A stretch of 64,000 nt of DNA from Trueperaceae bacterium (GTDB lineage Bacteria > Deinococcota > Deinococci > Deinococcales > Trueperaceae): assembly GCA_965215565.1 (NCBI GenBank), contig CBDCDZ010000004.1, forward strand, positions 1,728,001-1,792,000, in the 5' to 3' direction. The stretch's first letter is position 1, and each line of letters starts with the position of its first letter. Of the stretch, positions 1 through 64,000 are shown piece after piece. A model generated the notes under the pieces. The model made no database searches. It had not been told where the DNA came from and saw only the letters and a list, made by a program, of their open reading frames with translations. Position numbers and translations under genes: made by a program.

Positions 1-234
1 GATACTAGGCGCAGCGACCCTCACAAAGAGTGCGGGCGTCAACGAAGGGTACTCTGCTAGGCTCACCAGGGCTGACTTTGACATCTCGAGTAGAAATAGA
101 AGCCAAGGTAATAGGCTAAGAGAAAGTAGCACGCGCAGGACCACTACGTGTCTACGCCTTAGAGCAGGGACGAACGCTAAACCTACGCCGCTCCCTGCGG
201 ACAGCAAGAAAATAGACGCGAGAAGGACGAACAT
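1..234 (-). CDS. Hypothetical membrane protein, truncated at left window edge
   Basis: Manual translation from ATG at 234 gives MFVLLASIFLLSAGSGVGLAFVPALRRRHVVVLRVLLSLSLLPWLLFLLE..., open to position 1 and hydrophobic. Confidence 0.5.
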   Translation of the reverse strand, partial: MFVLLASIFLLSAGSGVGLAFVPALRRRHVVVLRVLLSLSLLPWLLFLLEMSKSALVSLAEYPSLTPALFVRVAAPSI

Positions 235-291
235 TGAGTCAAGGGTACAGAGTTAAACATCCCGCTTCGTGTGAAGGCGAGTAGGGCACCG

Positions 292-1134
292 TCACATCCA
301 CCTTTTGCGCCGCTTATACGACTTGATGTTCTTAAACGACTTGCGCGCCTCCCCTTCTCCCATTCCCATATAAAACTCTTTCACGTCGGGGTTATTCTTT
401 AACTGCGCCGCGCTGCCCTCCAACACGATGCGCCCTTGCTCCATGATGTAACCGTAATCGGCAATCCCTAAAGCCACGTTCGCGTTCTGCTCCACAACTA
501 GAATCGTCATACCTTCTGCGTTCACCTTTTTGATACGCTCAAAAATATCTTTGACCAGCAGCGGCGCAAGCCCCAAGCTCGGCTCGTCTAAAAGGAGCAG
601 CTTAGGCGCGGCCATGAGCGCTCGCCCGATGGCAATCATCTGCTGCTCGCCGCCACTCGTATAGCCCGCTTGCCGGCCTCTTAAATCGTGAAGACGCGGA
701 AAAATCTCGTAGATATGCGCTAACTCCTCCCTCATGTTGACGCCCTGCCGCGTAATCGAGCCGACGCGCAAGTTCTCCTCCACCGAGAGGTGCTTGAAAA
801 CGCGCCGCCCTTCGGGAACCTGGACGATTCCCTTTTTGACGATGCGTTGACCCGTGAGATGCTGCGTTTCATCCCCTTCAAAGGTGACGCTGCCCTCGCG
901 CACTTCGCCATTCTCGGGTTTCAAGAGACCAGAAATCGCGCGGAGCGTCGTCGTCTTGCCCGCGCCGTTCGTGCCTAACAGCGCGACGATTTTACCTCTC
1001 GGCACCGCAATAGAGACGCCGCGCAAGACCTGAACGATGTCGTGGTAGACGACTTCGATGTTATTAACGCTTAGCTGAATCTCGCCTAAATCTTGAGGGC
1101 GTGTGGGGGCGCAACTTTCTACGGCGTCAGTCAT
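292..1134 (-). CDS. LIV-type ABC transporter ATP-binding protein (LivF-like)
   Basis: Walker A GTNGAGKTT, SGGEQQM signature, LLLDEPSLGLAP; start placed at ATG 1134. Confidence 0.92.
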   Translation of the reverse strand: MTDAVESCAPTRPQDLGEIQLSVNNIEVVYHDIVQVLRGVSIAVPRGKIVALLGTNGAGKTTTLRAISGLLKPENGEVREGSVTFEGDETQHLTGQRIVKKGIVQVPEGRRVFKHLSVEENLRVGSITRQGVNMREELAHIYEIFPRLHDLRGRQAGYTSGGEQQMIAIGRALMAAPKLLLLDEPSLGLAPLLVKDIFERIKKVNAEGMTILVVEQNANVALGIADYGYIMEQGRIVLEGSAAQLKNNPDVKEFYMGMGEGEARKSFKNIKSYKRRKRWM

Positions 1135-1207
1135 GGGATGTCCAATCAAAATAAATGAGCGTTTCGTTCAGAATGAAGGGGATGTTGGTTGCACCTAAGT
1201 AGAAGAG

Positions 1208-1304
1208 GTGGGGCGGATTTGAAACCCGCCCCTACACCGCGTCAGATTCGCATAGGTTGGAAAGTAACGCTGTGTAGCAGGGATGATTCATGAATCACCT
1301 CTAC
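1208..1304. repeat. Pair of GTAG-type REP palindromes
   Basis: GTGGGGCGGATTTGAAACCCGCCCCTAC (1208-1235) and GCAGGGATGATTCATGAATCACCTCTAC (1277-1304); related copies at 36349, 36405, 40324, 53942, 56900. Confidence 0.75.
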
Positions 1305-1311
1305 TTAGGGT

Positions 1312-2517
1312 TTAGTTTGAACTAATTTCAGAAAAGGTCTCGGACTGGTAGGGTTCAGTCATCGGCACGAATTCGCCCCCTTCAACCTGCAAGAGGCGCA
1401 GGGCGTCCACACCGACGTGGTCATCTTCGCTAAAAGAAACAGGCGAGACGCCAAAGCCAGAGTCGTACGCGCCTTCCGCCTCATCGTTCATCGCTAGCAG
1501 TTCTTCGTACATCATCGCTGAGTCGATTTCATCGCCGCGCTCGGCGACGCGCCGCGCCGCTTCGATGTAGATGGCGGCTTGCATGAGTCCCGTCGTATAG
1601 TTCACGTCTTGGATACTTTCCTCACTGCGCCCGTAGCGCTCGCCGATTTCGCGCTGAAGCTGCATTCCCTGAGTTTGTTCGCTTTCTAGCACGAAGCTCG
1701 TCGCCCACAAGAAACCCTCCGCCGCCTCCCCCGCCAAGCTCGTCAAGGTGGAGCCGCCCGTGTAGTGTGCACCCATGAAAGTCATCGAATCCAAAAGCCC
1801 TAGCGCCTGCGCCGCATTCAGCATCGCTGCAACGGGCGATTGCACCGTCTGACTGATGACGTACTGGACGCCCTCAGCGTTCCACCTTTGCAACGTCGCT
1901 GTGTAGTCCGTCCCTTCACCGTGCTCTTGCACACCGACGATTTCAATGCCTAGAACCTCCGCCGCTGCCTGCGCATCCTCGACGGGCGCACGTCCGAAGG
2001 GGCTCGGGTGTGCGAGAATGGCGACTTTAGGTGCGGCGTCGCCCTCGTGGTTCTCGGCAATCCAATCTAGGAGCGCCACAACCTGCTCACTGTAAGAGGT
2101 GATGGGCAAGAAGTTGTAGGCGTTGTCGGGCGGGTTGATCACGCCGATATGCAGGCTCGCCGAAATCATCGGTATCTCCTCCTCGACGGCGTTGAGTTTA
2201 AGCTGCAAGGTCGCGCCCGTCGCGTAGGAGATAAAGGCGTCCATCTCTTCGTCTAGGTACGACTCGAAGTTGCGGAGCGTGTTGTCGTTGTTGTAGCCGT
2301 CGTCGTTGACCAGACATTCGACGCTCACGTCGGGGATGAGGTTCTCTTCGTTGGCGTAGCGGCAGTAGTCTTGCACCGCCTCGAAAACGAAGCGTCCGGC
2401 GTCGCTGGTGGGTCCGGTGACTGCACCCGACCAACCGATGACGACTTCATCCTGGGCGTAGCTCAGCCCGATGAGGGCACAGCAGAGGGTAAGCAATACT
2501 GTTTTAGCTCGTTTCAT
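1312..2517 (-). CDS. LIV-family ABC substrate-binding protein
   Basis: Signal peptide MKRAKTVLLTLCCALIGLSYAQ, IGWSGAVTGPTS and DDGYN motifs; GGAGA RBS before ATG 2517. Confidence 0.88.
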   Translation of the reverse strand: MKRAKTVLLTLCCALIGLSYAQDEVVIGWSGAVTGPTSDAGRFVFEAVQDYCRYANEENLIPDVSVECLVNDDGYNNDNTLRNFESYLDEEMDAFISYATGATLQLKLNAVEEEIPMISASLHIGVINPPDNAYNFLPITSYSEQVVALLDWIAENHEGDAAPKVAILAHPSPFGRAPVEDAQAAAEVLGIEIVGVQEHGEGTDYTATLQRWNAEGVQYVISQTVQSPVAAMLNAAQALGLLDSMTFMGAHYTGGSTLTSLAGEAAEGFLWATSFVLESEQTQGMQLQREIGERYGRSEESIQDVNYTTGLMQAAIYIEAARRVAERGDEIDSAMMYEELLAMNDEAEGAYDSGFGVSPVSFSEDDHVGVDALRLLQVEGGEFVPMTEPYQSETFSEISSN

Positions 2518-2589
2518 TCTGTCTCCTTGTGAATAGAAAAGATGAATGACAGGGTGTGATGATCTCTCTAGATATTCTTTGAATATCTG

Positions 2590-2746
2590 TAGCAGTTCCA
2601 CTTATCATTGCTTGGACGAAGTCATGTGAAGCAACACTTCTCCGCAGATCTCAGCCTGTCAAGGCTAGCGGAACTTCATCCCTGAAAGTGCGTGCTAGGC
2701 GATGTTCTTCTCAGTAAGAGTGTAGCTGACCAGATGATACCTGCTA
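2590..2746 (-). mobile_element. MITE family A copy (157 bp, with internal inserts)
   Basis: Ends TAGCAGTTCCA...ACCAGATGATACCTGCTA, matching copies at 40986 and 59108. Confidence 0.75.
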
Positions 2747-2863
2747 CTGAATACCTCTTTTAGTCGATAGCTCGAGCCACCTCCTCCAGAAGCTCTACGG
2801 CCACCTCTCGCGAGTTTACGCGGGTAGAGCCACCTCTTTTTTCGGTCCAGAGCGAGCATACCA

Positions 2864-3976
2864 TTAAAATTTGAACGGCCACCGCTTGAAGTACTGACGA
2901 ATAAGCCGCCACCAGTTCGCTAAACCCCTCGGCTCAAAAATCAGGAAGAGCACGATAATCAGCCCAAACACAGTGGGTCTCATGGCAGTTGCCACGTCGA
3001 TATTGTTGGGAAAGACCTGACCTAAGAACCCTGAGAACTCCTCCACCCAGGGGTCTAAGAAGAGGATGAAGGCGGGTCCAATCAGTGACCCCACCATAGT
3101 TCCCAGTCCTCCGACAATCGCCATTGCCAAAAAGTCAATAGAAATACCGAGCGTAAACGACTCGACAATCGCGCTGCCGTTATAGAGCGTAAAAAGTGCA
3201 CCTGCCACGCCTGCATAGAACCCGGCAACCGCAAACGCCATCACTTTGGTGCGCCCCGGCGCAATCCCCATCGCGTCCGCCGCCCGGTCATTATCGCGCA
3301 CCGCGATGAGCGAACGCCCGTACTTGCTGCGCAAGAGGTTGCGCATGAAAATCGCCATGATGACCACCACGGCGAGCACAAAATAATAGAAGAAGGGACC
3401 GATGGTAGACGAGCCGCTGATGCGCTCCCCGAAAAAGTCGATGCGCGGGATGCGGATGCTGCCCCCCTGATTGAGCCAGGGCGAATGCCCTACCGTCCAG
3501 GTGAAGATAATCTGAAAGGCGAGCGTGGAAATGGCAAGGTAGAGGTGTTTGAGTCGCAAACTCGGCAGCCCGACGAACGCCCCGAAGCCTGCCGCGACAA
3601 AGCCACAAATGGGTAAGAGGAGGATGACGTACCAAAAGGGAATCGCATCCTCAAAGCCGAACAGCGGCACCGCTAAATCCCGCGTCACTGTAATCGCCGT
3701 GTACGCCCCCACGCCCATAAACGCCGCTTGCCCGATCGAAATCTGCCCTGCGTAGCCCGTCACTAAGTTGAGCCCCATCACCGCCACCATATAGATGAGC
3801 GCCAAGTCGAAAAGCCGAAAGAGCGAGCGCGACATAAAGGGGAGTTGCGGCAAGACGAGGAGCGCGAGCAAGAAGATGACTAAAGACGCCTCTTCGCTGT
3901 AAGTGGCGAAAATCGTCTGGTCTTCCTTGTAACTTCTCCGGTAATTACCCGACTGAAACCAGCGATTAACAGCCAT
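2864..3976 (-). CDS. LIV-type ABC permease (LivM-like)
   Basis: GLNLVTGYAGQISIGQAAFMGVGAY and YLAISTLAF motifs, multiple TM segments. Confidence 0.92.
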   Translation of the reverse strand: MAVNRWFQSGNYRRSYKEDQTIFATYSEEASLVIFLLALLVLPQLPFMSRSLFRLFDLALIYMVAVMGLNLVTGYAGQISIGQAAFMGVGAYTAITVTRDLAVPLFGFEDAIPFWYVILLLPICGFVAAGFGAFVGLPSLRLKHLYLAISTLAFQIIFTWTVGHSPWLNQGGSIRIPRIDFFGERISGSSTIGPFFYYFVLAVVVIMAIFMRNLLRSKYGRSLIAVRDNDRAADAMGIAPGRTKVMAFAVAGFYAGVAGALFTLYNGSAIVESFTLGISIDFLAMAIVGGLGTMVGSLIGPAFILFLDPWVEEFSGFLGQVFPNNIDVATAMRPTVFGLIIVLFLIFEPRGLANWWRLIRQYFKRWPFKF

Positions 3977-4092
3977 GATGCGCTCCGCAAAAGCAGGACT
4001 GAGAGAAGCGTTGCGAGGACTGAGTCAAAAGGTCAAAGGTTAAAGGTTGAGAGATACTTTTCTCTTTTCCCTCAGTCCTTTCAACTTGCTTT

Positions 4093-4986
4093 TTATACAC
4101 GTTCGATCTCCACCGTTCCAAAGAGCCCATAGGGCTTGATCAGCAGGATGATAATGAGAAGCACGAAAGGGACAACTTCACCTGTGCCGCCGCCGGGGAC
4201 GAAGGGGTCTAGGTAGCCCGACGCTAAAACCTCGGTGACGCCAATCAGCACACCGCCCACGACTGCGCCCGTCACGGAGTCGAGACCACCTAAGATGACG
4301 GCGGGAAAGACGCGCAGACCGATGGCGGTTAAGCCGGCGAACTCGAGCCCATAGAGCCCCCCTACTACGAAGCCCGCCGCTGTCGCGCTGATGCCCGCCG
4401 CCGCCCACGCCAGCGCAAAGACCCGCTCGATTGAAACCCCAACGCTCAGCGCCGCCAACTGATCATCCGCCACCGCCCGCATCGAAATCCCCAGCGTACT
4501 GCGCGTAAAAAACCAACTCAGCGCGAGGATGAAAAAGAGGGTGAGGCCAATCGCAATCGCTTGCTCCCAGCGGAGGATGATGCCACCAAAGGTGATGGGC
4601 GTGTTCGGCAAAAAGCTCGGAAACCGCGCCGTGAGGGTGCCGAAGGGCGTGAAGTAGACAAGCCCGGAGAGGAGACTCGCCAGACCTATCGTCACCATGA
4701 TGACGCTGATAATCGGTTCGCCGATCATTGGACGCAAGAAGAGGCGTTCGACGCCCTGCCCAACGAAGTACATTAAAACCATCGCCCCGACGAACGACAC
4801 CCAAATAGGGACGCCTGCCCACACCGTTAAACCGTAGATAATAAACGTGCCGATGGCAATGAGTTCGCCGTGCGCGAAGTTGATGACGCGGCTGGCTTTG
4901 TAGATGAGGACGAAGCCCAAAGCGGCTAAGGCGTAGATGCAGCCGACAGCGACGCCCGTGACGATAAGCTGAAGAAAGTAGGTCAT
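4093..4986 (-). CDS. LIV-type ABC permease (LivH-like)
   Basis: YALAALGFVLIYKASRVINFAHGE motif. Confidence 0.92.
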   Translation of the reverse strand: MTYFLQLIVTGVAVGCIYALAALGFVLIYKASRVINFAHGELIAIGTFIIYGLTVWAGVPIWVSFVGAMVLMYFVGQGVERLFLRPMIGEPIISVIMVTIGLASLLSGLVYFTPFGTLTARFPSFLPNTPITFGGIILRWEQAIAIGLTLFFILALSWFFTRSTLGISMRAVADDQLAALSVGVSIERVFALAWAAAGISATAAGFVVGGLYGLEFAGLTAIGLRVFPAVILGGLDSVTGAVVGGVLIGVTEVLASGYLDPFVPGGGTGEVVPFVLLIIILLIKPYGLFGTVEIERV

Positions 4987-5384
4987 AGGGAAACCTCTTC
5001 TTTAGGTGAAGGCCCGAAGCGGTTCTCACCCTCTGACCCTGCTAAACAACCTGTTTCGATGAACGCCCAAATCCCCCCGATGAGCGGCACGAAATTGATT
5101 AAGTACCACCACCCCGACTTCCCTCTGTCGTGCCAGCGCTTCACCTGTGTGGCGATGCCGGGCCATAAGAGCGCGAGGCTCCAGACAATCGCGAGCCAAT
5201 CCATAGGACCGCTGGGGCTGGTTTGGTTTGCGCCGCTCACGCCGCCCGCAAGAAGTCCGATGAGCAGGGAGATGCCGAGCGCAGGCAGCAGAAAATTGAG
5301 CCAGTACTGCTTGCGGCTGATGCGTCCTTTTAGGGAGAACAAAAACCACTGCCAATCCATCTGTTCGTTCACCTGTTTGGTCAC
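4983..5384 (-). CDS. DUF805 family membrane protein
   Basis: FSLKGRISRKQYW, VKRWHDRGKSGWW, GSEGENRFGP motifs. Confidence 0.85.
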   Translation of the reverse strand: MTKQVNEQMDWQWFLFSLKGRISRKQYWLNFLLPALGISLLIGLLAGGVSGANQTSPSGPMDWLAIVWSLALLWPGIATQVKRWHDRGKSGWWYLINFVPLIGGIWAFIETGCLAGSEGENRFGPSPKEEVSL

Positions 5385-5397
5385 TGTATACCTTTAT

Positions 5398-7365
5398 TCA
5401 CTGGACACCTCGAGCCGTCTTCTCTGGTTGGCGCGACTTCTCCGCTGAATCCGCCTCTAAAATCCGCACGTCCGTCTCCACCTCGTTGACTTGCCCGTCC
5501 TGATAGCGAAACTCCGCCTTGATGCTGACCTCTTCTAACTCCGGTTGATAGAGCGCTCCTAAAATCTCCCCGTAGCGCTTCCCAACGAAGCCGCGTCGCA
5601 CCTTGCCCGTGCGCGTAAGCTCTTCGTCGTCGGCGTCCAAGAGTTTGTAGAGTAAGACGAGGCGGTGAATGCGCTCCGCTTCATTCAAATCTTCGTTGAC
5701 GCTGTTGACCTCACTCAAGATGAGCTTGGCAACTTCGGTCTGCTGCGACAGGTCCATGTACGTCGTATAGGAAATCCCCTTGTCCTCCGCCCACTTGCCT
5801 ACCGTCATCGGGTCGATGTTGATTAGCGCGGTGATAAAGGGTTGATCGTCGCCGTACACCACCGCCTCTTTGATAAAGGGGCTGAACTTGAGCTTATTTT
5901 CGATGAACTGCGGGCTGAACATGTGCCCGCTGCCCGTGTGCATCACGTCACCCACACGGTCGATGATGACTAGGTGTCCGTCCTCGTCGAGATAGCCCGC
6001 GTCGCCACTTCTAAACCAGCCGCCTTCCGCCAAGACCTCTTCGAAATCTTCATCACGCTCGTAGTAGCCGTGACAGACGCCGTCGCAGCGGGTTAAAACC
6101 TCGCCGCTCTCGGAGATTTTCACCTCGACGCCAGGGAGCGGCAAGCCCACCGTATCGTGCTTCACGTCGCCGTCGCGCTGGATATACGCTAAGCCGGAGG
6201 TCTCGGTCTGTCCGTAGACCTGTTTGAGATTGACGCCCATCCCCTGAAAGAACTTGAAGGTGTCGGGTCCTAACGCCGCGCCGCCCGTGTAGGCGCGTTT
6301 GAGGCGCAGGAAACCCAACTGGTCTTTCATCGGGCGAAAGAGCGCGAAGTGGGCGAAGCGGTAGCCGATTCGTAGCCCTAGCGGTAAAGACTCGCCGCGC
6401 ATTCGGTAGTCGGCGGCGCGGCGTCCGACGTTCATGAGCGTCTTGTACGTCCAGCGGTTGAAGGGGTAAGACTCGTCCATCTTGACCCAGATATTCGACT
6501 GGACGCCCTCCCAAACACGCGGCGCACCCAGCATCATGTGGGGTCCAATCTCTTTGAGGTCGTCCATCGCCGTCTCGCTCGACTCGGGGAAATTCACCAC
6601 CATGCCCGTCAAGAGCGGCACGGCGAGCGCGAAGACTTGCTCGACGATCCAGGCGAAGGGGAGGTACGAGACGTAATCGTCGCCCTCGGCGATGGGGTCA
6701 ACTTGGTGGAGGGCGTGCGCCATCGCCAGGTAGTTGCGGTGGCTGAGCATGGCGGCTTTGGGGCGTCCGGTGGTGCCTGACGTTGCCGAGAGGTGGCAGA
6801 TGTCGTCCGAAGCGCCTTGCGCCACATGTTCGGCGAAGAGGGTAGGCTCGCGCTGGTGGAAGGCGTCGCCCGTCTCCAAAAGCTGCTGCCAGCTCATGAA
6901 CCAGTCGTCCTCTAAGTAGGGACGCATCCCCTTCTCGTCCTCGAAGATGACCTTTTTGATGTTCGGCAGTTCGCTCCGCAACGCCAAGACCTTATCGACT
7001 TGCTCTTGGTCTTCGGCTAGTACGAGGCTGGCTTCGCTGTACTCCAAGAGATACTTCACCTCGTCGCGCCCCGACGACTGATAAATCCCGATGGTCATTG
7101 CGCCTAAGCTTTGCGCCGCAAGTTCCGTGATGGTCCACTCGGGGATGTTGTCGGCGATGACGGCGACTCTGTCGCCTGGGGTAACGCCCAGCGAGAGGAG
7201 CCCTAAAGCGGCGTTGCGGACTTTGGTCTCGAGCCCCCGCCACGTCAACTCGTTCCAGATGCCGTAGTCCTTCTTGCGAAGCGCCACCTTGTCGGGTGTG
7301 GCAGCGGCGCGTTTTAGGAGGAGCTGCGGCAAGGTCATGTGCGCCATCTCGCGCGTTACGTTCAT
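5398..7365 (-). CDS. Long-chain fatty-acid--CoA ligase (AMP-binding)
   Basis: TSGTTGRPK, YGQTE, GWFRSGDAG motifs; start placed at ATG 7365, after the upstream ATPase stop. Confidence 0.9.
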   Translation of the reverse strand: MNVTREMAHMTLPQLLLKRAAATPDKVALRKKDYGIWNELTWRGLETKVRNAALGLLSLGVTPGDRVAVIADNIPEWTITELAAQSLGAMTIGIYQSSGRDEVKYLLEYSEASLVLAEDQEQVDKVLALRSELPNIKKVIFEDEKGMRPYLEDDWFMSWQQLLETGDAFHQREPTLFAEHVAQGASDDICHLSATSGTTGRPKAAMLSHRNYLAMAHALHQVDPIAEGDDYVSYLPFAWIVEQVFALAVPLLTGMVVNFPESSETAMDDLKEIGPHMMLGAPRVWEGVQSNIWVKMDESYPFNRWTYKTLMNVGRRAADYRMRGESLPLGLRIGYRFAHFALFRPMKDQLGFLRLKRAYTGGAALGPDTFKFFQGMGVNLKQVYGQTETSGLAYIQRDGDVKHDTVGLPLPGVEVKISESGEVLTRCDGVCHGYYERDEDFEEVLAEGGWFRSGDAGYLDEDGHLVIIDRVGDVMHTGSGHMFSPQFIENKLKFSPFIKEAVVYGDDQPFITALINIDPMTVGKWAEDKGISYTTYMDLSQQTEVAKLILSEVNSVNEDLNEAERIHRLVLLYKLLDADDEELTRTGKVRRGFVGKRYGEILGALYQPELEEVSIKAEFRYQDGQVNEVETDVRILEADSAEKSRQPEKTARGVQ

Positions 7366-7387
7366 GAGGGAACCTCTTGAAGCTCGT

Positions 7388-8179
7388 TCATACGGAGACC
7401 TCTTCGTCCCCCACGTACGCCTCGATGACGGCGGGGTCTTTGGCGACCTCTTGCGGTTTACCCCCCGCGATGCGTTCGCCGAAGTCCAGCACGTAGACGA
7501 AGTCGCTGATGTCCATGACCACACCCAAATCGTGCTCGATTAAGACTACCGTCATGTCACGCTCCGCCTGAATATCTAAGATGAAGCGCACGATATCCTC
7601 TTTTTCGCCTAAGGTCATGCCCGCCATCGGCTCGTCTAAAAGGAGGAGTTTGGGACCGAGCGTCAAGGCCCGCGCCATCTCCACGCGCTTACGCACGCCG
7701 TAGGCGAGGCTGCCCACCACCTTTTTGCGGTAGGGTTCTAACTCCATAAAGTCGATGACCTCTTCCACGTAGGCGCGGTTTTGGCTCTCCTGTTTGCTCG
7801 TGCGTCCGTAAAAGAAGAGCGCTTGCCAGAAGCTGTAGTTGAGGTGCGCGTGCCGCGCCAACATGAGGTTGTCTAGCACCGACAGTCCCGAAAAGAGTTC
7901 GATATTTTGAAAGGCTCTGGCGACGCCCAACTTTGAAATTTGGTGCGGGCTCGCGCCCACTAAATCGTGACCTTCAAACTGAACCCTTCCGCTCGTCGCC
8001 TCGTAAAAGCCCGAGACGCAGTTTAGGAGGCTCGTCTTACCCGCGCCATTAGGACCTATGACCGAGGTGATCGTATTGGGCTCAACGCTGAGTGAGACGC
8101 GGCTCAGCGCGTTGAGCCCGCCGAAGGTGAGCGTCAGGTTCTCAACGACGAGTTGAGGAGATGCGGCTCGAGAAGCCAC
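7388..8179 (-). CDS. LIV-type ABC ATP-binding protein (LivG-like)
   Basis: FGGLNALS, GPNGAGKTS, LLLDEPMAGM, IEHDLGVVM. Confidence 0.92.
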   Translation of the reverse strand: MASRAASPQLVVENLTLTFGGLNALSRVSLSVEPNTITSVIGPNGAGKTSLLNCVSGFYEATSGRVQFEGHDLVGASPHQISKLGVARAFQNIELFSGLSVLDNLMLARHAHLNYSFWQALFFYGRTSKQESQNRAYVEEVIDFMELEPYRKKVVGSLAYGVRKRVEMARALTLGPKLLLLDEPMAGMTLGEKEDIVRFILDIQAERDMTVVLIEHDLGVVMDISDFVYVLDFGERIAGGKPQEVAKDPAVIEAYVGDEEVSV

Positions 8180-8268
8180 GGGGTTGCACCTCGTTTCTTA
8201 CAGCAAGGATGACTTAGGGTAACGTGCTGCAAGTATATCAGTGAGGTGAAAGCGCATGTCAACTAATA

Positions 8269-8379
8269 TAGCAAGTATCATTTGGTTTGAGCCAGTCTCA
8301 CGTTAGAGAACTTGGGCGAACGCGCACATTCTTAAATGATACTTGCGCTATTCCAATTCAGTACTTCTGTGAACTGCTT
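8269..8379 (+). mobile_element. MITE family A, degenerate copy
   Basis: TAGCAAGTATCATTTGGTTTGA...AATGATACTTGCG...GAACTGCT; 111 bp like the intact copies. Confidence 0.65.
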
Positions 8380-8395
8380 TATCAGACTGAAAAGG

Positions 8396-8487
8396 GGGTG
8401 TCACAATGTGTGGGCGTTCGAAGTTACCCGCGCTGCGCGTTAGCAAGCTGAACATAGAGCGTTTAAGGATGTCACGTTGTGACACCC
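8396..8487. repeat. TIR-bounded element (possible additional MITE)
   Basis: GGGTGTCACAATGTG (8396-8410) and CACGTTGTGACACCC (8473-8487), 14/15 inverted match. Confidence 0.5.
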
Positions 8488-8503
8488 TTAAATCACTTTG
8501 GTA

Positions 8504-8635
8504 TAGCAGGTATCATCTGGTCAGAGTGTACGAAGTTATGCGAAGCAACACTCTCACTTTGTGAAACGCTGTTTAGCACGCACTTTAAGGGATGATACCT
8601 GCGTTCAACTGTCTCAGTGTGTCGTGGAACTGCTA
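8504..8635 (+). mobile_element. MITE family A copy (132 bp = 111 + 21-nt module)
   Basis: TAGCAGGTATCATCTGGT...GATGATACCTGCG...GGAACTGCTA. Confidence 0.8.
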
Positions 8636-8725
8636 GTATAAGGTGGATTCGCTAAGGCAACAGGCGTGGTTGAGCAACTTGAAAAGACAGAATCCTCGGG
8701 CAAAACTCGAGAACCGCGCCGACCT

Positions 8726-10705
8726 TCACGGTAGCGAGCGGAGCACCTGCGCGTTCTGCGCTGCACCCCGCCCGCGCTCCAGTAGGATACAGCAAGCCGC
8801 GTCGTAGTCGCGCACACCGTAGTCGCCCGCCTCGAGCAACGCGGCGAGTTGCTCTATCGTGTCCTCCCTCGAGCTAGGCCAGTAGTTCGCCCCCGGACGC
8901 AAGTCCATCAGCACCATGTCCACCTCTTTAGCGTGCGGAAGCATCTGCACGGTGTCCCTCGCCGAAAGGTGCGGCACGAACGTGCCCGTCGCCGCGACGC
9001 TCGCACGGGGCGGAATCCGCGCCAGCATCGCGTAGAGCTTCCCTTGGAAGGGCGTCGGCGCGTGGACGACGCTGCGCCTAGTCAAGAGCAGTTCGGCGGG
9101 CGGCAAAGCACCATACTGATAATTCATAAGCAGGCTCGAGGCAAAAAGCGCCGCTGCGAGCCCCACATGGTGGACGCGCGGCACCTTGCCGAGCCCCTTC
9201 GCCGCCAGAAAGAACACGAGCGGGATGACCACGGCGGGGTACTGATTGCCGATGTCGAACTGTCCCCGGAAGGAGGAGAGAAGCGCGGTGGCGAGCGCGG
9301 GTAGAATCACGAGCCACGCCCGCCCCGCCACGAGGGGCAAGAAGAGCACGGGGACGAAGAGGTAGCCCAGATACGCGAGCTTATGCGGATTGCCGAGGAT
9401 GTAAGTGAGCACGTAGAGCGGGTTCGTGAGCCCGGTCAAGGCGACGCCCACGAGCCCTTCGGAACCGGGCGCTACCACGTCCCCGAAGCGCCCTGCGATG
9501 AGGTTGTAGTCGCCGCTGCCGAAGTGAGGGATGAGCACCTCGACGATGACGAAAAAGGCGGCTGTACACACCGCCGTCACCGCGAACCCGAGCATGTAGC
9601 GCTTTTGAGCGAGAATATAGAGCCCGATGGCCGCGCCCGTCAAAGGGACATCCTCTTTGATGAGTAGCGAGAGAACGAGGAAGAGCCAGAAGAAAGGTAG
9701 GCGGTTCGTCTCGAGAAAGAGAAGCGTCAACAGTAAAAAGAGCGGCGCGAGCGCCACCTCGTGAAAGTGAAAGGTGTTGACGCCGTGCAGCGCGGCGAAG
9801 AGCAGGTAGCTCACGCTCAGCGTGAGCGCGAGCAGCGTGCGCCGCGTGAGGTGGAGCGTAAGGAGATAGAGGACGACTGCGCCCGAGCCGAGTAAGACGC
9901 TCTGCAACACGAGGAGCGTGCGGGCGTCTTGGTAGAGCGCATAAAAAGGCGTGAGCAAGTAGAGCGCGGGCGAGAAGTGGACGCTCCAAAAGCTCTCGGG
10001 CGGGTTGTGAACGACGGTAAAGAGCATCTCGCCTCGCTGCGCTGCGTAGTACATCACCTGGTCAAAGATGCCTAAGTCAAAGGCGTGGGTGTGAAAGGCG
10101 TTGTGACCAGACACGGTGAAGACGCTGAAGTAGACGCTGTACCCGAGGCTCGAGAGGGCGACGAGCGCGAGACCTCCGCGCCAGCGCCACTTAGCTTTAG
10201 GATAGACGTTGACCTCTTCGTCTACACCGCGCTCAGCACCACGCAACGTCTGAGCCGCTCGAGCCTCAACCCTCTTCCCTCTCGTCGCCTGAATCTCCCT
10301 GACGGCTAGGTAAAGAAGCCCGCTCGCACATAGGGTTAGGAAAAAGGTCAGAAAGCGGTGGGTATTCCCTAAGTTGGGCAGGAGGAGCGCGGGCAGCAGG
10401 ACTCCGGGGACGAGCAGCGAAAGCCAGGCGGCGACGTGTTGGGGTGCGTACTCAGCTTCTCTCGTTCTCATAAGCATGTGTGACGTTGCCAACCACAGGG
10501 CATAGGCGGAAGCGACACCGCCACCTAAATAACCCAGTAGTTCGCTACGTTCACCTAAAGGAAGCTGATTTTTCAGAATGAAAGGCGTAAGCTGCGCCCC
10601 GTGTAGCGCTGCCCACACTGCGAAACCAGCCGAAAATCCTGCTGCTAAAACGTAGATAAAGTAGCGCGGCGCAGTGCGCCCTAGCCTCCGTAAAACCATC
10701 TTCAT
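8726..10705 (-). CDS. DUF2079 family polytopic membrane protein (putative GT-C glycosyltransferase)
   Basis: AFDLGIFDQ, HFSPALYLL, FHFHEVALA, IKEDV motifs, many TM helices. Confidence 0.8.
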   Translation of the reverse strand: MKMVLRRLGRTAPRYFIYVLAAGFSAGFAVWAALHGAQLTPFILKNQLPLGERSELLGYLGGGVASAYALWLATSHMLMRTREAEYAPQHVAAWLSLLVPGVLLPALLLPNLGNTHRFLTFFLTLCASGLLYLAVREIQATRGKRVEARAAQTLRGAERGVDEEVNVYPKAKWRWRGGLALVALSSLGYSVYFSVFTVSGHNAFHTHAFDLGIFDQVMYYAAQRGEMLFTVVHNPPESFWSVHFSPALYLLTPFYALYQDARTLLVLQSVLLGSGAVVLYLLTLHLTRRTLLALTLSVSYLLFAALHGVNTFHFHEVALAPLFLLLTLLFLETNRLPFFWLFLVLSLLIKEDVPLTGAAIGLYILAQKRYMLGFAVTAVCTAAFFVIVEVLIPHFGSGDYNLIAGRFGDVVAPGSEGLVGVALTGLTNPLYVLTYILGNPHKLAYLGYLFVPVLFLPLVAGRAWLVILPALATALLSSFRGQFDIGNQYPAVVIPLVFFLAAKGLGKVPRVHHVGLAAALFASSLLMNYQYGALPPAELLLTRRSVVHAPTPFQGKLYAMLARIPPRASVAATGTFVPHLSARDTVQMLPHAKEVDMVLMDLRPGANYWPSSREDTIEQLAALLEAGDYGVRDYDAACCILLERGRGAAQNAQVLRSLP

Positions 10706-10746
10706 CCCCCCGGATTCGCCCCTTGAATTTACTTCATGTACCCTCT

Positions 10747-11691
10747 TTAGGCTTGCGACACCTGCTTAGGCTGCTCGAGACCCAAGAGCACCCCCGCCCC
10801 GATAATGACCGCGAACCAGAGCGTCGCCAAACGGCACAAAATCACCGCAGCGCCCGCGTCCGCTTGTTCGGTGCCGAGCGCTAACAGCAGGAGCACCATG
10901 ACCGCTTCGGTGCTGCCCAAGCCCCCCGGCAAAAAGGACAGCGCCCCTACCGTCACTCCGAGCGAGTAGATGCCGACGCCAGCGACGAAGGTGGCGGGCA
11001 ACCCCATCCACGCGAGGATGAGGTAGAACGCCACCCCTTCCGCGCCCCACGCGAGCAGACTGAGACCCAAACCGCCCCAGAGGTAGCGGGGGGTGAGGAG
11101 GCTTTGCGCGGCTTCCATCATGTCCAGCGCGTGACCTGCGGGGCGCGCCAGCTTGTCGGGCAAGCGTTTTACGAGTTTGTCGCGGAGGAAAACTCTTGCG
11201 GCGCGGCTCTGCAACACGAGGATGAGCAGCGCTACAGCCGCGACGCTCAGCACGATAAAAACGATGTACTTGCCGAAGAACCACCCGCCCAAAGACGACA
11301 AGAGGACAATCGCCGCGAGGTCCGAGAGCCGCTCGACGAAGAGCGCCGATAAACTTTGCGGATAGGGGACGCCGTGCCGCTTGAGGTACAGTGAGCGCAC
11401 CGCCTCGCCCGCTTTGCCGGGCGTCGTCGTGAAGGCGAAGCCAGCGAGATAGTAACGGAACGACGCGCCGCGGGGCACGTCATAACCCAGGCGCGACAAG
11501 TACAGTTGCCAGCGTACAAAGCGCAACGCGTAGTTCACGAGCGACAAGCCCAAAACGAGCACGACGCCGCCGACGCCGAGCTTGGAAATTGCCGCCACCG
11601 TCTCGTCCCAACCGTTCCAAATCGCGAAGCCTACGTACGCCAGCACCGCCAAGAGCGCCGTGTAGATGAGCGGCTTGATCTTGCCTTCCAT
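10747..11691 (-). CDS. Lysylphosphatidylglycerol-synthase TM domain / flippase-like protein (UPF0104)
   Basis: LRFVRWQLYL, TTTPGKAGEAVR, ERLSDL, LPGGLGSTE; start at ATG 11691. Confidence 0.85.
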   Translation of the reverse strand: MEGKIKPLIYTALLAVLAYVGFAIWNGWDETVAAISKLGVGGVVLVLGLSLVNYALRFVRWQLYLSRLGYDVPRGASFRYYLAGFAFTTTPGKAGEAVRSLYLKRHGVPYPQSLSALFVERLSDLAAIVLLSSLGGWFFGKYIVFIVLSVAAVALLILVLQSRAARVFLRDKLVKRLPDKLARPAGHALDMMEAAQSLLTPRYLWGGLGLSLLAWGAEGVAFYLILAWMGLPATFVAGVGIYSLGVTVGALSFLPGGLGSTEAVMVLLLLALGTEQADAGAAVILCRLATLWFAVIIGAGVLLGLEQPKQVSQA

Positions 11692-11710
11692 CAGCAGGGT
11701 CCCCTCGCCA

Positions 11711-12448
11711 TCAGAGCTTGAGCCGCTTGAAAAGAGGCTCGGGCACGGCGCGAATGAGCAGCATGACAGCGCGCCAGAAAGGGGGTAAGTACACGATCTC
11801 TCGTCCCTGCTCCACCGCTTTAACGATTCCCGCCGCCACCCTCTCCGGCTGCGCGAAGAGGGCATTTTTGTCGATGTCTTTAGTCATGGGCGTATCCACG
11901 AAACCCGGCTTGATGGTGATAACCGAAACGCCCGCCGGGTGGAGGCGGTTGCGGAGCCCTTGTAAGAAGAGGCTCACGCCGCCCTTCGCCGTCCCGTAGA
12001 GGTAGTTACTCTGCCTGCCTCTATCGCCCGCTACGGATGAGATGACCGCGATGAAACCGCCGCGCTGCGCTTCGAACTGGTTGGCGAGGGGCGTTAAGAG
12101 CGAGACGACGCTCAGGAAGTTGGTTTTGAGTTCCCTTTCGGCTACGGCGAACTCCGCTTCACACGCCTTTTGGTCAGGAAGCGTGCCGTGCGCGATGAGG
12201 ACGCCGTCTAGGCCGTCCAACGCCTCGTTCGCCTCCAGGATGAGAGGTTCGTGCCTCTCAAAGTCGTTCACGTCGAGTACGGCGCACGCCACTTTCGCCG
12301 CGCCGCGTACGCGCAGGTCTTGGGCGACGGCGTCCAACTTCGCTCCGTCACGCGCTACTAGAAAGAGGCTCTCCCCCGTTGCAGCAAACCTTTTAGAAAC
12401 CTCTTGCGCAATGGCAGACGTCGCGCCGACGACTAAAATACGCCTCAC
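11711..12448 (-). CDS. SDR oxidoreductase, DprE2-like
   Basis: GATSAIA, SSVAGDRGRQSNYLYGTAKGG, KPGFVDTPMT; GTG start overlaps the upstream stop. Confidence 0.85.
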   Translation of the reverse strand: MRRILVVGATSAIAQEVSKRFAATGESLFLVARDGAKLDAVAQDLRVRGAAKVACAVLDVNDFERHEPLILEANEALDGLDGVLIAHGTLPDQKACEAEFAVAERELKTNFLSVVSLLTPLANQFEAQRGGFIAVISSVAGDRGRQSNYLYGTAKGGVSLFLQGLRNRLHPAGVSVITIKPGFVDTPMTKDIDKNALFAQPERVAAGIVKAVEQGREIVYLPPFWRAVMLLIRAVPEPLFKRLKL

Positions 12449-13749
12449 GAGCCGACGCCTTCTTGCGTGACGCGCCGCCAAAAGCTCGAGGAAAACTGCG
12501 GGTCCACATATTGCGCAAACTCGCGCCACTGCGGATAGAAGCGCTGGAAGCTTTCCAGCGACATCCGCGCGTCCTTCGCCGGGTAGACGCGCCCGCCGCT
12601 CTCTGCGATGACCTCGTCGAGGTGCTCTAAAAGCGCCAACAACCTCTCTTGGTAGGGGAAGTCGAGCGCCAGCGTCACCCCTTGGCGCGGAAAGGACATC
12701 ATGCCGGGTGAGGGCAGCGAGCCAAACATTTTGAGCACCGCTAAAAATGAGCCCATGCCCGAGGCGGCGATCTCTTCAAAAATCCTGCGAATCACGCGCG
12801 TATCCCCGTCAAAGGGCAGGACGAACTGATACTGCAAGAAGCCGCGCTTACCGTAGATGCGGTTCCAGTTGCCGATGCTGTCGAGCGGGTAGAAGAAGGG
12901 CTCGTAGTGCTGCCTAGAGCGCACGACTTTCTGCCGCTGCTTGTGGTAGTAGAGCACGTTGAACGTCTTCATTGTCAGGTTGTTGAGGAGCACGTTGGGC
13001 GCGTCCATCGGCACGCTGAAAAGCTGCTTACCCTTCGTGGTCAACTCGCCCACTTCCGCGTGGTTGCCGCGCATCAAAAGACCGCGCCCGAGGCTATCCC
13101 CCTGCGCCAAGCAGTCCACCCACGCCACGGTGTAGTCAAACGCTTCGTCAGACTCGGCGGAGCGCTCAAAGAATTCGTCAAGGTTCGCAAACTTCACCGT
13201 CTCCACGTCGAAGAAGGCGTTTTTGACCCTTTTGAGCGCGACTTCGGCCCAGAGGATGAGCCCCGTTAAGCCGAGCCCGCCGATGGTGGCGCGAAACAGC
13301 TCAGCGTTCTCGTTTTCGGAACAGATCAAGCGCTGACCGTCCGAACGCAAAAGTTCAAAGCGCGTCACGTGCCGCCCGAACGTTCCGGCGCGGTGGTGGT
13401 TCTTGCCGTGAATGTCGTTCGCGATTGCGCCCGCCACAGAGACGTATTTCGTACCAGGACTGACGGGCAAAAACCAGCCTTGCGGCACGGCGAACTTCAA
13501 AATCTGCTCTAAGCTCACGCCCGCTTCGGCGCGTAAGATGCCCGTTTCCGCGTCGAAGGCGATGAAGCGGTCCAGCTTCGTCGTGTCGAGCAGGACGCCG
13601 CCGTCGTTCAAGCAGCTATCGCCGTAGCTCCTGCCGTGCCCGTAAGGGAGCACCGAGGTCTCGCCCGTCGGCAACGTTTCATCGCGCCAACTCATCTGCT
13701 GGATGGTTTCGTCGGTTTTCGGGTAGTTGCCCCAGGATTTATAAGCCAT
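12445..13749 (-). CDS. FAD-linked oxidase, DprE1-like
   Basis: GHGRSYGDS, PVSPGTKYVSVAGAIANDIHGKNHH, FFYPLD, YGKRGFLQYQ, YPAKDARMS. Confidence 0.88.
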   Translation of the reverse strand: MAYKSWGNYPKTDETIQQMSWRDETLPTGETSVLPYGHGRSYGDSCLNDGGVLLDTTKLDRFIAFDAETGILRAEAGVSLEQILKFAVPQGWFLPVSPGTKYVSVAGAIANDIHGKNHHRAGTFGRHVTRFELLRSDGQRLICSENENAELFRATIGGLGLTGLILWAEVALKRVKNAFFDVETVKFANLDEFFERSAESDEAFDYTVAWVDCLAQGDSLGRGLLMRGNHAEVGELTTKGKQLFSVPMDAPNVLLNNLTMKTFNVLYYHKQRQKVVRSRQHYEPFFYPLDSIGNWNRIYGKRGFLQYQFVLPFDGDTRVIRRIFEEIAASGMGSFLAVLKMFGSLPSPGMMSFPRQGVTLALDFPYQERLLALLEHLDEVIAESGGRVYPAKDARMSLESFQRFYPQWREFAQYVDPQFSSSFWRRVTQEGVGS

Positions 13750-13809
13750 TGAGTGTCTCCATCTTTTAGTTCTGAATGAGCATTGAGCGCTTAATTGACT
13801 GAGAGGCAG

Positions 13810-13875
13810 TTAGCTCTTAGCGTTTAGCTGTTAGCAAAAGCGTTTAAGCTAACCGCTAATGGCTAACGGCTAAAA
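13810..13875. repeat. Inverted heptamer tandem array (TTAGCNN)4...(GCTAANN)4
   Basis: TTAGCTC TTAGCGT TTAGCTG TTAGCAA, then GCTAACC GCTAATG GCTAACG GCTAAAA. Confidence 0.75.
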
Positions 13876-13916
13876 GCTTCCGAAAAGAGGGTGAAAACGA
13901 AACAAGATTGGTATCC

Positions 13917-15377
13917 TTAAAAGTTCCAACTCGCCGCCACTGCTACTAACGCGGCGCTTATCCCGACAGCGTAACTCACGCGGTCTTTGAGCGCAAAGAC
14001 TACCGGGTCATCGTGCATCTCGCCGCGGCGCGCCAAGAGCCAAACGCGGCTTATCCAGTAGAGCATCAAAGGGCAGATAAGCCATAGCGCACCGGGCACA
14101 GTGTAGAGCGTCATCACGGCGTCGCTGCTGATGTAGAGCGCCATGACGAGAACGGAGATGTAGCCGCTCGCCGCGCCCAAACTCGCTAGTTGTTCTAAGT
14201 CGCCGACCATGTAGCCTCGAGCCCGCGCCTTACTGTCACCCTGCGCGTGGAGCGCCCTGAGTTCCGAAAAACGCTTGACGAAGGCGAGGCTCAAAAAGAA
14301 GAACATCGAAAAGGCTAAGAGCCAGGGCGAAATGGTGATACCTGTCGCCGCCGCGCCGCCTACAATGCGCACCGTGTAGAGCCCCGCGAGCAAAATGACA
14401 TCTAAAAGCGCAACTTGCTTGATGTAGAACGAGTACGACACCGTGAGGACGAGGTAGCCGAGGAGGAGCAGGAAGAAGGTTGGCGGCAGAAAGAGGGCGA
14501 CAGCGAGCCCGGCGAGTAAAAAGAGAGGCGTCACCGCGAAACCCAGCTTGAGCGGCAGCGCGCCCGACGCAAAAGGCCGAAAGCGCTTGCGGTGATGCCG
14601 CCGGTCAGCCGCCAAGTCGAGCATATCGTTCGTGAGGTAGACCGACGAGGCGCAGAGCCCAAAGGCGACGAAAGCGAGCGTGGCTTGCCCGAGAAGCTGC
14701 ACGTTGAAAATCTGGTGTGCGGTTACGAGCGGCACGAAGAGTAGCGCGTTTTTAGCCCATTGGTGGAGGCGCGCCGCTTTGAGGACGAGCTGCCAGGTGG
14801 GTTTTCGGGGTTCTGCGAAGACGTGGCTGACTTGGGTGACCTCTCGAGCTTTGTCGGCGAGAGAACGGCTGGGGCTGACGACTATCCCTTCCGCCGCGCC
14901 GCGCCACACCTTGAGGTCAACCTCGGCGTTGCCTGCATAGGCGAACGTGCCGTACTTCTCTCTGAGAACGTCCAACTTGCCTCCGCCCGCCCGGTTCACG
15001 CCGCCATCGCTCGCCACGACTTCGCCAAAGAGCCCGATGTGCTCGGCAATCTGCGCCGCAACCTTTCGGTCTGCCGCCGTCGCTAAGACGAGCGTGCGTC
15101 CCCTAGCGCGCTCGTCTTGCAGATAGGCGATAAGCGGCTCGTCATAGGGCAAGCTCGCCGGGTCGATTTCGACACGCTTACTTACCTCTTGCTTGAGGTG
15201 CGCCTTGCCGCGCCGCAACCAGAAGGGCAGCATCAAGAGGTAGAGCGGGTTTTTCTTGAGCAGCAGCAGCAGCGTTTCTAAGAGCATGTCCGTGCGGACG
15301 AGCGTACCGTCTAAGTCGACGCAGAGCGGCGTACGCGCCACCTGAGCGCGTCTTTCTTGCGTTGTAGGTTGAATCAT
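13917..15377 (-). CDS. HAD-UbiA fusion, polyprenyl-phosphate phosphoribosyltransferase-like
   Basis: N-terminal VDLDGTL HAD motif; RLHQWAKNALLF, YLTNDMLDLAADRRH, RPFASG, MHDDPV. Confidence 0.88.
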   Translation of the reverse strand: MIQPTTQERRAQVARTPLCVDLDGTLVRTDMLLETLLLLLKKNPLYLLMLPFWLRRGKAHLKQEVSKRVEIDPASLPYDEPLIAYLQDERARGRTLVLATAADRKVAAQIAEHIGLFGEVVASDGGVNRAGGGKLDVLREKYGTFAYAGNAEVDLKVWRGAAEGIVVSPSRSLADKAREVTQVSHVFAEPRKPTWQLVLKAARLHQWAKNALLFVPLVTAHQIFNVQLLGQATLAFVAFGLCASSVYLTNDMLDLAADRRHHRKRFRPFASGALPLKLGFAVTPLFLLAGLAVALFLPPTFFLLLLGYLVLTVSYSFYIKQVALLDVILLAGLYTVRIVGGAAATGITISPWLLAFSMFFFLSLAFVKRFSELRALHAQGDSKARARGYMVGDLEQLASLGAASGYISVLVMALYISSDAVMTLYTVPGALWLICPLMLYWISRVWLLARRGEMHDDPVVFALKDRVSYAVGISAALVAVAASWNF

Positions 15378-15411
15378 TGAGCCCCCGGTGAAGTGAGTAA
15401 CGCGCGATTTC

Positions 15412-15685
15412 TAGCAGGTATCAAAGTCTGTCTCGCTAGTGCTCGGAGCTGGTTTGAGTGTACGAAGTTACTGTCGCGTGGTCCCGCTGTCGCACACGCT
15501 CCCGCTAGCCGCTAGGCGAAGCAACACTCTTACTACAACAAGCGGTGTTTAGCGCGCACATTATAAGATGATACCTTGTCGGTTATGGAATTTTCGCCTA
15601 GTGGGAGCGAAGCGACAAGGCGAAACTTCGTCCCTGCGGGCTTTCAGAAAGCGGACATTTGTCTCAGTATGTTTTGGAACTGCTA
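15412..15685 (+). mobile_element. MITE family A copy expanded to 274 bp by nested inserts
   Basis: TAGCAGGTATCA...GATGATACCT...GTCTCAGTATGTTTTGGAACTGCTA. Confidence 0.75.
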
Positions 15686-16253
15686 TTCGAAGCGCAGTGC
15701 GGAAGTGATACCCTATAGGGCGCATACCTAGCTCACTATAAAACGCTTAGATGAAGAGCAGCTTATGAAGTAGCTTACGACGTAGCCTCAGGAAATGAGG
15801 CGTGACGATCTACTGAAACCTCGTTCAAACCTCTCATCTATATCATTTTGTCATTTTATTCTAATTTTCGAGGATACAAGTGCGCTGCAAGAAGATTCAA
15901 AAAAGCTTGTGTAGCACGGTAAAACTAACGACTCTTCCAGCAGGGAGTGAGCGTTTATGAGAATTTGTTAACTGAAGCATTAAGACAAGCCTTATGTGTT
16001 TTCGGAGTGAGTGGAGTAATATACATACATGAGTCTCTGCGCTGCCCAGCGCCCTGACTCCTCCGATGCGGCGGTTTTTCTTACCGGGGAGGCCACCCTA
16101 ACGACTGCTTAAAGCCGCCGCGTCTACTTATCTGCTACTTCGCACTGTTTTTTAGCAGCAGATAACCGCTCGAGACCCTAGCGAATTACTCTCTTTGTCT
16201 CTTCGGGACCTCTCGAGCTTCCTCAACCTCTTCGGAGCGTCACTCAAGGAGCA

Positions 16254-17414
16254 CTACGCTCCTACTACGAGTGACGCTTCAAACGTTTCGGCTAGGTGCG
16301 GCGCATCCATTATTTCTGCAAGGGACTCCATGAGTTTGAGGTAGTGCACCGCCCGCGCGTTCTCCCCCATTAGACCTAGACGCCAAATCTTTCCTGCCGT
16401 TTCACCTAAACCACCTGTGACGCTGATGCGGTAGTCGTTGCGAAGTTGCAAGCGCACCGCCGCGTCATCTAGGTCTGCAGGCAAGTTCACAGCGAGCACC
16501 GTCGGTAAGCGGTGCGGCTCGGGGATATAGGCGGAAAAACCGACTGTTTCCAGGGCGCTCAGCACGGCTTCACCCAACCACTCCACCCGCGCCGCACGCG
16601 CCTCCGCGCCCTCTTCTAAAGCCGCACGCACCGCCTCGCCCGTCGCCCAGTGGAGTTGCACCGGGACCGTGTGGTGATACTTGCGTCCGCCCCGCTCCGC
16701 CGACGCCCAGTAGCCGAGCATCCCTACCACGTCGCTGTACCACGTCGTCACGGGCGTCTGGCGCGCGCGAATTACCTCTAACGCGCGCTCGCTGAACGCC
16801 ACGGGCGCGAGCCCTGGCGGAGCCGAGAGGCACTTCTGCGAGCCCGTATAGGCGTAGTCGATGCCCCAGTCCGACATGCTGAAGGGGAGCATCCCCACCG
16901 TCGTCACCGCGTCCACCGAATAGAGCGCGCCTACCTCACACGCGATTTCGCCGATCTCCGGCACCGGGTTCATCACCCCTGTGCTCGTCTCGCCGTGAAC
17001 GGCGGCGACAAGTTTAGGCTGGACGCGCCGCGCCGCCTCTCTTACCGCGTCCAAGTCGATAGGACAGCCAGGCGCAAAACGCACGGTCTCGACCTCTGCG
17101 CCCAAACGCGACGCCATCTCCACCATGCGCTCGCCGAAGACGCCGTTCGAGACGATGAGGACGCGGTCACGAGGCTCCAAGAGGTTCGCGAAGCCCGCCT
17201 CCATCCCGAGCGAGCCCGTCCCCGACAAGAGGCTCGTGAACCCTGCGCCGTTCGTGCCGTAGAGCGCGTGCAAATCCTCCACCACGCGGTCGTTGTAGGC
17301 GAAGACCTCCGGGTCCATGTGCCCGAGCATGGGCCAGCACAGCGCGGCGGCGGCGCGAGGGTGAATCGGAGTAGGACCGGGGGTGAGTAAGAGCACGGGC
17401 TGTGGGTGGTTCAT
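16254..17414 (-). CDS. Class V PLP aminotransferase (alanine/serine-glyoxylate type)
   Basis: [39 protein letters not shown]. Confidence 0.9.
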
Positions 17415-17449
17415 GGGTTTATCCTTTTCTGTCCCTCAAAAGGCACATC

Positions 17450-17600
17450 TCATACGGATTCCGATAACTACTACATAAACTCCTTCGGAGTTGATTCCGT
17501 CCCTTTCAGGGGTACTCCGTGAAAATTATCGGAACCCGTAGTCTTTTCAACTCGCTCTGCTCGGGTTAATTCCTTTAGGAATTAACCCGAAACGGTATCA
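17450..17600 (+). mobile_element. SRE-like MITE (family B)
   Basis: Starts ATACGGATTCCG, core CTCGCTCTGCTCGG, 14-bp hairpin TCGGGTTAATTCCT-TT-AGGAATTAACCCGA; inverted homologue at 36926-37059. Confidence 0.75.
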
Positions 17601-17602
17601 TT

Positions 17603-17636
17603 AAAAGAAAAGCGACCTCACCACTAAGGCGGGTCG
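17603..17636 (-). terminator. Intrinsic terminator / possible attenuator upstream of the aminotransferase
   Basis: Minus strand CGACCCGCC-TTAGT-GGTGAGGTCG followed by CTTTTCTTTT. Confidence 0.55.
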
Positions 17637-17709
17637 TTAGATTGCACGATGAGCCATAAAAGCGCATCGCAGGCTAGTTAGCTCGCTGGGTAGAGCCGTT
17701 CATGGGGAT

Positions 17710-17738
17710 AGTCTACACAACTGAGTAAGTTGTGTAAA
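17710..17738 (-). promoter_or_regulatory. Sigma70-like promoter overlapped by a palindromic operator
   Basis: Minus strand TTTACA-N17-TAGACT; perfect IR TACACAACT-N5-AGTTGTGTA at 17714-17736. Confidence 0.6.
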
Positions 17739-17755
17739 GTGGAATGGCTTACAGG

Positions 17756-18121
17756 TTAGGGAAGTGTGAAGGTTTCCGTGACGCTATTCACGTTGGCTGT
17801 GTAGGTGCCGCTCGAGAGTTTCCCATCAAGCACAACCTCTTCTGTAAAGGGCGGCGCTTCAGGCGTGCAGGTTTGATCCGCGGGCTCCGTTTCGGTGATG
17901 CTCACGAAAAACGTGTCTCCCTCGCGGCGCTGCTCGGTTTCGTGCAAGGTTGCGCAGCCGCTCGAGAGAAAGCCGTACACCGTGATCCGGACACTCGCAG
18001 GATTAGTTGACACAATCGCCACTTCTATACGCTCGACCGTCGCGTCTCGAACCGTTTGACCTTGCGTACAAGCGCCGAGAAGAGCACCTAAAAGAAGGAG
18101 TACCGTTATCTTTCGAATCAT
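17756..18121 (-). CDS. Lipoprotein, hypothetical
   Basis: MIRKITVLLLLGALLGAC lipobox; GGAGG RBS; two further Cys. Confidence 0.75.
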   Translation of the reverse strand: MIRKITVLLLLGALLGACTQGQTVRDATVERIEVAIVSTNPASVRITVYGFLSSGCATLHETEQRREGDTFFVSITETEPADQTCTPEAPPFTEEVVLDGKLSSGTYTANVNSVTETFTLP

Positions 18122-18158
18122 CTTTTCCTCCAGATCGTTACAGTAGACTTGCAAAAGT

Positions 18159-18269
18159 TAGCAGGTATCATCTGGTTTGAGACACCCTCACCGTTTAGGG
18201 TATCGTCTAGCACGCACGTTCTGAGATGATATCTGCGCTCATCCGTCTCAGTATGTCTTGGAACTGCTA
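18159..18269 (+). mobile_element. MITE family A copy (111 bp basic form)
   Basis: TAGCAGGTATCATCTGGTTTGA...GATGATATCTGCG...GGAACTGCTA. Confidence 0.8.
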
Positions 18270-18394
18270 AGCACTGTTCTATCTACTGAGAGCTTCTACT
18301 CATACTCGTTCCACTTGGCGAACGCGAAGGCCGGACATGCGTCCGCCTCCCACTCTCGCAAGAGGTCTAGTTTAGCAAGCTAGAGAGAACTTTA

Positions 18395-18595
18395 TAGCAG
18401 GTATCATCTGGTCTGAGTGTACGTAAGTTTTGCGAAGCAACACCCTCACCGTAGAAAACACTGTTTCCTTCGGAAAACTTCGTAATTCGCCTTGCGAAAA
18501 CTCCGTAATTAGCACGCACGTTGTGAGGTGATACCTTTGGCGTTGCCAAAACTTCCGTAAGCGGCACTCTGTCTCAATATGTTTTGGAAGTGCTA
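18395..18595 (+). mobile_element. MITE family A copy expanded to 201 bp by four micro-modules
   Basis: TAGCAGGTATCATCTGGT...GTTTTGGAAGTGCTA. Confidence 0.78.
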
Positions 18596-18612
18596 TTCAG
18601 TTAAAAGTGCAG

Positions 18613-19746
18613 CTAACCAACCTCTTTAGGCTGCGCAAACACGGTGAGTAGAGCGATGGCACCTGACACGAGGAACGTTGCCTCTAAGCCCAAGGGCTCC
18701 ACAAGCACACTCAGCGCCACGGGTCCGAGCGTGAGCCCGACGCCGAAAACGAAGAGCGTGGCGGAAAAGCCAACCGACGGTCTTGCGGCAAAAACTGACG
18801 AACTCCAGATGGAGAGAAGTGCACTCATGACCATCACGCCTACCCCGAAGAGCGAAGCGGACACGCCTATAGCAAGCCAAGAGGAGGGCGCGAGACCTAG
18901 AGAAAAGGCGGCTAAGCCTAGACAGGCGAGCGTCGCAAGGAGTACCCACCTAGCCCCGAAGCGAGAAACCGCGTCGCCAGTGAATAGACCGCTCAACCCC
19001 GCCGCGCCGATAAAAGCGTAGAGGACGGGTCCTCCAAAGGTACGCGAGATGCCCGCCAAAACAACGAGGTCCACGGCGAACGAGTAGTAAAAGGCGCTCA
19101 CCACCCCGAAAGAGGCGGCGACGATGAAAAGAGGTACGGCTTCAGCTCGTGCGAACCAGCGCCACGTTATGTTTACCTGGGAAGCGTCCGCTGCACTGGA
19201 CGGGTTCGGCAATCCTCTTAGCGCGAGTACGTTGGGTACGAGCGCCGCTAGTGCAGCGCCAGCGAATAGGAGCCAAGCGACGCGCCAATCAGCACCCACG
19301 AAGAGCGCACTCAAACCCGCGATGAAAATGCCTACCGTCGTACCTGTACTGACCACCGAGAGCACGCGCCCCTGCCTCTCCCTGGCGACGAGTTGCTTAG
19401 TGGCGTCGTTGTAAGGAGCCCACGTCCAGCCTGCGCTCGAGCCCGCCAGCACCACCCCCGCTGCTAACATAGGCGCATTGGGAGCGAACGCAACCAGCGC
19501 CATGCCGAGCGCCGCCGACACGAGCCCTACCGTAATCAGAGGAAGCGGCCCCACCCGAGAAGCGAGCAGCCCTACCGCTGAGAGCGCGAGCAAGTAACCC
19601 AGGTACAAACCGCTCGCGATGAGTCCCAAGAGCACCGTCGAGAGCCCGAACTCCTCGCGGAAGATGGGCAAGAAGAGCCCGTAGCCAGTCCGGGCTGGTC
19701 CGAAGGTTATTGCAGTAGCGGCGAAGCCTGCGACGCTCAGCCGCAA
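18613..19746 (-). CDS. MFS transporter (YbfB/YjiJ-like)
   Basis: About 12 hydrophobic segments, FGPARTGYGLFLP; start uncertain. Confidence 0.8.
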   Translation of the reverse strand: MRLSVAGFAATAITFGPARTGYGLFLPIFREEFGLSTVLLGLIASGLYLGYLLALSAVGLLASRVGPLPLITVGLVSAALGMALVAFAPNAPMLAAGVVLAGSSAGWTWAPYNDATKQLVARERQGRVLSVVSTGTTVGIFIAGLSALFVGADWRVAWLLFAGAALAALVPNVLALRGLPNPSSAADASQVNITWRWFARAEAVPLFIVAASFGVVSAFYYSFAVDLVVLAGISRTFGGPVLYAFIGAAGLSGLFTGDAVSRFGARWVLLATLACLGLAAFSLGLAPSSWLAIGVSASLFGVGVMVMSALLSIWSSSVFAARPSVGFSATLFVFGVGLTLGPVALSVLVEPLGLEATFLVSGAIALLTVFAQPKEVG

Positions 19747-19830
19747 GGGGCGCTCATCTTGTGATGCTCCGGGAGGCTAACGGACTGAAGATAAGTTGAA
19801 AGGTAGGTGTCATGCGCCTAGACTATATCA

Positions 19831-20310
19831 GTGCCTGAACGCCGCGAAGACAATTTGCGCCACCTTGCCTTTTCACTCGCTGAGGACGCTGATTACGAAT
19901 GGGCATATCACCTCAAAGTAGCCGCTGAGAAGGCGTATATCGAAGCGGTTTTCGGGTGGGAAGAAGCAGTGCAGCGTGAGTTTCATGCAAAAGAATGGCA
20001 CCAGGAAAAGCCGACTATCATCTCCCTGGAAAACGCGAAAATCGGCACGTATCTCTTGCAAAGGAGAGACTACGGCTACTACTTCGCCCGCTTTTTCATC
20101 CTGCCCGAGTTTCAGGGGCGAGGAATCGGCTCGAGCGTGCTGTCTTCTGTCACTAAAAAACTAGACCACGAACGCGCAGTATGTCGCCTCGGGCACTTAC
20201 AGAGCAACCCCCGCGTAAGCGAGCTTTACAAGAGGTTCGGATTTGTGACCTGCAAAGAAGACAGCGCATTCGTGTATATGCGAAGAGGTCAAGAAATCGG
20301 TAAGCGCTGA
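19831..20310 (+). CDS. GNAT family N-acetyltransferase
   Basis: ILPEFQGRGIGS acetyl-CoA motif, LYKRFGF. Confidence 0.82.
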   Translation: MPERREDNLRHLAFSLAEDADYEWAYHLKVAAEKAYIEAVFGWEEAVQREFHAKEWHQEKPTIISLENAKIGTYLLQRRDYGYYFARFFILPEFQGRGIGSSVLSSVTKKLDHERAVCRLGHLQSNPRVSELYKRFGFVTCKEDSAFVYMRRGQEIGKR

Positions 20311-20358
20311 AACGTTACCTCAACCCCTGCGGGTTCTATCCTAAACGTCCACAAGAGG

Positions 20359-20388
20359 TTGTAAAGTTCTCCATAAAGGGCGTATAAT
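20359..20388 (+). promoter_or_regulatory. Promoter of the rimP-nusA-infB operon
   Basis: TTGTAA-N18-TATAAT. Confidence 0.6.
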
Positions 20389-20418
20389 CCTGTTTGGAGA
20401 AATCCCGACTACCTTATG

Positions 20419-20447
20419 GGTGGGTGCGCTGCACGCCACCTTTTTTT
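20419..20447 (+). terminator. rimP leader terminator/attenuator
   Basis: GGTGGGTGC-GCT-GCACGCCACC plus T7 between promoter and rimP, the position of the known rimP-leader hairpin. Confidence 0.7.
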
Positions 20448-20589
20448 GATGGTTAGGATAAAAGCGTACCGAATTCGTTTTAGCGAGGTTGCGCCCTAGA
20501 GGAATCACCCTTCAACGTGAAAGCTAACGTAGAGCTTGTTTGACTGAGGCTGTTTCTGAACGGATGGAACCTGCTGCTTAGGAGGTTAC

Positions 20590-21033
20590 ATGGAATTAGT
20601 CAAAGCAGCAGAAGAACTGCTGGGGCCTCTAGGCTTCGAAGTCTTGGAGCTTACGGTGAGCGGCAAAGGCAAAAAAAGGAATGTCCTCTTACGCATCGAC
20701 CGACTAGATCAAAAAGTCGTGACGATGGAGGATGTGAGCTTGGCAACTGAGGTCTTTAGCCTAGAACTCGATAGGCTCGACCCCTTCGAGAATGAGTACA
20801 AGTTGGAAGTCGAGTCACCCGGACCCGAACGCCCCTTAAAGAGCCCCGAGCACTTCCGCCGCTTTCACGACTTGCTCGCGAAGGTGCGCGTCGGCAACGA
20901 GACCTTTAAGGGTAAAGTGCGCGAGGTTACGAGTGAGAGCGTCACCTTTGAAGTCGGTAAGGAGCGGCGCACGGTTGCGCTACGTGACATCGGCAGTGCG
21001 CGTTTGGCGGAGTGGCCCGATACGCCGAGGTAG
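20590..21033 (+). CDS. rimP: Ribosome maturation factor RimP
   Basis: YKLEVESPGPERPL motif; operon context. Confidence 0.93.
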   Translation: MELVKAAEELLGPLGFEVLELTVSGKGKKRNVLLRIDRLDQKVVTMEDVSLATEVFSLELDRLDPFENEYKLEVESPGPERPLKSPEHFRRFHDLLAKVRVGNETFKGKVREVTSESVTFEVGKERRTVALRDIGSARLAEWPDTPR

Positions 21034-21060
21034 AGGTAGAGGAACGCTGAGTTTGAATCA

Positions 21061-21139
21061 CGCAGACATCATCTTTCGAACGTGTACCGATCAGTTCTTT
21101 TCCCACTGAGAGCGTGTACGACCAGATGAGGTTCCGCTA
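21061..21139 (-). mobile_element. MITE family A, degenerate copy between rimP and nusA
   Basis: CGCAGACATCATC...ACCAGATGAGGTTCCGCTA. Confidence 0.55.
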
Positions 21140-21204
21140 GCCCAGGGGCTGAGTGCGCGAAGCTTTACGGAGTAACCTGCTACACAACTGAATAGGAGTA
21201 CAAG

Positions 21205-22464
21205 ATGAACAAAGATTTTATGGACGCCCTCAACCAACTCGCCACCGAGCGCAACTTAGACAAGGACCAGCTTTTAGCCTCATTCGAGGAGTCTTTAGAG
21301 CAGGCTTACGAGCGCAACGTCGAGCCGGGTAAGGCCATTGAGGTGCAAGTCGACCCCGAGACGGGCGAGATCGAGGTGTTGATCGTGCGGCGCGTCGTCG
21401 AAGAGGTCGAGGACGCCGAGCAGGAGATGAGCTTAGAGGAGGCGCGGGAACTCGATCCTACCGTCGAAGTCGGCATGGAGATGGAATTCCCTGTAGATCC
21501 CGACAAGTTCACGCGCATCGCGGTGCAAACCACCAAGCAGGTCATCACGCAAAAAATCCGCGAGGCGGAACGCGCGATTGTTTTTAACGAGTATAAAGAC
21601 CGCGCAGGCGACGTGATTACGGCGGTGGTCTCGCGCCAGGACAACAAGCGCAACGTTTTTGTAGATTTAGGACGCGGCGAAGCCATCATGCCGCCCAAAG
21701 AGCAGATTCCCGGCGAGCGTACGATGGTCGGGATGCGGCTCAAGGTGTACGTCGTCAAGGTCGAGCTTTCGAACAGGGGACCGAGTATTTTGGTCTCGAG
21801 AGCCGCCCCCGAACTCCTGGAGTACCTCATGCGCCAAGAGATTCCCGAGGTCACGGACGACACGGTAGAGCTAAAAGCCATCGCCCGTGAAGCCGGACAA
21901 CGCTCCAAAGTCGCCGTCATCAGCCGCAACTCGAACGTGGACCCCATCGGGGCGTGTATCGGGCACCGGGGCTCGCGTATCCAAGCCGTCACAGCAGAGT
22001 TACAGCGCGAGCGCGTGGACATCATCCTCTGGGACCCGAGTCCACGCGAATTTATCCGCAACGCCCTCTCCCCCGCAAAGGTAGGCACCATCGACGTGGA
22101 CACCGAAAAGGGCGAGGCGAAGGTGTTGGTCGGCAACGATCAGCTTTCCCTCGCCATCGGTAAGGGCGGGCAGAACGTGCGCCTAGCGGCGAAACTGACG
22201 GGTTTCAAAATCGACCTCGTCGCTTCGGAGACGGTGTCTGACCTTGACGCCGCGATGCAAGCCGCCGCCGAACGAGGCGAGGACGTGCCTGCGGTCACGA
22301 CCGACTCGAAACGCGCCGCTTTCGACGCCCTCTTTAGCGCCTCACCTGAGCCCGAAGAGGAGAGCAAAGAGGTCGAGGCAGCAGTAGAAGCGAGCGAAGA
22401 GGTCGAGGCGACGATAGAGGCGGCAACAGAACCCGAAGCCCAGGAGGAGACGAGCAGAGGATGA
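21205..22464 (+). CDS. nusA: Transcription termination factor NusA
   Basis: AREAGQRSKVAV, DPIGACIG, SLAIGKGGQNVRLAAKLTG. Confidence 0.97.
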   Translation: MNKDFMDALNQLATERNLDKDQLLASFEESLEQAYERNVEPGKAIEVQVDPETGEIEVLIVRRVVEEVEDAEQEMSLEEARELDPTVEVGMEMEFPVDPDKFTRIAVQTTKQVITQKIREAERAIVFNEYKDRAGDVITAVVSRQDNKRNVFVDLGRGEAIMPPKEQIPGERTMVGMRLKVYVVKVELSNRGPSILVSRAAPELLEYLMRQEIPEVTDDTVELKAIAREAGQRSKVAVISRNSNVDPIGACIGHRGSRIQAVTAELQRERVDIILWDPSPREFIRNALSPAKVGTIDVDTEKGEAKVLVGNDQLSLAIGKGGQNVRLAAKLTGFKIDLVASETVSDLDAAMQAAAERGEDVPAVTTDSKRAAFDALFSASPEPEEESKEVEAAVEASEEVEATIEAATEPEAQEETSRG

Positions 22465-22754
22465 GCCGCGCCAAACACGTGCCGATGCGCCGCTGTGTGG
22501 CGTGTCGGCGCGAGCGTCCACAGGGCGATTTGGTCCGCTTCCATAAAAGTGAGGCTGAGGGTTGGCAGCTCGACACGGCTTACTTAGAACGTAACCGCAA
22601 GAGCGACGGGCGCGGCGCGTGGGTCTGTGCGGACAATCCCGAGTGCTGGCGCGTGAAGAAACTCAAGCGCTTTTTTCGCGGACAGACCGAGCGGTTGCAT
22701 GAGGAGCTTCTCGAGCACGCCAAAGGGCAACCGAAACAGGAAGTTCTACAATGA
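22461..22754 (+). CDS. ylxR: YlxR (DUF448) RNA-binding protein
   Basis: PMRRCVACR and GRGAWVC motifs, between nusA and infB. Confidence 0.88.
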   Translation: MSRAKHVPMRRCVACRRERPQGDLVRFHKSEAEGWQLDTAYLERNRKSDGRGAWVCADNPECWRVKKLKRFFRGQTERLHEELLEHAKGQPKQEVLQ

Positions 22755-22783
22755 AGAGGATTATGATAACTAGGTGTAAATTA

Positions 22784-22862
22784 CGCAGACATCATCTCTC
22801 AGCGTGTGAGCCAAGCATTGACTTGAAATGTGAGAGCGTTCGTGACCAGATGATTGCGCGTA
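22784..22862 (-). mobile_element. MITE family A, degenerate copy between ylxR and infB
   Basis: CGCAGACATCATC...GTGACCAGATGA. Confidence 0.5.
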
Positions 22863-22898
22863 GCTTTTTGAAGAAACCTGCTTGCAATGGAGGAATAG

Positions 22899-24665
22899 AT
22901 GCCTGAAAAAGTACGAATTTATCAACTTGCCAAAGACTTAAACCTAGAAACCAAGGATATGCTCGATATCCTCGACTCGATGGGGGTGGAATACAAGTCG
23001 CACTCGAGCACCTTGGAGGGCGACATCGCCGATACCGTACGCCAGTTGGTCGAAGAAGAGGGCGGCGCACCCGAGGCGGAAGCTGCTGTTGAGAACGCCA
23101 ACGAAGCCGAAGCGGGCGAAGAACTGGAAGAGGTCAAGCCCGAGGCGGACCCCGGTGCACCCTCCCGCGCTCCTGTCGTCACCGTCATGGGGCACGTCGA
23201 CCACGGCAAGACGAGCCTCTTAGACTACATCCGCAAAGCGAAAGTCGCCGAAGGCGAAGCGGGCGGCATCACGCAGCACATCGGCGCGTACCAGGCTGAA
23301 ACGCCGGGCGGCCCCATCACCTTTTTAGACACCCCCGGTCACGAGGCTTTCACGACGATTCGGCAGCGTGGCGCGTCCGCCACGGACATTGTGATCATTG
23401 TCGTCGCGGCAGACGACTCGATTATGCCGCAGACCCGCGAAGCCATCGCCCACGCGAAAGCGGCGGGCGTCCCTATCATCGTCGCCGTCAACAAAATCGA
23501 CCTGCCCCAAGCGAACCCCGACAAGGTCAAGCAGGACTTGATGCAGTACGAACTCGTCCCCGAGGACTTCGGCGGCGACACCATCGTCGTACCGATCAGC
23601 GCTCAGACGGGCGAAGGTATCGACAACCTCTTGGAGATGATTTCGCTCGTCGCGGAGCTAGAGGACTTCCGTGCGCCTCGAGATGGCGAAGCCGAGGGCG
23701 TCGTTATCGAGTCCATTCTGGACAAACGCGCGGGCGTCTTAGCCACCATATTGGTGCAAAAAGGCACGCTTCACGTGACCGACTACATCGTCTCGGGCGA
23801 GGCGTGGGCGAAAATTCGCGCCATGACTGACCCCTCGGGCGAGCGCATCAAGGAAGCCGGACCGTCTTTCCCGGTGCAGATTTTAGGCTTTAGCAACCAG
23901 CCGCAAGCGGGCGACAAAGTCGTAGCGGTAGCCGACGAAGCCACCGCCAAGCAACTCGTCTCGGAGCGGACCCAAGCCCGCGAAGAGGAGGAGCGCGAAC
24001 GCATCGGCATGAAGGGCGTGACGCTAGCGGACCTCTTCGGCAAGCCGAAAGTCACGACGATCAACCTCATCTTGCGAGCGGACACGCAGGGATCACTTGA
24101 AGCCATCAAAGGCGTCATCGCCAAAGAAGCCGAAAAGACCGACGAGGTGGACGTGGAGATCATGCTCGCTGAAGTCGGCGCACCCACCGAGAGCGACTTG
24201 CTCTTAGCGGGCACAGCGGACGCCACCGTGATGAGCTTCGGCGTCAACCCGGCAGGCAGCGTCAAAAAAGCCGCCGAGCGCCAAGGCGTCACGCTCAAGA
24301 CGTACAAGATCATCTATCAGCTCATCGAAGAGGTCGAGCGGATGATTCGCGGTCAGATCGAGCCCGAGTTCGAAGAGCAGGTCACGGGTCACGCCGAAGT
24401 GCGTCAAGTCATCCGCGTACCGCGCTCCGGTAACATCGCCGGCTCTTACGTCACCGACGGTACGATTCGTCGCGGGGCGAAAGCGCGGCTCATTCGCGGC
24501 GGACGCGAGGTCTACAAGGGCTCGGTTGCGCAGCTTCGCCGCTTCAAAGACGACGTGCGCGAAGTCGGTAACGGCTTTGAGTGCGGAATCAACTTGCAGA
24601 ACTATGAGAATGTGCAAGAGGGGGATGTGATTGAGGCGTATGAGATGGTGGAGGTGCCGGTATAG
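22899..24665 (+). CDS. infB: Translation initiation factor IF-2
   Basis: [31 protein letters not shown]; short N-domain. Confidence 0.98.
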
Positions 24666-24714
24666 AGGTTGGTAGAGAGCTTTAGATAGGGCTTTTTATT
24701 ACCCTATAATGAGG

Positions 24715-24770
24715 GCGTTGAGCGCTTCACGGAAGATAGATATTGACCATGAATCGCTCAACGCTTTTTT
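24715..24770 (+). terminator. Probable terminator after infB
   Basis: GCGTTGAGCG...CGCTCAACGC followed by T6. Confidence 0.55.
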
Positions 24771-24805
24771 CTTTGGTTATAGATGCACCTCTTAACAACC
24801 ATAGC

Positions 24806-25762
24806 TTAGGGAGCATCACGAAATTTATCCAACGCTGCCGTCATCGCTTCAGGAAAGCCGATTCCTCCGTGTCCCGCATTATCTAAGATATGCAATTTGC
24901 TCTTTGACCAAGTACGGTGCAAAGCCCAAGCTATATCCAGAGGACCAGAAATATCCCAACGTCCGTGGATAAGTACTGCGGGAATATTTTCTAAACGGTG
25001 CATTCCGACCATCACTTCGGCGTCTGTCAAAAAGCAACCATGGCTCCAATAGTGTGTTACGAGGCGAGCAAAAATGAGACGAAACTGCGGGTCTCGGTAG
25101 CGTGGGTTTGGTTCCCTATCTGGCATTAGAGAGACGTGGATATCTTCCCACCGACACCACTCGAGTGCTGCGCGTTCACGCACCTCTGGATCAGGGCTAG
25201 CTAAGAGCCGCGCATAGGCAGCAGATAAGTCGCCGCTACGCTCAGCTTCAGGAACAAGCGCAGCAAAACGTTCCCATTCACGCGGAAAAATTCTGCCCAT
25301 ATCGCGGGTGATCCAAGCTATTTCGCGGCGTGTTCCAGCGGTTACAGCGCCAAGCACCATAGCCCTTACCCGTTCGGGATAGCGTTGTGCGTACACTAAC
25401 CCCACCGTAACACCCCATGAACCACCCACAACAACCCAACGTTCGATACCGAGATGTTGACGTAGGGCTTCAATATCAGCGATGAGATGATGAGTGGTAT
25501 TGGTACTCAAATCAGCATCAGGTTTAGAAGCAAGGGGGCGACTACGCCCACAGTCTCGTTGATCAAATAGTACGGCGCGGTAAGCGGTAGGGTCAAAGTT
25601 ACGGCGTGAGCCAAGGCTACAACCGCTACCAGGTCCACCATGTAGATAAACAGCAGGGGTTCCTTCAGGGTTGCCGATCTCTTCCCAATAAAGCTCATGG
25701 CCATCCCCAACTTTGAGCATACCCGAGGCAAAAGGTTCAATCGCTGGGTAACGTTTTGCCAC
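24806..25762 (-). CDS. pip: Prolyl aminopeptidase (proline iminopeptidase)
   Basis: LHGGPGSG, FDQRDCGRS, GGSWG nucleophile, HGRWD, AGH. Confidence 0.9.
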   Translation of the reverse strand: MAKRYPAIEPFASGMLKVGDGHELYWEEIGNPEGTPAVYLHGGPGSGCSLGSRRNFDPTAYRAVLFDQRDCGRSRPLASKPDADLSTNTTHHLIADIEALRQHLGIERWVVVGGSWGVTVGLVYAQRYPERVRAMVLGAVTAGTRREIAWITRDMGRIFPREWERFAALVPEAERSGDLSAAYARLLASPDPEVRERAALEWCRWEDIHVSLMPDREPNPRYRDPQFRLIFARLVTHYWSHGCFLTDAEVMVGMHRLENIPAVLIHGRWDISGPLDIAWALHRTWSKSKLHILDNAGHGGIGFPEAMTAALDKFRDAP

Positions 25763-25919
25763 GCTTTTCTCCCTACAAATTATGTCATGAGTATTCGACT
25801 TAAAAAATTTGGGGGCGAATAGTTGCGCTCAACGAAACAAAGAGTACCTCTCGAGCCAAAAATCCTTTCTTCCATATCACCATCATATTTCGATCTCCCG
25901 CTTAGTTTATGCTGATGCT

Positions 25920-25978
25920 ATGAGCATCTCCATTGCCATTCACGAAACCAAAACGCATTTCCCCAAGCTGCTCGATAA
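25920..25978 (+). pseudogene. Phd/YefM-like antitoxin N-terminal remnant
   Basis: MSISIAIHETKTHFPKLLD resembles the IHEAKTHLSRLL pattern of Phd antitoxins, then diverges. Confidence 0.5.
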
Positions 25979-26019
25979 CTGTCATTATTCCACCCTTACC
26001 TTACTGAACAGGAGTGAGG

Positions 26020-26118
26020 ATGAAGCACACCGCCACTATCACCAGCAAGGGACAAGTCACCATTGCTCAAGAATTGCGTCGACAACACGTGAGATTGATG
26101 CCGTGGCGTCGATTGTGA
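26020..26118 (+). pseudogene. AbrB/MazE antitoxin remnant
   Basis: MKHTATITSKGQVTIAQELRRQ, near-paralogous to the antitoxin at 32992; stops after 32 codons. Confidence 0.7.
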
Positions 26119-26554
26119 TTGCGTTCTTCGGAATGTCTTCTTTAGTCGCATGTAATCGCGCAATGAATTCCCGTTCGCTTACTCGTCCGCCCCACTCGTC
26201 TTTAGCTCGGACGGCAAGACGCCGGTTCAACGTATCCAGATCGACCTCGAGAACAAAAACGCCATCAAATAGATCGATGAAACGGTCGAAATTCCTGGAA
26301 CCGCCGCAAAAGAACGATACCGCATGGCTCTGGTCGGCCACCAAAGCGCTGACCTTATCGACATTCCAGATATGATGCTCGTGGGCAAAGCCGTCCAGAG
26401 GCTCACCAGTTTTTGGATCGCCTTGATAGGCCAAGTCCCTATCGCCATGAATGGCGTAGTAGCCGCGCCGCCTTAGCTCGTCGCAGACCGAGGTTTTGCC
26501 GGTACCGGAAACGCCTTCAATTAAGTAATTTTTGACACCCATGTTCGCTTCCAA
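26057..26554 (-). CDS. P-loop nucleoside/nucleotide kinase-like (AAA_18-type) protein
   Basis: NYLIEGVSGTGKTSV Walker A; start may be ATG 26542 (MGVKN). Confidence 0.8.
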   Translation of the reverse strand: MEANMGVKNYLIEGVSGTGKTSVCDELRRRGYYAIHGDRDLAYQGDPKTGEPLDGFAHEHHIWNVDKVSALVADQSHAVSFFCGGSRNFDRFIDLFDGVFVLEVDLDTLNRRLAVRAKDEWGGRVSEREFIARLHATKEDIPKNAITIDATASISRVVDAILEQW

Positions 26555-26697
26555 TCTACAGATAGTTCGGGCAACCTATAACACACAATCGCTCGAGACA
26601 CAGAAAAACAAAAAATCACCGCAATAGACATTTAGGTCTTCCGCAAAGCGCCTCGCCGGGATAAATTAGAGCGAAACAAGGCAAAAAAGGAGACTTA

Positions 26698-28413
26698 ATG
26701 AAGCAATATGTGTACAAACGCGACGCGAGCGGCAACCCCTACTTAGAAACCGACCTCCCCGGTCTGATGCTCACCCGTTTACCCTTACTAAATAAGAGCA
26801 CCGCCTTCACCGCCGAAGAGCGCGACGCCTTTAACCTCTGGGGCATTTTGCCTGCGCACGTCTCGAGCCTAGAGGAGCAGGTTCAGCGTGCCTACAACAA
26901 CTACTGCCACTTCGAGAAAGATTTCGACAAGTACATCTACTTGCGGCTCTTGCAAGACCGCTGCGAGGTGCTCTTTTACGCGCTCTTAGCCGAGCACTTA
27001 GAGGAGATGATGCCCATCATCTACACGCCCACCGTGGCGCTCGCCGCGACGCACTTCAGCCGCATCTACCGCTTTCCGCGCGGGCTCGTCGTCAGCACAA
27101 AAAATATCGACCGTATCGACAACCTCTTGCAAAACACGCCCTATCCCCGCGTCAGGCTCATCGTCGCTACGGACGCCGAGGGTATTTTGGGCATCGGCGA
27201 CCAGGGTTTCGGCGGCATGGCAATCTGCATCGGCAAGCTCTCGCTCTATACGGCGGCGGCGGGCGTAGACCCGGCGCTCTGCTTGCCGGTGCAGCTCGAC
27301 GTCGGCACGAACCACGAGGAGTTGTTGGAAGACCCTATGTATCTAGGCGCACGCCACCCGAGGCTCACGGGGAGCGCCTACTACAACTTTATCAACACCT
27401 TTGTGAAGGCGCTCACGCGGCATCATCCGGGCGTGCTCTTGCAGTGGGAGGACTTCAGCCGCGACAAAGCCTTCGAGGTTTTGGCGCAGCATAAAGAGAC
27501 GCTCCCCTCCTTCAACGACGACATTCAAGGGACGGGCGCGGTAGTGCTCGCCGGACTCCTCGCCGCCACGAAGCGACACGGGCATACCCTTAAAGACGAA
27601 ACGTTTCTGATCTTCGGGGCAGGAGCAGCGGGCGTTGGCGTGGCGCGGCAGCTCTTCGCGGCGCTTAAAAACGAAGGGCTGAGCGCCGCCGACGCCAAAG
27701 CCAAAATCTTCATGATGGACCCCTTCGGGCTCATTCTCAATGACCGCCGAGGCTTGGAATCCTACAAGGCGAGTCTGGCGCAAGACCCGAGCCGCTTAGA
27801 GGGCTGGCACATCGCGGGGGATGACCCGAGTTTGCTCGAGGTGGTCCAAAACGCCAATATCACCACGCTCTTAGGCTTTTCAGGTCAAGCGGGCGCGTTC
27901 GGCGAAGAGGTCACTAAGGCGGTGTGCGCTAACACCGAGCACCCCATCATCTTCCCGCTCTCGAACCCTACGAGCCATACCGAAGCCAAACCCGAAGACC
28001 TCATCCGCTGGACAAACGGGCGCGTGACGCTCGCGACGGGCAGCCCCTTCGATGACGTGGACTACAACGGTCAAACTTACGGCGTCGGGCAGGGCAACAA
28101 CGCTTTTATCTTTCCCGGCTTGGGTTTGGGATTGATGCTAAGTGGCGCAAAGCGCGTCACGGCTGACATCTTGAACGTGGCGGCGCGGGCGTTGTCCGAG
28201 CAAGTTTCGGCGGAGCGTCTGGAGAGGGGGCTCGTCTACCCCGGCATCGGCGACTTGCGCGGCGTGAGCGAGCGTGTAGCGGCAGAGGTGGTGCGGGCGG
28301 TTGCGGAAGCAAGTGATACCGAGTTTAACCTCGAGGAAGACCCCCACACCTTCATCTCGAAACGCATGTGGAACCCGACCTATCTACCCATCCGCAAGCC
28401 GCAGCAGCCGTGA
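26698..28413 (+). CDS. maeA: NAD-dependent malic enzyme
   Basis: PIIYTPTV, ILGIGDQG, QWEDF, FNDDIQGTG, GAGAAG, LSNPT, QGNNAFIFPG. Confidence 0.93.
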   Translation: MKQYVYKRDASGNPYLETDLPGLMLTRLPLLNKSTAFTAEERDAFNLWGILPAHVSSLEEQVQRAYNNYCHFEKDFDKYIYLRLLQDRCEVLFYALLAEHLEEMMPIIYTPTVALAATHFSRIYRFPRGLVVSTKNIDRIDNLLQNTPYPRVRLIVATDAEGILGIGDQGFGGMAICIGKLSLYTAAAGVDPALCLPVQLDVGTNHEELLEDPMYLGARHPRLTGSAYYNFINTFVKALTRHHPGVLLQWEDFSRDKAFEVLAQHKETLPSFNDDIQGTGAVVLAGLLAATKRHGHTLKDETFLIFGAGAAGVGVARQLFAALKNEGLSAADAKAKIFMMDPFGLILNDRRGLESYKASLAQDPSRLEGWHIAGDDPSLLEVVQNANITTLLGFSGQAGAFGEEVTKAVCANTEHPIIFPLSNPTSHTEAKPEDLIRWTNGRVTLATGSPFDDVDYNGQTYGVGQGNNAFIFPGLGLGLMLSGAKRVTADILNVAARALSEQVSAERLERGLVYPGIGDLRGVSERVAAEVVRAVAEASDTEFNLEEDPHTFISKRMWNPTYLPIRKPQQP

Positions 28414-28420
28414 GGAGCTT

Positions 28421-29821
28421 TTAGCCGACGAATACCAAGCGGTAGAGCAAACCTACCCCCGCGCTCACCGCCAGGGTAGGAATCATGCCCACCTTGAAGC
28501 GAAAGAGCGCCACAAACGCACCTACCGCAATCGTGAGCGCCATCCAGCTAAGCGTCACCCAATCAGGCACGAGCAGCCGGAGCGGACCAAAGTAAACGTC
28601 GGTCACGTTAGAAAACACCGCATGAACCCCGAACCAGACCGCCAAGTTGAGAATGACACCCACCACCGCTGCCGTGATCGCCGAGAGCGCCGCTGTGAGC
28701 GATTTATTACCGCGCAGGTACTCAATGAAGGGCGCACCCAAAAAGATGAAGAAGAAGCAGGGCGCAAACGTCATCCAAGTGGTGAGCACCGAGCCTAAAA
28801 CGCCCGCCGTGATAGGCTCCAAACCGCCCTGCCGATACGCACCCATAAAGCCGACGAACTGCGTGACCTGTACGAGCGGTCCCGGCGTGGTCTCCGCCAT
28901 GCCGAGCCCGTCTAACATCTCGCCAGGTCTCAGCCAGCCGTAGACCTCCACCGCTTGCTGCGCGATAAAGGCGAGCACCGAATACGCCCCGCCAAAGGTC
29001 ACGACGGCAGCTTGGGAGAAGAAGAGGGCGATCTGCGAAAAGACGTTGCCCGCGCCGAGCGTCAAGATAATGAGCGCTAAAGGAGCCAGCCAGATAGAGA
29101 GCCAAATCGCACTCGTTTTAAGCGCGTAAGACGCAGACGGCGCAGTGTGAGAGGCGACGGCGTCCGTGATGACAAAGCCCGCTTCATCGTCTTCGCCGAC
29201 CTCTCGTCCCTTGACGACGTAGAAGAGGTCAGGCGCAAACTTTCCGCCTAAGAAGCCGATGAGACCCGCAACGAATACGATAAGCGGAAAAGGCAGAGTG
29301 AAAAAGAAAATCGCGACGAACGCGAGTGCGGCGATGAGGAGCATCGCCCAGTTTTTAATCACGCGCTTGCCGATACGGATGACCGCTTCGGCAACGAGCG
29401 CTAATACCGCCGCTTTGAGCCCAAAAAAGAGGGCTTCGACGAAGCTCGAGCCGCTATAAAGCGCATAGACAATACTCAGCGCAAGAATCGAGAGGAAGCC
29501 CGGCAAGATAAAGAGCGACCCCGCCACGAGTCCGCCCTTCGTCTTATGAAGCAGCCAGCCGATATACGTCGCAAGCTGCTGCGCTTCGGGACCGGGCAGG
29601 AGCATACAGTAGTTCATCGCGTGCAAAAAGCGCGTCTCGCTGATCCAACGCTTCTCTTCCACAAGGAGTTTGTGCATCACCGCAATCTGCCCCGCCGGAC
29701 CGCCGAAGGAGTTGAGCGCAACCTTGATCCACACGCGGAGCGCCTCGGAAAAGGGGATGTCGTGAGCAGCGGGCGGTGTGGCGGATGGTTTAGTAGCGGG
29801 CGAAGCGGAGGCTTTGTCCAT
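28421..29821 (-). CDS. chrA: Chromate efflux transporter (long-chain CHR)
   Basis: SFGGPAGQIA, LPGPEAQQLA, TFGGAY, AETTPGP. Confidence 0.93.
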   Translation of the reverse strand: MDKASASPATKPSATPPAAHDIPFSEALRVWIKVALNSFGGPAGQIAVMHKLLVEEKRWISETRFLHAMNYCMLLPGPEAQQLATYIGWLLHKTKGGLVAGSLFILPGFLSILALSIVYALYSGSSFVEALFFGLKAAVLALVAEAVIRIGKRVIKNWAMLLIAALAFVAIFFFTLPFPLIVFVAGLIGFLGGKFAPDLFYVVKGREVGEDDEAGFVITDAVASHTAPSASYALKTSAIWLSIWLAPLALIILTLGAGNVFSQIALFFSQAAVVTFGGAYSVLAFIAQQAVEVYGWLRPGEMLDGLGMAETTPGPLVQVTQFVGFMGAYRQGGLEPITAGVLGSVLTTWMTFAPCFFFIFLGAPFIEYLRGNKSLTAALSAITAAVVGVILNLAVWFGVHAVFSNVTDVYFGPLRLLVPDWVTLSWMALTIAVGAFVALFRFKVGMIPTLAVSAGVGLLYRLVFVG

Positions 29822-29997
29822 GAGGTCTCCTCGGCAGTCTAAAGTGGCTCTGTATGGTCTTTGTCAGATGCTTGTGAAAACGCCGCGTAGAGACCGCTGA
29901 AGAGGTGACGACCTCGAGCCTTAAATTCCGCGTCACTCGACCATTCAAAAACGCATCAAATCTCGCTTCGGCGTGTGCGAGAGGTGCGCTTGAAGGT

Positions 29998-30861
29998 TTA
30001 GGCAGTCTTCAGCGGATAGCCACTTGAAATATGAGTAATAGGAACTTTCGGGAGCTTGGGCTCTAACCACTCCGCCAAATATGTCATCCCCGCCTCTTCT
30101 GAGGGTTGATGCCCGACGATGATAAGCCCCAGCTTACGTCCATAAGTTTGCGCGTCGCGCACGTACTCGGTTAGCGCCCACTCGTCAACCTCACCGCAGA
30201 TGAGCAAGTCGAGCCTGTCCTCCCTCACCGAAGGCAGTTGAAAGTAAAGTCCCGGCGACCCGACGAAGAGCCCGACACGCTCGTGCAGCGTTTCTTCTTT
30301 GCCGACGACTTGAACGGTATCTACACCGAACGCCCGCTCAACTTGGCTCACGACCTCTCTAAGTGACGTCGGCGGCAACACAAAAACGTGCTGTGCGCTT
30401 CCTTCTAAAATACTGCGTCAGCCTGATGGGTCTGAACTAACAGACGGTGGCGTTTTATCTTCGCATTTCTCTAAAAAGTCCTGCCAGCCCATCTGACGGA
30501 TAACACCCGTATAAATTCCATCGGGCTCGTGTATGTGCCAGTAGTCGTGGTAGCGGAAGATAGCGATGTTGTGAGCCTCGAGCCTCTCCCTCTTCTGCTG
30601 AATAATGGCGTCCTTCGGAAAGGTTGTTGGGCTGTCGTCGTGATGATAAAACGTAGGCTCATGCGTAATGATGAGGTTCGCGCCTAACGCTGCCGCCCTC
30701 TCAATAACCTCCGCTGTGGCTAGAAAGGTTATGACGATTCCCGTAACCTCTGCGCTCTCATCCCCGACTTTAAGCGTATCGTTCGAACCGTCTAGCGGTC
30801 CTTCTTTTGGCATTCCTGACACCGCCGCTTTGAGCAAGGCGATAACGTCGCCTACGGTCAC
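29998..30861 (-). pseudogene. Nif3-like dinuclear metal-centre protein with one in-frame TGA
   Basis: NLIITHEPTFY, HDYWH, GHQPSEE; the two ORFs are in the same frame, separated only by TGA at 30418-30420. Confidence 0.8.
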
Positions 30862-30948
30862 AGCAGCTCGTCTCGAGACTCAGCACCTTGCTCATCTTTC
30901 AACATGCGCCATTATAGCCAGCAAATGAGCGGGAGAAACGCTCGCCAC

Positions 30949-30996
30949 TTGCTTTACCTCTTGAATTACGCTACTATTTTGTTAATTGGCGAAATA
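30949..30996 (+). promoter_or_regulatory. Promoter plus ArsR-type operator for hydrolase-sdpR-sdpI
   Basis: TTGCTT-N17-TACTAT overlapping imperfect IR TATTTTG-N8-CGAAATA. Confidence 0.5.
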
Positions 30997-31026
30997 ACAA
31001 ACAAAAACGCGCTGAAAGGATGAACT

Positions 31027-31986
31027 GTGAAACAACTCGTTTTCTTCTTTTTACTGAGTTTGGGTTCCGTATTCGCCTCATCTGAAGAGGTCAGGTTAGA
31101 GACGATGACTGGCACACTTTATGGGACGCTCGAGCTGCCCAACACCTCCGAACCCTACCCCGTCGTCCTCATCCATCCTGGCTCAGGTCCCACCGATAGA
31201 GACGGTAACTCCGCGCAGCTACCTGGTAAAAACGACAGCCTCAAGCTGTTAGCGGAAGCGTTGGCGGAGGAAGGAATCGCGAGCTTGCGTATTGACAAAC
31301 GAGGCAGCGGCGAGAGCGCAGGCGCAACTCCGAACGAAGCTAACTTACGTTTTGACACGTACATTGACGACGCGGCAGCGTGGCTCAACCTCTTACAAAG
31401 CGATGAGCGCTTCTCCGACATCGTTATGCTGGGTCACTCCGAAGGCTCACTCATCGGCATGATGGCGGCGCAACGTGCGGGCGCGGACGGCTTCATCTCG
31501 CTCGCGGGCGCAGGCGAACCGGCGGCGGACACGCTCGTGCGGCAACTGAGTGCCCAACTTCCCCAACCTCTTTTAGAGGAGAGTAAAGAGGTCATCACCT
31601 CGTTAGAAGAGGGCGAAACGGTCCAGCCGCTACCGGCAGGTATCGCTGCTATGCCTGCCATCGGTAACGCCCTCTTTCGCCCTAGCTTGCAGCCCTATCT
31701 CATCAGTTGGTTTCAGTATGACCCGGCGGAAGAGGTAGCGAGGCTCGAGATGCCTGTCCTAATTATCCAGGGCACAACAGATATACAGGTGCGCGCCAAA
31801 GATGCCGAACTGCTGAGCGCCGCCAAGCCCAACGCCGAACTCGCCATTTTAGAAGGGATGAATCACGTTTTGAAAGATGCACCTGCAAACCGCGCGCTGA
31901 ACTTAGCGACGTATGCGAATCCCGACCTACCGCTTACGGATGGGTTGGTAGGGGCTATCTCGAGCTTCGTCAAAACACTCCCATGA
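31027..31986 (+). CDS. Secreted alpha/beta hydrolase
   Basis: Signal peptide, GSGPTDRDGN, GHSEG, QGTTD, MNH. Confidence 0.85.
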   Translation: MKQLVFFFLLSLGSVFASSEEVRLETMTGTLYGTLELPNTSEPYPVVLIHPGSGPTDRDGNSAQLPGKNDSLKLLAEALAEEGIASLRIDKRGSGESAGATPNEANLRFDTYIDDAAAWLNLLQSDERFSDIVMLGHSEGSLIGMMAAQRAGADGFISLAGAGEPAADTLVRQLSAQLPQPLLEESKEVITSLEEGETVQPLPAGIAAMPAIGNALFRPSLQPYLISWFQYDPAEEVARLEMPVLIIQGTTDIQVRAKDAELLSAAKPNAELAILEGMNHVLKDAPANRALNLATYANPDLPLTDGLVGAISSFVKTLP

Positions 31987-32273
31987 ACGACGCTTTCAAA
32001 GCGCTCGCTGACCCCACGCGCCGCCATATCTTGAAGGAGCTTCGCAAGGGCGAGCGGAGCGCGGGTGAACTCGCGGCGCTCTTTCCGCTGAGCAAGAGCA
32101 CCCTTTCGGGTCACTTCGCCGTGCTCAAAGCCGCCGACTTAGTCGAGACGGAGCGGCGCGGCACAACGATTCTCTATAGGCTCAACGCGACTGTGTTTCA
32201 AGAGGTGTTGGAGGGGCTACTAGACCTCTTAGGCGTCGGCAAGGAGGAAGCGGATGACTTGGCCCAAACATAA
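31983..32273 (+). CDS. ArsR family autorepressor, SdpR-like
   Basis: FKALADPTRRHIL...STLSGHFAVLKAADLV...YRLNATVFQE; coupled to sdpI-like gene. Confidence 0.88.
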   Translation: MNDAFKALADPTRRHILKELRKGERSAGELAALFPLSKSTLSGHFAVLKAADLVETERRGTTILYRLNATVFQEVLEGLLDLLGVGKEEADDLAQT

Positions 32274-32904
32274 CTGGCTCGTCGCTATGAGCTTTATAGC
32301 GATGCTCACAGCATCGATTGTCGGCTGGCTCAATTTGGAGGGACCGCTCCCTGTCCATTGGGGGCTTGACGGTGAGCCTACTAGATACGGAACGAAGCTC
32401 GAGGCGCTGGGGATACTCCCCTTTCTCGCGCTGGTGAGTTATGTGACGAAAGTCTTCTCATCAGCAGACGAGAAGTCTTCGAGAAATGCTCGAGTTCTTC
32501 CCGCTATCGCTCAGGTTTTAGTTCTCGGTTTGACGATCATCCATGTCGGCACTGTGATGAACTATTTAGGCGTAGCCGTGTCCCTTTCTAATGTCGGTGC
32601 GCTCGGCTTGGGTATCATTTTAGTAGGCGTCGGCAACCTTATGCCTAAACTCGCGCCGAACCATCTTGTAGGGGTGCGGTTGCCCTGGCTTTATAAGAGT
32701 GAAAAGGCGTGGTACAAGACGCAGCGGGCGGGCGGTTGGGTTTTCGCAACAAGCGGCGTTGCTTTTATTCTAATTGGGCTTTTCGCAGAGGGCGAGGCTG
32801 CTTTAATGTGGGGCACTGTAGGTCTACTCCTTGGTGCGGCGGGCGTCGTTGCATATAGTTATTGGGTTTGGCGTAACGACGACGCGCGGACCTCACTTGA
32901 ATAG
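32254..32904 (+). CDS. SdpI/DUF1648 family membrane immunity protein
   Basis: LPVHWGLDGEP, GNLMPKLAPNHLVGVRLPW, AWYKTQRAGG. Confidence 0.85.
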   Translation: MTWPKHNWLVAMSFIAMLTASIVGWLNLEGPLPVHWGLDGEPTRYGTKLEALGILPFLALVSYVTKVFSSADEKSSRNARVLPAIAQVLVLGLTIIHVGTVMNYLGVAVSLSNVGALGLGIILVGVGNLMPKLAPNHLVGVRLPWLYKSEKAWYKTQRAGGWVFATSGVAFILIGLFAEGEAALMWGTVGLLLGAAGVVAYSYWVWRNDDARTSLE

Positions 32905-32963
32905 AGCCTCATCTAGAAAGCCAGGACCTGCGCTGTTAGGCTGCTCGAGCCTAAAATTATGTT

Positions 32964-32993
32964 ATCCTTACTTTACAGAAGTGAGGTAAGGAT
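32964..32993. promoter_or_regulatory. Toxin-antitoxin autoregulatory operator
   Basis: ATCCTTAC-N14-GTAAGGAT inverted repeat running into the antitoxin start codon. Confidence 0.6.
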
Positions 32994-33225
32994 GAAGAAC
33001 ACTGCCACCATAACGAGCAAAGGACAGATAACGATTCCTCAAGAGGTGCGCCAACGCCTCGGGCTCAAACAGGGCGATAAAGTTACCTTTGAGGTTGAGA
33101 ACGGTCTCACGGTGCTCAAACCTTACAGGGGCGAAGCAAATCCCTTTGCGGCCTATGCAGGTGCATTAGGCAGCCTTGAAACTGAAGAAGAGGTGGGCGC
33201 TTGGCTGAGCGACTTACGCGAGTAG
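32992..33225 (+). CDS. AbrB/MazE/SpoVT family antitoxin
   Basis: ATITSKGQITIPQEVRQRLGLKQGDKVTF. Confidence 0.9.
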   Translation: MKNTATITSKGQITIPQEVRQRLGLKQGDKVTFEVENGLTVLKPYRGEANPFAAYAGALGSLETEEEVGAWLSDLRE

Positions 33226-33239
33226 GTGTCTAAGAACAG

Positions 33240-33665
33240 GTGCTTACAGCTATCGACACGAACATCATCAGCGCCCTCTGGTCACAAGAACCCGCCTCGG
33301 CAGGCGTCGCAGCGTCCCTCTTCGCTGCGCAGCAGCGAGGCGGACTCGTCATCTGCGCGGCTGTATACTGCGAACTCTTGGCATATCCGGGAGCGAGCAC
33401 GCCCTTCGTCCAGAAATTTTTAGACGACGCAGATATCCAAGTGCATTACGTTTTGAATGAGGCAGTATGGCGAGACGTAGGCGAGGCGTTTGCGGCGTAC
33501 GCGCAGCGCCGCAGAAGAGGTAAAGCCGGGCAGCCTAAACGTCTACTTGCAGATTTCATCGTTGGTGCTCACGCGCTTCACGCGGCAGACCGCTTACTTA
33601 CGTTGGACGTCAACCGCTATATCGCAAGCTTTCCAACCCTCGAGGTCATAGGACGAGAAACGTAA
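33240..33665 (+). CDS. PIN-domain VapC-type toxin
   Basis: AIDTNII, VYCEL, LADFIVGAHA, LLTLD acidic tetrad. Confidence 0.9.
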   Translation: MLTAIDTNIISALWSQEPASAGVAASLFAAQQRGGLVICAAVYCELLAYPGASTPFVQKFLDDADIQVHYVLNEAVWRDVGEAFAAYAQRRRRGKAGQPKRLLADFIVGAHALHAADRLLTLDVNRYIASFPTLEVIGRET

Positions 33666-33734
33666 ACCAAACGTAATCGCGGATGAAAAACTTCACGCCC
33701 CAACCTAGCACTGCAAGTGTTAGCATAAAAAACT

Positions 33735-34043
33735 GTGACGCTCCGCCTATTTTTCTTGACCATTTTAGTTCTCGCCTTGCCGCTCCCCGTACAACCTTGG
33801 AGCCTACCCAGCGGCGACGAGTCCTCGGGCATGAGCGCCCCCGTACCGATGGTGGCGGAACCTGCGCAGCGTCTCACGCTGCCAAGAGTCGGTAAAAGTA
33901 GCTTTCAGCTCTTACCCCCGCTTATCTCGAGCGTCACCGCCACAGTTTTCGCGGCTTATTTTATCTCTTCGACGTTCTGGGCGAGTACCGCGCAAAGGCG
34001 CACCTTTTTAGTGTTTGGGAAGCTGAGGCTCGAGGGGGGATAA
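33735..34043 (+). CDS. Secretory uORF of secDF, candidate translation-arrest (monitoring) peptide
   Basis: N-terminal hydrophobic signal, Pro/Ser-rich linker, C-terminus RRTFLVFGKLRLEGG*; 83 nt before secDF; 3' end complementary to RNA before the secDF SD. Confidence 0.6.
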   Translation: MTLRLFFLTILVLALPLPVQPWSLPSGDESSGMSAPVPMVAEPAQRLTLPRVGKSSFQLLPPLISSVTATVFAAYFISSTFWASTAQRRTFLVFGKLRLEGG

Positions 34044-34126
34044 AAGCTAAGACCTAACGGCTAATAGCCTATTCACCCAACCTCGAAACTCAAACCCTTT
34101 TAACCAAACAATTCAGGAGTAAGTAC

Positions 34127-36346
34127 ATGAATCAACGCTCATTCACGGGCATCCTCGTCCTTGGCGTGCTCTTAGCCGCCATTTTATACATGTGGCAGCC
34201 GTGGGCAGAGGACGCCTCGCTCAAGCTCGGCTTAGACTTGCAGGGCGGACTCCGCGTCGTGTTACAGTCCGACGACCCCAACCCCGTCCCCGAAGATTTG
34301 CAAGCCGCGCGGCGCGTGATTGAAAACCGCGTCAATGAATTCGGCGTGGCGGAGCCCGTCATCCAGACCTCAGGTGACAACCGCATCGTCGTGGAGCTTC
34401 CCGGCTTGACCGCCGAGGAGCAGAGCCGTGCGCAAGACCTCATCGGGCAGCAAGCGATTTTGGAGTTCCGCCTCGTCAGACCGGGCGCGAGCGAGCCTTT
34501 GACGCCCGATAAACTGCAACCGCCCGCCTTCACGGGTGAGGTGCTGCGCGGCGCGCAAGTCGCGTATGACCAGTTCGGACAGCCCATCGTGACCTTCCAA
34601 ATTCGCGGAGCTGACGCGCCTGCGTTCGGGCAATTTACGGGCAGCAACTTGGGTCAGCGCATGGCGGTTGTCTTGGACGGCAACGTCATCACCGCGCCGA
34701 ATATCAACGGGCGCATCGCAGAGAGTGGGCAGATCGAGGGGCAGTTCACGCTCGAGGAAGCCTCCGACTTAGCTCTCGTTCTCCGCTCAGGTAGCCTCCC
34801 CATCTCGCTCAACATCGAAGAGATTCGCGCCATCGGTCCAACACTGGGTCAAGACTCGGTTGCGGCGGGCACGACCGCCGCCATCATCGGCGGCATCGCG
34901 GTTGTCGCCGCTGTGATTCTCTACTACGGTCCGCTGTTCGGGGGCGTCTTGACCGTCGGTCTCATCTACGTGTTGCTGCTCATCTTCGGCATCTTGTCCG
35001 GTCTCGGCGCGGCGCTCACGCTGCCCGGTTTGGCGGGTCTCGTCCTGACCATCGGCGCGGCGGTAGACGGCAACGTCATCTCGTTCGAGCGCATCAAAGA
35101 GGAGCTGCGCGAAGGCAAGAGCTTGCGCCTCGCCATGCGGGGCGGCTTCGGCAACTCGCTCTCGGCGATCATCGACGCGAACGTCACGACGCTCTTGGCG
35201 GCGGCGGCGCTGTACCAGTATACCTCGGGTCCGGTGCGCGGCTTCGCCATCACGCTGGCGATCGGTATCGTCGCGGCGGTGTTTGTCAACACCGTCGTCG
35301 TGCCTTTTCTGCTCGACGTACTCACGGTGCGCTTCAAGAAGCCGTTTATGCCGAAAGGGTTCTACTTCGATAACCTCAAATTCGTTGGGCGTGCGCCTGT
35401 GGTGATGAGCATCTCGGGCGGGCTCGCGCTCTTAGCGCTCCTCATCGTGATTGTAAGCCCCTTAAATCTCTCGACGGACTTTACGGGCGGCACGAGTGCG
35501 CTCTACAGCGTCTCTGAAGAGACGACGATTGACGAGGTGCGCACCGCCATCAGCGAACTCGGCTTACCCGGCGTGGACGGCGGCTCGGCAACGGTGCAAG
35601 AGGTGCAAGACACGACAATCAGCACGGACGCCGCAGCAGCAGCGGGTACGGACAATGCTGAAGGAGAAGCGGCGGGCGCGAACAAGCTCCTCTCGGTGCG
35701 CATCGGTATCGGCGAGGACAGCGGCGCGAGAGGGGAGTTTCCTAACCTCTTAGCGGATCGGCTGAACGCGGAACTCTTACAAGCGGACTTCGTCGGACCC
35801 TCGGTAGGTGAAGACCTGCGCAACGGCGCGGTCTTGGCGGTGCTCGTCTCTTTAGGGCTGATTCTGCTCTACGTTGGGCTGCGCTTTTGGCCCAACTGGA
35901 TCGTCGCAGTCGCCGCGATTCTGGCGTCCATTCATGACGTCGGCATCGTGATGGGCTTTTTAGACCTCATCGGCGCGGAGTTCGGCGTGCCTGTTTTGGC
36001 GGCGCTCCTATTCGTCGTCGGTTACTCCTTGAACGACTCGATCATCATCGCGGACAGGATTCGCGAGAATTTGCGCAAGGTGCGCGGGCGTTCGTACAAT
36101 GACATCGTGGACCTCTCGGTGAGCCAGACGTTGTCGCGCACGGTGGTCACGTCCGGTACGACGCTCCTGCCCGTGTTGGCGCTCCTCTTCTTCGGCGGCA
36201 GCGTGCTGCGCGACTTTAGCATCACCCTCTTAGTGGGTATCGGCTTCGGGACGTACTCGAGCATCTTCATCCTCGCCCCGATGGTGGCGTGGTTCAAAAA
36301 GCGCCAGCGTAAACCTAAGGTGAACAGAAAGCCGAGCGCGGCGTAA
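34127..36346 (+). CDS. secDF: Protein translocase subunit SecDF (fused)
   Basis: LGLDLQGG, IENRVNEFGVAEP, IGPTLG, AVDGNV, DFTGG, GYSLNDSII. Confidence 0.97.
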   Translation: MNQRSFTGILVLGVLLAAILYMWQPWAEDASLKLGLDLQGGLRVVLQSDDPNPVPEDLQAARRVIENRVNEFGVAEPVIQTSGDNRIVVELPGLTAEEQSRAQDLIGQQAILEFRLVRPGASEPLTPDKLQPPAFTGEVLRGAQVAYDQFGQPIVTFQIRGADAPAFGQFTGSNLGQRMAVVLDGNVITAPNINGRIAESGQIEGQFTLEEASDLALVLRSGSLPISLNIEEIRAIGPTLGQDSVAAGTTAAIIGGIAVVAAVILYYGPLFGGVLTVGLIYVLLLIFGILSGLGAALTLPGLAGLVLTIGAAVDGNVISFERIKEELREGKSLRLAMRGGFGNSLSAIIDANVTTLLAAAALYQYTSGPVRGFAITLAIGIVAAVFVNTVVVPFLLDVLTVRFKKPFMPKGFYFDNLKFVGRAPVVMSISGGLALLALLIVIVSPLNLSTDFTGGTSALYSVSEETTIDEVRTAISELGLPGVDGGSATVQEVQDTTISTDAAAAAGTDNAEGEAAGANKLLSVRIGIGEDSGARGEFPNLLADRLNAELLQADFVGPSVGEDLRNGAVLAVLVSLGLILLYVGLRFWPNWIVAVAAILASIHDVGIVMGFLDLIGAEFGVPVLAALLFVVGYSLNDSIIIADRIRENLRKVRGRSYNDIVDLSVSQTLSRTVVTSGTTLLPVLALLFFGGSVLRDFSITLLVGIGFGTYSSIFILAPMVAWFKKRQRKPKVNRKPSAA

Positions 36347-36348
36347 GC

Positions 36349-36432
36349 GAAGGGGGATTCATGAATCCCTCTACGGAACAGCGCTGTTTACAAACATAGA
36401 GGATGCAGGGGCGGGTTCGGAACCCGCCCCTG
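36349..36432. repeat. REP pair between convergent secDF and lipoprotein genes
   Basis: GAAGGGGGATTCATGAATCCCTCTAC and GCAGGGGCGGGTTCGGAACCCGCCCCTG. Confidence 0.75.
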
Positions 36433-36447
36433 TTTTATTCGATAGCC

Positions 36448-36831
36448 TCATTCAATTGTGGTGGCGAACTGCCGCACGATGCGCCCCTGAAAGGAGAGCA
36501 CCGCTCGCCACGTGCCGGGGCGAAGCGTCACGCGCTCGGGCGAGAAGAGCGTACCCGTACCCCTCTCGTATTCCGGCTCTATCCACACCGAGTCCGAGGC
36601 AACTTGATCGTTGTTCGGGGCGAACCACTGTACCGCCAACCAGTCCGCTCCAGGTACCTCGCCCACTACGAAATCCAATTTGAGCCTCTCCCCTTCCCTC
36701 GTCAGCCCTGTCGGGCTGCTGAGGTCAAAGACTTTCTCTCTAGTGCGCGCCTCGGGAACAGGCGGGATGTAGGTATAGGTACAAGCGCTGAGGAGCAGAA
36801 GTGCGAGTATCGGCAGGGTAAGTCGTTTCAT
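36448..36831 (-). CDS. Lipoprotein, hypothetical
   Basis: MKRLTLPILALLLLSAC lipobox; WLAVQWF, PGTWRAVLS. Confidence 0.78.
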   Translation of the reverse strand: MKRLTLPILALLLLSACTYTYIPPVPEARTREKVFDLSSPTGLTREGERLKLDFVVGEVPGADWLAVQWFAPNNDQVASDSVWIEPEYERGTGTLFSPERVTLRPGTWRAVLSFQGRIVRQFATTIE

Positions 36832-36925
36832 GTCGCCTCAATCATACGGGCTGAGTCTAAAGAGCGTGTGTGGCGTCTATGAAAGAGGTTGTTCTGTGAG
36901 GTTTTCAGCGAGGATGAAGAGGTTG

Positions 36926-37059
36926 TCCCCTTTCCGGTTAAGTGCGCTACTTTGTAGCGCATTTAATCCCGAGCAGAGCGAGTAGAAATAGCGACGGGTT
37001 CCGGTGAGTACGGAATCAACTCCACAGGAGTTTATGCAGTAATCAACCGGAATCCGTAT
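36926..37059 (-). mobile_element. SRE-like MITE (family B) abutting the rsmE stop codon
   Basis: Reverse complement starts ATACGGATTCCG and matches 17450-17600 (CATAAACTCC..GGAGTTGATTCCGT, GGAACCCGT, CTCGCTCTGCTCGG). Confidence 0.75.
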
Positions 37060-37775
37060 TATAGCGCCTCCGGGAGCAAGAGCGCAGCCGTGAGCGCAAT
37101 GGGCGCAGTTTCGGCGCGGAGAATGCGCGCGCCCAAGGTGACACCCTTAGCACCCTTTTCGATCAGAAATTCAACCTCGTGCTCGCTCAATCCCCCTTCG
37201 GGTCCGGTGATGAGCGTGACCTCTTCTGCATCCGAGCCTGCGTCTGACTTCAGGACCTCTTGCAGGGTTGCGGAGGCGAAAGGATGCGCGATGAGTGTGA
37301 GAGGTCCCAAGTCCAACTTGGACAACTTGCAAAGCGCCTCCACCTCCGGCACGACGCTCCGCCCCGACTGCTTGGCGGCCTCTTTCGCGACGCGGCGGTA
37401 GCGCGTCAGCTTGTTATCAGAAAGGACTTTGACGTCGCAGCGGGCAGTCAAAACGGGGATGAAGCGCACCGCGCCGAGTTCGGTGCCGCGCCGCACGACT
37501 TCGGAGAATTTGTCGCCTTTAAGGAGGGGTACGGCGAGGGTGAGCTTGAGGGCGGCTTCTACGTCGCTCGGTTTGGGTAATTCTAAGCGGAGTGTGACGC
37601 TCAGTTCGTCCACCTCTTGCACTTCGCCCGCAGCTTCTAACCCTAAACCGTCGAACGCTTTCACCTTCGCCCCTGGTTTAACCCGCAAAACTTGCGCGAG
37701 ATGATGCGCCTCCGCGCCCGAGAGCGTCCGCTCACCCGCCTCTAAATCCTTCAGAAAGACACGATAAATTCTCAT
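37059..37775 (-). CDS. rsmE: 16S rRNA m3U1498 methyltransferase
   Basis: HHLAQVLRV, EAAKQSGR, ITGPEGG, LGARILRAETA. Confidence 0.95.
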   Translation of the reverse strand: MRIYRVFLKDLEAGERTLSGAEAHHLAQVLRVKPGAKVKAFDGLGLEAAGEVQEVDELSVTLRLELPKPSDVEAALKLTLAVPLLKGDKFSEVVRRGTELGAVRFIPVLTARCDVKVLSDNKLTRYRRVAKEAAKQSGRSVVPEVEALCKLSKLDLGPLTLIAHPFASATLQEVLKSDAGSDAEEVTLITGPEGGLSEHEVEFLIEKGAKGVTLGARILRAETAPIALTAALLLPEAL

Positions 37776-37785
37776 TTGTGGACCC

Positions 37786-38568
37786 TCACGAGTCGCGCTC
37801 CCTCTGAGCCAAGATAAGCGCCCACTCCTCTTTATGTTCGACTGAATGAACCGTGAGGTGAGCCTCGAGCGCCCCTTTCGCCATTTCTAAGCGCTCATCC
37901 AGAATCCCCGTCGCCAAGAGCCAGCCGCCCGGACGCAAGGCGCGGCAGTACGCGCTAGCAAAGTCTACGTGCAGTTCGGCAAAGAGGTTCGCGGTGACAA
38001 TATCAAAGCCTTCAGATACGGTGTCGTCGAACGTACCGAGCCTAAAGGTCGCCTTCGAATGATTGAGGGCGCGGTTTTCTTCTGCCACGGGTAAGGTCAA
38101 GGGGTCAATGTCAATTCCGACGGCTTCGGCTGCGCCTAAGAGGTCAGCGGCAATCGTTAAAATGCCCGAGCCTGCGCCTACATCCAGAACTCGTTTATTT
38201 TTTAGTCGAAAGGTCTCGAGCGCAGCCAACGCAAGGTGCGTCGTCGCGTGGTGCCCCGTGCCGAACGCCATGCCGGGGTCGAGCCAGAGGACGCGGCGCG
38301 TTTCATCCGTTGGGATTTCACAGTGCGTCGGCGCGACGATGAGGTGCCCTAAATAAACAGGTTCAAGCTCTGCGTAATACGCCGCTAAGTAATCCGTCTC
38401 TTCAACCTCTTGCCAGGTGCCTTGTAGGGGCAGGGCGACCGCTTCAGCGAAGTACGCCACCACCTCATCACCCTCTTGAGCGATCCCGAGACAGCCCGCC
38501 TCCCACAAGAGAGAGGTCTCCACTTCTAAATTCTCCAACTCGCCCTGCATGTGGAATGAAACGCTCAT
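37786..38568 (-). CDS. prmA: Ribosomal protein L11 methyltransferase
   Basis: LDPGMAFGTGHHATT, LDVGAGSGIL; start ATG 38568 overlaps the upstream stop. Confidence 0.93.
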   Translation of the reverse strand: MSVSFHMQGELENLEVETSLLWEAGCLGIAQEGDEVVAYFAEAVALPLQGTWQEVEETDYLAAYYAELEPVYLGHLIVAPTHCEIPTDETRRVLWLDPGMAFGTGHHATTHLALAALETFRLKNKRVLDVGAGSGILTIAADLLGAAEAVGIDIDPLTLPVAEENRALNHSKATFRLGTFDDTVSEGFDIVTANLFAELHVDFASAYCRALRPGGWLLATGILDERLEMAKGALEAHLTVHSVEHKEEWALILAQRERDS

Positions 38569-40250
38569 GCGAGTTCCTTGGGGTTGGCGACGCGCGCATC
38601 GCGGGTCACGATCTCGAAGCCGAGCCGCGCTCCCTCGTGCAGATAGAACTCGATATCGGCGCTCTTCGTCGCGCCACCTAACGACTTGCGGTGAAACGCC
38701 CGCGTCGCGCTCATGATCATCGTCTCTGCCATGCACGCGGGCACCATACCATCGCCAAAGTGCAAGTCGAGGTGGCTGCGCATCGCACCGGGCGGGCGCA
38801 CCACGCCGCCGGGGATGAGGTGGACGCCGGGAACCTCACGGACGCTCTCGTCCACGTCGGCAGGACGCCCGAGGTCGAAAATCCAAGCGCCGGGTTTGAC
38901 GTGGTGAGCGAACAGGACGGGCGCAGGATCAGAGGTCGCGGTGAAGATGAGGTCAGCCGTTTCGCACGCGGCAACGTCGGTGCTTATCTCAATCTGTGTA
39001 CCGGAGTATTTGCGGCGCAACGTTTTAGCACTGCGTTCTAAACGCGCTTCGTCTCGCCCGATGAGGATGAGACGCGCCACCTCTGGGGCGATGGTGCGGG
39101 CAACGCCAAAGGCGACGACGCCGTTTGCACCGATGATAGCGGCGCTCGAGCGCCCAAGCGCCCCCCCTTCCGCCTTGAAGCGCTTCAAGAGTCCCGGCAC
39201 CGCCGCCTTGACCGTCGCCGCCGTATACGCGCCGCCATTCGTGATGTGAATCTCCGGCACTGCCTCTTGCACTTTGAGCCCCTTCTCCCCTACCGTAGAC
39301 CAAAACGCGCCCAGCCCAAACGCCTCCGCGCCGAGTTCGTGCGCAAGCCGCGCCCCCTGAACCGCCAAGCGCGTCGCCTCTTCGGGATAGCGACGAATCT
39401 GCTCCGGGAACAAGGGACCGCTGAGGATCATCACGCGCAACTCGCGCCCGTCCGCCAATCGAATACCGCGCATCTCGTCCTGTTTTTGCGGACGCAAGAA
39501 GCGCAAAGCGCGGCGTATGAGGGAAAGCGGAATAACGCCGCGCTTTACCAGAAGACCGAGCCAACGCAAACTGCCTAGCTGCCAAACGTCGTCCATCGTC
39601 AGCGGGTGAATCATAAAGGCGGCGGTGACGACGTTCGGGTCTACGCCGCGCACGGGAGGCGGTTTGCCGAGCTTAGGCTCCGTCTGGTCCAAAATTCGCG
39701 CGAGCCCGACTTTGTGCCGCCACAGCCCTAAGATGAAGATGAGGCTTCCAACGAGCGTCAGCGGCGCAGGCTGAGAGACCCAAGCCAGGGTGAAAGCGAG
39801 CGTCAGAAGTCCCGCCACCGTCGCGAGCGTGATGTAACGACTCCAAGCGAGGAGAATAGCGTAGACCGCAAGTGGCGCGATTACGGTCCAAAGAGGGACG
39901 CCTGTGTAGACCCACAGCCCCACCAAAATCCCGAGGGTGACGCCGCTCCCTCTACCGCGCGGCACCTCGCCATAAGAAAGCCACGTCAGCGGGTAGAGAT
40001 GCCCCGCATATACTCCGAGCGCCACCCAGGGATTGCCCGCGAAAAGCGCCAGCACCGCGAAGCCTTTAAGCGCGTCTACGGCGAACGACGTGAGCACAGT
40101 GCCTACGCCGACGAAGCGCATCACGTTCTCGATGCCCAAGTTGTGCGCCGTCACCTCGCTCGGCTTGAGCCGCGTCGCCCAAACGACGAGGAAGCTACCC
40201 AAAGGTGACGAGCCGATGAGGTAGCTCGCTAAGAGGATGAGGGCGTCCAC
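38565..40250 (-). CDS. PlsY-like glycerol-3-phosphate acyltransferase fused to an acyl-ACP-reductase-like NAD(P) domain
   Basis: N-terminal YLIGSSP, NLGIENVMR, GHLYP...GRG; C-terminal GLGAFWS, ITNGGAYTA, IIGANGVVA, GGVV, PACMAETM. Confidence 0.8.
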   Translation of the reverse strand: MDALILLASYLIGSSPLGSFLVVWATRLKPSEVTAHNLGIENVMRFVGVGTVLTSFAVDALKGFAVLALFAGNPWVALGVYAGHLYPLTWLSYGEVPRGRGSGVTLGILVGLWVYTGVPLWTVIAPLAVYAILLAWSRYITLATVAGLLTLAFTLAWVSQPAPLTLVGSLIFILGLWRHKVGLARILDQTEPKLGKPPPVRGVDPNVVTAAFMIHPLTMDDVWQLGSLRWLGLLVKRGVIPLSLIRRALRFLRPQKQDEMRGIRLADGRELRVMILSGPLFPEQIRRYPEEATRLAVQGARLAHELGAEAFGLGAFWSTVGEKGLKVQEAVPEIHITNGGAYTAATVKAAVPGLLKRFKAEGGALGRSSAAIIGANGVVAFGVARTIAPEVARLILIGRDEARLERSAKTLRRKYSGTQIEISTDVAACETADLIFTATSDPAPVLFAHHVKPGAWIFDLGRPADVDESVREVPGVHLIPGGVVRPPGAMRSHLDLHFGDGMVPACMAETMIMSATRAFHRKSLGGATKSADIEFYLHEGARLGFEIVTRDARVANPKELA

Positions 40251-40323
40251 GTGTCTATCTTATAGGCTTACAGGTGAGTAAAGATGACGGGGGGAACTAC
40301 CTTCAGACGAGGGAGTGCGCGGC

Positions 40324-40351
40324 GTAGGGGTGATTCATGAATCACCCCTAC
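40324..40351. repeat. GTAG REP, perfect 28-bp palindrome
   Basis: GTAGGGGTGATTCATGAATCACCCCTAC. Confidence 0.85.
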
Positions 40352-40377
40352 AACATTTGCCTTTTTCTGTGATTTTC

Positions 40378-40480
40378 TATAGCATTTCCACGTTTCATTG
40401 CTGTAGCAATGAAACGTGCGAGCGGATGCGAGAAGAAATAGACGCCCTCACTTAGTGCAGCGAAGCGTGGAACTGCTGTA
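40378..40480 (+). mobile_element. MITE family C
   Basis: TIR TATAGCATTTCCACG / CGTGGAACTGCTGTA; 14-bp hairpin CACGTTTCATTGCT-GT-AGCAATGAAACGTG; GAGCGGATGCGAG core. Confidence 0.7.
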
Positions 40481-40525
40481 GTATTGCTCTACCGATATGA
40501 ATAGGGATTTAAGGTATATCCAACC

Positions 40526-40870
40526 TCACGTCTCCACCTTTAGGTACACCTGCTCGTTTTCCTCCTTGACCTCATAGGTCTCGAGCCGATACTCCCCCCC
40601 AAAATGCTCGCCCGTGCGGAGCGAAAAGGTATTTTTATGGAGCGGACACGCCACTTTGGGCTCGCCCTGCGCGTCGCCCACCAGACCTCTCGATAAGACC
40701 ATTTGCTCACGGTGCGGACACCTATTTTGCACGGCGTACCACGCGCTGTCGACAAAGAAAATGGCGATTTGTTTATCACCTAATTTGACGCAGCCGCGCC
40801 CGGTAGCGGCGAAATCACTCGTTTTGGCGACGGGTGTCCAGGTGTTGGATTCGACTAAGGTTGATGGCAT
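40526..40870 (-). CDS. nirD: Nitrite reductase small subunit
   Basis: YAVQNRCPH, VLSRGLVGD, VACPLHK. Confidence 0.93.
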   Translation of the reverse strand: MPSTLVESNTWTPVAKTSDFAATGRGCVKLGDKQIAIFFVDSAWYAVQNRCPHREQMVLSRGLVGDAQGEPKVACPLHKNTFSLRTGEHFGGEYRLETYEVKEENEQVYLKVET

Positions 40871-40985
40871 GGGTTGACCTCTTTTCGTGGAGCAATTGGC
40901 GATTGGGTATTAGCAAAAGCTTGGCTTTTAGCTAACGGCTAACAGCTCATCTCCACTGGGTTTGTGTCACGCGAATAGCATCTTT

Positions 40986-41096
40986 TAGCAGTTCCAAAAC
41001 ATACTGAGACAGATGAGCGCAGGCATCATCACCGAATGTGCGTGTTGAACGTCGCTTCGGACAGTAAGAGTGTTTCAAACCAGATGATACCTGCTT
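40986..41096 (-). mobile_element. MITE family A copy (111 bp)
   Basis: Differs from 59108-59218 at only 4 positions. Confidence 0.85.
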
Positions 41097-41188
41097 CTCA
41101 TAACGTGAGTGTTCAAGCAACGCTCTACTCATTGAGGGCGTTTGTGACCAGATGCAGTCGCGTGGTCCCGCTCCCGCTAGACCTGCTG
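41097..41188 (-). mobile_element. MITE family A remnant overlapping the nirB 3' end
   Basis: GTGACCAGATG[26-nt insert]ACCTGCT matches the family end ACCAGATGATACCTGCT. Confidence 0.6.
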
Positions 41189-43665
41189 TACGGCTGAATT
41201 TGTCCCCGCACCTCTTCAAACTGAATACTCGAGTCCGGCTCATCCACGTTGAGAAAGGGGCGGAAGCGGGCGAGCTTTTCGGGGTCGTTCAAGGTCTTTT
41301 TCCACTCGCATTCGTAGGTGTTTACGACATGCTGCATTTCGCGCTCTAGCTCCTCGGCAATCCCTAGCGAATCGTGAACCACCACCTCTCGCACCTTCTC
41401 CAGACCACCCGGCAGTTTGTTCAGCCACGTCGCCGTGCGCTGCAACTTATCGGCGGTGCGCACGTAGTACATCAGAAAGCGGTCGATAGTCTTAAAGACC
41501 GTCTCGGTATCGATATCACTCACCAAAAGCTGCGCGTGCTGCGGCTTCATGCCGCCGTTGCCGCCGACGTAGAGGTTCCAGCCCTTGTCGGTTGCGATGA
41601 TGCCAACGTCTTTACCCTGCGCCTCGGCGCATTCGCGGGCGCAGCCGGAGACCGCCATCTTGACCTTGTGCGGGGTGCGCAGCCCTTTATAGCGGTTCTC
41701 GATATTGATGGCGAGCGTCGTCGAGTCCTGCACGCCGAAGCGACACCACGATTTACCGACGCAACTCTTCACCGTGCGGAGCGACTTGGCGTAGGCGTGA
41801 CCCGTCTCTAACCCTGCGTCCACCAGCCGCGCCCAGATGTCGGGCAAGTCCTCCAATCTCGCCCCGAAGAGGTCGATGCGCTGCCCGCCTGTGATTTTCG
41901 AGTAAAGCCCGTACGCTTTCGCTACGGAACCAATGGCGATGAGTTGGTCCGGCGTCAACTCGCCGCCTGGGACGCGCGGCACGACGGAATACGAACCGTT
42001 CTTCTGTATATTCGCCATAAAGACGTCGTTGGTGTCTTGGACGCCCTGGTGGTCCATGACGTGCTCGTTGTAGGTGCTCGCCAAGATAGAAGCGACGGCG
42101 GGTTTGCAGACCTCGCAGCCTAAGCCCGTGCCGTAGCGCCCTAAAAGTTCATCAAAGGTGTGAACCCTGCCGAGCTTGATGATTTCAACTAACTCCTGGC
42201 GGGTGTAGGCGAAGTGCTCACATAGAGACTTATCCACCGTAATGCCGGCTTTTTCCAGCTCGAGCCCCACCAAATCTTTGAGAAGCGGCACGCAACTTCC
42301 GCAACCTGAGCCCGCGCCGCACGATTTTTTGAGCCCCGCGACGTTCTGGTAGCCCGCCGCAATTTGCGCCGTAATCGTCCCCTTCGAGACGTTCTCGCAG
42401 CTACAAATCACCGCTTCGTCGGGAAGAGACTCGAGCCCCATCCCCTCCGGTTCAGCCGCCGCGACGAGCAGTCCTTCGGGCGCAGCAGGAAGAGGTGTCT
42501 TGCCCAAGTAAAGCTGCAAGAGCCGCCCGTAGCTTTCGGCGTCACCGACTAAAACAGCACCTCTTAGGGTGCCGTCACTTCTCGAGGTCACGAGCTTTTT
42601 GTAAACACCCGCTTGCGAGTTCGACACCACAGTTACGTCGCAATCGTCCTCTGCGGTACTGTCCCCGATGCTCGCCACGTCCACGCCCATCAGCTTGAGC
42701 TTGGTGGACATATCTGCCCCTGTAAACTCACCTTCTTTAGATAAGAGGTGCGCCGCCGCCGCCTCCGCCATGCGGTAGCCGGGGGCGACTAAACCGTAAA
42801 TCATCCCGCCGTAAAGCGCACATTCGCCCACCGCGTAGATGTCGGGGTCGGAGGTCTGCATCGTTTCGCTGACCCGGATGCCGCCGCGCTCGCCCACGTT
42901 CAAGCCAGAAGAACGCGCCAACTCGTCACGCGGACGGATGCCCGCCGAGACGACGATCATATCTACCTCGAGCTGAGATTCATCCGCAAACGCCATCCCC
43001 GTGACCTTGCCGTTGCCCAAGACCTGCTTCGTCGCTTTAGAGAGGTGGACGCCGACGCCTAGCGCTTCGATCTTGCGCTTTAAGAAGTCCGAGCCCGTCT
43101 GGTCCACCTGGCGCGGCATGAGGCGCGGCGCGAACTCGACGACGTGGGTTTGCAGCCCCATGTCTACGAGGGCTTTGGCAGCCTCGAGCCCTAAGAGCCC
43201 GCCGCCGATGACCGCCGCACTCTGGCAATACTCCCCATACGCCATCATCGCGTCCAAATCCTCGATCGTGCGGTAGACGAAGACACCCTCCTTGTCGGTA
43301 CCGGGGACAGGCGGTACAAAGGGGAACGAACCCGTCGCTAAAACGAGCTTGTCGTAAGGGACCTCTTCGCCTTTTTTGGAGATGACCTTTTTGCGCCCTC
43401 GGTCAAGCGCCGCCACCGCGTCCCCTAAACGGAGCGAGACGCCGCGCTCTTCGTACCACCCTAGCGGCGCGAGGCTCAGTTCATCCGCCGTTTTGCCAGA
43501 GAAGTATGCGCTCAGTTGCACGCGGTCATAGGCGGGGCGGACCTCTTCGCAGAAGGTGATGATGTCGTACGTACCGTCCGCGTCAGCTTTCGTGAGCTTG
43601 TCGATGAACTTATGCCCCACCATGCCGTTGCCGACGACGACGAGTTTTTGTTTGGGGTGCGTCAT
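41125..43665 (-). CDS. nirB: NADH-dependent nitrite reductase large subunit
   Basis: VVGNGMVG, GGGLLGLE, BFD Cys clusters, KSCVGKSWC, SGCARECAE; start ATG 43665. Confidence 0.96.
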   Translation of the reverse strand: MTHPKQKLVVVGNGMVGHKFIDKLTKADADGTYDIITFCEEVRPAYDRVQLSAYFSGKTADELSLAPLGWYEERGVSLRLGDAVAALDRGRKKVISKKGEEVPYDKLVLATGSFPFVPPVPGTDKEGVFVYRTIEDLDAMMAYGEYCQSAAVIGGGLLGLEAAKALVDMGLQTHVVEFAPRLMPRQVDQTGSDFLKRKIEALGVGVHLSKATKQVLGNGKVTGMAFADESQLEVDMIVVSAGIRPRDELARSSGLNVGERGGIRVSETMQTSDPDIYAVGECALYGGMIYGLVAPGYRMAEAAAAHLLSKEGEFTGADMSTKLKLMGVDVASIGDSTAEDDCDVTVVSNSQAGVYKKLVTSRSDGTLRGAVLVGDAESYGRLLQLYLGKTPLPAAPEGLLVAAAEPEGMGLESLPDEAVICSCENVSKGTITAQIAAGYQNVAGLKKSCGAGSGCGSCVPLLKDLVGLELEKAGITVDKSLCEHFAYTRQELVEIIKLGRVHTFDELLGRYGTGLGCEVCKPAVASILASTYNEHVMDHQGVQDTNDVFMANIQKNGSYSVVPRVPGGELTPDQLIAIGSVAKAYGLYSKITGGQRIDLFGARLEDLPDIWARLVDAGLETGHAYAKSLRTVKSCVGKSWCRFGVQDSTTLAINIENRYKGLRTPHKVKMAVSGCARECAEAQGKDVGIIATDKGWNLYVGGNGGMKPQHAQLLVSDIDTETVFKTIDRFLMYYVRTADKLQRTATWLNKLPGGLEKVREVVVHDSLGIAEELEREMQHVVNTYECEWKKTLNDPEKLARFRPFLNVDEPDSSIQFEEVRGQIQPYSRSSGSGTTRLHLVTNALNE

Positions 43666-44454
43666 ACGCTGACCTCTTCTCTTTCGGAACACAGATAGGG
43701 CAAAGGCGTCTGCACATTCAACCCCTCTTCAATACGCGCTGCAATCACGTCCATCAGGAGCGAACCAAATCCCAGATGCTGCGTCAGGGTGATACTAATA
43801 TCCGGGTGACGCGCTTTCGCTGCGTCAACCGCTTCGGGCAAATCCTCCTGTACGTGTGCGCCGAGCTGTAAGAAGTAAGGCGTGGCGAGTACGCGCTTCG
43901 CGCCCGCTTCAACCACCTCGTCAACCGCGTCCGCAATCGTCGGTGCGTTGCACTCCATGTAGGCGACGGTGACACGCTTGTAGTCCCTTGCTCGCTGAAC
44001 GCGCTCCGCGACGCGCTCAATAAAGAGGTTTGCTTTAGGGCGCGGCGTACCGTGTGCCATGAGGACGACGGCGGTGTCTTCGGGGACCTCTTGATACACC
44101 TCGTCCAACCGCTTCATCACAAGTTTGGCCAAGGCGGGATGATCGCCGAAAGGTTCAGCCTTTCCGAATGTCACGTGTGGGCGCTTTGCCTGCTCCTCCT
44201 TGGTGAGCTTCGCGAGGGCGACGTTCACGTAATAGCCAGGAATGAGAAAATAAGGTTGCACAAGGATACTCGTCGCGCCTTTTTTAAGACAACGCTGGAT
44301 CGGCTTCAGCGAAGGTCGGGCGGCTGAAATTCAAGAAGCCCGCTGTGGCGATAGGGGCGAGACCCCGCTTGCGGACCTCGGCGGCGTGCCGAATCATCGC
44401 TGCGCCGGAAGCTTTTTTGAGGCTGCCGTGTCCAACCAAGACAACGGCTTGCAT
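43662..44454 (-). pseudogene. Sirohydrochlorin chelatase (CbiX/SirB-like) with +1 frameshift near 44302
   Basis: MQAVVLVGHGS...GFLNFSRPTFAEA joins IQRCLKKGATSILVQPYFL after removing one base; span 793 nt = 3n+1. Confidence 0.82.
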
Positions 44455-45317
44455 CAGCTTTCTCCTTGTAGATACTGGACCTCTTGGACGGGCGCGTCTA
44501 GCTTGCTGTTAAGGTCTATATCGTGAACGAACCAGCGCAACTCGTCGCGCAGCCTCACCACCTCACCGATAACGATGGCGGCGGGTGCGGTGAGACCGGC
44601 GATGCGGATAGCTTGGGGAAGCATTTCTAAAGTTGCTACCACCGTCTCTTGCTCTCTCGTTGTCCCATAACGAATTGCAGCGGCGGGCGTGTCGGGGTTG
44701 CGTCCGTGGGTGATGAGTTCGTCCACGATGCTTTCAATATGTCCGACGCCCATCAAGATGACGAGCGTGTCTACCGCCGTTGCGAGGGCGGCGTAGTTGA
44801 GGCTCGAGCCCATCCCACCCTTGAATTTACATGGGTCTTCATGTCCCGCGACGACGGCAAACGAGGTCGCTACGCGCCGGTGCGTCACCGGAATTCCAGC
44901 ATAGGCAGGCGCAGCAATCGCGGACGAGATACCCGGCACGACTTCGAATGGCACGCCCGCCGCCTTGAGCACCAACGCTTCTTCGCCGCCGCGTCCAAAA
45001 ATGAAGGGGTCGCCTCCCTTGAGCCGCACAACCTTGTGACCCTCTAACCCTTTTTGAACAAGTAGCGCGTTAATCGACTCCTGCGTCCAAGAGGTGCGGC
45101 ACGCCCCGCGTCCATCGCCGTGCTTGCCGACGTAGATGAGTTCAGCGTCAGCGCGGCATTCTCTGAGAAGTTCGGGATTCACCAGCCGGTCATACGCGGT
45201 GACATCTGCCTCACGCAAGCGCCTTAGAGCTTTAACGGTAATCAACTCAGGGTCGCCGCAGCCCGCGCCGACGAGCGAGACGAAGCCTGTTGATTTTGAA
45301 CTGTTTGTATCGGTCAT
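44454..45317 (-). CDS. cobA: Uroporphyrinogen-III C-methyltransferase
   Basis: LVGAGCGDPELIT, RLKGGDPFIFGRGGEE, GIPVTHR. Confidence 0.93.
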   Translation of the reverse strand: MTDTNSSKSTGFVSLVGAGCGDPELITVKALRRLREADVTAYDRLVNPELLRECRADAELIYVGKHGDGRGACRTSWTQESINALLVQKGLEGHKVVRLKGGDPFIFGRGGEEALVLKAAGVPFEVVPGISSAIAAPAYAGIPVTHRRVATSFAVVAGHEDPCKFKGGMGSSLNYAALATAVDTLVILMGVGHIESIVDELITHGRNPDTPAAAIRYGTTREQETVVATLEMLPQAIRIAGLTAPAAIVIGEVVRLRDELRWFVHDIDLNSKLDAPVQEVQYLQGES

Positions 45318-45396
45318 CGTGACCTCCTGATGGTTGTGGCTCGAGTCTTACCTCTTGGATGTTTCAAACTTTGCTGCACAACCACCTCACTACCTC

Positions 45397-46227
45397 TTAG
45401 CTTCTCTGCGCTTTCACATGTGCCGCATACGCCATTATCATCGCGCCCATGCGCTCTCTCTCGGGTGCGATGACCTCTTCGGTGCCCGCGTCTTTCAACG
45501 CTTTCGTCGTCATGTGCCCAACGGAGACGGCTTGAACGTCACCGTTAAACGCACCTCTTAGCTCAGCCCCTAGCCCTAACCGCTCAGCAATCCCGAAGAG
45601 GAAAAAGACCTGCGTGTTGCTCGTGAAGGCGGCGGCGTCTAGTTCGCCTGAGATGATCTCCCCTACAAAGGCACGCACCTCTTCTTCGGGCGGCTCTTGA
45701 TACTGATAGAGAGGAATTTCTAAGACGCTTGCGCCGCGCTCCATCAACCAAGTCGTCAACTCAGGCACCCTAGTTCCGTGAAGCTGGATAGCAATATGTT
45801 TCCCCGAAAAATCTACCGGCTCCAACTGCCGCCGCAAGCCTAGAAGCGTCCCGTCGTCATCTAGTACATCCGGCTTTAAGCTCATCTCTTTAAGCGCTTT
45901 GACCGTCTTGTAGCCGCGTACGGCGAGGTGGGTGTGCTCGAGCTTAGCGGTAAAGTCAGCTTCCACACCTAACGAAACCGCCACCTCGCGCATCGCCCGC
46001 ATTCCCATGCCTGTGGTTGCAACCAGCCAATCCGCACCTTCGTCTGCAAATCTCTTTACCGCTTCCGTAACGTTAGGTGAGTCTAAAGACTCGGTAACCA
46101 TCATCGGGCGGGACAAGGGAATCGCGCCGAGTTTCTCAATGAGAGCGCTCAGTTCAGCGCTCCGGCGTGCGCCGCAGAAGGCGATGCGTTTTTCAGCAAG
46201 AGGTTTGATAGCTTTTGGATTAGTCAT
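45397..46227 (-). CDS. hemD: Uroporphyrinogen-III synthase
   Basis: ATTGMG, RGYKT, QLHG, LYQY, AFTSNTQV, SVGHMT; start may extend to 46281. Confidence 0.82.
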   Translation of the reverse strand: MTNPKAIKPLAEKRIAFCGARRSAELSALIEKLGAIPLSRPMMVTESLDSPNVTEAVKRFADEGADWLVATTGMGMRAMREVAVSLGVEADFTAKLEHTHLAVRGYKTVKALKEMSLKPDVLDDDGTLLGLRRQLEPVDFSGKHIAIQLHGTRVPELTTWLMERGASVLEIPLYQYQEPPEEEVRAFVGEIISGELDAAAFTSNTQVFFLFGIAERLGLGAELRGAFNGDVQAVSVGHMTTKALKDAGTEEVIAPERERMGAMIMAYAAHVKAQRS

Positions 46228-46286
46228 AGCTCTTTTTGTAACCGAGTCAAACCCCGCCGGTTGCGGCGCACGTAACATCATCTCAC

Positions 46287-47615
46287 CTAGTCGCCCGCTC
46301 CAGCTAAACGCTCCAGCATCTCGTTTCTCGCCACCGCTTCTTGCTCCTCGCTAAAGCGCACCGCGAAAGCCAAGAACGAACAGCCTAAAACGAGCGCCCC
46401 AACGATGAGGTACGCCTGCTCGAAGGGCATCTGTCCCTTGAACAAAAAGCCCGCCATCACTGCGCCGAAGTTGCCGCCCGCCCCAACGATGCCCGCCACC
46501 GGACCGAGCGCTCGCTTGTTGATGTACGGAACGATAGAGTACGTCGCGCCCTCGCTCATCTGCACGAACAAGCTGAATACGATGAGAATCGGGATGGCGA
46601 ACGCCAGAGCGCCCAACTGCGAGAAGAACATCAGAGCGATGCCCTCTAAAAACAGACACGCGAAGAGAAACTGCACGCGCCCTTTGAGCCCTCTTTGCTG
46701 ATTGAGCTTGTCGCTAAAAATTCCGCCGAGCGAGCGTGCAAAAATATTCATCAGCCCGAACAAGCTCGCCACCAAACCCGCCGTCGCCACGTTCAACCCG
46801 AAGCGGTCGAAGAAGTACAAAGCTGCCGTGCCGTTGATGGTCAGCTCAACACCGAAGCACGCCGCGTAGATGAAAAAGAGTGCGACGACGCGGCGGTCTT
46901 TGAGCGCTTCCCAGAATGCGCCTTTATGGTGCTCGCGCGTGGGCATCTCGCCCTTGGCGCGCAGTTCATCGTAATTGCCGTCCGGCGCGTCCTGCGTGAA
47001 AAAGTAGTAGGCGATGCCCGTAAGAAAGAGCGCGACGCCCGGAATCACCATCGCGACGCGCCAGCCGAAAAGGGGCTCCGCGCCGAAAGTGAGCACCGCC
47101 GCCAGGATGAGGGGCATGACCGCCTGCGTCACGCCGCCACCCAGGTTGCCCCAGCCCGCCGTGGTCGCGTTCGCCGTGCCGACGATGTTGGGCGCGAACA
47201 TCACGCTGGTGTGGTACTGCGTGATGACAAAGCCCGCGCCGATGACGCCGATGAGCAGCCGGGCGATCAAAAAGTGCGTGTAGTTCTGCGACAGTCCGAT
47301 GAGCATGACGGGCAGCGAGCCTAAGATGAGCAACCACGTGTAGGTGATGCGCCCCCCGAAGCGGTCTAAAATCGCGCCGATGCCGAGCCGCGCGAAGATG
47401 GTGATGAAAACCGCTGCGATGACCGTGTTGCCGACTTGCGCGGGCGTCAGCCCGAGCGTGGCGATGACGCCGTTGTCACCCTTCATCAGCGGGACGATAC
47501 CGAACCAGCCGAAGAAGCACAGGAAGAAGGCGAACCAGGTGAGGTGAAAGGCGCGCATCTGCGGCGAGCCGAGGCTAAAGAGGTTGATGCGGGTGGCTTT
47601 GTTCTTGAAGTCCAT
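46287..47615 (-). CDS. Nitrate/nitrite MFS transporter (NarK/NRT2 family)
   Basis: MRAFHLTWFAFF, nitrate signatures AGWGNLGGG and GAGGNFG; AGGAG RBS before ATG 47615. Confidence 0.92.
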   Translation of the reverse strand: MDFKNKATRINLFSLGSPQMRAFHLTWFAFFLCFFGWFGIVPLMKGDNGVIATLGLTPAQVGNTVIAAVFITIFARLGIGAILDRFGGRITYTWLLILGSLPVMLIGLSQNYTHFLIARLLIGVIGAGFVITQYHTSVMFAPNIVGTANATTAGWGNLGGGVTQAVMPLILAAVLTFGAEPLFGWRVAMVIPGVALFLTGIAYYFFTQDAPDGNYDELRAKGEMPTREHHKGAFWEALKDRRVVALFFIYAACFGVELTINGTAALYFFDRFGLNVATAGLVASLFGLMNIFARSLGGIFSDKLNQQRGLKGRVQFLFACLFLEGIALMFFSQLGALAFAIPILIVFSLFVQMSEGATYSIVPYINKRALGPVAGIVGAGGNFGAVMAGFLFKGQMPFEQAYLIVGALVLGCSFLAFAVRFSEEQEAVARNEMLERLAGAGD

Positions 47616-47724
47616 TTTTTCTCCTAAACTCATCTATAGTTTGAAATCACACAAAAATGAAATTTTATGCAAACATGGCTGCACAAGACTAGGGAGACAT
47701 TCGCAGAACCTCCTCGAGTAGGAC

Positions 47725-49923
47725 TCAGTCAGACGCGGTGAGATTGAGTATTGAGTCAGTATCGGTGTGGGTCAAATCGGTTTGGGGGACGGGCTCGAGC
47801 CGCGCCGCACACACCTTGAATTCGGGCATCTTGCAGTGGGGGTCTAGAACGGGATTCGTCAAACGGTTCGCCGCTTGCGCCCCTTCCCAGTGCATAGGGA
47901 TAAAGAGTACGCCAGGCTTGATCTTCTTGCTGATTTTGACCTTGAAGAGCGCGGCGGCGCGGCGCGTGCTGAGGCGGGCGTACTCGCCTTGGATGAGCTT
48001 GAGTTGCGCCGCCGTCACTGGGCTCACCTCCACCCAGGGCTCGGGGCGTTTGCTCGCTAAGAGGGGCGTGCGCCGCGTGTGGTTGCCGGTGAGGTAGTGA
48101 ACCAGTGTGCGCCCTGTCGTGAGTTGGAAGGGGTAGTCTCCGTCAGGGATTTCGTTCGGTTGTCGGTAGGGGATGACGTGGAAGGCGGCGCGTCCGTCCG
48201 CGTGGGCGAAGCGCTCGGTGAAGACGTTGGGCGTGCCGGGGTGCGAGAGGTCGGGGCAGGGCCAGAAGAGCCCGTCACCTTCGCGCAACCTCTCGTACGT
48301 GACGCCGTAATAGTCAGCGGGACCCCCTTTCGAGGCGCGCCTAAGCTCCTCGAAGATATCCTCTGGTTGAGCAGAGAGAAACTGCCGCGTATGCCCGAGC
48401 CGCTGCGCAACCTCCACGATGATGTCCAAGTCGCGCCGCGCTCCTTTGGGTGGCTCGCGCAAGGCTTCGCGCAGGACGACGCGCCCCTCTAAGTTCGTCG
48501 TCGTGCCCGTCTCTTCCGCCCACAGCGAGCCGGGCAGCACCACGTCCGCAAGCGAAGCGGTTTCTGATAAAAACGAGTCCACCACGACGAGGTGGTCCAT
48601 CTCTTTGACCCAGGCGCGCACCCTATCGGTGTCCGGGCTGCTCACCACGGGGTTCGAGCCGAGCACGAACAGCCCGCGCACCTCTTTGCGCCCAACCGCC
48701 TGCATCAGTTCAAACGCGGAGTAGCCGGGTCCGGGGAGGCTGTCTGCGTCTACGCCCCACACGCTCGCAACGTGTTCACGGGCTGCGTCATCCGCAATCG
48801 AACGGTAGCCCGGAAGCTGGTCCGCTTTCATGCCGTGTTCGCGTCCGCCTTGTCCGTTGGCTTGCCCCGTAAGCGTGCCGTAGTTCGCGCCCAACGCAAG
48901 CGAGAGGTTGATAAACGCGAGGGTGGTTTCGACACCGCGAGAGTTCTGGTCCGCTCCACGCCCCGTGAGAATCAGTGGATTCTTCGCCTCTGAGAGCAGT
49001 TTGGCAGCCTCAAAGACTTGCGGCTCCTCCAACCCGGACATCTGGATGAGGTGTTCTAGGGGAATACTTTGGAGATACTCAGCAACCTTCTCAAACCCGT
49101 TCGTCCGCGCGGAAATAAACGTCTCATCTTGCCAAGCGTTGTCCAAAACGACGCGCAAAAGCGCATTGGCGAGCGCCAAGTCGCCGCCTAAGTCCACGGG
49201 CAGATGGAGCGCGGCGAGGTTCGCCGTCGTCGTTTTGCGCGGGTCTACGACGATGAACTTTGCGCCTCTGTCCCTCGCCTCCAAAAGCGTATTCACCAAA
49301 ATCGGCAGCGTCTCCGCCGTGTTCGAGCCGATGATTAAAATCGCGTCGTGCTCGGGGATATCCGCCATCGGCATGTTGAGCCCCCGGTCCAACCCGAAAG
49401 CTTTGAGCGCACCGGACGCAGCCGCTGCCATGCAGTAGCGCCCGTTGTAGTCGATGTGCGGCGTATGAAGGGCGACTCGAGCAAACTTGCCCAAGAGGTA
49501 CGCCTTCTCCGTCGAGACCGACGCGCCCGAATAGACCGCGTTCGCCGCGTGACCGTATTTGAATTGCAAAAATTTGAAACCCGCCACGACGCGCTCCAAC
49601 GCTTCATCCCAAGGGGCAGGAACGAGTTCGCCGCCGCGACGCACTAAGGGCGTCGTCAACCTCTCGGCGTGGTCGAAAAGCTTGACGCTGTTTTGTCCCA
49701 AAACGCAGAGTTTGCCCCTGTTGATGGGGTGCTCTTGCGGCGCTACCTCAACCTCCTTCGCCCCATCCGTCAGCGTCATGCCGCACTGCACCGCGCAGTA
49801 GCAGCAGTGCGTCTTCACCGTTTGTGACGATGTTTTCGTACGCACATCTGTCTGATTGTCCTTGCGGATCGGCGCATCTGGCAAAGGGACACCAGACGCC
49901 GTCCTCGCTGCACTTTTGGGCAT
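47725..49923 (-). CDS. Assimilatory nitrate reductase catalytic subunit (molybdopterin)
   Basis: HCCYCAVQC..LC 4Fe-4S motif, NGRYCM, GQANGQGGRE, LTTGR, PEFKVCA. Confidence 0.92.
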   Translation of the reverse strand: MPKSAARTASGVPLPDAPIRKDNQTDVRTKTSSQTVKTHCCYCAVQCGMTLTDGAKEVEVAPQEHPINRGKLCVLGQNSVKLFDHAERLTTPLVRRGGELVPAPWDEALERVVAGFKFLQFKYGHAANAVYSGASVSTEKAYLLGKFARVALHTPHIDYNGRYCMAAAASGALKAFGLDRGLNMPMADIPEHDAILIIGSNTAETLPILVNTLLEARDRGAKFIVVDPRKTTTANLAALHLPVDLGGDLALANALLRVVLDNAWQDETFISARTNGFEKVAEYLQSIPLEHLIQMSGLEEPQVFEAAKLLSEAKNPLILTGRGADQNSRGVETTLAFINLSLALGANYGTLTGQANGQGGREHGMKADQLPGYRSIADDAAREHVASVWGVDADSLPGPGYSAFELMQAVGRKEVRGLFVLGSNPVVSSPDTDRVRAWVKEMDHLVVVDSFLSETASLADVVLPGSLWAEETGTTTNLEGRVVLREALREPPKGARRDLDIIVEVAQRLGHTRQFLSAQPEDIFEELRRASKGGPADYYGVTYERLREGDGLFWPCPDLSHPGTPNVFTERFAHADGRAAFHVIPYRQPNEIPDGDYPFQLTTGRTLVHYLTGNHTRRTPLLASKRPEPWVEVSPVTAAQLKLIQGEYARLSTRRAAALFKVKISKKIKPGVLFIPMHWEGAQAANRLTNPVLDPHCKMPEFKVCAARLEPVPQTDLTHTDTDSILNLTASD

Positions 49924-50012
49924 GGCGGTTGCTCCAGTACGAGGGGCTACACGACTTGGGAAGGGGACTCGTTTTTAGGGATGTGCTCGAGCGGGTCTCG
50001 AACTTGAAAAGT

Positions 50013-50064
50013 AGAATACGTAATATTTTGCAAGTTGTCAAGTGTCAATAGACGGGTTTTGACA
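50013..50064 (-). promoter_or_regulatory. Nitrate operon promoter with upstream palindrome
   Basis: Minus strand TTGACA-N17-TATTCT; IR TGTCAA-N10-TTGACA at 50043-50064. The -10 box lies at about 50005-50010. Confidence 0.5.
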
Positions 50065-50289
50065 TTCTGTAGGACGTAGCTACTCTGACGGCTCAGTTTC
50101 TTGCGAACTGTCACAACCGATAAGACCGAGAGGCAAGATTCGCCCTGACGCCGGGCAGGAACACCCCTCTCTTAATATTGAGCGAGACGAACTTCTGGAC
50201 CCCCTTACAACGAGGTCACTACCGAATGAAACATCTAGAGAACCCAGCATTTCGAACAGTTGGGCAGGGTCCCCGGGTATGATGCCCCT

Positions 50290-51297
50290 ATGAAAGTACT
50301 CATCAGCGGCGGCGCGGGCTATATCGGCAGCACTATAGCGAACGCCTTGCGCGACACTGGGCACACCCCTGTCATCCTCGACTCGCTCGTTACAGGCGCA
50401 CGGACCTTTACGCGAGATCACCTCTTCTATAGGGGTGACATCAGCGACGGAGAGGTGCTCGCCCAAATATTCAGAGACCACCCGGACATTCACGTGACGG
50501 TTCACGCCGCTGCTCTAATCGTGGTGCCCGAATCGGTGGCGCAGCCTGGGGTCTATTACAGGGAAAACGTCTGCAAATCCTTGGCGTTTTTCGAGCACCT
50601 CAATGACCTCGGCTATCCCCGCGTCGTCTTCTCCTCGTCGGCGTCTATCTACGCGCCCGTGACGGGCGATGACTACGAGGTAAACGAGGACGCCCCGCTG
50701 CAACCGGGCAGTCCTTACGCCCGCACGAAGTACATGATGGAAATGGTGCTGCGTGACCTCTGCCACGCGACGCCGCTCCGGGGCGTCGCCCTGCGCTACT
50801 TCAACCCCATCGGCTCGGACCCGGAGCTGCGCACGGGCGTCCACGTGCGCGAGCCTTCACACGTTATCGGTAAACTCGTGGATACGGCGTTAGGCAAGTT
50901 GGAGACGTTTCCCATCACCGGCGTGAACTACCCCACGAAAGACGGTAGCGGTGTGCGCGACTACCTCCACGTCTGGGACTTGGCGCTCGCCCACGTCCGG
51001 GCGGCGGAGGCGTTTGGTAAGGTGATGGACGCCGAGGGACCTTATACGGTTGTCAACGTCGGCAGGGGCGAAGGCGTCACGGTCAAAGAACTCGTCGCCA
51101 CCTTTGAAGAGGTCTGGGGAAGCCCCATCAACAAACGCGAGACGCAGGCGCGTCCGGGCGACGTGGTGGGCGCGTATGCGAGCGCGGCGCGCGCCGAAGC
51201 ACTCTTAGGGTGGAAGGCGGAGCGAAGTTTACAAGAGGGCGTCGCGAGCGCGTTAGCGTGGGGTCAAAAGCGCGAAGAGGTCTTAGGGTATCCCTGA
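50290..51297 (+). CDS. galE: UDP-glucose 4-epimerase
   Basis: GGAGYIGS, SPYARTK, LRYFNPIG, DGSGVRDYLHV; start ATG 50290. Confidence 0.92.
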   Translation: MKVLISGGAGYIGSTIANALRDTGHTPVILDSLVTGARTFTRDHLFYRGDISDGEVLAQIFRDHPDIHVTVHAAALIVVPESVAQPGVYYRENVCKSLAFFEHLNDLGYPRVVFSSSASIYAPVTGDDYEVNEDAPLQPGSPYARTKYMMEMVLRDLCHATPLRGVALRYFNPIGSDPELRTGVHVREPSHVIGKLVDTALGKLETFPITGVNYPTKDGSGVRDYLHVWDLALAHVRAAEAFGKVMDAEGPYTVVNVGRGEGVTVKELVATFEEVWGSPINKRETQARPGDVVGAYASAARAEALLGWKAERSLQEGVASALAWGQKREEVLGYP

Positions 51298-51333
51298 GCG
51301 TCAACGCCCCCCAGCACCTTTGGCGGGCACACA

Positions 51334-52011
51334 TTAGCGCAGAGCACTCCAGTGTCCTACGTAGGTACCGAGAAGGTCGACTTCGGCTAGGTCAGTTAGC
51401 TCGAGCACCCGCTCATCTGACGGCGCAAAAGGACGCAAAAAGAGCGGCGCGTCTCCGACTGGATACCTAAAGATGAGAAGCTGAGCCTCGCCCCGGAGCG
51501 TTCTCGTCCCGACGACGATGTCGCGCGGTTGCAGCGGGGCGTTTACACTTTCCCTCTTTATGATGTTGATAACGACGAGCGCGTCCGGGGACAGCGCGTA
51601 GCGCAGGCGGTCTGTGGCGAAGGTTCGCTCGGACAGCTCGAGCGCCCGTAAATCCTCCCGCTGGTATCCTCCGAATAGAGAGGCTGGCAGCGACACCGAA
51701 CCCAGCGCATTCAACTCAGCGCTGAGCGTCTTGACGGAGACCACCTCCCGCTCAGCGTCGCCAGGATCGTTCTCGCTCAAGACGCCGTAGAATACGGCGG
51801 GCTCCATGTCGAGTAGCGTCCGCAAGCTCTCCAGACGGTCGAAGCTGAGCTGCCCTACCCCGTAATCGTTCGACTCGATCTTCTGCACCATCGACGGGCT
51901 CACGCCCCACAGCTCCGCGAAGCGCTTTTGCGTCACGCCCAAGTAGGCGCGCCAGCGCTTGACCCAGAAGGGAAAGGTCTCGGTTTGGGAGGCGCGGTTG
52001 CCCAGAGCCAT
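51334..52011 (-). CDS. XRE-family HTH regulator with degenerate S24-like C-domain
   Basis: LGVTQKRFAELWGVSPSMVQKIE helix-turn-helix. Confidence 0.78.
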   Translation of the reverse strand: MALGNRASQTETFPFWVKRWRAYLGVTQKRFAELWGVSPSMVQKIESNDYGVGQLSFDRLESLRTLLDMEPAVFYGVLSENDPGDAEREVVSVKTLSAELNALGSVSLPASLFGGYQREDLRALELSERTFATDRLRYALSPDALVVINIIKRESVNAPLQPRDIVVGTRTLRGEAQLLIFRYPVGDAPLFLRPFAPSDERVLELTDLAEVDLLGTYVGHWSALR

Positions 52012-52267
52012 AAGAAAATACCACCGTCACGTTAAGACCGTTACGTCAAGAGATACCTTTACAGCGTAACGGCTTTTCGGGGGGAAGACAAGAGGTGCGG
52101 TAGGGCAAATGGCGCAGAACGCCCGCCATAAAACGCCTGTTGTAGAGCGTTGAGAGGGGGAAGAACAGAGAAGAGTCTTTTTTACTGCTCAACCTCTTCA
52201 CCACACGATCATCTGGCAAGGGTCCTAAGTCGAATGCCGCTGTGTGCTTCTTCTACCCATGTGACGT

Positions 52268-52291
52268 AACAAGGGGTTTCAACCCCTTGTT
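52268..52291. repeat. REP-like perfect hairpin
   Basis: AACAAGGGGTT-TC-AACCCCTTGTT. Confidence 0.6.
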
Positions 52292-52379
52292 TTGACACCC
52301 GTGTCATTCCAGATAGAGCGACTACCTTCTATTCTTTTCACATGGTATCTTCGTCGGTCGACTTATGCGCCCAACACGT

Positions 52380-53309
52380 TCAGCTCATGAGGACGACGAC
52401 GGACGATACCCTGCCCTTAGTAAAGACGGGGATGCCGACGGCGGTTTCTAGACCCATGTTAGCGGCGAGACGGTAGTGTGGCAGCTTAGCGTCCGCTAAG
52501 TGATGAAGCACCGGAGAGCGCTCCGCGTAGACCTCGCCGGGAAGGTCTTGACTTTGGACTGACGCGCGACTCGAGCGCTCTAACGCACCATGCTCCCCGT
52601 AGTAGCCCGCGCTCAGGCTGAAGGCGCGTCCGTCGGGCTCCCAGATTTCGATCACTTGCGCTAGCGGGTTCGCGCGTGAGGTGAGGAGCAACACGGCGCT
52701 CTTAGCGGTGTCGCCCTCGAGCACCGGCAACCCTAAGCCCGCGCTCAGCCCCGCTTTCGCTGCCGCTTCAGCGCGCACAAAACCGCCGTCACGACTTAAA
52801 CCGTTAAACAGTACCGGACGCCGCGCGTCGAAGGCCTGCCCCGGCAACCCCTCCAAGACCGAGAAGCGCGTCTGCCAACTCAGCCGCTCGAACTCGCACA
52901 GACCGCCGTAGAAGCCCGCGCTCAGGGCAAGCTTGCCGACCGCGTCGGGAGACCAGATTTCGAAGACGCTAGAGCGCGTCTCCGAGGTTGCAAAGAGCAA
53001 GGTGACCACCGCCTCCACCTCGCCTCTCGGCATGATAGGCAGCCCGATGCCCGCCGTGAAGCCCGCCTCTTGCGCCGCCTCGGAGCGCACGAACCCGTCC
53101 GCCGCGCCCAGCTTCGTGAAAATCTGCGGCGCTCGGCTCGCCCAGACCTGACCGGGCAAGCCTTCAGAGGGTGCAAACGTCATACCGAGGCTCGCCCGCT
53201 CGAACGAGGCGTGAGGTCCGTACGCGCCGCGCTTTAGCGCTAGACACCCCGCCCCGTTCGGCGTCCAAATCTCAACCGCTTGCATGAGGCTTTTAAGCGC
53301 CGTTTTCAT
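52380..53309 (-). CDS. Tandem GAF-domain protein
   Basis: Three repeats EIW(T/S/E)P...LPG(Q/E)...G(L/I)P(I/V); start ATG 53309. Confidence 0.78.
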   Translation of the reverse strand: MKTALKSLMQAVEIWTPNGAGCLALKRGAYGPHASFERASLGMTFAPSEGLPGQVWASRAPQIFTKLGAADGFVRSEAAQEAGFTAGIGLPIMPRGEVEAVVTLLFATSETRSSVFEIWSPDAVGKLALSAGFYGGLCEFERLSWQTRFSVLEGLPGQAFDARRPVLFNGLSRDGGFVRAEAAAKAGLSAGLGLPVLEGDTAKSAVLLLTSRANPLAQVIEIWEPDGRAFSLSAGYYGEHGALERSSRASVQSQDLPGEVYAERSPVLHHLADAKLPHYRLAANMGLETAVGIPVFTKGRVSSVVVLMS

Positions 53310-53442
53310 CTCTAAACAATATAGGGAATAGACGCTAGCGTCAACGCGCAAGTTGCCGACAAGCCGTTTGCTGAAGAACGCTCAGCAAGTTTTTCAACAT
53401 TACGTTCAAAACGTTGCCCTCAATTTAGCAACTTACTAGCTT

Positions 53443-53895
53443 TTACTTTGACGCTACTCGAGGGCGCAGCCGAGCTGCAACATCGTTCATTGCCGCTTCG
53501 CTCACTCGTTCTTCTGCTGACCCCGAGTACCCAAACACTCCTGTCGCACGGTATTCGGCAGGCATGTCCGCCATGCGCGGGACTACGTGAAAATGCACGT
53601 GCGGATGCTCGGGGTGCTCGGCGAACTGAATCGCGTAGGTCTTCTCGCAACCGACGACCTCTTTGAGCGCGCGGGAGCTTCTGCGCAGCAAGGAGCCAAG
53701 CTCTATAGCCTCTTCTTCTGTGAATTCATCGATCGACGAGAGGTGGCGTCGCACCACCAGCACGAGCCAACCGAGTAGAGAGGTGTCGTAGTTGTGAACC
53801 ACATCCCAGAAAGGCGTGCGCAAAATTTCGTCCCACGGGGGCGCATCGCCGCTGTCTCTGCGCGCGATAAGCTCACAAGTTTTGCAGCCTTGCAT
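53443..53895 (-). CDS. HIT family protein
   Basis: CKTC and HVHFHVVPR. Confidence 0.88.
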   Translation of the reverse strand: MQGCKTCELIARRDSGDAPPWDEILRTPFWDVVHNYDTSLLGWLVLVVRRHLSSIDEFTEEEAIELGSLLRRSSRALKEVVGCEKTYAIQFAEHPEHPHVHFHVVPRMADMPAEYRATGVFGYSGSAEERVSEAAMNDVAARLRPRVASK

Positions 53896-53941
53896 TCAAA
53901 CCTCCTGATGGCGCGAAAGGACGACGCCGGGTACGTGCTCT

Positions 53942-53981
53942 GTAGGGGCAATTCATACGGCAATGCACATGTACCCCCTAC
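53942..53981. repeat. GTAG REP, degenerate or composite
   Basis: GTAGGGGCAATTCAT...GTACCCCCTAC. Confidence 0.55.
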
Positions 53982-54008
53982 GCCGTGCCGCGAGCCTAGC
54001 CCGTTAGT

Positions 54009-55394
54009 TCAGCGCCCCACCATCTGCTCCGGCACCACCATCTCGTCGAACTGTTCTTCTGTAAGGATATCCAACTCCACTGCCGCCTCTTTCAAGGTCA
54101 ACCCCTGCGCGTGCGCCGTCTTAGCAATTTTGGCGGCTTTGTCGTAGCCGATGTGGTTGTTCAAAGCCGTCACGAGCATGAGCGAGTTGTTGAGGTGTGA
54201 CTCTATGCGCCCTTCATTCGGCTCGATGCCCACCGCGCAGTTGTCATTGAACGATTGACAGGCGTCTCCTAGAAGCTGCGCCGAGGTGAGCAGGTTATAG
54301 ATCATCACGGGCTTAAAGACGTTGAGCTGAAAGTGCCCCTGCATTCCGCCGACAGTAATCGCTGTGTCGTTGCCGATGACCTGCGCGCAGACCATCGTCA
54401 TCGCTTCGGCTTGGGTCGGGTTGACCTTGCCCGGCATGATAGACGAGCCGGGCTCGTTTTCGGGAATGAGGATTTCGCCAATACCGCAACGGGGACCGGA
54501 GGCTAAGAGGCGGACGTTGTTCGCAATCGTCATGAGGCTCGCCGCCAAGCGTTTGAGCGCCCCGGACGCTTCCACCACCGCGTCATGCGCGGAGAGCGCT
54601 TCGAACTTGTTCTCCGCCGTCACGAAAGGATACCCGGTCTCCTCGGCAATCTTCTCAGCAACCCGCTCCGCGAAGCCTTCTGGCGTATTGAGACCCGTGC
54701 CGACAGCGGTGCCGCCCAGCGCCAACTCGCGCAGGTGCTCTAAGCTGTTCTCCACCGCCTCCATCCCCTTGCGAAGCTGCGCGGCGTAGCCCGACAGCTC
54801 CTGACCGAGCGTTACGGGCGTCGCGTCCATGAGGTGCGTGCGCCCGATTTTGACCACGTCCATATACTGCTCGGACTTATCACGGAAGGTGCCCTCGAGC
54901 GTCAAGACTTTAGGCAGCATCCCCTCGACTAACGCGGTGTACGCCGCGATGTGCATGGCGGTAGGAAAGGTGTCGTTCGACGACTGCGACTTGTTCACGT
55001 CGTCGTTGGGGTGAACGGGCGTCTTGCTACCCAACTCGCCGCCCCTAATTTCAATAGCCCGGTTCGCGACGACTTCGTTTACGTTCATGTTCGACTGCGT
55101 GCCCGAGCCCGTCTGCCACACGACGAGCGGGAAATGTTCGTCGAGCTTGCCCGCCGAGGTTTCGTCGCAGACCTGCGCGATGAGGTCGGCTTTTTCTTGC
55201 GGAAAGTCGGTCAGTTCGGCGTTGGTTAAGGCGGCGGCTTTTTTCAGCACGGCGAAGGCGCGGATGACCTCTAAAGGCATCGTCTGTCCGCCGATTTTGA
55301 AGTTTTCTAAGGAGCGTTGGGTTTGTGCACCCCAATATTTATTACTCGGAACGTCAATCTCACCCATCGTGTCTTTTTCAGTTCGGTAGTCCAT
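54009..55394 (-). CDS. fumC: Class II fumarate hydratase
   Basis: [35 protein letters not shown]. Confidence 0.97.
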
Positions 55395-55509
55395 TGTTCC
55401 TCCGTGTTAGACCATATCTCAAAGTGTTGTATGGAACAGGTAGCTACGCTGATAGGTCATACTCAGAGAGGTTTGAGGAGCCTCAAGCTGACACCTCCCT
55501 GACCCTCAC

Positions 55510-55539
55510 TTGACATGCTAGAACGCAAGTTCATATGAT
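55510..55539 (+). promoter_or_regulatory. Promoter of the Ugp-like ABC operon
   Basis: TTGACA-N18-TATGAT. Confidence 0.6.
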
Positions 55540-55572
55540 ATGTTCACAGTCCAATCAAAGGAGAATAATCTG

Positions 55573-56866
55573 ATGAAGCGTCCTTTAACCGTCGTGCTGG
55601 TATCTCTTCTTGCCGCGCTCAGCTTCGCGAGCGCTCAGACCACTATCGAATTCTGGCACGCCTTTGGCGACGAAGCGCGCAGCGGCTGGATCGAGCGAGC
55701 GCGCCGCCGAGTGGAGCGAGCAGAATCCCGAATTCAACGTCGTAGTCGAGAGCAAAGCCTCCTACCGCGAAACCTTGGACGGCGCAGTTTTAGCCGCGCG
55801 GCAGGGCGAGCCACCCCACGTCGTGCAAGTCTTCGAGGTCGGTAGCCAGATTGCGGTCGACTCCGGGCTGTTCGAGCCAGTCGGACAAATCGGTGACTTC
55901 AGCACCGACGATTACATTCAACCTGTGCTGAACTACTACACGATTGACGGCACGGTCAACTCGATTCCTTTCAACTCGTCGAACCCGATTCTCTACATGA
56001 ACGAAGACTTGATGAACGAGGCGGGGCTCGACCTAGAGAACCCGCCGCAGACGTACGGTGAAGTCTTGGAGGCGTGTCAAACGGCGGAAGAGGCGGGCGT
56101 CAGCGCGAACTGCATCGGCTTTAACCTTCACTCCTGGTTCTTCGAGCAGTGGATGGCGCAGCAAGGCGCACTTTTAGCGAACAACAACAACGGGCGCGAC
56201 GGGCGAGCCACCGAAGTTTTGCTGACGAGCGACGCGGCTAAAAACATCGCGAGTTGGATTAAAGAACTCAATGACAACGACTACTACACCTACACGGGCG
56301 TACTGGAAGATTGGTCGGGCAGCGACGCGATTTTCACCGAGGGCAACGCGATGTTTCACATCACCTCGACGGCGGATATCGGCAACATCGTGAGCGCGGC
56401 GGGCGATTCGTTCACCGTTGGCACGGGGCTCTTGCCTATCGCGGACGACGCGGAGCGCACGGGCGTCATCGTCGGCGGGGCAAGCGTGTGGATCATGCAA
56501 GACCACCCGGAAGAGGAACTCGAGGCTGCTAGAGACTTCGTGCTGTACATGACCAACACCGAAAACATGGAGAGCTGGCACAAGCTGACGGGCTACTTCC
56601 CGGTGCGCACCTCGTCGGTGGAGGCGTTAGAGTCCGAGAACTGGTTCGACGATAACCCGCGCTTCGAGGTGGCGTTTGACCAGCTCGAGAACACCGAGAC
56701 CGTTCCCGCCACGGCGGGCGCACTCATGGGACCCTTCCCCGAAATCCGCACCATCATCGAAGAAGCGATTCAGAAGGTCTTAAACGGTCAAGAGGTGGAC
56801 GCGGCGTTAGAAGAGGCGAAGCGTCTAGCGGATAATGCTCTGGAGCAGTACAACAGCAATTTCTGA
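55573..56866 (+). pseudogene. UgpB-like ABC substrate-binding protein with +1 frameshift near 55695
   Basis: Signal peptide MKRPLTVVLVSLLAALSFASAQTTIEFWHA in one frame, body (PFNSSNPILY, GGASVW, TGYFP) in another; span 1294 nt = 3n+1. Confidence 0.82.
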
Positions 56867-56899
56867 GTAGCGAGCCACTACAAAATGATGCAGCGCTGT

Positions 56900-56928
56900 G
56901 TAGGGGTGGGTTTGAAATCCACCCCTAC
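56900..56928. repeat. GTAG REP
   Basis: GTAGGGGTGGGTTTGAAATCCACCCCTAC. Confidence 0.8.
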
Positions 56929-57056
56929 GCCGCCGTAAAGCGTATCTTAACGGTCATTACAGCCCAACCGTGTTGAGGTTGGACTATTCAAGTTGCACCT
57001 CGAGACAACGTTCATATTTTTTGGCTTTTGGTGAAGGCACGCTCTAATCTAATGTC

Positions 57057-57129
57057 TGCAGGAATCATCGCTTTAGAACGTCCAAATTGGCGCTTTCTAC
57101 ACGGAGGGCTACAACTAGATGATACCTGT
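57057..57129 (-). mobile_element. MITE family A, degenerate copy adjoining the permease RBS
   Basis: GCAGGAATCATC...AGATGATACCTG. Confidence 0.5.
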
Positions 57130-57140
57130 TTGGAGGTTTC

Positions 57141-58070
57141 ATGCAGGAAAATCCTGTGTTCAAAAGCTCGAGGACAGCTTGGCTGCTCCTCGCACCGTCG
57201 CTCGTCATCCTGACGCTTTTCCTCTACTACCCTGCGCTCCAGTCGTTTGTGATTAGCCTCTATAGAAGCAACCTGATTTTGGGCACGCGCCGTTTCATCG
57301 GTCTGGAGAACTTTCAGGCGCTCTTTGCGGGTCCGCTCGCGCCGATGTACCGCCAAGTGATCGTTCAGAGCCTCCTCTTTAGCGTCGCGGTAGTAGGGCT
57401 CGGTCTCAGTGTAAGCCTTGCATTGTCGGTTCTCGCGAATCAAAACGTGAGTGGCGCTCGCGTGTACCGCCTGCTCCTTATCTGGCCCTTCGCGCTCTCC
57501 CCTGCTGTCGCAGGCACTATTTTCTCGTTTCTTTTCAACCCCGAAGTGGGCGCGGTCAATCAGCTTTTAGACGCGACATTAGGCATCAAACCGCGCTGGC
57601 TCGACACGCCCGTGTTGGCGTTCGGTCTGGTCGTGCTCGCTTCGATCTGGAAGAACATCGGTTATAACATCGTCTTCTATCTGGCGGCGCTGCAAAACAT
57701 CCCCGGCAGCCTCACTGAAGCCGCCGAAATCGACGGCGCGAACGCTTGGCAGCGCTTCTGGTCCATCACCTTCCCGCTCTTGAGCCCGATGACCTTCTTT
57801 CTGGTCTTTACGAACCTCACCTATAGTTTTTTCGAAACGTTCGGACTCATCGATATTTTGACGCGGGGCGGTCCCGTCGGACCCGAACCTTTAGACAACG
57901 CGGGGCTCACCACGACGATGATCTACAGGCTCTACCAGGACGGTTTCGGCGGCAACGGCAACTTGGGCTTCGCGGCGGCGCAAGGGGTGGTGCTTCTGAT
58001 GACGGTGGCAGCCGTCACCGTTTTGCAGTTCCGCTACGGCAGCCGCAACGTGCAGTACGGCGGCAACTAA
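57141..58070 (+). CDS. Carbohydrate ABC permease (UgpA-like)
   Basis: EAAEIDGANAWQRFWSITFPLLSP EAA motif. Confidence 0.9.
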   Translation: MQENPVFKSSRTAWLLLAPSLVILTLFLYYPALQSFVISLYRSNLILGTRRFIGLENFQALFAGPLAPMYRQVIVQSLLFSVAVVGLGLSVSLALSVLANQNVSGARVYRLLLIWPFALSPAVAGTIFSFLFNPEVGAVNQLLDATLGIKPRWLDTPVLAFGLVVLASIWKNIGYNIVFYLAALQNIPGSLTEAAEIDGANAWQRFWSITFPLLSPMTFFLVFTNLTYSFFETFGLIDILTRGGPVGPEPLDNAGLTTTMIYRLYQDGFGGNGNLGFAAAQGVVLLMTVAAVTVLQFRYGSRNVQYGGN

Positions 58071-58083
58071 TGGGAGGTAACTG

Positions 58084-58980
58084 ATGAGAAGTAACAAACC
58101 CCGCCCCCTCATCCACATCCTGCTCATCATAAGCTGCTTCATCATCTGCGCGCCGATCCTCTTTGCGCTTATCAAAGCGACGCAGGCGAGGGGGGAGGTG
58201 GTCTCGCCGAGCCTCGTTCCGGGCGGCGAACTCTGGAGCAACATCCGCGCGGTGTGGCAAGGGGCGAACTTGGGCGTGTTCATGCGCAACTCGCTCATCA
58301 TCGCGTTCACGGTCACGGTGGGTAAGACCATCCTCTCGCTCATGGCGGGGATGGCGCTCGTCTTTTTCCGCATCCCGTTTAAGCCGTTCGTCTTCTCCTT
58401 CATCCTTTTCACCCTGATGATGCCCACTGAGGTCCTCATCGTCGGACTCTTTGACCTCGTGTCGCAGCAGCCACCTGATTCGTGGGAAGCGTGGTGGGAC
58501 TGGCTCAGCGATCCGCTGGCGATCCTCACGCGCCCCACCGAATACGGCTTCGGCTGGTCGAACACGTACTGGGCGATCATCGTGCCTTTTCTAGCCTCCG
58601 CGACGGGGACGTTCTTGTTCCGGCAGCACTTCATGTCCATCCCGACGAGTTTAGCTGACGCCGCCAAGATGGACGGCGCGAGCCCCTTGCGCTTCCTCTG
58701 GAGCATCCTCATCCCGATGAGTTGGAATACCATCGGGGCATTGGCGGTCATCCAGTTCGTCTACGTGTGGGACCAGTATCTGTGGCCCTTGGTCATCATC
58801 CGGCGCGAGAGCAAGCAGGTGATTCAGGTCGGGCTCAACCTCATCATCAGCACGGGCGAGGGGACGCAGTGGGGCTACGTGATGGCGGGGGCGCTGCTGG
58901 CGCTCATTCCGCCCCTCATTATCTTCGTAATTTTACAAGAGCAGTTTATGCGAGGTTTTGCGCTCTCGTCGGAGAAGTGA
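58084..58980 (+). CDS. Carbohydrate ABC permease (UgpE-like)
   Basis: SATGTFLFRQHF, DAAKMDGA, WDQYLWPL. Confidence 0.9.
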   Translation: MRSNKPRPLIHILLIISCFIICAPILFALIKATQARGEVVSPSLVPGGELWSNIRAVWQGANLGVFMRNSLIIAFTVTVGKTILSLMAGMALVFFRIPFKPFVFSFILFTLMMPTEVLIVGLFDLVSQQPPDSWEAWWDWLSDPLAILTRPTEYGFGWSNTYWAIIVPFLASATGTFLFRQHFMSIPTSLADAAKMDGASPLRFLWSILIPMSWNTIGALAVIQFVYVWDQYLWPLVIIRRESKQVIQVGLNLIISTGEGTQWGYVMAGALLALIPPLIIFVILQEQFMRGFALSSEK

Positions 58981-59004
58981 ACAACAGGTCTCAGCCGTGA
59001 GGCT

Positions 59005-59088
59005 AGCGGGATGTCATCTGGTCATTAACGCTCTCTCGAGATGATGATCAAGTGGTACCTGCGCCTACTCAAGTGCGTTGCGAAGCTA
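59005..59088 (+). mobile_element. MITE family A, degenerate copy
   Basis: TAGCGGGATGTCATCTGGTCA...GGTACCTGCG. Confidence 0.45.
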
Positions 59089-59107
59089 CCTCATCCTCTC
59101 TTAGTAT

Positions 59108-59218
59108 TAGCAGTTCCAAAACATACTGAGACAGATGAGCGCAGGCATCATCACCAAATGTACGTGTTAAACGTCGCTTCGGACAGTAAGAGTGTTTCAA
59201 ACCAGATGATACCTGCTA
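59108..59218 (-). mobile_element. MITE family A copy (111 bp)
   Basis: TAGCAGTTCCAAAACATACTGAGAC...CCAGATGATACCTGCTA. Confidence 0.85.
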
Positions 59219-59349
59219 CATAACTCGCAAGATTCTCGGTTCGTGCGTTGCCGATAGAAACATCCGCCCCGGGAGGGAGTGGTAGGCTGTCAGGAAGTTC
59301 AGCCACGTAGGGAGTCTATGGACGTATCTAAAGACAGCGCAAAAGAAAC

Positions 59350-60315
59350 GTGACGAAAACCGAAAGTGCCACCTTTACCGATTTCGCCAAGAGGTTCAGC
59401 GAGCTTAGGCGCACCATCGGGCGGGTCATCTTGGGGCAAGAGGGCATCGTCGAAGATTTGCTCATCGTCGTTTTGGCGGGGGGTCACGCGCTCATCGAGG
59501 GCGCGCCGGGGCTCGGCAAGACGCGGCTGGTGCGCGCCTTTTCCGAGGCGACGCAGCTCTCTTTTGGGCGCGTGCAGTTCACCCCTGACCTCATGCCCGC
59601 CGACGTGACGGGAACGACGATTTTACTCGAGCAAGAGGGCGCGTCCCGCTTCGAGTTTCAGCCCGGCCCGGTCTTTACCAACGTGCTTTTGGCCGACGAG
59701 ATCAACCGCGCCACCCCCAAAACACAGTCGTCTTTGCTCGAGGCGATGCAAGAGCGCTCCGTGACGGTCTCGGGCACCGTCCACGCGCTGCCGCGCCCCT
59801 TTATCGCGCTCGCTACGCAAAACCCCCTGGAGATGGAGGGGACCTACCCGCTGCCCGAGGCGCAGCTCGACCGCTTCTTGTTCAAGCTCCTCATCGAGCG
59901 CCCTGACGCGGAGACCTTGCGCCGCATCTTAGAGGCGACGACGGGCGGCGAAGAGGTGACGCTCGAGCCGATCTTCAGCCAAGCCGACCTCTTGAACTTG
60001 CAGCGGATGCTCCGCGCGGTGCCGGTGGCGAGCCGCGCGCTGGAGTACGTCGTCGCGCTCGTCGAGGCGACGCACGCGCACCCGCTCGTGCGCTTAGGCT
60101 CTTCGCCGAGAGGCGCGCAGGCGATGGTCTTAGCGGCGAAGGGCTACGCGCTCGCCGCCGGACGCCCCAACGTCGAGCTAGAGGACATCCGCCGCGCCGC
60201 CCTGCCCGCGCTGCGCCACCGCATCCTCCTGAGCTTCGAGGCGGAAGTCGAGGGGGCTGATACCGACAGCGTGATAGGCGAGGTGCTTAGAGAGACCGGA
60301 AAGGGAAAAAGATAA
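59350..60315 (+). CDS. MoxR family AAA+ ATPase
   Basis: GAPGLGKT, RVQFTPDLMP, LLADEINRA, ATQNPLE, LPEAQLDRF. Confidence 0.93.
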   Translation: MTKTESATFTDFAKRFSELRRTIGRVILGQEGIVEDLLIVVLAGGHALIEGAPGLGKTRLVRAFSEATQLSFGRVQFTPDLMPADVTGTTILLEQEGASRFEFQPGPVFTNVLLADEINRATPKTQSSLLEAMQERSVTVSGTVHALPRPFIALATQNPLEMEGTYPLPEAQLDRFLFKLLIERPDAETLRRILEATTGGEEVTLEPIFSQADLLNLQRMLRAVPVASRALEYVVALVEATHAHPLVRLGSSPRGAQAMVLAAKGYALAAGRPNVELEDIRRAALPALRHRILLSFEAEVEGADTDSVIGEVLRETGKGKR

Positions 60316-60349
60316 CGGTATTTACGTCTGACCCATTTTAGGCTCTCTT

Positions 60350-60844
60350 ATGGAAACGAACTACCTGCCCCAAAATACAGACGCTTTCTACCGTCACACC
60401 CAACGTGCCCCGGCGCTGAGCTGGCTCTTTCTCCTGCTCACCGGTAGCGTCTTCATCTTAATGTTAGCGTATCCAAGTTTGCCCTTCGAGCCCCTGCTCC
60501 TCTTGCTGACACTCATCGGCGGGCTGCTCTACACCTTTTCCACCGTCACCGTCGAAGTGGCGCGGGAGCGCGTGATCGTGTGGTTCGGGCTGCCGATTGA
60601 CCGGGTGGCGATTCCGGTGGAGAACATCATAGAGCACCGAGAGGTCGCGATACCCGCGTGGCGCAAAACGGGGCTGCGCTTTTCCACTGACGCTTCTCGC
60701 TGGCTCTTCGGCTTGCTGAGCCCGGCAGGAGTCGAGCTTCAACTGGCGGACGGGCGCTCCGTCACCATCGGCACGGATAAGCCCGAGGAGCTTCACGCCG
60801 CCATCTCCAAAGCGACGCTACACAAGGCGTTTGAACGCGCCTAG
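60350..60844 (+). CDS. Hypothetical membrane protein
   Basis: Two TM helices plus soluble domain ending IGTDKPEEL. Confidence 0.65.
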   Translation: METNYLPQNTDAFYRHTQRAPALSWLFLLLTGSVFILMLAYPSLPFEPLLLLLTLIGGLLYTFSTVTVEVARERVIVWFGLPIDRVAIPVENIIEHREVAIPAWRKTGLRFSTDASRWLFGLLSPAGVELQLADGRSVTIGTDKPEELHAAISKATLHKAFERA

Positions 60845-60845
60845 T

Positions 60846-60950
60846 TATACGGAATTGCATGACTTACTTGTTCTTACTGAGGGCGTTAGAGCTTACCATC
60901 ACAGATGGGCATAACTTTGTTTTGCAAACAAAGTTATGCAACCTCGTATT
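60846..60950 (-). mobile_element. MITE related to family C, directly before the DUF58 start
   Basis: TIR ATACGGAATTGCATGACTT / AAGTTATGCAACCTCGTAT; 14-bp hairpin GCATAACTTTGTTT-TGC-AAACAAAGTTATGC; shares ACGCCCTCA with the 40378 element. Confidence 0.65.
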
Positions 60951-61826
60951 ATGATTTCGCCTCGCTCCCGCGCCCTCTTAGAGCGCTACACGTTGGCCTC
61001 GCGCGCGCTCAGCCGCACCTCCGGGGAGCGCTTGGCGAGCGAGGCGGGGCAAAGCGTCGAGTTTCACGACTTCCGCCCGTACGGTCCGGGCGACGAACTG
61101 CGCTACGTGGACTGGAAGGTCTACGGGCGTACGGGCAGGCTATACACGCGGCTCTACCAGGCGGAGCGCAACATCGCGGTGCATATTTTGCTAGACTCGA
61201 GCCCCAGCATGGCGCTCGGCAACAAACTCGCTTACGCCCGCATCGTCGCGCAACTTTTGGCTTACGCCGCGCAGGGCTCCGCCGCCCAGATTCACCTCTT
61301 TAACGGCGAGGCGAGCAGGCCGCTCACGGGCAAGCAGCAGGTCCCGGCGGCGTGGTCGTTTATCGACGACGCGCCTGCGCTGAGCGGCGAGTTGCCACCC
61401 AGCACCGCCATCAAAAACTTCGCCTTGCGCTCGCGTTTCGAGGCAGGCACAGGTCTAGCGCTCATCATCTCCGACCTCTTCGACGAGGAGCCCTTACAAA
61501 AGGCGCTCGTCGCGCTGCGAGCGCGCAAGCTCGACGCGAGCTTTTTGCAGCTCATGTCGGTGGGCGACTTGGAACCAGGTGAGGGACGCTTGGAGGTGGT
61601 AGACGCCGAGAGCGGCGCGCGTCTCACCGTTGGACCCGATGAGGTGCGGGCGTACCGGCAAGCCGTCGCTGGTTTCATCGAGCGCACCCGCAAGACCGTC
61701 TTACAGGCAGGCTTTCGCCACACGCTCCTTAGAGTCGGCAGCGAAGACCCGGAACGAGAACAAGAGGTCTTGGAGCGGAGCGCCTTCGCCGCGCTCCTAA
61801 AAGCGGGGATTTTAATTCGGCGTTAG
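60951..61826 (+). CDS. DUF58 family protein (MoxR partner)
   Basis: GQSVEFHDFRPYGPGDELRYVDWK, LDSSPSM, ISDL. Confidence 0.9.
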   Translation: MISPRSRALLERYTLASRALSRTSGERLASEAGQSVEFHDFRPYGPGDELRYVDWKVYGRTGRLYTRLYQAERNIAVHILLDSSPSMALGNKLAYARIVAQLLAYAAQGSAAQIHLFNGEASRPLTGKQQVPAAWSFIDDAPALSGELPPSTAIKNFALRSRFEAGTGLALIISDLFDEEPLQKALVALRARKLDASFLQLMSVGDLEPGEGRLEVVDAESGARLTVGPDEVRAYRQAVAGFIERTRKTVLQAGFRHTLLRVGSEDPEREQEVLERSAFAALLKAGILIRR

Positions 61827-61852
61827 CGCTCTCTGCGGTAAACTAGGCTCAC

Positions 61853-62623
61853 ATGAAGGTCATCGGCGCAAACGTCGGGGGGGACTTCCGGGTTGTGCGT
61901 CAGCTCGCGAGGGGCACACTTGCCCGAATTTACCTCGTGAGCGACGGTAGAAGCGTCAAAGTGCTCAAACTGTTTCCACCTAATTTCGCTGCCAGAGCCG
62001 AGCGCGAACTGCGTATAGGTTGCAGCTTGGACCATCCCCGCCTCAACCCTGTGGAAGCGGGGCTCGAGCTGAGCGGCTACCCCTGCGTCATCATGCCCTT
62101 CGTCCGCGGCGTGCAGCTCAGTGAATGGCTCGTCTATGCGGACCTGGCGCGTTTCATAGCCCTTTTGGGTCAAGTGTTGGAGGGGCTCGAGTACCTCCAC
62201 GCCCAGGGCATCGTCCACCGCGACATCAAGCCGGAGAATATCCTGGTGGACGCGCAAGACGCGCCGCACCTCATCGACTTCGACTTAGCCGTTCACGTCA
62301 ACGAGCCACCTCATAGGGGCGCGGGCACCGTGGCGTATCTCAGCCCCGAGCAAGCGCGAGGGGAGCGGACGACGCCCGCCTCGGACCTCTACGCGGTAGG
62401 CGTCTTGCTCTACCGCGTCTTGACGGGCGAAGTCCCTTTTAGCGGCAGCGTGAATGAGGTCATCACCATGCACCGCGAAGTGACGCCGCTCGCGCCCTCG
62501 AGCTTTAACCCCTCGCTGCAGCCCTTTGATGCGCTGTGCCTCGAGCTACTAGCGAAAGACGCCGAGGCGAGACCGTCAGCAGCGCAGACAATAGCGAAGC
62601 TTCAGGATTTACGCAACATCTGA
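61853..62623 (+). CDS. Hanks-type Ser/Thr protein kinase
   Basis: HRDIKPEN, DFDLA, YLSPEQ, SDLYAVG. Confidence 0.9.
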   Translation: MKVIGANVGGDFRVVRQLARGTLARIYLVSDGRSVKVLKLFPPNFAARAERELRIGCSLDHPRLNPVEAGLELSGYPCVIMPFVRGVQLSEWLVYADLARFIALLGQVLEGLEYLHAQGIVHRDIKPENILVDAQDAPHLIDFDLAVHVNEPPHRGAGTVAYLSPEQARGERTTPASDLYAVGVLLYRVLTGEVPFSGSVNEVITMHREVTPLAPSSFNPSLQPFDALCLELLAKDAEARPSAAQTIAKLQDLRNI

Positions 62624-62701
62624 CGCGCTTCACTGCGCCCTAGCTCCACGAACTTAGATGAACTCGGGTAGCGCCTCCATTTACCGAGTTACAATACCTC
62701 C

Positions 62702-64000
62702 ATGAACGAACGCCTCGCGCTCAGCGCCCTCGCGGTCCTTACCCTTCTCAGCCTCTTCTTCGCGCCTTGGGCAACTTTGGAGCGCGAAATCGGAGCGCGC
62801 AGCTCGCTCCTCTTGCTGCCGAGCCGCACCGTGGACTTCACCGGACGCGCCGCGCCCACCGAAGTGCCGGGGCAGAGCATTGTGCTCGCGGTGAGCGCCC
62901 TCTCGCTCGCGGCGGTTGCGGGGGGCGCGTTCTTGAAAGGGCGCAGGCGCTACGCGGTGTGGCTCGCCTCGGGTCTTATCCTTATCGCGACGACGGCGAC
63001 TGGGCTCGCCAACTTAAATGGTGCGCTGAACGACGCCCGTACCGGCGTGATTGTGAGGAGCGCAGAGCGGACCTTGGAGCGCGGGCGCGGACGCTTCGAC
63101 GAGGACGCGCTGCGCGCCGCGATTGCGGACGCCGAAGACGCCTCCTTCAACGAGACCTTGACCGCCATCCGCGACGCTGGTGTGCGTGTGCGCCGCCTGC
63201 CCTTCTCGGGCTCTGGGATGAACTTAGCTGCGTTCTTGTCTGTCGCCGTCGGCGGCTTGGCGCTCCTCTTAGGACTGCGCGTCTCGCCGCGTCTGAGCCG
63301 AGCGCTAGACCGCGCCTTCGCTACTATCGCCGTGCCCGCCGTCTCCATCGCCCTCGCGCTCGTCGCGGCGGCGGTTGTCGTACTCGGCTTGCAGCCCACG
63401 GCGGTAGGGCAAGGCGTCGAAGTTGAAGGGGCGCTGATGTACCTAACGGGTAGGCTCGACACGCTCTACTTTTCCTACCAAACGCTCTTCTCGGATTCGC
63501 TCGGCACGCTCGGCGGTTTTATGGAGTCCTTGAAGTTCGCTACACCTCTTATCTTTACGGGTTTAGCGGTGGCGTTCGGCTTTCGGGCGGGACTTTTCAA
63601 CATCGGTGCGCCGGGGCAGATGGTTTTAGGCGCAATCTTCGCGGGGCTCGTCGGCATCTACATGCCGGGGCCGCGCTTTATCGTCCTACCTCTTGCGGTC
63701 TTCTCGGCAGCGCTCGGCGGCGGGCTGTGGGGCGCATTACCTGGCTGGCTCAAGGCGCGGTTCGGAGCGAACGAGGTCATCAATACAATTCTCTTGAATT
63801 ACATCGCGGCATCTTTGCTGCTCTTTATCCTCTCGAGTCGTCAAGTCTTCGCCGCGTCGGTACTCTACATGATCTATACCATCGCCGTTTTCGCCCTTAT
63901 CGGTATCGTACTGAGTCTCATTCCACCTGTAAGGAAGTTTTTCGCGAAAGCGCCCAGATTTTCCTTTGCAGGCTTCGGCGTGGTTCTTCTCGTCGCCGTC
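62702..64000 (+). CDS. Nucleoside/sugar ABC permease, truncated at right window edge
   Basis: Manual translation from ATG 62702: ...TPLIFTGLAVAFGFRAGLFNIGAPGQ...LKARFGANEVINTILLNY. Confidence 0.85.
   Translation, partial: MNERLALSALAVLTLLSLFFAPWATLEREIGARSSLLLLPSRTVDFTGRAAPTEVPGQSIVLAVSALSLAAVAGGAFLKGRRRYAVWLASGLILIATTATGLANLNGALNDARTGVIVRSAERTLERGRGRFDEDALRAAIADAEDASFNETLTAIRDAGVRVRRLPFSGSGMNLAAFLSVAVGGLALLLGLRVSPRLSRALDRAFATIAVPAVSIALALVAAAVVVLGLQPTAVGQGVEVEGALMYLTGRLDTLYFSYQTLFSDSLGTLGGFMESLKFATPLIFTGLAVAFGFRAGLFNIGAPGQMVLGAIFAGLVGIYMPGPRFIVLPLAVFSAALGGGLWGALPGWLKARFGANEVINTILLNYIAASLLLFILSSRQVFAASVLYMIYTIAVFALIGIVLSLIPPVRKFFAKAPRFSFAGFGVVLLVAV

Follow-up and report, generated by a model that had tools for sequence, protein, structure and literature searches.

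The 64,000-nt stretch of Trueperaceae DNA analysed here (the window) carries an open reading frame of 102 codons directly before a fused secDF gene. Is this upstream open reading frame (uORF) a gene, and if so, does its product monitor protein export? Secretion-monitoring arrest peptides are known from the Proteobacteria, Firmicutes, Actinobacteria and Bacteroidota, and none is reported for the Deinococcota in the literature and supplements that we searched. The initial annotation of the window had proposed such a peptide, coupled to secDF by a hairpin that occludes the Shine-Dalgarno (SD) sequence.

The uORF-secDF locus

Read from the sequence, the uORF starts with GTG at 33735 and ends with TAA at 34041-34043, and secDF starts with ATG at 34127. 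The features of the locus are as follows.

33724..33729, + strand: possible -10-like hexamer CATAAA, 5 nt before the GTG (sequence only)
33735..34043, + strand: uORF, 102 codons plus TAA, member of an unnamed peptide family preceding secDF
33735..33794, + strand: N-terminal hydrophobic segment, residues 1-20, signal-like by hydropathy
33828..33875, + strand: mid motif GMSAPVPMVAEPAQRL, from alignments; family consensus G-M-x-A-P-x-P-x-x-x-E-x-x-x-R
33996..34040, + strand: C-terminal motif RRTFLVFGKLRLEGG, candidate arrest element, from the logo of 83 representatives
34041..34043, + strand: stop codon TAA right after Gly-Gly, proposed stalling position (A site)
34012..34110, + strand: predicted long imperfect hairpin of the last 10 uORF codons and the 3' part of the spacer (folding z about -3)
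34044..34126, + strand: uORF-secDF spacer, 83 nt, C-rich and G-poor (C 29%, G 12%)
34115..34119, + strand: secDF SD sequence AGGAG, from sequence
34127..36346, + strand: fused secDF gene, 739 aa, by Pfam

On rereading, the coordinates that the initial annotation gave for the ORF, the spacer, the pairings and AGGAG were all correct. Pfam identifies the downstream product as a fused SecDF (SecD_SecF_C, E 2.6e-74, with SecDF_P1_head, SecD_1st and Sec_GG), and (A)GGAG lies 8-12 nt before the secDF start in most relatives. The uORF GTG has no SD sequence ahead of it, which would be explained by a leaderless start, and the CATAAA hexamer is a possible -10-like element for such a start, judging by its letters and position. 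Its counterpart in genome G001 is CATAAT at the equivalent position, and TAGAAT or TATCAT occurs 7 nt before a GTG in several other Trueperaceae. A scan of 33500-34300 found neither a consensus promoter nor an intrinsic terminator; the latter result does not support an attenuator of the intrinsic-terminator type. The uORF start overlaps the infB stop codon in one Trueperaceae genus and lies within a few bases after it in several Thermus-genus loci. RNA-library contigs from four runs of four studies each span the end of infB, the uORF and the start of secDF at a Thermus-genus locus; these are assembled pieces, from which a single transcript, its ends or pauses are not readable.

Distribution and synteny of the peptide family

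Profile searches matched the uORF family in 187 of 363 genomes of the order (E≤1e-3), distributed over five families (f1 62/127, f2 39/125, f3 22/23, f4 59/68 and f5 4/19 genomes), with one match per matched genome except for G320, which has two. A profile search of 1.84 billion proteins recovered the family as 83 cluster representatives. Directly upstream of secDF and on the same strand is where the peptide is encoded in 60 of the 62 matched loci inspected (29/30, 19/20 and 12/12), and uORFs ending in x-L-(E/D)-G-G-stop precede secDF in the Trueperaceae, Thermaceae, Deinococcaceae and two further families. secDF was also found in four of five genomes without an earlier profile match. Reading by eye located the uORF before secDF in two Deinococcaceae-type genomes of this kind (G025, G033) and found none before secDF in the Trueperaceae genomes G007 and G057. 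Orthologues of the window uORF within its genus are 78% and 72% identical; for comparison, SecDF of G000 and G002 (loci L001 and L003) shows 95% identity over its N-terminal 440 residues. Excluded from the alignments and counts were two profile matches lying away from secDF in unrelated frames (L044, L089) and one real locus that had no start codon assigned (L112); three loci that adjoin secDF and do not end in GG (L102, L103, L108) were excluded from alignment A6 and the codon count.

The peptide family has no match in Pfam, NCBIfam or Rfam, and databases label its members "hypothetical protein". Rfam 15 covariance models gave 0 matches at E≤1 within 33400-34400, a protein atlas returned only unnamed clusters, all from other phyla and scored within the range prone to chance, and the arrest-peptide literature searched makes no mention of the family. 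The sole NCBIfam trace, at an E-value of 0.14, covers the hydrophobic N-terminal part of one member from the genus Thermus. The 83 representatives were called independently by other pipelines.

Could the uORF be a chance open frame with a chance fold? Such a reading could draw on the missing SD sequence, the negative promoter scan and the absence of the exact window peptide from a collection of 15 billion proteins, but it is refuted by the conservation of the family in 83 representatives, its synteny in five families and the protein-level substitution pattern described below, and its probability is next to nil. The ORF of 102 codons is a genuine gene, with conservation that reaches far outside its genus, and across the Deinococcus-Thermus phylum this unannotated gene is tightly linked to secDF. 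The initial annotation had proposed looking in relatives for a conserved uORF and C-terminus around a variable middle, an expectation strongly borne out across families.

Peptide architecture and protein-level constraint

From N- to C-terminus, the family is built of a hydrophobic signal, a short motif in the middle, a spacer that is variable and rich in Pro/Ala/Arg, and a final motif of 13-16 residues. Kyte-Doolittle hydropathy confirms the signal-like N-terminal stretch noted initially (11-residue mean 1.9-3.1 over residues 1-20 of the window peptide), and places such a segment in every one of the 48 aligned loci and in 79 of the 83 representatives, with a median of 2-3 positive charges ahead of it; a second hydrophobic stretch occurs in 19 of the 48 loci. 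In the mid motif, conservation of M33, E42 and R46 reaches 90% or more across 29 aligned sequences. The peptide spacer, 74-88 residues long and rich in Pro, Ala, Arg and Gly, varies in sequence (mean column identity 24-36%). The logo of the 83 representatives reads R-R-x-(R/L)-L-x-x-(L/Y/F)-G-R-L-Q-L-(E/D)-G-G at the C-terminus, where G is found at position -2 in 83/83, G at -1 in 81/83, D/E at -3 in 82/83 and L at -4 in 69/83, and 81 of the 83 end in Gly-Gly-stop. The terminal GG is not absolute, as two f5 members end in RWNE-stop and RWVL-stop and one Thermaceae member in EGC-stop. As the initial annotation had stated for this peptide, there is no motif of the RAGP/RAPP type near the C-terminus; this holds for the window peptide and for all 83 representatives.

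Across 58 loci the last six codons occur in 53 DNA versions that encode 18 peptides, all four Gly codons are used at both terminal Gly positions, and the stop codon is TGA in 32, TAG in 16 and TAA in 10. Given this synonymous variation and the use of all four Gly codons and all three stops, selection acts on the C-terminus of the peptide and on the position of its stop codon, not on the RNA. The RNA-library contigs come from a strain related to that of the Thermus-genus locus and differ from it inside the uORF by a 1-nt deletion and a 1-nt insertion ~5 nt apart, so that the reading frame is kept between strains. AlphaFold2 modelling with 48 sequences (pLDDT 66, pTM 0.24) predicted no more than two helices, one N-terminal and one long and C-terminal, the latter with residues 66-99 as one helix at low confidence, consistent with a peptide that has no globular fold.

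Among 4245 ORFs of the host genome, EGG ends 6, DGG 0 and GG 36, and permuted controls GEG 3, GGE 3, G.G 29 and GG. 26, counts that come from a crude six-frame set with a 150-aa minimum, which contains spurious ORFs, and are too small to weigh. EGG-stop and GG-stop endings are not depleted in this set, indicating that the tripeptide alone cannot be strongly inhibitory.

Spacer and RNA structure

The three pairings named in the initial annotation are present (TGTTTGG 34012-18 with CCAAACA 34104-10, TGAG 34024-27 with CTCA 34089-92, and TCGAGG 34030-35 with CCTCGA 34081-86), and folding of 33990-34135, a check that it had suggested for 33990-34130, recovered the nested stem in the minimum free energy structure (-42.1 kcal/mol against a shuffle mean of -31.9, z -2.98), with 1 of 200 dinucleotide shuffles folding as stably. 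For the hairpin region a separate test against 100 shuffles yielded z -3.16. All three genus members keep the inner stem, and two of the three the outer stem. Averaged over 42 loci, the region does not exceed shuffles in structure (mean z -0.41), the folding tests having left out loci with spacers above 200 nt (L002, L027, L039, L041, L047 and L092). With a ribosome placed at the stop codon, opening the secDF ribosome-binding site is not predicted to become cheaper, either on average (8.52 vs 8.70 kcal/mol) or in the window (4.87 vs 4.56 kcal/mol); in the thermodynamic model a gain above 1 kcal/mol was obtained in 6 of 42 loci, the window not among them. Pairing of the SD sequence with the uORF tail is predicted in 6 of 37 loci and has probability 0.00 in the window, and the lone consensus uORF-SD pairing, from 9 sequences of one genus, shows 0 compensatory changes. 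By these predictions the hairpin is real in the window's genus and is not a feature of the family, and it is not predicted to gate the secDF ribosome-binding site here or in most relatives. Of the SD-occluding, covarying hairpin envisaged initially, the stem within the genus is supported, chiefly in its inner part; as a general mechanism the hairpin is not supported by these models.

The spacer itself is unusual in being C-rich and G-poor, with a C-over-G skew in the window (0.41) that ranks within the highest 0.9% among 553 comparable co-directional gaps of the same genome, which suggests a Rho-type route instead of the hairpin. Spacers of 44 of the 48 loci have a positive skew (mean over loci 0.18 vs 0.03 in the uORF and 0.07 in secDF), and Thermus-genus spacers lack it (0.01-0.06).

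A candidate arrest peptide and alternative explanations

With modest confidence, and by analogy with known systems, we favour the reading that the uORF encodes a Sec-monitoring regulatory nascent (arrest) peptide of an undescribed family in the Deinococcus-Thermus phylum, with arrest probably at termination. The locus has a co-oriented uORF before a sec gene, an N-terminal hydrophobic segment and a conserved C-terminus after a variable spacer, as expected of a Sec monitor. In such a mechanism, the N-terminal signal would bring the nascent chain to the Sec translocon, and at the end of the ORF the conserved segment of 13-16 residues would occupy the upper exit tunnel, with Gly-Gly positioned in the peptidyl-transferase centre and the A site occupied by the stop codon, so that peptide release would be slowed or blocked. 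Active export pulling on the ~83-residue spacer would release the stall; with poor export the ribosome would remain on the last codons and secDF expression would rise. Coupling to secDF may be achieved by the stalled ribosome melting the inner part of the last-codon hairpin, an option for the window's genus, or by its keeping Rho off the C-rich, G-poor spacer in the style of the tna operon. We infer arrest, release by export and induction of secDF from analogy. More specific, and doubtful, is the proposal of a new, phylum-wide arrest class that would stall at termination with Gly-Gly in the P site, with any release factor, and be coupled to secDF by exclusion of Rho from the C-rich spacer and not by an SD-masking hairpin; that any release factor would serve fits the use of all three stop codons. 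The coupling step is weak in silico, and neither the mid motif nor the narrow range of spacer lengths (74-88) is required by a simple Sec-monitor model; these observations count against arrest, as do the lack of unusual structure across the family, the few endings other than GG and the undepleted EGG-stop and GG-stop endings of the genome.

The mid motif and the tightly kept length instead suggest a function of the finished chain, as would be expected if the product were a small exported or membrane-anchored accessory subunit of SecDF, YajC-like in role and free of programmed stalling, with the motif and the free carboxyl end of Gly-Gly acting in the mature protein. In other bacteria yajC sits at this position beside secDF, and YajC (PF02699) resembles the uORF product in being small (~100-120 aa), encoded next to secDF and equipped with a single N-terminal hydrophobic segment. 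YajC scored over the curated cut-off in 0 of 41 genomes of the order vs 7 of 14 control genomes, which leaves room for such a subunit, and the second hydrophobic stretch in 19 of 48 loci would also fit. However, none of 48 family members matches YajC at E≤1, the variable Pro/Ala/Arg/Gly-rich spacer has a low-confidence predicted structure or none, and the positive charges before the hydrophobic segment predict an outward-going chain, opposite to the topology of YajC. Conservation that peaks in the last 13-16 residues and the stop position is moreover a signature of tunnel-acting peptides, and we regard an accessory subunit as rather unlikely. A predicted complex of the SecD half with the peptide (score 0.00, mark 0.32) has no bearing either way.

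Control of secDF by translation of the leader as such, through Rho polarity, mRNA stability or ribosome re-use and with the C-terminal motif conserved for some other reason, would agree with the prevailing C-over-G skew and its extreme value in the window, with the unstructured spacers and with uORF starts that overlap or closely follow the infB stop. It leaves unexplained why constraint over the last 13 codons acts on peptide and not RNA and why an export signal is kept in every one of the 48 loci, and it sits poorly with the unskewed Thermus-genus spacers; we consider it improbable. Ubiquitin-like or Pup-like Gly-Gly tags and double-glycine bacteriocin leaders were also considered and dropped, as the peptide carries an export signal, lacks a fold and ends at its Gly-Gly.

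Relation to known systems

A leader peptide that stalls at its stop codon is known from TnaC-tnaA, where the signal sensed is free tryptophan and the leader peptide is without an export signal. The C-rich spacer after the uORF stop may likewise be a Rho loading site covered by the stalled ribosome; the window family differs from TnaC in its export signal. VemP-secDF2 of Vibrio, ApdA/ApdP and uDF_RQH follow the logic proposed here, the secreted product of a uORF before secDF being the proposed export sensor and inducer, but they stall during elongation, whereas the window family is a candidate for stalling at termination. An ending (R/Q/H)-(A/G)-P-P marks the RQH/RAPP class and does not occur near the C-terminus of the window peptide and the 83 representatives. 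Induction in these systems goes through an SD-masking stem-loop, as shown for uDF_RQH_Enterobacterales, and no conserved equivalent is predicted in the window family.

Closer parallels are peptides encoded directly before secDF or secA which, as reported (PMC10987492), carry an N-terminal localisation signal and a conserved motif ending exactly at the stop codon, as here, and whose toeprints put the stop codon in the A site. Those peptides end in N-x-P-stop or D-G-M-K-stop and the window family in x-L-(E/D)-G-G-stop without a C-terminal Pro, so that likeness to DGMK is limited to the acidic-Gly pair and the shared principle is a motif abutting the stop codon. Spacers of the published secDF-linked peptides vary widely (PMC10987492). 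The stop-codon peptides described there belong to Bacteroidota and Clostridia and the present family to Deinococcota, for which arrest is proposed by analogy; Deinococcota are on the study's genome list, and none was found in the portion of its arrest-peptide tables searched (PMC10987492). LudP of Lacrimispora is also encoded immediately before secDF and is reported to use a C-terminal helical element of 15 residues, which is compact and contains a critical Asp (bioRxiv 10.64898/2026.10.26.761930). This tunnel-helical C-terminus with an essential acidic residue near its end resembles the ending of the window family, with no evident sequence relationship. LudP can also arrest at a stop codon, but its natural arrest is at a sense codon and it is confined to one genus.

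Implications

Even without arrest, the locus adds an unannotated gene tied to secDF in a phylum where canonical YajC was not found (41 genomes of the order). If the arrest reading is true, feedback on secDF would have evolved again in an early-branching phylum, and the Gly-Gly-stop family would represent a new way to block peptide release. Thermus and Deinococcus have genetics, and Thermus ribosome structures are solved routinely. Since the family has members in the genus Thermus, arrest would then also yield a naturally stalled complex of the very ribosome that high-resolution structural work uses most.

Gene organization and family spread

The uORF, secDF and its Shine-Dalgarno (SD) sequence lie where the initial annotation had placed them, the three nested pairings that it drew between the uORF and the intergenic RNA are all present in the sequence, and the signal-like N-terminus that it described corresponds to residues 1-20, which are strongly hydrophobic by hydropathy. 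The features of the locus are:

GTG 33735 to TAA 34041-43, + strand: uORF, 102 residues, C-terminus RRTFLVFGKLRLEGG
ending 5 nt upstream of GTG 33735, + strand: -10-like hexamer CATAAA, by sequence
34115-19, + strand: SD of secDF, AGGAG, read from the sequence
start 34127, + strand: secDF, a fused SecDF by Pfam, 83 nt downstream of the uORF

Just upstream of the uORF is an AbrB/MazE-type antitoxin ORF (32959-33225; Pfam MazE_antitoxin, E 3.7e-14), with a PIN-domain ORF (33240-33665; E 4.6e-8) between the two; this pair is also found in the genus-mate G002, and the other genus-mate, G001, has a long opposite-strand ORF of another kind there.

Used as a single query, the window peptide identified full-length orthologues in both other genomes of its genus (78% and 72% identity) and a weak match in another genus, located before secDF and with a product ending ...GRLELEGG-stop. 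Profiles were then iterated outward from the window peptide.

Profile searches with successive alignments of the uORF peptide
Profile; sequences; genomes with matches; threshold
A1; 4; 34/128 (own family); E<=0.01
A2; 29; 70/363 (order); E<=0.01
A3; 48; 140/363; E<=0.001
A6; 58; 187/363; E<=0.001

The initial annotation had proposed looking across the Deinococcota for uORFs upstream of secDF with a conserved C-terminus and a variable middle, and the A6 profile of such uORFs had matches in 187 of the 363 genomes of the order. By coded family, A6 matched 62/127 genomes of f1 (including G110, which is flagged as unpublished), 39/125 of f2, 22/23 of f3, 59/68 of f4 and 4/19 of f5, where we infer in part that f1 is Trueperaceae, f2 Deinococcaceae and f4 Thermaceae. 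These genome counts are lower bounds, with genomic context inspected for a subset of matches: G033 escaped all profiles and G025 those preceding A6, and both were seen by eye to have a uORF ending ...LLGRRQ(T/S)DGG-stop before secDF. A profile search of 1.84 billion representative proteins matched 83 at E<=0.001, with alignments nearly all reaching the protein's last residue. Identical or clustered peptides are annotated as “hypothetical protein” in Thermus altitudinis, Thermus albus and Trueperaceae, as are further members in Meiothermus, Thermaceae, Deinococcales and Deinococcus sp. The uORF is established as a real gene.

Its link to secDF is likewise established. The matched frame is directly ahead of secDF on the same strand in 29/30, 19/20 and 12/12 loci of three inspected sets, and the two loci lacking this adjacency are unrelated frames. 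The gene is not universal in the order. One Trueperaceae genus has no profile match in any of its 12 genomes; in G007, the member inspected at the locus (L110, about 1495-1500), secDF stands right behind the infB stop with no uORF, a natural loss and a possible comparison case. An unrelated 66-residue frame occupies the uORF position in G057.

Peptide architecture and constraint

The architecture of the peptide is established and comprises four shared parts: an N-terminal hydrophobic segment (48/48 loci and 79/83 representatives), usually with K/R ahead of it; a mid motif, G-M-x-A-P-x-P-x-x-x-E-x-x-x-R; a variable peptide spacer with abundant L, A, P, G and R; and a C-terminal motif with the consensus R-R-x-(R/L)-L-x-x-(L/Y/F)-G-R-L-Q-L-(E/D)-G-G. 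From the hydrophobic segment to the peptide end there are 74-88 residues (median 83; 48 loci). Of the 83 representatives, 81 carry G at -1, all 83 carry G at -2, 82 carry D/E at -3 and 69 carry L at -4. Three members, all before secDF, keep the upstream portion of the C-terminal motif and have lost Gly-Gly, namely L102 and L103 from a genus of f5 (g27), ending ...LLARFSRWNE-stop and ...LLARYGRWVL-stop, and L108 (Thermaceae), ending ...GRLQLEGC-stop.

In the 58 loci ending GG, a set that leaves out these three, 53 DNA versions of the last six codons encode 18 peptides, all four Gly codons occur at each of the two terminal Gly positions, and the stop is TGA in 32, TAG in 16 and TAA in 10. Judged from this codon variation, selection on the last codons acts on the peptide. 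The uORF frame is also kept in RNA-library contigs from a strain ~3% different from a Thermus-genus locus, where a single-nucleotide deletion within the uORF is offset by a single-nucleotide insertion ~5 nt away. Within the genus of the window, SecDF is 95% identical over its first 440 residues and the uORF peptide about 72-79%, marking the peptide as by far the faster-evolving of the two.

No Pfam family was matched by 48 members at E<=1 save for one stray match (E 0.034), no NCBIfam family was matched by the uORF peptides, and no Rfam family was found in window 33400-34400. AlphaFold2 (48 sequences) gave helices at residues 2-14 and 66-99 and no fold (pLDDT 66, pTM 0.24). Nor did any of the 48 members match the YajC profile at E<=1. 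YajC itself (PF02699) exceeded the curated Pfam cut-off in 0/41 genomes of the order (G000, the source genome, and 40 relatives) and in 7/14 control genomes, meaning either that the phylum is without YajC or that its YajC is too divergent for the profile.

Leaderless mRNAs are common in this phylum. In the window, no SD precedes the GTG of the uORF and a consensus promoter scan found no promoter at its start; where the window has CATAAA, a genus-mate has CATAAT. TAGAAT or TATCAT is found 7 nt ahead of the opening GTG in the Trueperaceae loci L030, L031, L036, L038, L046 and L092-L094, one of which is missing the alternative ATG. Because of these -10-like hexamers 5 or 7 nt ahead of GTG, the sequences suggest that these uORF transcripts are leaderless. 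In one Trueperaceae genus the stop of infB and the start of the uORF overlap; in several Thermus-genus loci the uORF begins a few bases past the infB stop.

The intergenic hairpin and access to the secDF SD

The initial annotation proposed that a hairpin between the uORF and the intergenic RNA occludes the SD of secDF. The stem itself is real: the minimum-energy fold of 33990-34135 contains it and is more stable than shuffled sequences (z -2.98, with 1/200 shuffles as good; z -3.16 with separate shuffles). Its inner part, in which the L-R-L-E-G-G codons pair with intergenic CCC..CTCGAG..CTCAA, is kept in 3/3 genus members, and the outer stem adjoining the SD (TGTTTGG with CCAAACA) in 2/3, the third genome (G001, locus L002) having an altered 5' arm and a further ~250 nt that separate the conserved hairpin from the SD of secDF. 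The intergenic spacer of L002 spans 1807-2147 (341 nt; 83-121 nt elsewhere in the genus), and those of another genus reach 379-620 nt. A small stem-loop, GGCTAA(T/C)AGCC, sits in the loop of the large hairpin within CTAACGGCTAAYAGCC (window 34056-34069) and is kept in 3/3 genus members.

The occlusion claim, however, did not extend to the family, nor is gating of the SD predicted in the window. From 51 nt before the uORF stop to 9 nt into secDF, stability relative to shuffles averaged z -0.41 over 42 loci (4 below -2; 15 above 0). The predicted mean cost of opening the secDF ribosome-binding site (-17 to +4) was 8.52 kcal/mol in free mRNA, 8.70 kcal/mol with a ribosome on the uORF stop codon and 7.79 kcal/mol with the ribosome 30 nt further upstream; a ribosome on the stop is predicted to gain >1 kcal/mol in 6/42 loci, and in the window the comparison of free mRNA with ribosome on stop is 4.87 against 4.56 kcal/mol. 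The SD was predicted to pair with the final 30 nt of the uORF at P>0.5 in 6/37 loci (0.00 in the window). For one genus (9 sequences) RNAalifold predicted 8 pairs, none with a compensatory change, between the secDF SD and GGCUCC of the R-L-Q codons; for another (8 sequences) it found no uORF-SD link. By these fold, opening-cost and pairing tests, SD occlusion may occur in some lineages, and it is neither a conserved feature nor predicted for the window.

The intergenic spacers are unusual in composition, with C exceeding G in 44 of 48 loci and a mean C-over-G skew of 0.18, the corresponding means being 0.03 for the uORF and 0.07 for secDF; those of the Thermus genus have no such skew. In the window the spacer (34044-34126) is strongly C-rich and G-poor, with a skew of 0.41, reached by 0.9% of 553 co-directional gaps of 50-200 nt in the same genome. 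This composition resembles that of a Rho loading site.

Comparison with known arrest peptides

Fujiwara et al. (2024; PMC10987492) described peptides encoded by uORFs before secA, secDF and yidC, including three groups whose stalled ribosomes have the stop codon in the A site. In the searchable part of that paper's supplement, “Deinococc” occurs in the genome list only and is absent from the arrest-peptide tables, and “LEGG” occurs 9 + 1 times in the tables, all of the three matches listed falling in the downstream-gene column. The accessible text of the preprint on LudP, a Lacrimispora peptide encoded before secDF (bioRxiv 10.64898/2026.10.26.761930), and that of an EMBO J 2025 paper (PMC12992588) make no mention of Deinococcus or Thermus. 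No report of the uORF peptide family was found in the accessible full-text literature on arrest peptides, secDF and Deinococcota/Thermus, which includes a minority of subscription journals.

The main rival explanation, that the uORF encodes a small exported SecDF-associated protein, we regard as rather unlikely. By analogy with the known systems we lean towards reading the uORF peptide as a Sec monitor, an arrest peptide belonging to a new sequence class that would most likely stall at termination. The hairpin, real but lineage-specific, is unlikely to be the switch by which such a candidate stall would reach secDF.
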